A stretch of DNA of 33,000 nt, taken from assembly GCA_964036045.1 (NCBI GenBank), contig OZ038378.1, forward strand, positions 184,450,001 through 184,483,000. Reading direction: 5' to 3'. The position numbers and the translations under genes are program-made. This DNA is from Eutreptiella sp. 'Long Island Sound 2002' (Eukaryota; Protista; Euglenida). Each line of letters starts with the position of its first letter. Within the stretch, counting starts at the first letter, position 1. Positions 1 to 33,000 of this stretch are shown here, piece by piece. The notes below the pieces were generated by a model. The model was not told the DNA's origin. It made no database searches and saw only the letters and a program-made list of their open reading frames with translations.

Positions 1-2218
1 TGCATCATTTGCATGGCACCATTCGATCTCTGTATGTCAGTGTGTATTTAAGAGCCTTGCGCGACGTACAGCAAGCAACAAATCGGTCATAAATTCTGCG
101 TAGTATGCGGCGGTAATTTGTTCGTTGGCGATGGTGTCTATCCCGGGGGGGGGGGGGTCACTTGGCAACGGTTCCCCCAGGGGTGGAGGGGAACCGTCAT
201 CCCTGGGGGGGGATGGACATGGGGGGGGGGGGAAGGTACAACTCACCGCCGTTGGGGGTAGGGGGAGGTGTATAAGCGTTATTATTGCCCTGTCACAGCG
301 GGCCAGGAGGGGGAGGGGTGGGAAATGAATATCAGTCCCCCCCCCCTCCCCCCGTCGACGCAAGCCAATTTTCCGCCATCCCTTCGCCCACACCGGCCAA
401 GAAATGGATCATCCAACGGCAACACACAGTCCCGTTCAAGGGCATGCACCAAATCTTGTGGCTTGCTCCATGGCACGCGTCACATGGCTTGAATGCAATG
501 GCTAGGGCAATGTCCGCTAGGACGGCATGGGAACACGGCTGTTACCTCCATAGAACACGACCGGCCGCAGTGTCCCTTGTGTCGCCTACACCCCTGCATG
601 CCCCAACCGAAGCTGTGTTGCGACAACAAGTGAGGTGCACCCCAAAGGCGCATGCTAGACGGGGCAAAGAGGTTGAGCCTTCCGACTTGTGGGCTTCCGT
701 GCGCCATGCCTAACGCACCATTTGTCACCACTGAGATACTATACAAGGGCATGGTTGGTGCGCTATTTGGCCAGCGACCTACAAGACTCCCTGAATTTCC
801 CCCCTTGCCCAGCAGGTCTCACAGTATGTGGCCCAATCCTGGTTCTAGCACTGCAAGACCGAGATGCTGCACGATGCCCTCCGCAACGGATTGAAACTGG
901 GCAATGATCTCTTCTAGCAACACCATACCTCCGTTGCGGCCCTCAACTGTGTTGGCTCTAGCCTATGGTGTCAGCAAAACAACGCCACGTGTACCAGGCG
1001 GAACGCTACTACCTAACTACCTCACGTGCACTCTATAGGTAACACACACGGCATCTTGGGCAATGCCCCTCGCTTGGGAGACGGTGTGGCATGTATCGCG
1101 GCAACCGAGAGTCACCTACCAAACATCACATCATCATCCCCTCTATGTGCAACAGAGAGCATCATACAGTGTACCACATGAACTATGGGTCGGAGCCCTA
1201 TGCCATGGTCTTGCCAAGGATCCAATGAATCACGTGAGTCTGATGCCCGCTTTCCGAGAACTATCTTCAGAACTCTACTTCAAGTTGAGTCCCAAAAAAA
1301 AAAAACAAGATCCAAGACACGAGAAGGACCCCAAGTAGACCTGACCGTCGCCTCTGCGCAGGCGTTGTGTTAGGTGCTCCCACCAAGTTTGCTAAAATAG
1401 AGGTGTTGGAATCTACCGGTCTAATGCACTATGTGAATGTGTAACATGCTGTGCACATCGAAAATCTGCGTTGATTTTTCATTGTTGTGTGCCAATTGAC
1501 TGCCCTCCTATGCGATCTGACACCCATTATCACCATTTTATGGTCTGATTTTATGTAGACGATTGATAGTACCGATTGATAGTACCTCTGTGGAATGTTT
1601 GATGTTTGTTGGCATCACAATGGCAGCCGCTGTGGCTTTCCATGGCGTGGGAGTGTTGTTATGTCTCAGTGGCAGGCTTGACATTGTTGGCCCAAGTGGA
1701 AGCGCGGATTCCTCCCTGCGCCCTTGGAATGTTCCACGTGGCAAATTTTGTGTCTACTGTGTTGTTCTGTTGTTATTCATTGGAGGCTTCTGGATGATTG
1801 CTGTTCATTCCTGGAGGCTTCTGGATGAAAGCGGACTTATTAGGCTTACATTAGAACAGCGAAAAACCATAGGACAAGCCCCCCCCCCACCCCTTCGACC
1901 CCCTCAATGTTGTGACATTTGGTCCTGGGCAAAATGCAGAAAATTTTTTCTCCGGTGCCTTTGGCGCTCATCTGGGGGGACATATGCATTCTCTCACTGG
2001 TCATCAGGGTGGGTCTCATCCTAGGTGCCTTGTTTGCATGTCTTTTCCCTTTGCTCAGGACTTCAGTTGGCCTTGCTCCTTGTTCATTGCCTGCGACCTT
2101 GCCCACCCACAACCCTCCAAAACCCCTCCCTCCTCTCTTCTAATGGTAGACTGGTGGTGGCGCCCGAGGTTCCGCTTGCTCGCGTCTGTTTATTTCTTTT
2201 AACCCCCATTGTGTGCAG

Positions 2219-4300
2219 TCCTGCATGACGCCATGAAGCGGCATCGACAGCCATCGATTGCTGATGCCTTGAGACCTCATCGCCGCCTGCAGCGGTACAT
2301 CGAAGTGCTGGACCCCGACGGATGCAACGACATTCACAATGTTGACCAGACCCTCATCGACTCCAAGGTGGAGTTTGTGCCCCATAGGCAGGCCATCAAA
2401 CGCCTGCTGCATCAGCTTTGGCTTGGGCATGCAGAGCCGGAACAGAGTGTAGTGTCCCCATCGTCGATGTCGATGGCGCATGAGCATGTGGTCACCCACG
2501 CCAACGCCCGGGACCTGCCGGCTCTGGTGGCCCACGGCGACCGCACCTGGCACCCGAGGCGGGTGCGGCGCGAGGCGCTCCTCATCGGCGTGGCGGCGTT
2601 CCGGAAGTTCGTGCCGCTGCAGAACGCCGCACGCGGGCCTCACATTCTGGAGGCCGTGTTCCAGTCGCTGGGCTACGACCACACGGAGGTGCTCTGCAGC
2701 CCGACGAGGCAGGCCATCCTGCGGGCCGTCCAAGTGGCGCGGCAGCGGCTGTCCCCCGCCGACGTGCTGTGCGTTTACATCTGCACTCACGTCTGCTACT
2801 CCGGGGGGGAACAGCGGCTGGTACCCGCAGACGGGCTGCCGGACGACCCCGGTACGTTGCTGGCCGTCCCGGAGCTGCAGTCCGCGATATGCCCGGAGCC
2901 GGGCTGCCGCGGGGTCCTGGTGTGCGACGCGCACTGGCCCGACGCGACCCGCCTCCGGGTCCCCTGCGTCGAGGGGTTCACGCTGCTGACCCCGCACCTG
3001 CTGGACTACGCCGCCGCGCCCGCCGCCGGATACTTCCCGGCGTCCCTCAGTCAGGCCGTCCTGGCGCTGCTGAGCCAAGGCAGGAACCCGATTACCCTCG
3101 TGGACATTGTGGCCGAGGTATGTCGGCGGTCCCCGCTCTGCTGCATGCGGGTGTTCGAGGACCGGAAGGCGTCGCTGCTGGTGCCGCTGGTGCACGTGCG
3201 GCGCCCCGCGGGGGACCTGCAGTGGAAGTTCGGCAGCGCCTTCTTCGTGCCGACAGTGCACCGGTCCGTCGGGCTGGAGGAGGTGCTGAGCTTCGCGCGG
3301 GGCATCCCAGACCCGACCAGCAAGGCCGTGTCCGTGAAGGAGTCCAAGGCCCCGATGGTTGTGTGGCACGCGCGGCTCGCGGCCCACTGGGACCCCGAGT
3401 ACCGTGAGTCGATGGTCGCGAACTTCTCCGAGAAGCTGCAGAACTTCTGCGCGGTCTCCGGCGTCCGGGGGCCCGCCGCGGTGGAGCGGGTGGAGGAGGG
3501 CGGGATCCCAGGCTCCATCGTGCTGACCGTCCGCAGCACCGCCGACGTGTTCCACTGCGCGTCGGACTACTACGGCAAGGGGCGGCTGTTCTGCATGCAC
3601 AAGATGCTGCATGAGCCCGTGAAGAGCGGCGATCTGTACTTCCTCAGCGCCGTGGGCGACATCCAGGTGATCCCCTCTGCCCTGAATCTGCACCATCACA
3701 ATCTAAATCGTGTGCCTGCTGCAGCAGGGCAAGAGGTTGGGGCAAATCCCGCAGGATCAGAACTGACGTTGGTCATACAAATGCTCACGTACAAGTGCAG
3801 AATGCAGGAGAAATTCAATTGCTGTCGGCCCTTCGCTGATACGGATTCGGAGCCCTCACCCCCCGTCCATTTTGGGGCAAGCGTGGGCACGAATATGATG
3901 TCTCACGCTCTGCTTTTGTTCTGAACGATCGAACACCCACGAGTGGACACTCCATACCCGCGCACTGCCTCATCGCCGCCTGGCGGCACACGATTCGGAA
4001 TATCCACGTCGTCGCACGGCTGCCGCAGTGCCAACGACGTGCGTACGTCGCACCAAACGACCAGCGATCCAGTTTGGACAGCGACAAACCATGGTCATGC
4101 TCAAGCATCCAGACTTTGTTTCGCAGGATGAGATGTTTCTTTCGGCGGGTGTTCTTGACTTTGCCGGGGTGTCGTCCAAGTTTTCAATTCTGTCGGAGGT
4201 CCATTCGGTTGAGCAGATGCGTGCGGTGTTCTGGGGTTCCAGTCCCATGCTGCTGGTGCACCCCAGGGACAAATTGGATGAGCTCTTGGAGAAAGTTTAG
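2219..4300 (+). CDS. Spliced gene, 5' end unresolved: SAM-like domain, caspase-like (peptidase C14 fold) domain lacking the catalytic Cys, and a C-terminal domain. Exons 2219-3666 and 4127-4300
   Basis: Acceptor TGTGCAG| precedes 2219. Donor CAG|GTGATC at 3666/3667 (phase 0) joins acceptor TTTCGCAG|GAT at 4126/4127 (phase 0), which reads to TAG at 4298-4300. The segment REALLIGV..F..L.NA......L...F..LGY...VL.SPTR..I..A......L.P.DVL.VY..TH......RLVPADG...VLVCDAH matches the caspase/metacaspase p20 pattern. Strong GC3 bias from about 2460 to 3690. Confidence 0.75.
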
Positions 4301-4808
4301 AAAACCTTGCGTCTGATCACGCCTGTTGCACAGCTTGATATCATTTTGTTCTCTCCGTCTTCTGCGATGGATAGTGTGTCCGTACCTCAACCAACAATTT
4401 CTGCCGTCGAATTCTCAGGATGTGCACCCATTTCCAAAATCAAGGACCATCCCAGGCTGGGTCGGTGACTCTGCATGAGAGAGCCATGAAACACCTGCCA
4501 ATGGGCAAAGAAGGAGGAAGACAACGGGGACTGTTTCAGGGCCGGGGGTCAGCTCAGCACCTCCTTGATCTCCTCCTTCCCTTTTGTCCTCACGTTTCAT
4601 CGAGATTTGTATGTGCGACCATCGTTACAATGTTTGGATGTAGCCCGGACTGAGGCCACGGCTTAGTGCCGAATTTTACCGATACTGTGGGGGGGATGGG
4701 TGGGTGGGTCAGAGGCCAAAGGAAAAATTGTGTGGCTAAAATCGACCTGCAATTTCGGGCCCCTATGATGAATTTATTTCCTGGCGCAAAATTTATCTGG
4801 GTTTATGT

Positions 4809-4836
4809 GGGTGGGTGGGTGGGTGGGTGGGTGGGT
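4809..4836 (+). repeat. (GGGT)7 microsatellite, potential G-quadruplex
   Basis: Seven perfect GGGT units read directly from the sequence, followed by a 14-nt C run at 4867-4880. Confidence 0.9.
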
Positions 4837-5013
4837 CAGGCGGAGGAGCTCAGGCTGCTATTACAACCCCCCCCCCCCCCTGGTAACGCTAAGCCGTGGC
4901 CTGCCCAAAATACAGATCCCAACCCCTCCAACCATCCACCGGTCTCTTACGGTAAGCTACCGTGCACCGCCACAGCACCGGGTGTAGGTTGTTCATCCCT
5001 CGTGTGTTTGCAG

Positions 5014-7539
5014 GGCTTTCTGGACTGGGAGGAGTGCTTCCAGTCCCAGGGCCCGCTAGAGGAGGCGCACCAGTCGGCCATGCGGGGCCCCGTGCGGGGG
5101 ATCTGGATGCACCTCATGAGCCAGCCCCTGCACCACGACGGGCCCGAGCAGTGCCATGACTCCGCGCGGGGGTACGGCTTCGGCTACGGCACCGGCGGCC
5201 CCGGCCCGCAGAGGCCGGTGCGGCCCGTCACGCGCCCCATGCGCCCGTACGAGCACGGGCCCGAGCGCGGCAGTGCGAGGGATGGGGGGTCCGTCCTGCA
5301 GCGGACGGCTGCCCACAGCCCCGGGAGGGTCCTTGATGTCCCTCCTCGATCGCGACCGCTCGGACACCAGCAGCAGAGGCTTCGAGTGGAGGGCATCGCA
5401 CAGCGCCGGCAGAAGAATGTGTTCCACCCGATCATCCCGGTGCGGGCGTACCCTTATGGGGCCCGCCACGACGCGCCTGACCGCCCCGGTGGGTATTCCC
5501 GTGATGCGTCGCGGTCGCCGAGGCGGGGGGGCACCAAACGGCAGAGTTGGATTGCCGAGGGGCAGCCGCGCCGCGCGCGCCCCGCCCCGCCGCACGCCGC
5601 GGGGCGCGCGCGGCGCGGAGGCTTCTGGGAGGAGGCCATGCGCACGCGGCGCGGCCCCTCCGCGTATTCTTTGCACGCGGACGCCGACGTCATCAACATC
5701 GAGTCGTCGGAAAACGACGAGCGGAGGGAGCCCAGCTGTGACTCGCACGGCTCCAACAGCGCGCTGCACGAGGGGTCGGACTGGGACGCGCGGGACTACG
5801 ACAACGACGCGGACGTCGAGCAGCCGCAGGGCTTTGAAGGGCCGCAGGACGACCTCAACGACAGCGACGGCGGGGACGGGGGCGGAGCCCGCCCCCTGAA
5901 GCGGTTCCGGGAGAGTTCTCAGGACCTCAGCCCGCGGGGCGCGGAGATGCAGAGAGGTCTGCAGCGCCTGAGCGTGACCAGCCCCGACCTCATGGACACG
6001 GAAGATGGCGTTGTTGCCGCCGAGGGAGGCGACCCCGCGGTACCGACAGGGGACCGCCCGTCCGGGGCCGCGGCAGTGCAGGCGCCCGAGGCCCCTTTGG
6101 GGGGGGGCCGCGGTGGCGGTGGGGGCGGGGCGGAGGGGGGCCCGGAGCGCATGGACGAGGACGGCATCGAGGACCAGATCCGGGCGTTGGAGGCGCAGGT
6201 GAACTCCGCGAACGACGAGTACGAGAGCTCCCGCAGCCCGGCCGCGCGGCGCCGGCAGGCGCAGGATCACGAGCAGGAGCGCGAGATCGAGCGGGAGCGC
6301 CTGCGGCTGCAGCGGGAGAAGGAGCAGGCGGCGGCCGTGCGGGAGGCCCAGCGCCGGCGGGAGCAGGAGCGGAGCGAAGAGAAGCGGCGGCGAAAGCGGG
6401 AGAAGAAGCGGGGGCAGCTCGCGGAGATGCTGCGAGCGGAGGCCCCGGGCGTCGACGTGGAGGAGCTGGTGGGCGCCGCAGAGAAGTCGATGGAGGCGGG
6501 CACGACGATGAGAGCCGCGGTCAGCGCGGCGCTGCAGGCGATTCAGGTCCAGGCGGCCCTGCAAAAGAAGCAGCTGCAGGCCCGCGAGGCCATGCGGAGG
6601 GAGGGGGGGCAGGTGCTGGCGGCGGCGGAGGGCCCGGCCCCCGCGCCGGCGCCGGGCGGCGGCGGCGCCTGCGACACGCCCGGACGCGCGGTGCCCCCGG
6701 AGCAGCCGCCGCGGGCGATCGACTCGCTGAGCGACAGCAACGGCAACGGCGATGTCTGCGTGCCCCTCGGCGTCGAGGACGTGCGGGAGCGACTGACGCG
6801 GCTGTCTGCCCTGGGGCCGGCGGAGGATCTCGACGGGGCCATCGACGCGCTCGTCGAGGACATCAGAGTGTCGCGCGCGCCCGAAGAGGGCGTAGTCCAG
6901 GCCCTCGTCGAGCACTTCCAGCAGCAGGACTACCCGGAGGCCGAGGCGGGCCGGCTGGCCGGCTGGCGCCTGATCGCGAACCTGCTGGTGGTCCTGCCCC
7001 TGTCGTACAGCAAGGCGCTGCGGGGGCACATCTGCAAGCTGGTGCGCGACCACCTCCCGCGGGACGACGGCGGCCTCCAGATCCTGCGCGGCTGGGCCCC
7101 GGCGGCCGACGGACCGGGGGTGTGGCCGGTGGAGGTTTGGAGCCGGATGGAGTCGTTGTACGTCGGCCTGCGGGTCCAGGGGATGCTGAAGGAGGACCCC
7201 GCCCCGAAGGACCTGGTCCACAAGATGAAGCAGGAGGCGGACCGAGTGGCCGGGCGGGTGGCCTGCGAGCGGCAGATCCTGCAGGCGGTCCAGGACGCGC
7301 TGGAGGAGGCGCCCCACGGGCGGCGCCTGCTGCTGTGGCAGGTCGTCGACATTCTGGTGCCGCACGGGCCGGTGTACGCGCAGGGGTTTGGCGACCGGAT
7401 CGACCAGCTGCTGCTCAGTTATCCGGCCGGCGGGGGTCCGTTCCGGGCCCTGGTCCAGCAGTGGGTGGACGACAACGTGTTCTCCCATGCGACGGCCGTT
7501 CTGCGGCGGTTCCTGACGGGGGCCACGGGGGAGCGGTAG
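5014..7539 (+). CDS. Long exon encoding an Arg/Gly/Pro-rich disordered region, an acidic region, an Arg/Glu-rich coiled coil, a CUE/UBA-like helical motif and two tandem CID (CTD-interacting domain)-like domains
   Basis: Uninterrupted GC-rich frame within ORF 4666-7539. Acceptor GTGTGTTTGCAG| at 5013/5014; first in-frame ATG at 5080; TAG at 7537-7539. The C-terminal segment QILQAVQDALEEAPHGRRLLLWQVVDIL..HGPVYAQGF..RI..LLLSY....FRALVQQWVDDNVF follows the Pcf11/SCAF CID pattern, and a second diverged copy precedes it. The ORF part upstream of 5014 runs through microsatellite/poly-C and is probably not coding in this frame. Confidence 0.8.
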   Translation, partial: GFLDWEECFQSQGPLEEAHQSAMRGPVRGIWMHLMSQPLHHDGPEQCHDSARGYGFGYGTGGPGPQRPVRPVTRPMRPYEHGPERGSARDGGSVLQRTAAHSPGRVLDVPPRSRPLGHQQQRLRVEGIAQRRQKNVFHPIIPVRAYPYGARHDAPDRPGGYSRDASRSPRRGGTKRQSWIAEGQPRRARPAPPHAAGRARRGGFWEEAMRTRRGPSAYSLHADADVINIESSENDERREPSCDSHGSNSALHEGSDWDARDYDNDADVEQPQGFEGPQDDLNDSDGGDGGGARPLKRFRESSQDLSPRGAEMQRGLQRLSVTSPDLMDTEDGVVAAEGGDPAVPTGDRPSGAAAVQAPEAPLGGGRGGGGGGAEGGPERMDEDGIEDQIRALEAQVNSANDEYESSRSPAARRRQAQDHEQEREIERERLRLQREKEQAAAVREAQRRREQERSEEKRRRKREKKRGQLAEMLRAEAPGVDVEELVGAAEKSMEAGTTMRAAVSAALQAIQVQAALQKKQLQAREAMRREGGQVLAAAEGPAPAPAPGGGGACDTPGRAVPPEQPPRAIDSLSDSNGNGDVCVPLGVEDVRERLTRLSALGPAEDLDGAIDALVEDIRVSRAPEEGVVQALVEHFQQQDYPEAEAGRLAGWRLIANLLVVLPLSYSKALRGHICKLVRDHLPRDDGGLQILRGWAPAADGPGVWPVEVWSRMESLYVGLRVQGMLKEDPAPKDLVHKMKQEADRVAGRVACERQILQAVQDALEEAPHGRRLLLWQVVDILVPHGPVYAQGFGDRIDQLLLSYPAGGGPFRALVQQWVDDNVFSHATAVLRRFLTGATGER

Positions 7540-7610
7540 GGTTTTGCGTGTGGCATGAAGGCGGACGGGCCTGCCCTCCCTCGGGCACCTTCGGGTTTGA
7601 CTGCCGGCCC

Positions 7611-7702
7611 GCGGTCGGTTGACGGCCAACTGCCATCGAGGTACCGCCAACCGCCGTTGGTTGATCGCCACCCGCCGCTGATCGGCCGCCAGTCGACGGA
7701 CC
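7611..7702 (+). repeat. Degenerate tandem array of AACCGCCGTCGGTT-like units (dispersed repeat family, copy 1)
   Basis: Units such as CGGTCGGTT and AACCGCCGTTGGTT just downstream of the 7539 stop. Related units occur at about 28200 and 29930. Confidence 0.55.
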
Positions 7703-9090
7703 AGACAAACCGGAGGCAAGTGTTTTCTGTTTTCGTCTTGCTTTCAAAGACCCGACAGGGGCAGTAGCACCACCACCGCCACAGCAGGCACCTGTCCATC
7801 GGGGAGGGGGCGCTTGAAGAGCGGGGGGACTCCCCCCAAACAGTGATTGTCGGTTACGCTCCAACCGTCTCTTTCCTTTGTAACCCCCGCATCCTCCCCC
7901 CCAACCTCTTTCTCAACCGTTCCCAACCGGTTTTACAAGCGGTTGCCGCAATACCCTGTGGCTTGCCTCCCCCTCAAGCGCAGGCCTGTGGCAACCCCTT
8001 GAACCAGAAGTAGCACAGGCTAAGACAACAGTTGAAAAGGATACGACCTGCTTGGCTACTCCCCGCAACCCACACAGCAAGCTACGGTGAGACGTGCCTG
8101 GGGAGGGGGGGGGGTTACATATCGGGCGGGACCCCAGCCCCCCCCCCCCCCAACCCTCTGGACCCCAAACCCACACCAATTTGTGGCCATAAGCAACAGC
8201 CATTTTGGGCACCAACAGCGCTGGAAAATTGTTGGGGCCTTTGTGAAAGTGTGGGAAAATTGGTTCCACCCAATGTGTTTATACTCCAAATGCGCCTTGG
8301 CCTGGGGTTGTGTCGCCATATGGATCTCTCCCCACTATGGGGACCCTGGGACGGAGGAGCAGAGGAAGGACCTGTGTCTTATACTGTTGCTTGCGGGGGT
8401 GCTTTTACTGGTTCAATTGTGTGTCTGCCGGAATACGCTACGATTTTTCATTTCTGATGAATGGTAAAAGAAGATGCTACCCAAGTTGTGTATATTCAAA
8501 ATGCTCAGAATGAAATAGGGAATGGAAAAATCCCCCAGAAGCCCGAAAAAAAATTTGACCCCCCCCCTCTGGACCCCCTTGCCCACGCCGCAGGTTCCGG
8601 GGTAGGGCGGACCATAGGAAGAGGGGTAAATGAGACCCTGCGATTGAAACACATCTCCGCAGGCCTTGGAACACTGGGGAATGTGCTGGCAGACCAAGAC
8701 AACTTCTGTAGCCCCATCCCCCTCGCCCCAACCCTTGGTACCAACCGGTTTTGCCTCATTGACCAGAAGGCCATACTTTTGCCTTGGTCTCAAACTTCGC
8801 ACTGCCCCCCATCCCCGTGTCTAATTCCCCTCCGGAGCAGGCCCCAGCAGCGCCTGCGAGGAAGCAGTCACTGCTGACACCCGCCCCACACGCATACTTG
8901 TTGATCTTCCCGCAGCATGAGGCCAGCAGCATCAGCATAGCCCACATGCAGCCGTCACCCAACCCGCACGGACAACCTGAGCCGTGATCCAGCCCCTTGG
9001 ACAATCTGCATGCTCCACATGTAACATACCAGCGACCCGCACCCACAGAAAATAATGGGTGCGGATTGCATCGACGTTGTGACCTGACCT

Positions 9091-9618
9091 TCACCTCAAT
9101 TCTCGGCACACGCTGATGACGTTGCGGCAGACAAGCGCAGTAGTGTGACCTGCAGTATCCTCTTGGACTGCCACAGCATGACCCACGTTTGCCACATCAG
9201 CGGGCTTCGCATGATCCTGGAATGTCATCGTCCCCAGCCCCAACTCCGTGCTTTTTTTGTGCCCTAAACGTCGCTTGTTTGGGTGGCCAGCCAAATATTT
9301 TACATGGCCAACCGGCAAGAGTTTTTTTTCCAGTTTTACAAAAATGAAACGTTCAGCCCAGCCGCTCTCGGTTAGCCCATAACCCCCTTCGCCTAAAACC
9401 GCTGTCACCTTTCCCTCCACTGCCTTGGGTGTCTTGAAAACTGGGCTGACTACCGGAGGGGCCCGCTTTTTCTTAGATTCCTGCCAACTGGCGGTTTTCC
9501 TGGTGAAGCGAGTCTTTGCCAGGTGACCTTGTGACCCGGTCAATCCTGCAGTTTCCGCCGCCTCTTTTTACTTCACTTCATCATCTACCTGGTCAAGCAC
9601 CACCGCTGCCGTATCCAC
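9091..9618 (-). pseudogene. Interrupted ORF with a cold-shock/OB-fold-like segment
   Basis: A protein-like frame starts after a CCTACCTGCAG acceptor, is broken by an in-frame TAA at 9570-9568, and contains VEGKVTAVLGEGGYGLTESGWAERFIFV..LPVGHV, loosely resembling a cold-shock domain. Confidence 0.3.
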
Positions 9619-10527
9619 GCTGCAGGTAGGCTGCGCTTCCCACAAACGCATATGAAGACTGGCATTGTGCACATGCTACGCCGATGGTCGGGTCGGCTCG
9701 TCCGTTTCGTGCACCCAACTACACTCACTCACCCCCTGCCCCCTGCCCTCCAAACAAAATCATGCGCCTGACCCCCCCCCCCCGAGACCCCCCCCCCGCC
9801 AGCATCATTGAGTAGGACAGCAAAACCATCATTTTTTTGAGCTTTCCAGAGGAAGGACAACCCACTGGTCACGATCATTTCGTTGAATGTACCCACAAGT
9901 GAAGAGAATTTACGTGTGTGCTCGTGTGGGAACATGTGTTCTCGTGTTTCTTTTTTGGGGGGGGGGGGGCGGTTGCCATGAAGGCTGAGTAAGTGTGCGT
10001 GTTGATACTTCCGGTGGAACGCACCGGTTTTCCAGGGACACGTTGTCTCCATGGCTTGTCCACAGCCAGTGGCGAAACAGTACTATTAGTAGCCGAGAGT
10101 GGGACAGCTGTCCTCACCTCTGCTCACAATTGCTGCCTCTCCCCTTTGACGACCCCCCCATGCTGGCGCTGGCATGCTTCACTGTCATTCCCATGACAGT
10201 GAAGTTTGGAGGGTGTGCTCCGCCACTGGTGTGGGAAATGCATCACAGGATCAGGGTCCGATTACCAAGTGTTACCCATCGGCGGTGCGCAGCATTTCCA
10301 GACATTTTGCGGTGGTTTTTTGTGTGTGGTGTGGGAGGAGGCGTTGCCCCTACCATTATTTATGGGTGGCAAACAAGTAGGGCTCGTACCCATAAACCAG
10401 TTCACATACCCACTCTGTCCTCCAAATGGACACATATGCCACAAGCGCGTTCTTTCCTGATCGATCATATCTGTCTCTGTCTTTTGGTTGATAGTGGAGC
10501 TAGTGCAGTTTCTCTGTGACTCACATG

Positions 10528-11387
10528 TCTCTCAGGGACGTTGCTGAATATGCCAACACGGAGCGTTTTTGGGGGTCGGAGCCCTTGTTGCCTCATTTGT
10601 GCCCACTGAGTGTCCCGGAGGTAGGGGTATGTGGGGTATATCTGGAAAGCCCTTGAAGAGGGCTTTTCGGAGATGTATGGGTTAGGGGGGGTTCCGGAAC
10701 CAGATTCCAAAACTTGGCCATTACCGTTGATAGGTTGGCTTTTTTTTTTGCCTGTTCTGTTCAGATTTCAGACAAACTGCACCGCAACCCTACCCCCATT
10801 AGCAGGTGTGCTTTTTTTTTGGGGGGGGGGTAGAGGTACCCCCCTAGTTTGGGGATGGGTGGTTCAAAAAATATTGTTTTGGAGAAGGTTGGGGCAGTGT
10901 ACAAGGGCAAAATTATGGGGGGGGGGGATGGGGCAGGACATCACTGTTGATAGGATCCCACCCAGAGTAGGAAAATGGCCGTTTTACCCCTAATAGTAGC
11001 CCATCCCTACCCTTTGGCCCCCCCAATACCATGGAATTTGGATTTGGAAACATTCCCCTTCCGTTTGTTCATGTTCATCATTCACAGTCACTTTTAGGGG
11101 TGAATCATGGCTCACGTCACCAATTTTATCCCGAAGTTGCCTATTTTTAGCAATCTGCGTCGGATAACGTCATGCCCTATTTTTAGTCCTTCCAACCCTT
11201 TACTAGGCACCAAAACCCATCTCTGCCCCTCGAAAATGCCTTCCAAAACGTTGTTGTTTTTTTAGTTCCCCGCCGTCAAAATAGGGGGAGGGTGTCGTTA
11301 CGTCGACACTTCAGAGCGAAAATTGCAAAATTCCCCAAAAAGTGGCAAACCACTCCGTGTTGGCATATTATGAATGTCCCCGAGAGA
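10528..11387. repeat. Pair of ~36-bp imperfect inverted repeats (10528-10563 and 11353-11387), possible MITE ends
   Basis: TCTCTCAGGGACGTTGCTGAATATGCCAACACGGAG versus the reverse complement TCTCTCGGGGACATTCATAATATGCCAACACGGAG, sharing an exact AATATGCCAACACGGAG core. No TSD found. Confidence 0.55.
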
Positions 11388-13799
11388 TGCACAATTCCCC
11401 CCCCCCCTTCAACCCCCAACCCCTGCAAGAACAAGCCCTTGTCAGAACAACAGAAGGTGTTGTTTCCGCAACTTTTGTCTCTGCACTAACCCTTGTACAC
11501 ACGGCGTTCAGGACCTAAATAGGCTGACCTGCTTTTGGGTGTCCATGAAGACCAAGGTTTTTATGTGATTCGGGTCTGGGATGGCATTTCAGGGATACTG
11601 AATGCTGTCCTGCCACCCACTTTCACCCCTTCTTGTCGTTGGAGGTGGAGATTGGGGAATCACCTGACGATTAGTATTCATGACGCAACAGTCACTGCTT
11701 GTGTCTCCGTGCAGCGCACCCGAACAACGCCCTCCTCAGAGCAACGTCAGGTGTTGTTTCCCTTAAGTGCAGTGTTTTTAGGGGGTGGGGCCCAATGCTT
11801 GCAGGTGCTTACCTGCCAACAACTGGTCGTTATACCAGGGCAAGGCCCATTCTATATACATTACAGAACATGTGCATTCACTGCAAAGAAAAGTATGGGA
11901 ACTCGGGTTCTCATGTACCAGTGGAGGGGCAGCTTTCCCAGGGCTCTTTTTGACAACTCGGCACCAATGGGGGGGGGGGGGGGATCCCACACCACCCACG
12001 CACCCCTTAAGATATTAGTGTCCATTTTTTCACCTGCGCTTTTGGCGCAGTCAAGCTTTTTTTCGTGGCTCCGAGACCCTGCTGCAGGAGGGAGGGGGGG
12101 GGGGGGGCTGCCTGCCTTTTTTGAAATTCTGGGTGCCCTCAGCGGAATCACCCCCCCCCCCAGTGTTGTAGTACCAGGCATTAGAATTGATGGTCCTTGG
12201 ATCCATCCATCGGACACACAAACTTTTACATGTTAGTTGTGTTATGTTTTCCCATTTTTTCACAGCTCATCATGGTATTACTTTGCAAATGTGGTATGAG
12301 GATTTTTCGGCACCTCTAAAAACTCAGCACCACTGGGGGGCACCAATCAATGGGCACCAAAGAGCAAGGCTGGTACCCCTGGACTAATTCACGCCCTCTC
12401 AGTCGTTCAACAGAAAGGTACCTATGGATATATGTGCCATAAGAAGTTCTGTCTTTGTCATGTGTGCCTGCCTCTCCTGCAACCCACCACAGCCACAGCT
12501 GACAGAAATCTTCCAGGGTTCACTGCGAACCCACGCTGAGTTCTGTGCCGTGTACAGCTGAGTGACATAGCTTTGACGAGTGGCCCCCAAAGGGCAACCC
12601 AAACTCTTTTCAAGGCTGAGGTTTGGGGTCACACTGAAAACTGGGCATATGACCATGTTCATTCATAGTCATAATGCTTGGAAATTTAAAGCTCGGAAGA
12701 AAGACCCATTTAGTTCTATGCGTTTTGGGCAGTGCGTGCCGACTTCTGGTTGTAGGATTCGAAATGGTTGAATTTGGGCACATTGCAACGTTGTGGATGG
12801 TAAACCCCTTAGAATGAAGCTCTTCATCATCTGAGAAATCTGTGCAGCCATATCAGCCCAGAGGTGCCCGGGTGACATTGTTGTGCACTTTGTGTACCGC
12901 AAGCTGCACTGAATGTGGCAGCACCTGCCCCACGTGCGCGGCCCATGCACCCCACAGATCATTCACTGAGAAACCCCAAGCATGAAAACAGCCCACCAAG
13001 GTCTCCAAGAATAGAAAAGCCTAACCTGCTGGATTTGGATCTCCAAAGAAGAGAGGAGTATCATGGCAACAGAAAATAGTCTCACAGGTAAGAAACATGC
13101 CACGCTATGCTATGTTTGGAACGGTGTTCAAAAAGGCTACAAAACAGCCTACAGGTTATTACAGGTGCATTTTTGTGCACTAATCCCCAAGCAACTTTCT
13201 CTCTTCTAAATTGTTGGCTGGCACTTTTGGGCTGGTGAATGCGGTGTTTTGGTGGTTTTTGGACTGCTTCGTGTACAATTCCCGCCTTTCTCCCCACCTT
13301 TTGCACCCCCCCCCCCCCCCCCGGGAGAACGTCACTTCAACGTTTTGCTGGTTAATTTCTATTACGGCCGTTTGCATTGCCTATTTGTCACACAGGGCTT
13401 CTTTGCATTGGTTTCCTACTTATTCAAATCAATCACCTGTGTGTGTTCTGTGATATTCTCTCTCCAAAGGTGGTGTATGGAGCGTTGTGTTGGTTTCTCA
13501 GACCCAGGATGTTTTCTCTCGGTGATCATGTACAGTACCACTCATGCAGAGTTAGTGGTCATGTTGGCCACTGTTGTGGGGCTTTCACGTCGCCCCCCTG
13601 CAAGGCGAGAGCAAAGCTAGCCCCCAAAGTAGGCCGGTCGGGTTGCTCAAGCGGTCGCTAAACTAGCTACCCAATTAGCTCCACGCTCAATTGCTTCTTC
13701 ATCATCAGCACGTGCCACACATTCACAAACTTAGTGCCCGCTATGCAAACCGAATATGTGCCACAGTTCAAAGTTTCAAAGTGTGGCATCTTTAAGGTA

Positions 13800-16100
13800 A
13801 GCTTACCTTATACCCAAAAGCTCTTTACTTTCGCTTGGTTCTCCAACAATATAGGCATTGCATCAATGGTATTGGCACCACATCAATGCAAAAGTTGATT
13901 CGCGCATGTTCTATATGTTTGTATGCTTGCATGCAGTGGAGGATACCAATTTTGTTTTGAAATACTATTGCAATCCTCCATGCCCTGGGAGACACTCTTA
14001 TTCGAAGCAAACAGAGTTTGAAACCGCCATGTGCTAGAAAGATGAGACATTTGGTAGAAGTTGGTAGGAGTTTTTTGAGAATTTTGTGAATGCACGGCAG
14101 TAACATGTTTGCAATGTGTATATGCAAAGTGGTTGCCGCAGCGACCGGGCACATGCCGCACCCACCCTTGATTGACATAGGGTACCAAACTAAAAAATAG
14201 TCAAAACGTACCCTTAAGAAAGCAATGTTAGGCTTTTTTGTATTTGTGTATCTACATTGACTTTGGGAGTCTCCGGACACGCTGATGGTTCGGGGCAAAC
14301 CCCCCGGTTTTTTCCACGTCCCCAAAATTAGTGAAAATGCCAATATGTATATTCACCAACCCCCCCCTCTTTTTTAGCTAGGATTAAGGTTTCGTGTGAA
14401 AGCATTGGGTATATTTCATATTTAGAAAGGGAACAAGGGGTGTTTGTTTACATAAAAATATAGGGACGAAATGGAAAAGCCAAAGATAAAGCCAATTACA
14501 ATATATGCGGTCGGTCACATTTTGGGTCAAGATAGAAGCAAGATACGAAAGATTGCTTCCCATTTCTTAATTCAAATATCATTTTCCGATGCGTCCAACA
14601 GCCATGAGCAAACATTAGTTGAAGGAGATGGTACACCGAATCGAGGATGTTGATTTGTTACTTTAACCGCCCACCACCCTGTGGTGCCAATAAAGTACTG
14701 AGAGCGGTTGATTATGTCGAGCTCGTCTTCAAATCTTCCCATGAACCATGTGGCTCAAGGTGCCCATGTACATATCCTTTTGCTTTCCTAACCAAAACAT
14801 CCAGCATTTCCATACCCAAAGGGCGATGGCTCGCTAACAAAGATGTATGGGTAAGGATACAGCCAAATGGGAGCGGTGCAAGGAAGCAATCAGCTTACGC
14901 AAACTCTAAATTGTAACATGTCGCAGAGTAGGTGTTCATGACCATGCCGAAAAACCATTTTGGGTAGGATTGTAAAATACTAACCAAAAAAAGATCCCAC
15001 AAAATAAGCCCTTTATCCCGTTCACTTCCATTTTTGCGCAGTAGAAACATATGTTGAAAAATATCTTTTACATAGTAATGGATGCTACTTTTATGCTTTT
15101 TCTGTATAGGGTTAGACATTCAAGAATTACTATGTTAGAAAAAAGAGTCCACTTTGCACGTTTTTTCAAACTTCATGCTTGATGCATTGGAAAACCTATC
15201 TAAAGAGGTTTGCAATGCACGGAGGCCCATGCATGGGGATACATGTGTGATCGGCAAGCTTGAACGATTGTTTGCACCCCGGCAAAGCGGTGACTGGTGA
15301 ACAAATGGGCCGAGATGGATAGCATTGCAGGCGCTCTTTAATTCAACCCATCCATGATTTCTGTGTTTTTTTGCTTGATTGTTTACGGAAGTTAGTTGTC
15401 TCAATGCTTGAATCTTGATAACGTATGATAGATTTTGGATCAATGCTTGAATAGTACGTAGTAGAGTGTCTCCTTTCTGTATTCAAAAGCTTTGTTTGAC
15501 TATTGCCATGTAATTCATGGTGATTTGCACTTCGTGAAGGGCTTGAACTAAGTTCGGATTCAACGACAGCAACTGTGCATCCTATTTTGCGTTCGTCGAG
15601 TGATGTCACATTTTAGGCAAAGATTGGAGGGTTCGATGTGAAAGATTGATTACTAAATTTTGAAACTATGGGCGGATAGAGGGTTAAATGGAACCTAAAA
15701 GTGTGGTAGCAAAATTGTGGTTTGACTTGACACATAAGGTGTAGTATGCTCTTGTAGTTAGTTTGGCTGGGCAACTTCACAAAAGACATTGTGGCCATGG
15801 CATATTTGAAGACCATAGGGCGCCTCAATGCACCTCTTCAACATCGTCGGTGAAAGCAAAGGCGCCTGGCAAGGCAAAGCTGCCACTCTAACTTGAGTCA
15901 GTGCCCAAGCATGGTGCCGAACATTCCTCAAAGCCTTCCCTTTCCGCCTTAAACATGGTGATGGTAGGAAAAGAAGTAAAAGAAAGGGCAAAGTAACGGT
16001 AGTGGTAAAAAGAAGGGTGGAGAGAAGGGTTAGGATTGTCCAAGGGCACCAATGAATCATTATTCGCTACGGTACAAAGATGAAACAACGGAGTCCCCTC
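13800..16100 (-). mobile_element. Decayed non-LTR retrotransposon (LINE-like ORF2 remnant)
   Basis: AT-richer region with frameshifted, stop-ridden motifs in LINE order on the - strand: F*IQKGDTL (about 15490-15465), LADHTCI at the YADD position (LADH at 15258-15247), LQTSLDRFSNASSMKFEK (about 15215-15160), and a C-terminal Zn-knuckle-like FCIxCG...PILL...KVKSFW (about 13895-13810, needs a frameshift). Boundaries are approximate. Confidence 0.55.
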
Positions 16101-16652
16101 AGAACCATGCATCAATGGCCTTGTTGGGACTCCTTGCGGTTCACCAACGGCAGCCAACATTATTTCAGGTTTGCTTAAGACACATTGACATTCCAGCCTG
16201 TCTTTCACCTACGTACAGATCAGGAGTTAGTGTGTTGTGCAATACCAAAGTGGCACGGGTCACGGCTCATTTGCCACAACTGTAAGACCCTTGTACTAAT
16301 TCTACAAGCATTTAAATGAACATGGCCATCACCACCATGCCATTTTTGCTAGTTTGTATGCGATGTGAACCTGGTCCCCAATATGCTTCTAACGGTACCC
16401 CCTCTGGACAAAAGCAAGCAATAGACACTGACACAAAGCCACAAATGAAAATTTGGAGGCAAACTAAAATGATTTGCATAACTTAGGTTTCTTGTAGCAC
16501 TCAATTTCTCCTCGAACAACTCTAAACTTTTTGGATTCGATTGTTTGCATCCATATTTCCATCAATTCAATCCCTTGCCTCCTCAATCACCTCCCCAACC
16601 ACTACAACCAGTTCAACGAGCACAAGAACACTTTTTGGATTTGATTTTTGGG

Positions 16653-17828
16653 TGGTGCGTACTAAAAAACCCCCCGTTTTTGTACTAAAAAACCCCCCGT
16701 TTGTACTAAAAAAAACCCCACTCTAAAGTGTACTAAAAAAAACCCCTAATTATACTAAAAAACCCCCGGGGGGTTTTTTAGTATAATTGGGGGGGTTTTG
16801 GGCGGGGTGTTTTTTAGTATATTTCGGGGGGTTTTTAAGTACATTTCGGGGGGGGGGGTTTAGTACATTTCGGGGGGGTTTTTAGTACAGTTTGGGGGGC
16901 TTTTTGGTACAGTTGGGGGGGGGGGTTTAGTACATTTGGGGGGGTTTTTTAGTGCATTTCACGAGATCTTTTAATACATTTCCGGGGGTTTTGTAGTATG
17001 TTTTGGGGGGCTTTTTAGTACATTTCGGGGTATTTTCGGGGCAATGTGAGCCCTGAGTCTCAGTCCCGGAAGACAAGTTGTCTACATGTTGTGCTGTACG
17101 TAGAACACCCGTGGGGATGTGGGGGGTTGCCCCATTTCCATTACCGGTAGGACAAAGCCTCTGGCCCGGCCCCTGGCCCCTCGGCCCCGGAATCCGGAGG
17201 TTGATGAGGAGGTGCGATGGGACCCACCCCCACGTATCATCCGCCCAAAGGAGAGGAATGTGAGACCACGGTCGAACATGGGTTACCTCTCTGGGCAGAA
17301 CCCGCAGGTGGGTACTGCTCGCGGCGACCGAGCCCTTCTCCCACATGGGGGAGCCGCTTTGTGGGGGCACGTGAAGTAGGGCCGTGGGTGGGTTAGCCAA
17401 AGCCTCTTGGTAAGACCCCTTCGGGGGCAACCCCAGTCCCGACATGACCTACCTACCTACCTCCATTACCGGTATGAAGGTAGGAGGGGCGATGCAGGGT
17501 CATGGAAGCACATGTGATTGTACATTCAGTGTTTTGCTTCACATTGCTCTACGTATGTGTTTTGCATTCTTCGTGTGTCTGCCTGGAGGGGCATTCTGCT
17601 TTGCTTCACACCCCCAGATTTCAGTGGGGTCCCCCATTTAGTGTGGGGGACCCAATTTTGGGGTTTTTTAGTACATGTTGGGGGGTTTTTTAGACGGGGG
17701 TTTTTAGTACAAAAAGGGGGGTTTTTTGGTACAAAAGTGGGGTTTTTTAGTACAAAACGGGGGGTTTTTAAGTACAAAACGGGGGGTTTTTAAGTACAAA
17801 ACGGGGGGGGGGGGTTTCGTATTCACCA
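16653..17828. mobile_element. Non-autonomous Foldback/Mutator-like DNA transposon with modular inverted repeats
   Basis: Identical 10-bp direct repeats GATTTTTGGG at 16643-16652 and 17829-17838. Termini TGGTGCGTAC...GTATTCACCA. Arms are built from repeated GTACTAAAAAACCCC(C) units, forward at about 16659-16767 and reverse at about 16768-17035 and 17655-17815. No transposase ORF. Confidence 0.85.
17149..17461 (+). mobile_element. Nested 313-bp retroposon (SINE or 5'-truncated LINE 3' end) with (CCTA)n tail
   Basis: Exact 13-bp direct repeats TCCATTACCGGTA at 17136-17148 and 17462-17474. The insert ends in ACCTACCTACCTACC. Confidence 0.8.
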
Positions 17829-19692
17829 GATTTTTGGGTCCATCAATTGGATCCCCCACCTCCTCAACCACCTCCCTAAGCACTCAAACCGGTTCAGGGA
17901 GCAGAAAAATTCCTTAACTTAAAGTCTCTTAAGTTGTTATTGCCAATGAATTAGTTGAAACTTGTCTAGGAAAAACCAATGGTGGAGAATGAAATTGGCA
18001 AAAACAAACAAGCAGCAAATCTTCCTCAAAGCTTTTGGGTAGGCATGCCTTTGCCCAACAGCCACAGAAATACCCACCATCACCTGAGCCATTATCAACA
18101 TGGTGACCTTGGCTTTGGCCTTTGCAAATGACCGGCACAATGAGTGTGCTAACAGTTGCCAACCAAAAAAAAATGGTCACCTTATGGTTGTTTTACCACA
18201 GCTTTACTTTGTTCCACAGCTCTGATGATTGTCAAGCCAAACAATGCAGCAAGCTGCTTTGGCGATTTCTCAAATAATCCCATGGGGGGCTTCCCGAAGA
18301 TGATTTGGAGGATTTGAGACCAAAACCAAAGATATATATCCACTGTGCTTTCATAAAAGGCTGAAGGCAGTACTTTCACCTGGTCCTTGCGGTGTACATA
18401 CAAGGCAGTTTTCAGGTTTTACGTGACTGTATGGATACACTGAGACGCACTGAATCGAACACAAACGGGGAATGCAACCCAGAAATTGGAATCAAACAAA
18501 AAAAAAGGTGGGGGTCTTTGCGATGGTGGAAAACACACTCGATGGGGCGTGTTTGAGCTGTGCATCATCTATTTGGTGATTTGCATGAGGCATTGGACTT
18601 GCTTTCTGTGAAGAAAAAGGGGTGCCCTATGAGGGGGCTGAAATCGCACTGCACACACCGCGTGCACCACATGTGTCAGAGGAAGTAACAGTTCAATGGA
18701 AAATGCACCCTTTTTGAAGGCCAGTAGGGACAGTGGCCTGAGGGGTTTACATGCAACATCCAAAGACCTCATCCCTAGGGCGTTGGTGGGTGCAGCTGCC
18801 CAAACCCCCTGCCGAAGAGGCTGTATCCTTGCCGTAGAAAAGGAAACACAGCTCTCACAACCCAAAGAAGACTCAGCACGCGACATGGGGAACATGAGGT
18901 GGTCCAGTGGGCAGTGCGGATATCGCTGGGAATGGCCAGACCGTTCATATTGGATTGCCATACAGTCCGGGGCGGATGATGGGCCCACAATGGTGGCGGG
19001 TACACGCTCGCCCTCAGTGCCTCAATGGAAGACAACACTGCCTGGCTCCAAGACTTCAACATTCATTGATATGTGAGCTGTTGAGATGAACGGAGACAAC
19101 ACATTGCAATGTAACACTTGTTCATCTGCACCATTATGCCCAATTCGCCCAAAAGAATGCCCCTCAAGAGTGTCTTGCCAATACACACGAATGGCATTGC
19201 CCAATCATTGCGTTAAGTCCCCACTTTCCACTTTGAAGCAACGTTCAGTGTTACCACAATTTGTATGCACCAGGCTGACATCACGCACCACACCACACGC
19301 AATGCGCGGGCGGCACCCTCTATCGTGTCACCCAACACGTTGCCACCCCAAATCAAAGGCAGCTTCATCTCTCCAAACGGCAATAGGCACATATGTGCAT
19401 GTACCATAGGGCTGATTCCAGTTTTGGCACGAATACCAGATGGAATGCAGTGCAGCATAATTGCCTGGCTGTCAGTGAAAAGAGCCTGTACTTACATCTT
19501 GCACAGCCATTTTGTTGTGTTCTGGCGGACCCTGCGTCTGAGCTCGAATGTACACTTTGGTTAGATGTCAGGATGAGGTACTTTAGGTCAGCAGGGGTGC
19601 TTTTGGGTGAAGTTTGCGAAGGTTGAGTGTCCCTGGATGGCCCAGGGTCCTGTTGCCCACTGTCTACACCTGATGGTCTAGCATCTGCATAC

Positions 19693-21254
19693 GCAGTGAA
19701 CACCACACAGTTGGCATTTCTCCTGTATTCCTTCATGCCTCATTGTGATGTGGGGTTGCGTGGCAATTGTGGTGTGAGGGAACCAATAGCCTGTAGAGTT
19801 GTGTGCTGTACACATATTGATGTGGCTGAGGGTGGGGGCCTGCAACACTCTGTTGGCACGAAAAGGCAGCCTCCTGGTACAACAGTTCCTGTGCCCAGTC
19901 TTGGGCTACCAACAGCCCCATGACAATATCGCACAATATCGTGGGTGAATGTGTTCCTGTCTTCCCTGGATGGATGGCACCTCAACAGTGTGCAGTTGTT
20001 CCAAGCGGTCATACATCTGAGGTTGTGGTGCCAGACATCTTGCACAGTTTTTTCTTTGTACTCCGGCACCGCAGAAGTTCTCAGTCCGGCAGTGGGTCTA
20101 TGAACATCTACAAACATCTTGCACAGTTTTCCAAGATCGAAAACGAGGAAAGAAATATACCACATGTGCATTGGCTACCCACGCCATTTGTTTGTATCCG
20201 GCAAACCTTGCATTCAAGGAATATCTCAGAGTATCCCAGATCAGGGGTCAGTTTAGACAGCATACAAGGTGAGCTACACAGGGTGAGTGTGTTTCATCTG
20301 ACAGAGGGGGTGTTTGCCCTGCGCGCGCCCTGCGCGCTACTTTTATTAGGACTTTCCCAAATTGAGTCCCCGAGTTTACCATTACTGTATGAAGTCCCCA
20401 AGTAGACCGACAGCTGCCTCTTGCCTACCAAATGAAGCAACAAACCATCCATGCACAACATTGAACAAACTGCCACAGACTGCTGTATCCTCCGGACGGA
20501 TGGGATCGTAGTCTGGGACCGGTAGCCATGTGGCCATTTTGGCGAGCAAGTCCACCTCCCCATTGCGCCGGATTTGCTCATGTTCCTGTGCACTGCGGGC
20601 CTCGGACTCTTGACAGTGACTGGGGATCTACTCTATGATGACTCGCTTGTGTTGTGTGTGGTCACACACCTTGTGGCGGACGTCGGAATAAGAGCACTCC
20701 CGCATGGGTCGTTTGTCGGCACATTTGGTCACGGCCATGTTGTCGATGTACTGCTTGTCACCGTTGGATGCTATCGCCGTCCAGGGACGTGCCTTCAGGC
20801 TGCTTTTGATTGTACCAACCCCTTCAAATGCACCAAAGTGTAGAGGAAGCAAACGTGGTACCCATAGGCCGCCGGGTTGACGCCCTAGGACCCGTGGGAA
20901 CAAAATCAGACCTAGCTACCTAACCTCTGCCTTCTGGGGGGCCAAAAATGGGCGGATTGGCTACATAACCGCTGCCTTCTTACGGGTCCCACACCATTGG
21001 GATTGGAAATAGCCCAAAAAGTTGCCCTGCGAACGCCCTGCGCGCTAACGCTCCCTCAAAGGCGCCTATGCCCCCCCAATTAGAATATCCTACCTCTACA
21101 TGTTCACTCTGACAATCGCCATACCTGACGGCACTGTGTATTGGTGAGATGATGGTACCGGCTGAGAAGATTCTTGAGCAAACGGATGGTACGGGTTGAA
21201 AAACAGAAGAGGAACGACAACGTACACCATCACACTAGGCACAACCACGGGCAT
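19693..21254 (-). CDS. Multi-exon gene for an unknown protein with an N-terminal hydrophobic signal/anchor. Exons 21254-21125, 20821-20670, 20585-20429, 20107-19910, 19790-19693; 3' end unresolved
   Basis: Four consecutive GT-AG introns (303, 84, 321, 119 bp) with matching phases (1,0,1,1) give a stop-free protein: MPVVVPSVMVYVVVPLLFFNPYHPF...KARPWTAIASNGDKQYIDN...LLAKMATWLPVPDYDPIRPEDTAVCGSLFNVVHGWF...GYWFPHTTIATQPH. No family recognised. Confidence 0.7.
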
Positions 21255-21310
21255 GCTCCTTACAGCTAACAAGGGTAGAACCACACATTCTCATCCTTGA
21301 ATCCATGTAG

Positions 21311-22882
21311 CTTGTGAATTTCGAACATGAAGGGTTCTGGGAATGGTCCAGTTTCTGCCGACCATATGCACAACACTCACTATGCACCCTATGCATGCGC
21401 CTGTGCGACAGAGACAGCGTAGGTCCTGTTGCATCCCTCCAGCCAACCATCGGTCAAAGAGGAGGGGGCAGGTGGGCAGGGGAGGGCCCGCAGTCAAGGG
21501 GGGTGGCCTGTTCGAATATTGACACCCAACCGTGTCAGAGAACTTTTGGGGGTCCGGGGGCAGTGAGTGCCTCTGGGCAGGTGGCTGTGGAACAGGCCTC
21601 AGGCAACAGGGTTCTGCATCATCCCCCCCCTCCCCCAAATTCAAAGGGGACCAGCAACCAACACATGCTGTCCAAACCCACGTCAGGAGACACACAGGGG
21701 TTGAGGCGCAACGGCACACTTCAGGGAGACTCCCTTGGCACACGCAATCAGGGGACCCAACGGTCAGATGGAGATCCCGGGCTTTGACAAGGCCGGGCTT
21801 GTGCAGGACCCGAAGGCAGGCAGTTCTTGTCGGGGTTCGGCTGAAAATTGCATGGAAATAATTAAAGTGGGCTTCTGCGATGAGCAGACACAACTCTTCA
21901 CAGGCATTACCCAGCCCCTCTTTTCCACTAAACGAGAAGTCATGTGGCTCAGCTTTCGATCGCACCTGGAGGTTACAGGGCCCCACACCATGGGCACTGA
22001 GTTCACTCACAAGGTCTTGACTAAATCGCTGTGCGTGTGAGTGGCCCACGCGTGAACGCGTTCACAAGGCAGTATGGTGTGGGCCCTACAGGACCTGCGG
22101 AAGCCATGTGGCTCAGCTTTCGATCGCACCTGGAGGTTACAGGGCCCCACACCATGGGCACTGAGTTCACTCACAAGGTCTTGACTAAATCGCTGTGCGT
22201 GTGAGTGGCCCACGCGTGAACGCGTTCACAAGGCAGTATGGTGTGGGCCCTACAGGACCTGCGGCTCCACCACTAAGCGGAGCAACAAGGGGTGCCCAGG
22301 GCTGCCCTGGACCCACCGCCGCCTTGACAGCCAGCGAGTCTGCGCGAGGGCTGGCCCTGCACTGCCACAAGGTTGGAGACTTAGCTCAGGGTTCGTTTCA
22401 TGGCCCGCCCATCCGCCCATCCGCACGAAATCCTGGCCATTGCCGTTTGGTAACAACACCTTCAGCATGCAGACGAACACATACTCCGTGAAGGAAACCA
22501 AGAAACCCAAAAACTACAGTCAGAAAACAAAAGGTCAGCGGAGTTGCCATGGTTAGACGAGGCAGTGGTCATGGAAGAGTGGCAAAAGCGCTGGTTGGCC
22601 AATATGAAAGTGGTTGGGGACAGAATCGGGCAGTTAAGGACGGTTGGAGGGCAGACCGAAGCGGCTGGGGCGGAACCAACCCTCAGTGCCACAGAGGGGT
22701 ACATTACCCTGATCAAGCACAGGCCTGATCTGGTGCGATTCATTGCCTTGATCCTCGCAAGACAACCGAAGGGAAAGGATGCCAGTAGCGGCACAAACTC
22801 CTGCAACTACGCAGCGTCTGAAGCAGGTGTGGACTTTTGCCACTGCCACCCCATGAAACAACGAACTGCACTTGGGCATTAG
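21311..22882 (+). CDS. Candidate spliced gene or pseudogene of unknown function (putative exons 21311-21418, 21768-21971, 22466 to about 22826/22882)
   Basis: Three protein-like open stretches bounded by AG/GT in phase 0 (LVNFEHEGFWEWSSFC...; MEIPGFDKAGLVQDP...; HADEHILREG...LPWLDEAVVMEEWQKRW...). The second donor (GTTACA) is weak and no homology was recognised. Confidence 0.35.
21936..22264. repeat. Near-perfect 164-bp tandem duplication
   Basis: 21941-22100 is identical to 22105-22264 (period 164). Each copy contains the perfect palindrome GTGAACGCGTTCAC (22052-22065, 22216-22229). Confidence 0.95.
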
Positions 22883-23296
22883 AAACTCAGCAGGAGTCTT
22901 GCACAGGTAAACCAGTGAGTTATGCAAATGACGCCGGACTAGGTGGGTTACCGAGTTGGGATCCCTGGTCTGAACGCTAAGGTGCCCTCAGTGACCCCAC
23001 ATTCCGGAAGGGACTGCTGCCGGGAGATTGCGCGGGTATTCTACTCCTACCCACACCCTCTTTCTGATTACAACCGGCGACCAAATATGTCAGATTGCAT
23101 GGTGGGCCCACGATTGACGGTACCACACGCACACACATACACATGCACGCGTGTGTATGCACACACGTGGGGAATGCAGAAGAAAGCAAAGCGAGGTGAG
23201 TGCAGTGGCAGTTCACTTGGAGCAGCAATCTCGTCAAGCCAGGAAAGTGATCGTCAGGCCAAAGGAGTTGAAGTGTAAGCATGTGTGGCTAGGCAC

Positions 23297-23388
23297 CTTT
23301 CTAGAGCAAACACAAGCACTTCACGATGGTTAGGAAGCCCAGACTCCATGACTTGCCGCATGCTCTTCATGTTCTTTTCGTTGTTGGC
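23297..23388 (-). CDS. Candidate isolated exon (ANNEKNMKSMRQVMESGLPNHREVLVFALE)
   Basis: Pyrimidine-rich acceptor CCTTCTCGTCAG| and donor AG|GTGCCT flank a stop-free, protein-like 92 nt. Parent gene unknown. Confidence 0.35.
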
Positions 23389-24873
23389 CTGACGAGAAGG
23401 CCCCGCGTCCAGTGTCGTCATGCTAACTGCACGGCGCATTCGGGTTTTGGTCTGTCCGCATAGTATGTGTATGTGCACACAGGGCACGTGCTGCACCTTG
23501 AGACCCATGGGGGGAGAGCAAAGCGACGAAGAGGGCACAAAATCTGACCGCCAGACACGCAGAAACACGCGCACGCACACACATACATAGGAGGAGGACG
23601 AGGAGATGCGGTCCCCCGGTAGGGCGCACCCGCCGCACAACCCATGGTGCCCGCCGGCCCTCTCTGGTCTGACCGCGACCGAGAGGGGGGTCTCTGTCCC
23701 GACCCGTCCGGGTAAGCATCATGGCGAAGGCTCTCCTCTTCGTCTCCTCCCCATGGTCCCCTGGGCCCCGCAACAAGCACGCACCCCCGCCCTACACGCT
23801 ACTGGTACCCCCCAGGGGCTCGGATCAGGGGGCGAGGCGGAGCGCCGGCTCCACCTCCGGCACGTCCCGCCACCCCCCTTCGGGGCAAGGGACGCCAATA
23901 CATGCATGTGCATACAGGCGCACAAAAATGCACAAAAATAAAGGGGAGGACTGCATGTGTGCACAAACATACACCCATGCCCCCACGCACACGCCCAAGC
24001 ACAATGGACACCGGTTTGTAAATCACCAGGAGCAAATTAGAAACCCCTGCGCCATTGCACACCATTCCTCATGGTGAAATACACATTTTTTCACCTCTGA
24101 GCAATCCCCGTGTACAAAGTCCGTCATCACTGATCAATACAAAAGTACAATACACATGTGTGCCTTTGGGTACACACAGGGGCAACCAGGGTAGCACGGG
24201 ACACTGCAGATCCAGAGCAGTGATGAGTGCTGCATCATACGGGTCGCAGTGGGCCACAGGGTAACATTTGCAAGAGAACAGCACCTTTGTACAATTGGAC
24301 ATCTTTTTATAAGAATGTATCTACAGTATAGTTGGTATTGGCATCAATGCATGTTGGACATACATGGCATCACTGGGCATGTTGTCAATGCAGGCATCCA
24401 GGAAATGAAATGCTGTAAATTGGTTTGCTCGTGTTCAGACGGTTCTAACACACAGGAATCCGATGCAGGAAGGATTCCCAGAGGACGAAGGCAGCGCGGT
24501 GCTTGCAGAAGTCTCGCCAGTACCGCTGCAGCGACACCGGCTTCCCGCTATCAGGCCTTCAGGGCAGGGGGAAGGGGGTGATAAAGGAGGTTGGCGACTG
24601 CAGGGTAGAGGGGGAGACAACATCGTTACGCAAATAGGTCCCGTTTCGACATGGCAGCGCATATGGTACTCCGCTCCCTTACGCAAGCACGAGCCAGGTC
24701 AGGGGCAAAATGGTCGGATGGGGATCCCGCGCAATCCTTCTATTGGTGGCCAGGGAGGGGGGGGGGGGGGTTCAAATCCTGCAGGAGGCAGGCCCTTTTT
24801 GAGGGCACGCCTGCCTGTGCCCTACCCCTGCCCCAGGGGGTCTAGCCCAAGAGGCGGACTTCATCCCGTTGTT

Positions 24874-25677
24874 ATGAGCAGCAACGCCTCTTTCATGCAT
24901 GAACGAGCCCCTTCTTCCCCACCACCAGGGCTCAAATCCATGTCATCTTACGTTCTCGCCACACAGACCGCGGTCAACAGAGTCGCCTGGGGGCATCAGG
25001 AATTGCGAATCCCAACATTCTCCCATGCCTTGCGGCGGTACCAACACCAACACCACCACCACCACCACCAACAGTTGAAAAGCCTTGTTTGTTCCATCGA
25101 GTGCCTGCCAGTGCAGGAGCCCCTCACTTGGCCTGTGGTGGGAATTGTTGCAATGGAAATCTCCGCCTTGGGGCTGCGTATGCCCCGTCAGTACGCACAG
25201 GACCCAGCGCAGGTGGGTGCGTTGATGCGACACTCGTGGGAGGCTGCGGTTGGTGCCGCGCCGGCCTGGACCACGACACTGGCGACATATCCACAACGCC
25301 GGAGGTCTTCGGAGTGTTCGTGTTGAAAAGCACCCCGGAGCGCGTGGACAGCAGCGGGGGTGGGAGCTGATTGGGCACCAGCAGCACCCACATCGCACTC
25401 GTCTGTGGCATCGCCGGCGGGACGGGCATGGGGTTTGCTTGCGGCAGAGGCCTGCATTGGAGAGGAGAGGTACCATGGCAGGTCAGCAACCGCTGCTGCG
25501 GAGAAGAGAGAAGCATCGAGAGGGGCTGAGATAGGGACCGATAAAGCCAAAAAGGTTTGCCAACTTCCGCGCTTCCTGGCATCGATGGTGCCCCATGCCC
25601 CATGCCATGCACAATACCCTTCGTGCAACTGGTGGGGGGGGGGGGGGGACTGGAGTGGGCCATTGCTCCCTACTTGA
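24874..25677 (+). pseudogene. Protein-like frame interrupted by one TGA (25324-25326); possible decayed transposon ORF
   Basis: ORF 24463-25326 and ORF 25360-25677 are in the same frame separated by a single stop. The frame contains a His run and LVCSIECLPVQEPLTWPVVGIVAMEISALGLRMP... No family recognised. Confidence 0.25.
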
Positions 25678-28199
25678 ACAACATGACGGACGGGTGTTGA
25701 CTACCGCAGAAATACAACCACGTCTCTTGACGTTTAATGCGACTCATTAGTTTCCGATCGCGATTGTGCGCGAGGTCCGATGAATGAACGAAGCTGCAAT
25801 CCCAAAGAGGGATTGCTGACTCCCCACGCCTGGGTCGAAATGTGGAACCTGGCCGATGTGCAATTCGACTCCAGGGGGGAGGGGCGGATCTGAGGCACCC
25901 CAATCAGTTTATGTACTTGAAATCAGACGCCGCTTCGCAGACTTCATTTTTCCCCTGAGGGTCTGATGTGGGCTGGTGCGGGGCGGGGGTCCGTGGATTG
26001 ACATCACACTCGCAATGGCCTGCTCCCAATCTGCCTTTGAATTTTGGTGGATGGGGAAGATCAAATCAAGGCAGTTTCCGACCGCCTCCCCATACATTAG
26101 ACTGCTTGCACTGACAACAAAAGAATGCTGGTTGGATGTCAGACACTGTGCACGATCACACAGCAGCCCAGCAACAGTGCCCACGATGCGGTGCAAAAGC
26201 AAACAAATGGGTGATCGAAGCATAACCGCTGTGCAACTCAGCGCAACGGAGGTAAGCGCAGTGCACAAACGCAGTTGTGCGCTACCCGCAACCCAAAGAA
26301 GCGTCCTCGCGATCCATCGGAGCGCAACCGCAGTGCAAAAGGCGTGACCAATGCAGCGAAGTATGACCGCAATGCAACAGCAGACAGCACTGCACTGAAT
26401 CATGGCAGGCGCGTTACGCAATATGTACCTGGGGACACTTGGTGGGTGTTGCACAAGATTGCGGTTGCGGAGCATTTGCATCTGGCTTTGTTGCTGAGCT
26501 GGAACTTGAGGCACGATTACAGGCCCTGTGGCGCAACGCAATGGGCATGTGGCGGGAGAACACATCGGGTGGGAAGGGGACCACAGGTGGCGCTCCACGA
26601 AAATGCAAACTGACAAATGGCAGTCCCTGGAAGCGCAGAGAGCCAGAAGCAGTCCAGAAAGCGTTGTCAGCATTGTAACTGTAACTGCAAATTGTCGACA
26701 CTGTCAGCATGTTGTAGACAAGAATTTTCCTTCAGTGGCAAGGGGCGGAGTGCCGTAACGTAGCGCTGTAACGTATGAGAGGCCGCACAGTGGAGGGCTG
26801 GGTGAAAGCGGGTGGGTGGGGGCGCCTACGCGCATACTATCTGTTCCGGTAGGGTTACGGCGGGTCACCCGGAGTCGACAACTCATAAATGCTTTTTTCC
26901 AAAAATGATTGGGGGCCAATTGGGATACTATTTGGGGTCCACAGTCACGAACTGCCAACGAGGCATTTTGGCATTGCAAATGGGTCCAAAAAAAAAAAGG
27001 TGGGAAATGACTTTTTTCAAACCAGTTCAAGAACCCTGCAGGACACCAAAAATGACCCTGCAGTTTTGACCCTTTTTTGACCCCCGAAAATGGGCCCCTT
27101 TACATGGGTTTTTTGCGAGTTTGAGGAGGCCAAAATGCTTCATGTATGATTTAAAAAGGACTAAAAACACTTGATTGCATGACGCGTCGGTGCGACAGAT
27201 GTACCACCGTGTGTGAAGCTATGGATTTTGGTTGCAAGGTATCTTCCTCACTCTGCTCACCTCAGGGTGCAAGGTTCAGTGCTCCCTTTCTCATCCCTCC
27301 CCCCTTCAATAGCACCATCTACCGGGCTCCGGCCCACTTGGCAGCCAAAAAGAGGTGTTGCCGCAACGCACATCCGTCCGTGCCTCGACTCCAAAACAAC
27401 ACCCCCAGAAGGGGGATGAACATTTATGGAGATCCGGAGCTCCGATTGCCGGACAGATTGTTCTTTCACAACACGAGGGCAGTCCCTAATAGCCAACGTG
27501 CATACTGTTGCAAACTGTTCTGAAATCAAAATTTGTTTGCTTGTATCTCTGTCCAATTCTTTTTCTTTGTGCCCTTTCCTCGTTTTGTTTTCTGGTACAC
27601 ATGCAAAGTTTTTAGAAATTCTTGAATGCAATCCTTTCGGAAACTTTTGTTACCACTAATCATTTAACTTCTTTGGTACTCATGCTTGGCAAAGCACCAT
27701 GGCACATTTGCATGTAATCAACCCTTAAGGAAAAATAAAAAACAACTGCTCCACAAATGTGCGGCACAAATTGGTCCAAATGAAGGGGATGGTCGCAGTG
27801 ATTGGTCACTGAGACTCCACAACAAAAACCTTCAGAGAGATAAACTCACTGTGGTTGGCACCATCGCGGTTGTGGGACTAAGCCCAGATGACGGGCATGA
27901 GAAGAGTGATGGGTCACTCAGACACCAATACTTTGCAGAGGTCTGAATGAGCCATCACTACTCCCATCTACATCTCCCAGAAAATCTGCATCTGCCAAAA
28001 AAATTTTCAGTCACACTTGGCCAGTGCACTCAAGGACAGGAGCAACAGCACCACCAAGGCAATCACAACTGCCAAGCAATGGCTACTTGATCACCCAAGG
28101 TGGTCTCCTTTGCCTTTCCAGCGGTAATCTCTGGTCCAAAAACAACCACGAAACCTCCCAGGCGTCCAGTACCCAAGACAGGCACGGACGCTGACTGAA

Positions 28200-28290
28200 G
28201 GACAACCGACGGCGGGTAGAGAGGAGCCGGCGGTGGTTGGGGAGTAGCCGCCGGCTCTGGGAGGGACCGCCTATGGGCCGATTGGACTCG
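28200..28290 (-). repeat. AACCGCCGTCGGTT-family degenerate array (copy 2)
   Basis: AACCGACGGCGGGT, AGCCGGCGGTGGTT and AGCCGCCGGCT units at about 20-bp spacing on the + strand. Confidence 0.55.
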
Positions 28291-28476
28291 GGCCTGCCTG
28301 AAAGAACACGAGATTGATCTGCAGCCTCAGCACTCCCACATATTTGGACAGACGGGGCAGCTGATGGCCCACCGGGCCCTAATATCTGGAGCATGAGCAG
28401 TACACTGAATTTTAGTTACCCGAATTTCTTGCAGTGGCCATCATGTCTCAATGTCATACACATTATTTGCACATAC

Positions 28477-28860
28477 TTGCGATACTTAAAGGCACATTCT
28501 GCAGAGCGGCCATCATCGGATATGGCTCTGACACCGCCCCTGCCACGGATTCTTTGGGATCTGCCACTGTAATATGATTTTGTCGGGATCTCCGGCCGTT
28601 GTGCACGGGTTTTGGCTCCGTCTTCATGGTCGGGCCTGGCTCTTGCTGTTGCTGAAGGGCAAGGACGACTTTGTGGAGGGACGCCACAGAGTCAGAGAGT
28701 CTTCTCAACGCGAGGCTGCCCCCAAGATCCTGCTTGCTTCTGGCCGACATCTCCATGGGATCTGGAGCCACAAGCGCAGGAGAGAACAAACGACGGGGAG
28801 ACACAGTGCACACCGCTGAAGAAAGCTGCTTTGAACGTGCGGACATAGCATTCCGATCTA
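28477..28860 (-). CDS. Candidate exon encoding a low-complexity Ser/Pro/Gln-rich region, possibly part of the NEK C-terminal tail
   Basis: Open frame within ORF 28463-28957 with an internal repeat (MSARSKQ twice) and a strong donor A|GTATGT at 28477/28476. The 5' acceptor is ambiguous and linkage to NEK is unproven. Confidence 0.4.
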
Positions 28861-29920
28861 TACCCCCCCCCCTGTGTGACATTCCGTCAGGTTGCAGTTT
28901 CTGTACAGGGCCCTGGACAGTCACCCATTCTTCCCTTCGTGTGCAGCGTCGGGTCAATGCTTTCTGACGGCCGCTGCGGCCTGTGTTTCTTGTGGTGTCG
29001 TTTCCGGGTTAGCAGAGCCCAGTAGTTGGCTTACTGGGGTTGTGCTGGAGGCTGGGAGGTGCTCACCACAACCAGCACCGTGAATGTCACACAAGGCCAG
29101 GGGTGCTAGCTCACCAATGTGTGACTTGCTGGTAGTGCGTTGCAGTAATATCTTCTGCGCTCTGCGCCATTCATGGCGAGCGCGTTGCAGAAATATCTTC
29201 GCTTAGAGTATTCGCACTCTGTCCACGGCGGAGTGGACAGAGTGCGTGACAGAGTGGTTGGGGGGGGGGGGGGACCGCCCAGGCAGTGATCACGACACTG
29301 ATCAACAACAGTGATAAACAGTGATAATGCAGGATTCCAGAGGGCGAAACACTAGAACAAGCACGCGAGAGCTCGGTCGAACCACCACCGAAGAGCAAAG
29401 TGGTGTGTACCAAGGACGGCCGCGGCTCAGGGGAAAGGAACTCCGAACACGCTCCTAATCCTCATACTGGGGCCCATTTGACAGGTGCAAGGCAGAAAGT
29501 TAGGCCTCGATCCAGGGGCGGGCCTGCGCTTAAACGGGGTGTTGTACCCCCCGCCCCCCACTTCGGGGATGACTGTACGGAGCACCCTGAGTGCAGTGTT
29601 CTTTCGTGCAGCAAACGGTGTCAAGAAACAAGGGTCTCGGTAGTGCCAAAGCACGCACTGACAAATGTCGCGTGCAAGCCCCAACGTTAGCCCTAGCCGG
29701 GCTGCGCTTGAGGTTTGGGGGGAGGGGCTGAAGGGAGGTGTCAAGAGCGGTTGCAAGAGCGATTACTGGCGGCTGAAAAGCGGTTTCAGTATCACATTCA
29801 TGCTAGCGGTTGCAAAACGGTTTGGAGGACGATGGGGGGTACGACAGAAGCGGATGGGGCGGAACGGCCAAATTTAGACAAAAAAGAAAAGACAACTGGG
29901 TGACCTTACACTCGGTCATA

Positions 29921-30030
29921 GTCGGGCGGAAACCGACGGCGGTTGGAGGTTAGCCGAAGGCGGCTGGACGGCAACCGCGGCGGGTCAGAGGCAGGGTCAG
30001 AGGGTAACCGACGGCGGTTGAGCGGTTGTC
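29921..30030 (-). repeat. AACCGCCGTCGGTT-family degenerate array (copy 3)
   Basis: Two exact AACCGACGGCGGTT units plus degenerate ones. Translates on the - strand as NRRRLPS-like repeats. Confidence 0.65.
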
Positions 30031-30745
30031 TTGAGCGCTCCCTGAGGGTGCTCCTTAGTGCCAAGGTAATAAAAAGGAAAGACGGGGTGAAAAAGGAGCG
30101 CCCTTCAGTGGATGCTCCGCGATCAGGACTCCCCTCCAAACCTTTCTGGTCACGGAGAGGGGGGGGGGGGGGTGCCTTTGATTAGGGCGGCACAGCAGTC
30201 ATCACCGCAGAGCCAACAGCACACCTGCGGGCCCTGCAACAGGGTACAGCGAAGCTGAGAAGGAATTGGCCTTCTCTGGGGCCTTGCGACGGCGTGTCGG
30301 AGGCTTATCCGTTGACTGCACCGGGGGCCGAGACTTGTGATACGACCTTGGCTTTGTCCCAGAAAACCTTTGAAATCAGTGAAGAGACCTGGTCTGGCTC
30401 CTAACAAACGGCAACTGCTCCCATGAGAAACACCCGCACGGAACACACCTAAGCGCACGAATGCGCAGTAAAAGACGTATGACTAAAAGTGGGCCTCCCT
30501 TGCAACCCGTCCCAAACGTCTCCGACATCGTCCAGCTGGCTCCAAACCTCTCCAACCCCATCCGCCTCGCCCCACACCTCTTACCCTGAAGCAACTGACT
30601 CCAACCTCGCAACTGACTTCAACCCCCTTCATTACTCAACCCTCTCCAACGCTCTCCTCAGGTCTGCTACGACCCCATGTGCATGTGGTTGTGGTGGTGA
30701 ACAGCTTCAGGATCCATATGACATCCTGCAGGCAACAACTGAGCA

Positions 30746-33000
30746 TCACTGTTCGAAAGCAGACCTGAGTTCCGCAATTCGATTGAGGTACGAAACAGGG
30801 ACGCTTGCATCGTGGCACTGAAAAGTTAACCACTGATTCAATCTCGCTTTCAAAACTGGGGCTTGCAGCACTTCCGTGACAGTGGGACGGCGGCTTGCAT
30901 CTTTTTGCAAACAGCGATCCACCACCGACGCCAAACCAGGCTCATAGACTCTTGGCGGAGGGCTGTAGACCCCTGCAGGAAGCGGTGCGACAGATGCCGG
31001 GTTCTGAGTGAGGATACAGCGCCCCCACTGAATTAACCCCCGCCCACTGTTCCGGTGTTGAAATAGCACACCATCAAAGAACGAAGCACCATTTGACGGC
31101 ACAATTCGCGTTGGTTGCAGGCAAGCGCGATTCGCCGTGTTGCCCAAAAATGGTCTCCAACCGAGATTGGATGTGGCACAAATGATTGGTTGTCCGATGA
31201 TAGGCTTCCATCTCCGAGGACTCCGAGAGGGCACACTAGATCTACACGGTTCCGTAGGCAATTCCTATTCCTATTCCTATTCCTCCCTCACTTTGCTCAT
31301 GTGGGTCCACAAGATCTTCAAACAATCCGACAAACGTGCAAGATCGCTCTCGAATGTGAACGCACTTGGGAATGCAAGGGCACGAATCCGCACCGTCTGT
31401 GATCTTTTGCATGAGCGTTGGCATGTCCTTGCTGGTGAATGGATGCTGCAGTGCCATCATTTCATAGAGGACAACACCCAGTGCCCAAATATCCGAACTA
31501 CAGTTGTATGGCTCCTCGGCGACAAGTTCGGGGCTTAAATATGCCGGCGTCCCCACCATCGTTTTCGTAAATTCGTCCCTAAGGAAGCGTGGAGCACCCA
31601 TGTCCAACACAATGCAAGCCTGCACAGCGGAGGCCCAACAAGAATCATGGAAATGTAACGTATGGAGTGTTCGATTTTTCGCCAAATTGGTTCATAACTT
31701 GCACGCCTAAACTGCATGACGCCATATTCGTTGTGTGTACCATTCCTTGTCCTCCATTGGGAGGCTTGGCGGAACCATGTGTTCACTTTGCAATTTTTTT
31801 TGGCAAGGTACACGGTGGCATTTCTTGTGCAAGAAATTAGGGCCCCTAACCCTAGCCCCGAGGGTCATGGGCATAACAAGGGCAGAGAACTCACCTCACT
31901 TGTGCCCCTAGCCTCCGATGTTATAGCTACACCCTCTGCACTTCATTTCACCCGTCGCTTCAGCACAAAACGCGGCCTTTGCCCGGGTGGGGGCCGAAGC
32001 CGCCCCAAAATGACTGAATGAATGAATCGACCCTCCTCTCCCAAATGGTATAGTTAGGCTCGGGTGGTTGGAACACACTGCCCTTCATGCGCAAAGCGCC
32101 AGGTGACCACCCTACATTCACACCAGCGGTAGCATGAAGCGTTCGTGGTTGATGAGAGGAAAATGTGTGTGTTCAACAACGGTCTTGCTCGTATAGGGGT
32201 TGCGTTTATGATACGACCAAACCTTAAACGTGACCCACACAAGATATAGTTCATAGGGGGGTCTACCAACTGTTGGGAAAATCCAGTGGAGAGGGAAAGA
32301 GTGAGAGAAAGAGAGGAGAGAGATGGTGAAGAAGAGGTACCAAATTACGTCCCCTATTAGCTACGGAAGCCTTGATGCTTTATGTTCCTCGAATCATCCG
32401 GATGGTCTTCATTCCGCCGATGTTCTTTGAGTGTCGGTGTGTTTGAATTTCACGTGCACTTTTATCACACACCTATCATTCAATATTTTTGCGATGCCGA
32501 AATCCCCCAACTTAATCAAGCCGTCGGAAGACACAAACAAATTCTCGAGTTTGAGATCCCTGTGCATCACATTGTGGTCGTGACAATACTCCAAAGCCAA
32601 ACAAATTTGTAAAAACCAATCTGCGAGAACAACAGGGCTGTGGGTTGTGCAACAAAAACGACAAAGCAAGGCACGGCAAAGGTGTCCCTCCACGCACTAG
32701 GAACTCCGACATACCCCAAATTCGCGTCCGTTATAGTGCATTTACCGTTGCAAATTCCCACGAGCAACGAATGCAATACCTACAATCACATTTTGAGGCA
32801 AATAATCCCCATTCCTCCGTAGAACTGCACCCAAGTCTCCACCTTCACAGTATTCCATGACGATGTGAATGCATTGGGTTTCTTTGTTGAATGTAGAGTC
32901 CACATATGTCGTAACATTGGGATGATCGAAGGCCTTCAAAACACGAGCCTCATTAACGACGCCCATTCTCTCCGCTTTGCGCATGTTTGTGCAATCAACG
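30746..33000 (-). CDS. NEK: NIMA-related Ser/Thr protein kinase, 5' part outside the window. Exons >33000-32780, 32620-32473, 31578-31394, 30972-30746 (or a donor at 30765/30764)
   Basis: Three GT-AG introns (32779-32621, 32472-31579, 31393-30973) splice in frame to give NEARVLKAFDHPNV...IVMEYCEGGDL...DWFLQICLALEYCH...HRDLKLENLF...KLGDFGIAKIL...TMVGTPAYLSPE...YNCSSDIWALGVVLYEMMALQHPF...CLQKDASRRPT, typical of NEK1/3/5-like kinases. The symbol is family-level only. Confidence 0.93.

Follow-up and report, generated by a model that had tools for sequence, protein, structure and literature searches.

A divergent bacterial-type caspase-fold domain, most likely catalytically dead, encoded by one main exon of a euglenid nuclear genome

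Introduction

Some members of the caspase fold, among them cFLIP and the Trypanosoma brucei protein MCA4, have lost the catalytic nucleophile and serve as binding or regulatory proteins; trypanosomes belong to the Euglenozoa, as does Euglena. In cyanobacterial pseudo-orthocaspases the His-Cys dyad is replaced by Tyr and Ser (PMC6426788). A second family often adjoining caspases is TRADD-N, an RRM-like domain with the order beta-alpha-beta-beta-alpha-beta and a tiny residue followed by Ser (the 'uS' motif) in the beta2-beta3 turn; bacteria and animals are the groups from which it has been described (Kaur et al., 2021, PMC8195603).

The locus described here lies in a stretch of 33,000 nucleotides of genomic DNA (the window, to which all unprefixed coordinates refer). 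An earlier note on this DNA had placed a SAM-like segment, a pseudo-caspase and a TRADD-N-like segment on one exon and had read the product as a polymerising, cFLIP-like adaptor or scaffold of an undescribed architecture. The results below point to a different reading as the probable one: a euglenid nuclear gene with a main exon coding for about 480 residues, the product being built around a complete caspase fold that has lost its nucleophile and serving, we propose, as a non-catalytic binder or regulator with orphan flanks.

Genome setting

The genome searched comprises 2.28 Gb in 2317 contigs, with the window at 184.45 Mb of contig 1. A 20-mer from the 3' end of the spliced leader of Euglena gracilis had 6029 matches in the genome vs 1 for a control, and the genome that had been called protist-like is accordingly a euglenid one. 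The dinoflagellate spliced leader had 0 matches in the genome, which ruled out a dinoflagellate origin.

The genome holds at least 36 matches to PF00656 (Peptidase_C14, clan CD) and at least 120 to SAM_1. Two other genes serve as comparisons below. In the first, L064 (G000:C1:16867000-16876999), a canonical SAM_1 exon (34.7 bits, Pfam) stands 1.8 kb upstream of C14 exons on the same strand; the gene has several exons and its cysteine is intact in 'DACHEN'. In the second, L026, the catalytic His is replaced by Tyr and the Cys by Ala.

Exon, reading frame and start codon

The window contains a 571-aa ORF at 2209-3924 (+) with all three of the segments named in the earlier note, SAM-like at 2257-2418, caspase-like from about 2569 and TRADD-N-like at 3511-3588. 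Splice motifs and codon bias confine its coding part to about 2219-3666, and the three segments do share one exon. The features of the transcription unit are as follows.

2219..3666, + strand: main coding exon of 483 codons, read in frame with ORF 2209-3924 and defined by splice motifs, GC3 and codon log-odds
2233..2466, + strand: N-terminal extension of 78 residues from the first in-frame ATG, containing the SAM-like stretch 2257-2418
2467..2475, + strand: alternative start, two in-frame ATGs (2467 and 2473); the high-bias block begins at 2461
3725..3766, + strand: candidate terminal mini-exon, 13 codons and a TGA stop, preceded by a GT-AG intron of 58 nt (3667-3724)

The acceptor is a pyrimidine tract followed by CAG at 2216-2218 (AG at 2217-2218), and the donor GT at 3667-3668 directly follows the exon end. 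GC3 in frame is 0.55-0.77 over 2209-2478, 0.83-1.00 (about 0.93) from approximately 2479 to 3666, and 0.25-0.45 just past 3666. A codon log-odds model, trained on the two GC3-rich blocks of the window against the remainder of the window, gave +0.81 bits per codon in the 1.2-kb core and -0.11 in 2233-2466; the read-through tail 3667-3921 scored -0.87 and by this measure looks non-coding. In the whole window strong coding signal is limited to two + strand blocks, 2461-3684 and 5020-7536. An overlapping reverse-strand ORF at 2140-3699 was rejected: it shadows the GC3-rich frame, and the GC-rich phase does not fall on its own third positions.

The stretch 2233-2466 is probably coding rather than a 5' leader: its two remaining frames score -0.84 and -1.36 per codon vs -0.11 in frame, a value matched by 0.3-0.7% of non-coding windows. 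The real translation start could be ATG 2467 or ATG 2473. Because the strong codon bias sets in exactly at these two ATGs, the N-terminal 78 residues are probable, not certain, protein. Past 3666 the GC-rich phase moves to the frame of 3725-3766, where the codon log-odds are +0.14, the two alternative frames scoring -1.0 and -1.5, and a terminal mini-exon at this position is possible. All similarity searches used the exon by itself as query.

Duplicated fragments and integrity of the gene

About ten other loci carry copies of exon pieces, 70-120 bp in length and 80-91% identical, often with broken frames. One is a 119-bp copy of 2340-2458 at C8:66446348-66446466, which is 91% identical; the two differ at 11 sites, six of which are synonymous T/C differences with C in the C8 copy. 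A search of the genome for paralogues of both flanks returned nothing beyond short fragments of 44-60 aa. The public sequencing runs that contain the locus are all DNA contigs, colinear with its non-coding flanks (e.g. 2031-4718), and in a second sample (organism B) about 830 bp of the locus is present with 0 differences.

These observations bear on another reading, in which the locus has no present function, being either a lineage-specific gene that is silent or decaying or a chimaera of duplicated fragments. Such a gene would account for the broken pieces elsewhere, for the N-terminal piece having decayed in GC3 relative to its C8 copy, for the absence of RNA among the public runs containing the locus, and for the failure of both phmmer (1.8 billion representatives) and a word search to find an orthologue. 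An old pseudogene would however not be expected to keep an intact 486-codon frame with a GC3 of 0.93, the flanking splice signals are intact, and the organism B sequence is identical. Moreover, the repeated exon pieces fit a genome rich in fragmentary duplications and are no argument for a dead main exon. A silent or decaying gene is thus an unlikely explanation, and the reading of the locus as a gene for a non-catalytic binder or regulator is taken up below.

The caspase-fold domain

The middle of the exon encodes the domain that identifies the protein.

2551..3180, + strand: Peptidase_C14-like domain of the caspase/hemoglobinase fold, approximately aa 112-321 of the exon product, from phmmer, profile comparison, AlphaFold2 (AF2) and Foldseek

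The domain escapes the standard models. Pfam PF00656 did not match the protein even at E 10 (its gathering score was not reached), the locus is missing from the genome's own PF00656 matches, sequence searches in Pfam, NCBIfam, PADLOC and PDB with the whole protein and with its three parts gave no match, and a word search with the whole protein returned only the protein itself. An exhaustive phmmer search of 1.8 billion protein representatives gave 28 non-self matches, 27 of them on aa 97-300, with E-values from 2e-6 to 1e-3. PF00656 was present in 18 of the 20 matches scanned, and position 1-2 of its profile aligns to query aa 115-118 (window position about 2566), so that the domain start is in register. 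The top match, P0002, is a tandem-repeat protein without PF00656 that aligns over aa 154-207 only; the nearest relative, P0003 from an ENA contig, is 34% identical over 140 aa. Partner domains of the relatives are bacterial (PG_binding_1, bacterial SH3, Sel1, FGE-sulfatase, TPR), and the gene neighbourhood of the one relative inspected is ordinary bacterial. A profile built from the phmmer matches with the query left out scores the query at 109 bits; one built from the genome's own C14 paralogues scores it at only 12.7 bits. In an ESM feature search caspase clusters rank first (0.87), and the ten best Pfam-annotated matches are all of the caspase family.

AF2 run on the whole protein as a single sequence was unusable (pLDDT 37). 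A second run took as input alignment A1; as this is made of caspases, the fold it returned is not evidence independent of the sequence matches. The model reached a pLDDT of 90-97 over aa 120-240 and of 70-80 over aa 270-310 and showed the complete strand and helix order of the caspase fold. Foldseek with this model found MALT1 paracaspase, yeast Yca1, CED-3 and caspase-7/9 at E-values from 1e-8 to 1e-6 and probability 1.00. The combination of AlphaFold and Foldseek, which the earlier note had suggested for all three segments, returned a caspase fold for the middle; at either end AlphaFold gave no confident fold. The middle segment is a Peptidase_C14-fold domain, far beyond chance, and the caspase-like domain recognised from about 2569 in the earlier note was borne out by phmmer, the 109-bit profile, AF2 and Foldseek.

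Active site

Two positions in alignment A1 define the state of the active site.

2788..2790, + strand: catalytic-position histidine H191 in 'CTHV', codon CAC, an invariant column in A1
2926..2934, + strand: 'DAH' where the family has 'DAC', aa 237-239, codons GAC GCG CAC

A His (H239, 2932-2934) stands at the position of the nucleophile Cys, and the residue after His191 is Val instead of the usual Gly. Because of these two changes the domain is, as far as sequence can tell, most likely a catalytically dead pseudo-protease. The label pseudo-caspase had been applied to it before, and the alignment agrees at the sequence level, with His191 kept and 'DAC' changed to 'DAH'. Loss of the catalytic Cys extends to P0016 and P0022, and seemingly to P0003.

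Other cysteines lie close by (C189, C194 and C236), and the protein could instead be an active protease with a non-canonical site, in which His191 would pair with C236, C189 or C194, or with a second His. His191 is indeed invariant, and cysteines flank it and stand shortly before the canonical Cys position. Against this, the C236 column is hydrophobic in 25 of 25 relatives and is a core beta-strand position, the catalytic His is no longer followed by Gly, no such site has a precedent among the phmmer matches, and the Cys is missing from P0016 and P0022 as well. An active enzyme is very unlikely on these grounds.

The N-terminal segment

If the flanks of the domain were a SAM and a TRADD-N domain, the protein could be a three-domain death/immunity scaffold, with a polymerising SAM, the pseudo-caspase and a TRADD-N adaptor or switch. 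For the N-terminal part, the SAM-like spacing that had been noticed at about 2257-2418 is visible, and hhalign in global mode aligns it with the genome's SAM domains over 66 columns in the expected register, a score reached by 1 of 200 shuffles but also by 11 of 170 (6.5%) windows of natural proteins. AF2 predicts five helices here at a pLDDT of 50-61, too low for a fold search. The other comparisons go against a SAM domain: the Pfam SAM models (PF00536 and PF07647) did not match the N-terminal part at E 10, a profile of 22 SAM domains from the same genome scored it at 1.9 bits (32 of 2000 shuffles reach this score), and local hhalign against the genome's SAM domains gave a probability of 3% (P 0.015). 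The occurrence in this genome of a canonical SAM plus caspase gene, L064, raises the prior for SAM a little. What stands of the SAM proposal is a resemblance in spacing; the domain itself is not supported by these sequence comparisons.

The C-terminal region

3331..3666, + strand: C-terminal region, aa 372-483, no detectable relatives; contains GSIVLTV...YGKGRL (3511-3588)

The motif in this region was compared with the cyanobacterial TRADD-N consensus "IEKIEK-GS-IKLILEGSqEGLerLe.LfrSGeL" (alignment in PMC8195603). The protein segment VERVEEGGIPGSIVLTVRSTADVFHCASDYYGKGRL has in common with it GS, I+1, L+3, G+22 and L+24 at equal spacing. G432-S433 stand before a hydrophobic, strand-like stretch with the spacing of the PMC8195603 alignment, although the strands are unreliably predicted, and the GS would be the counterpart of the defining 'uS' motif of the beta2-beta3 turn. 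The motif spacing given in the earlier note is thus accurate.

Searches for the domain as a whole were negative. The C-terminal region has no match in Pfam (PF09034 and PF13820 included), NCBIfam, PADLOC or PDB; a genome search with PF09034 does not match the locus; a word search with aa 330-483 in a collection of 5.8 billion proteins returned only the protein itself; and the ESM atlas held no usable match to the C-terminal part. PF13820 was of little use in cyanobacterial genomes, where it mostly matched, at 14-17 bits, a conserved protein some 1000 aa in length.

A TRADD-N reference set was assembled by way of a psbA-like exon, which led to cyanobacterial loci and from these to genomes, where a degenerate pattern of 30 nt that encodes GSI[KR]hxh[EQ]GS yielded eight proteins, including both Nostoc linckia proteins of PMC8195603; a profile search extended the set to 18. 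Against the C-terminus the 8-member profile scored -1.3 bits (540 of 5000 shuffles as good) and the 18-member profile -1.0 bits (176 of 5000). Local hhalign against the 18 cyanobacterial sequences gave P 0.036 and a probability of 1.4%, over the 27-residue motif only, and global hhalign was no better than shuffles (93 of 160 as good). As a control, distant true members left out of the profile scored P 1e-9 to 1e-21. The C-terminus searched against five cyanobacterial genomes gave noise only. In the C-terminus the single-sequence AF2 run produced the order beta-alpha-beta-beta-alpha-beta at a pLDDT of 45-52; with A1 the pLDDT was below 50, beta2 and beta3 were lost, and the strands disagree between runs.

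Taken together, these tests do not support a TRADD-N domain: the spacing of 27 residues at P 0.036 is what remains of the signature reported at 3511-3588. Considered alone, with the motif and the known association with caspases in its favour, the identification of the C-terminus as TRADD-N is doubtful.

For the scaffold as a whole, bacterial precedent can be added to the N-terminal helices and the in-register C-terminal motif, since fusions of a CHAT or caspase domain with TRADD-N occur in bacteria (L194). Its SAM component nevertheless fails in Pfam, in the genome-derived profile and against natural protein windows, its TRADD-N component fails in PF09034, NCBIfam and PADLOC and scores below zero in profiles that recognise true members, and the C-terminal strands, at a pLDDT under 50, differ from run to run. 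A three-domain scaffold of this kind is therefore very improbable. With SAM and TRADD-N unsupported, the polymerising, cFLIP-like adaptor or scaffold proposed earlier loses its two flanking domains, and the dead active site is all that is left of it. The statement that such an architecture was undescribed is also weakened, as L064 joins SAM to an active-type caspase and L194 joins CHAT to TRADD-N.

A related view is that the flanks are SAM and TRADD-N domains that have diverged extremely, in which case this would be the first TRADD-N beyond bacteria and animals, probably acquired by bacterial transfer together with the bacterial-type caspase module. There is little chance that this is so; if true, the implication would be that euglenids have a regulated platform for death or immunity.

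Discussion

The probable reading remains that of a non-catalytic caspase-fold protein with orphan flanks. We infer a binding or regulatory role: the fold may keep its substrate-binding or dimerisation surfaces, so that the protein would work by binding. It may be an adaptor, or may decoy or regulate the numerous active C14 proteases of the genome, whose PF00656 matches, at least 36 in number, are candidate partners; the lineage-specific N- and C-terminal regions would supply its partners. If it does regulate active metacaspases, the protein offers an entry point to the control of cell death or stress in euglenids.

The best sequence relatives are bacterial orthocaspases and metacaspase-like proteins (PF00656), with which the euglenid protein has a common fold, an 'ALxIGxxxY...L.N' start in register and the conserved His. 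The bacterial proteins have 'DAC(R)xxP' with the nucleophile, whereas the euglenid protein has 'DAHWPD', and identity is only about 25-35%. Unlike them, it is encoded by a spliced nuclear gene, has orphan flanks and lies beyond the Pfam model. cFLIP and MCA4 have no detectable specific sequence relationship to the euglenid protein, which has no DED domains.

In TRADD-N proteins (PMC8195603) a GS turn leads into a strand and then a helix that closes with G-x-L, spaced as in the euglenid C-terminus, and the cyanobacterial protein L194 has CHAT (caspase-like) and TRADD-N in the same order as the corresponding parts of the euglenid protein. True TRADD-N members, however, pass the profile tests by many orders of magnitude; the euglenid C-terminus fails them and has no confident RRM-like fold. 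Within the same genome, L064 resembles the pseudo-caspase gene in having an N-terminal helical module before a C14 domain in one gene, but it has a Pfam-detectable SAM_1, an intact Cys and several exons, and shows no specific similarity to it.

The cyanobacterial pseudo-orthocaspases (PMC6426788) likewise combine a bacterial-type caspase fold with a disabled dyad. They have Tyr and Ser, whereas the euglenid protein keeps His and has His for Cys; L026 is the closer match to them. The loss of the dyad by a Cys to His change here is independent of that in the Tyr/Ser pseudo-orthocaspases. Pseudo-caspases, pseudo-orthocaspases and trypanosome pseudo-metacaspases were already known, and what the sequence adds is a very divergent member with a Cys-to-His change, by which a bacterial-type pseudo-caspase joins the large C14 repertoire of a euglenid.

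Caspase-like and SAM-like loci elsewhere in the genome

The assembly that contains the window (G000) encodes, on one strand of contig C1 and at a locus designated L064, a multi-exon gene in which a SAM_1 exon detectable by Pfam ('FTQWFKQLKLPQYEAKF...') precedes the caspase exons. These encode 'RLALVIGNSHYEHY...' as well as 'LLLDACHENK', a stretch that contains the catalytic Cys. The SAM + caspase combination of this Euglena gene is genuine. More than 40 further SAM_1 matches, near-identical and each scoring 33.4-33.5 bits, occur at many loci, within open frames that are either 121 or 146 aa long, and look like a repeated element bearing a SAM-like ORF.

C1:16867000-16876999, minus strand, L064 gene, SAM_1 exon then caspase exons
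C3:29154278-29154454, example of the near-identical SAM_1 matches
C5:14385902-14386078, second example of these matches
C20:41396748-41397386, minus strand, bacterial-type C14 ORF of 256 aa (L026), 155 bits against the bacterial profile
C8:66444843-66448028 (locus L002), 2071-2769 within it, minus strand, choline/ethanolamine-kinase-like exon

The kinase-like exon lies immediately upstream of the C8 copy (91% identical) of window 2340-2458. Plastid-type photosystem II reaction-centre (PF00124) ORFs are located within the nuclear chromosome-scale contig C25 (7700707-7703597), likely a plastid-DNA insertion, and are paralleled at C2317:18530-21455. The 20-nt 3' end of the spliced leader is present approximately 6000 times in the whole genome (e.g. 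C1:29492-29511), on both strands and dispersed along the chromosomes rather than confined to arrays; these copies could be scattered SL-RNA genes or retroposed leader-bearing copies.

Sequence neighbouring the main exon

Window 5020-7536, + strand, second GC3-extreme coding block, inside ORF 4666-7539, GC up to 0.75
Window 1-400, 1780-1830 and 4690-4900, high-copy repeats by contig depth

The coding block has a phase identical to that of the main exon and could represent either a gene of its own or exons further downstream. Its low-complexity, Glu/Arg/Ala-rich product of approximately 840 aa had no match in a Pfam scan. Contig depth at the repeats is hundreds to thousands vs 6-38 for unique sequence, and a GGGTGG-type run at 4690-4900 interrupts short-read contigs.

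Comparison with cyanobacterial proteins

The cyanobacterial ORFs L194 (G010:C197:2308-5336) and L192 are fusions in which a CHAT/caspase-like domain ('HFSGHG...LNACYS') is followed by a TRADD-N domain, the N-to-C order that an earlier note had proposed for the main-exon gene, whose own TRADD-N flank is not supported. In L026 the catalytic His is replaced by Tyr ('AGYS') and the catalytic Cys by Ala ('LEAARGNPF'); this ORF appears to be a euglenid equivalent of the pseudo-orthocaspases of cyanobacteria.
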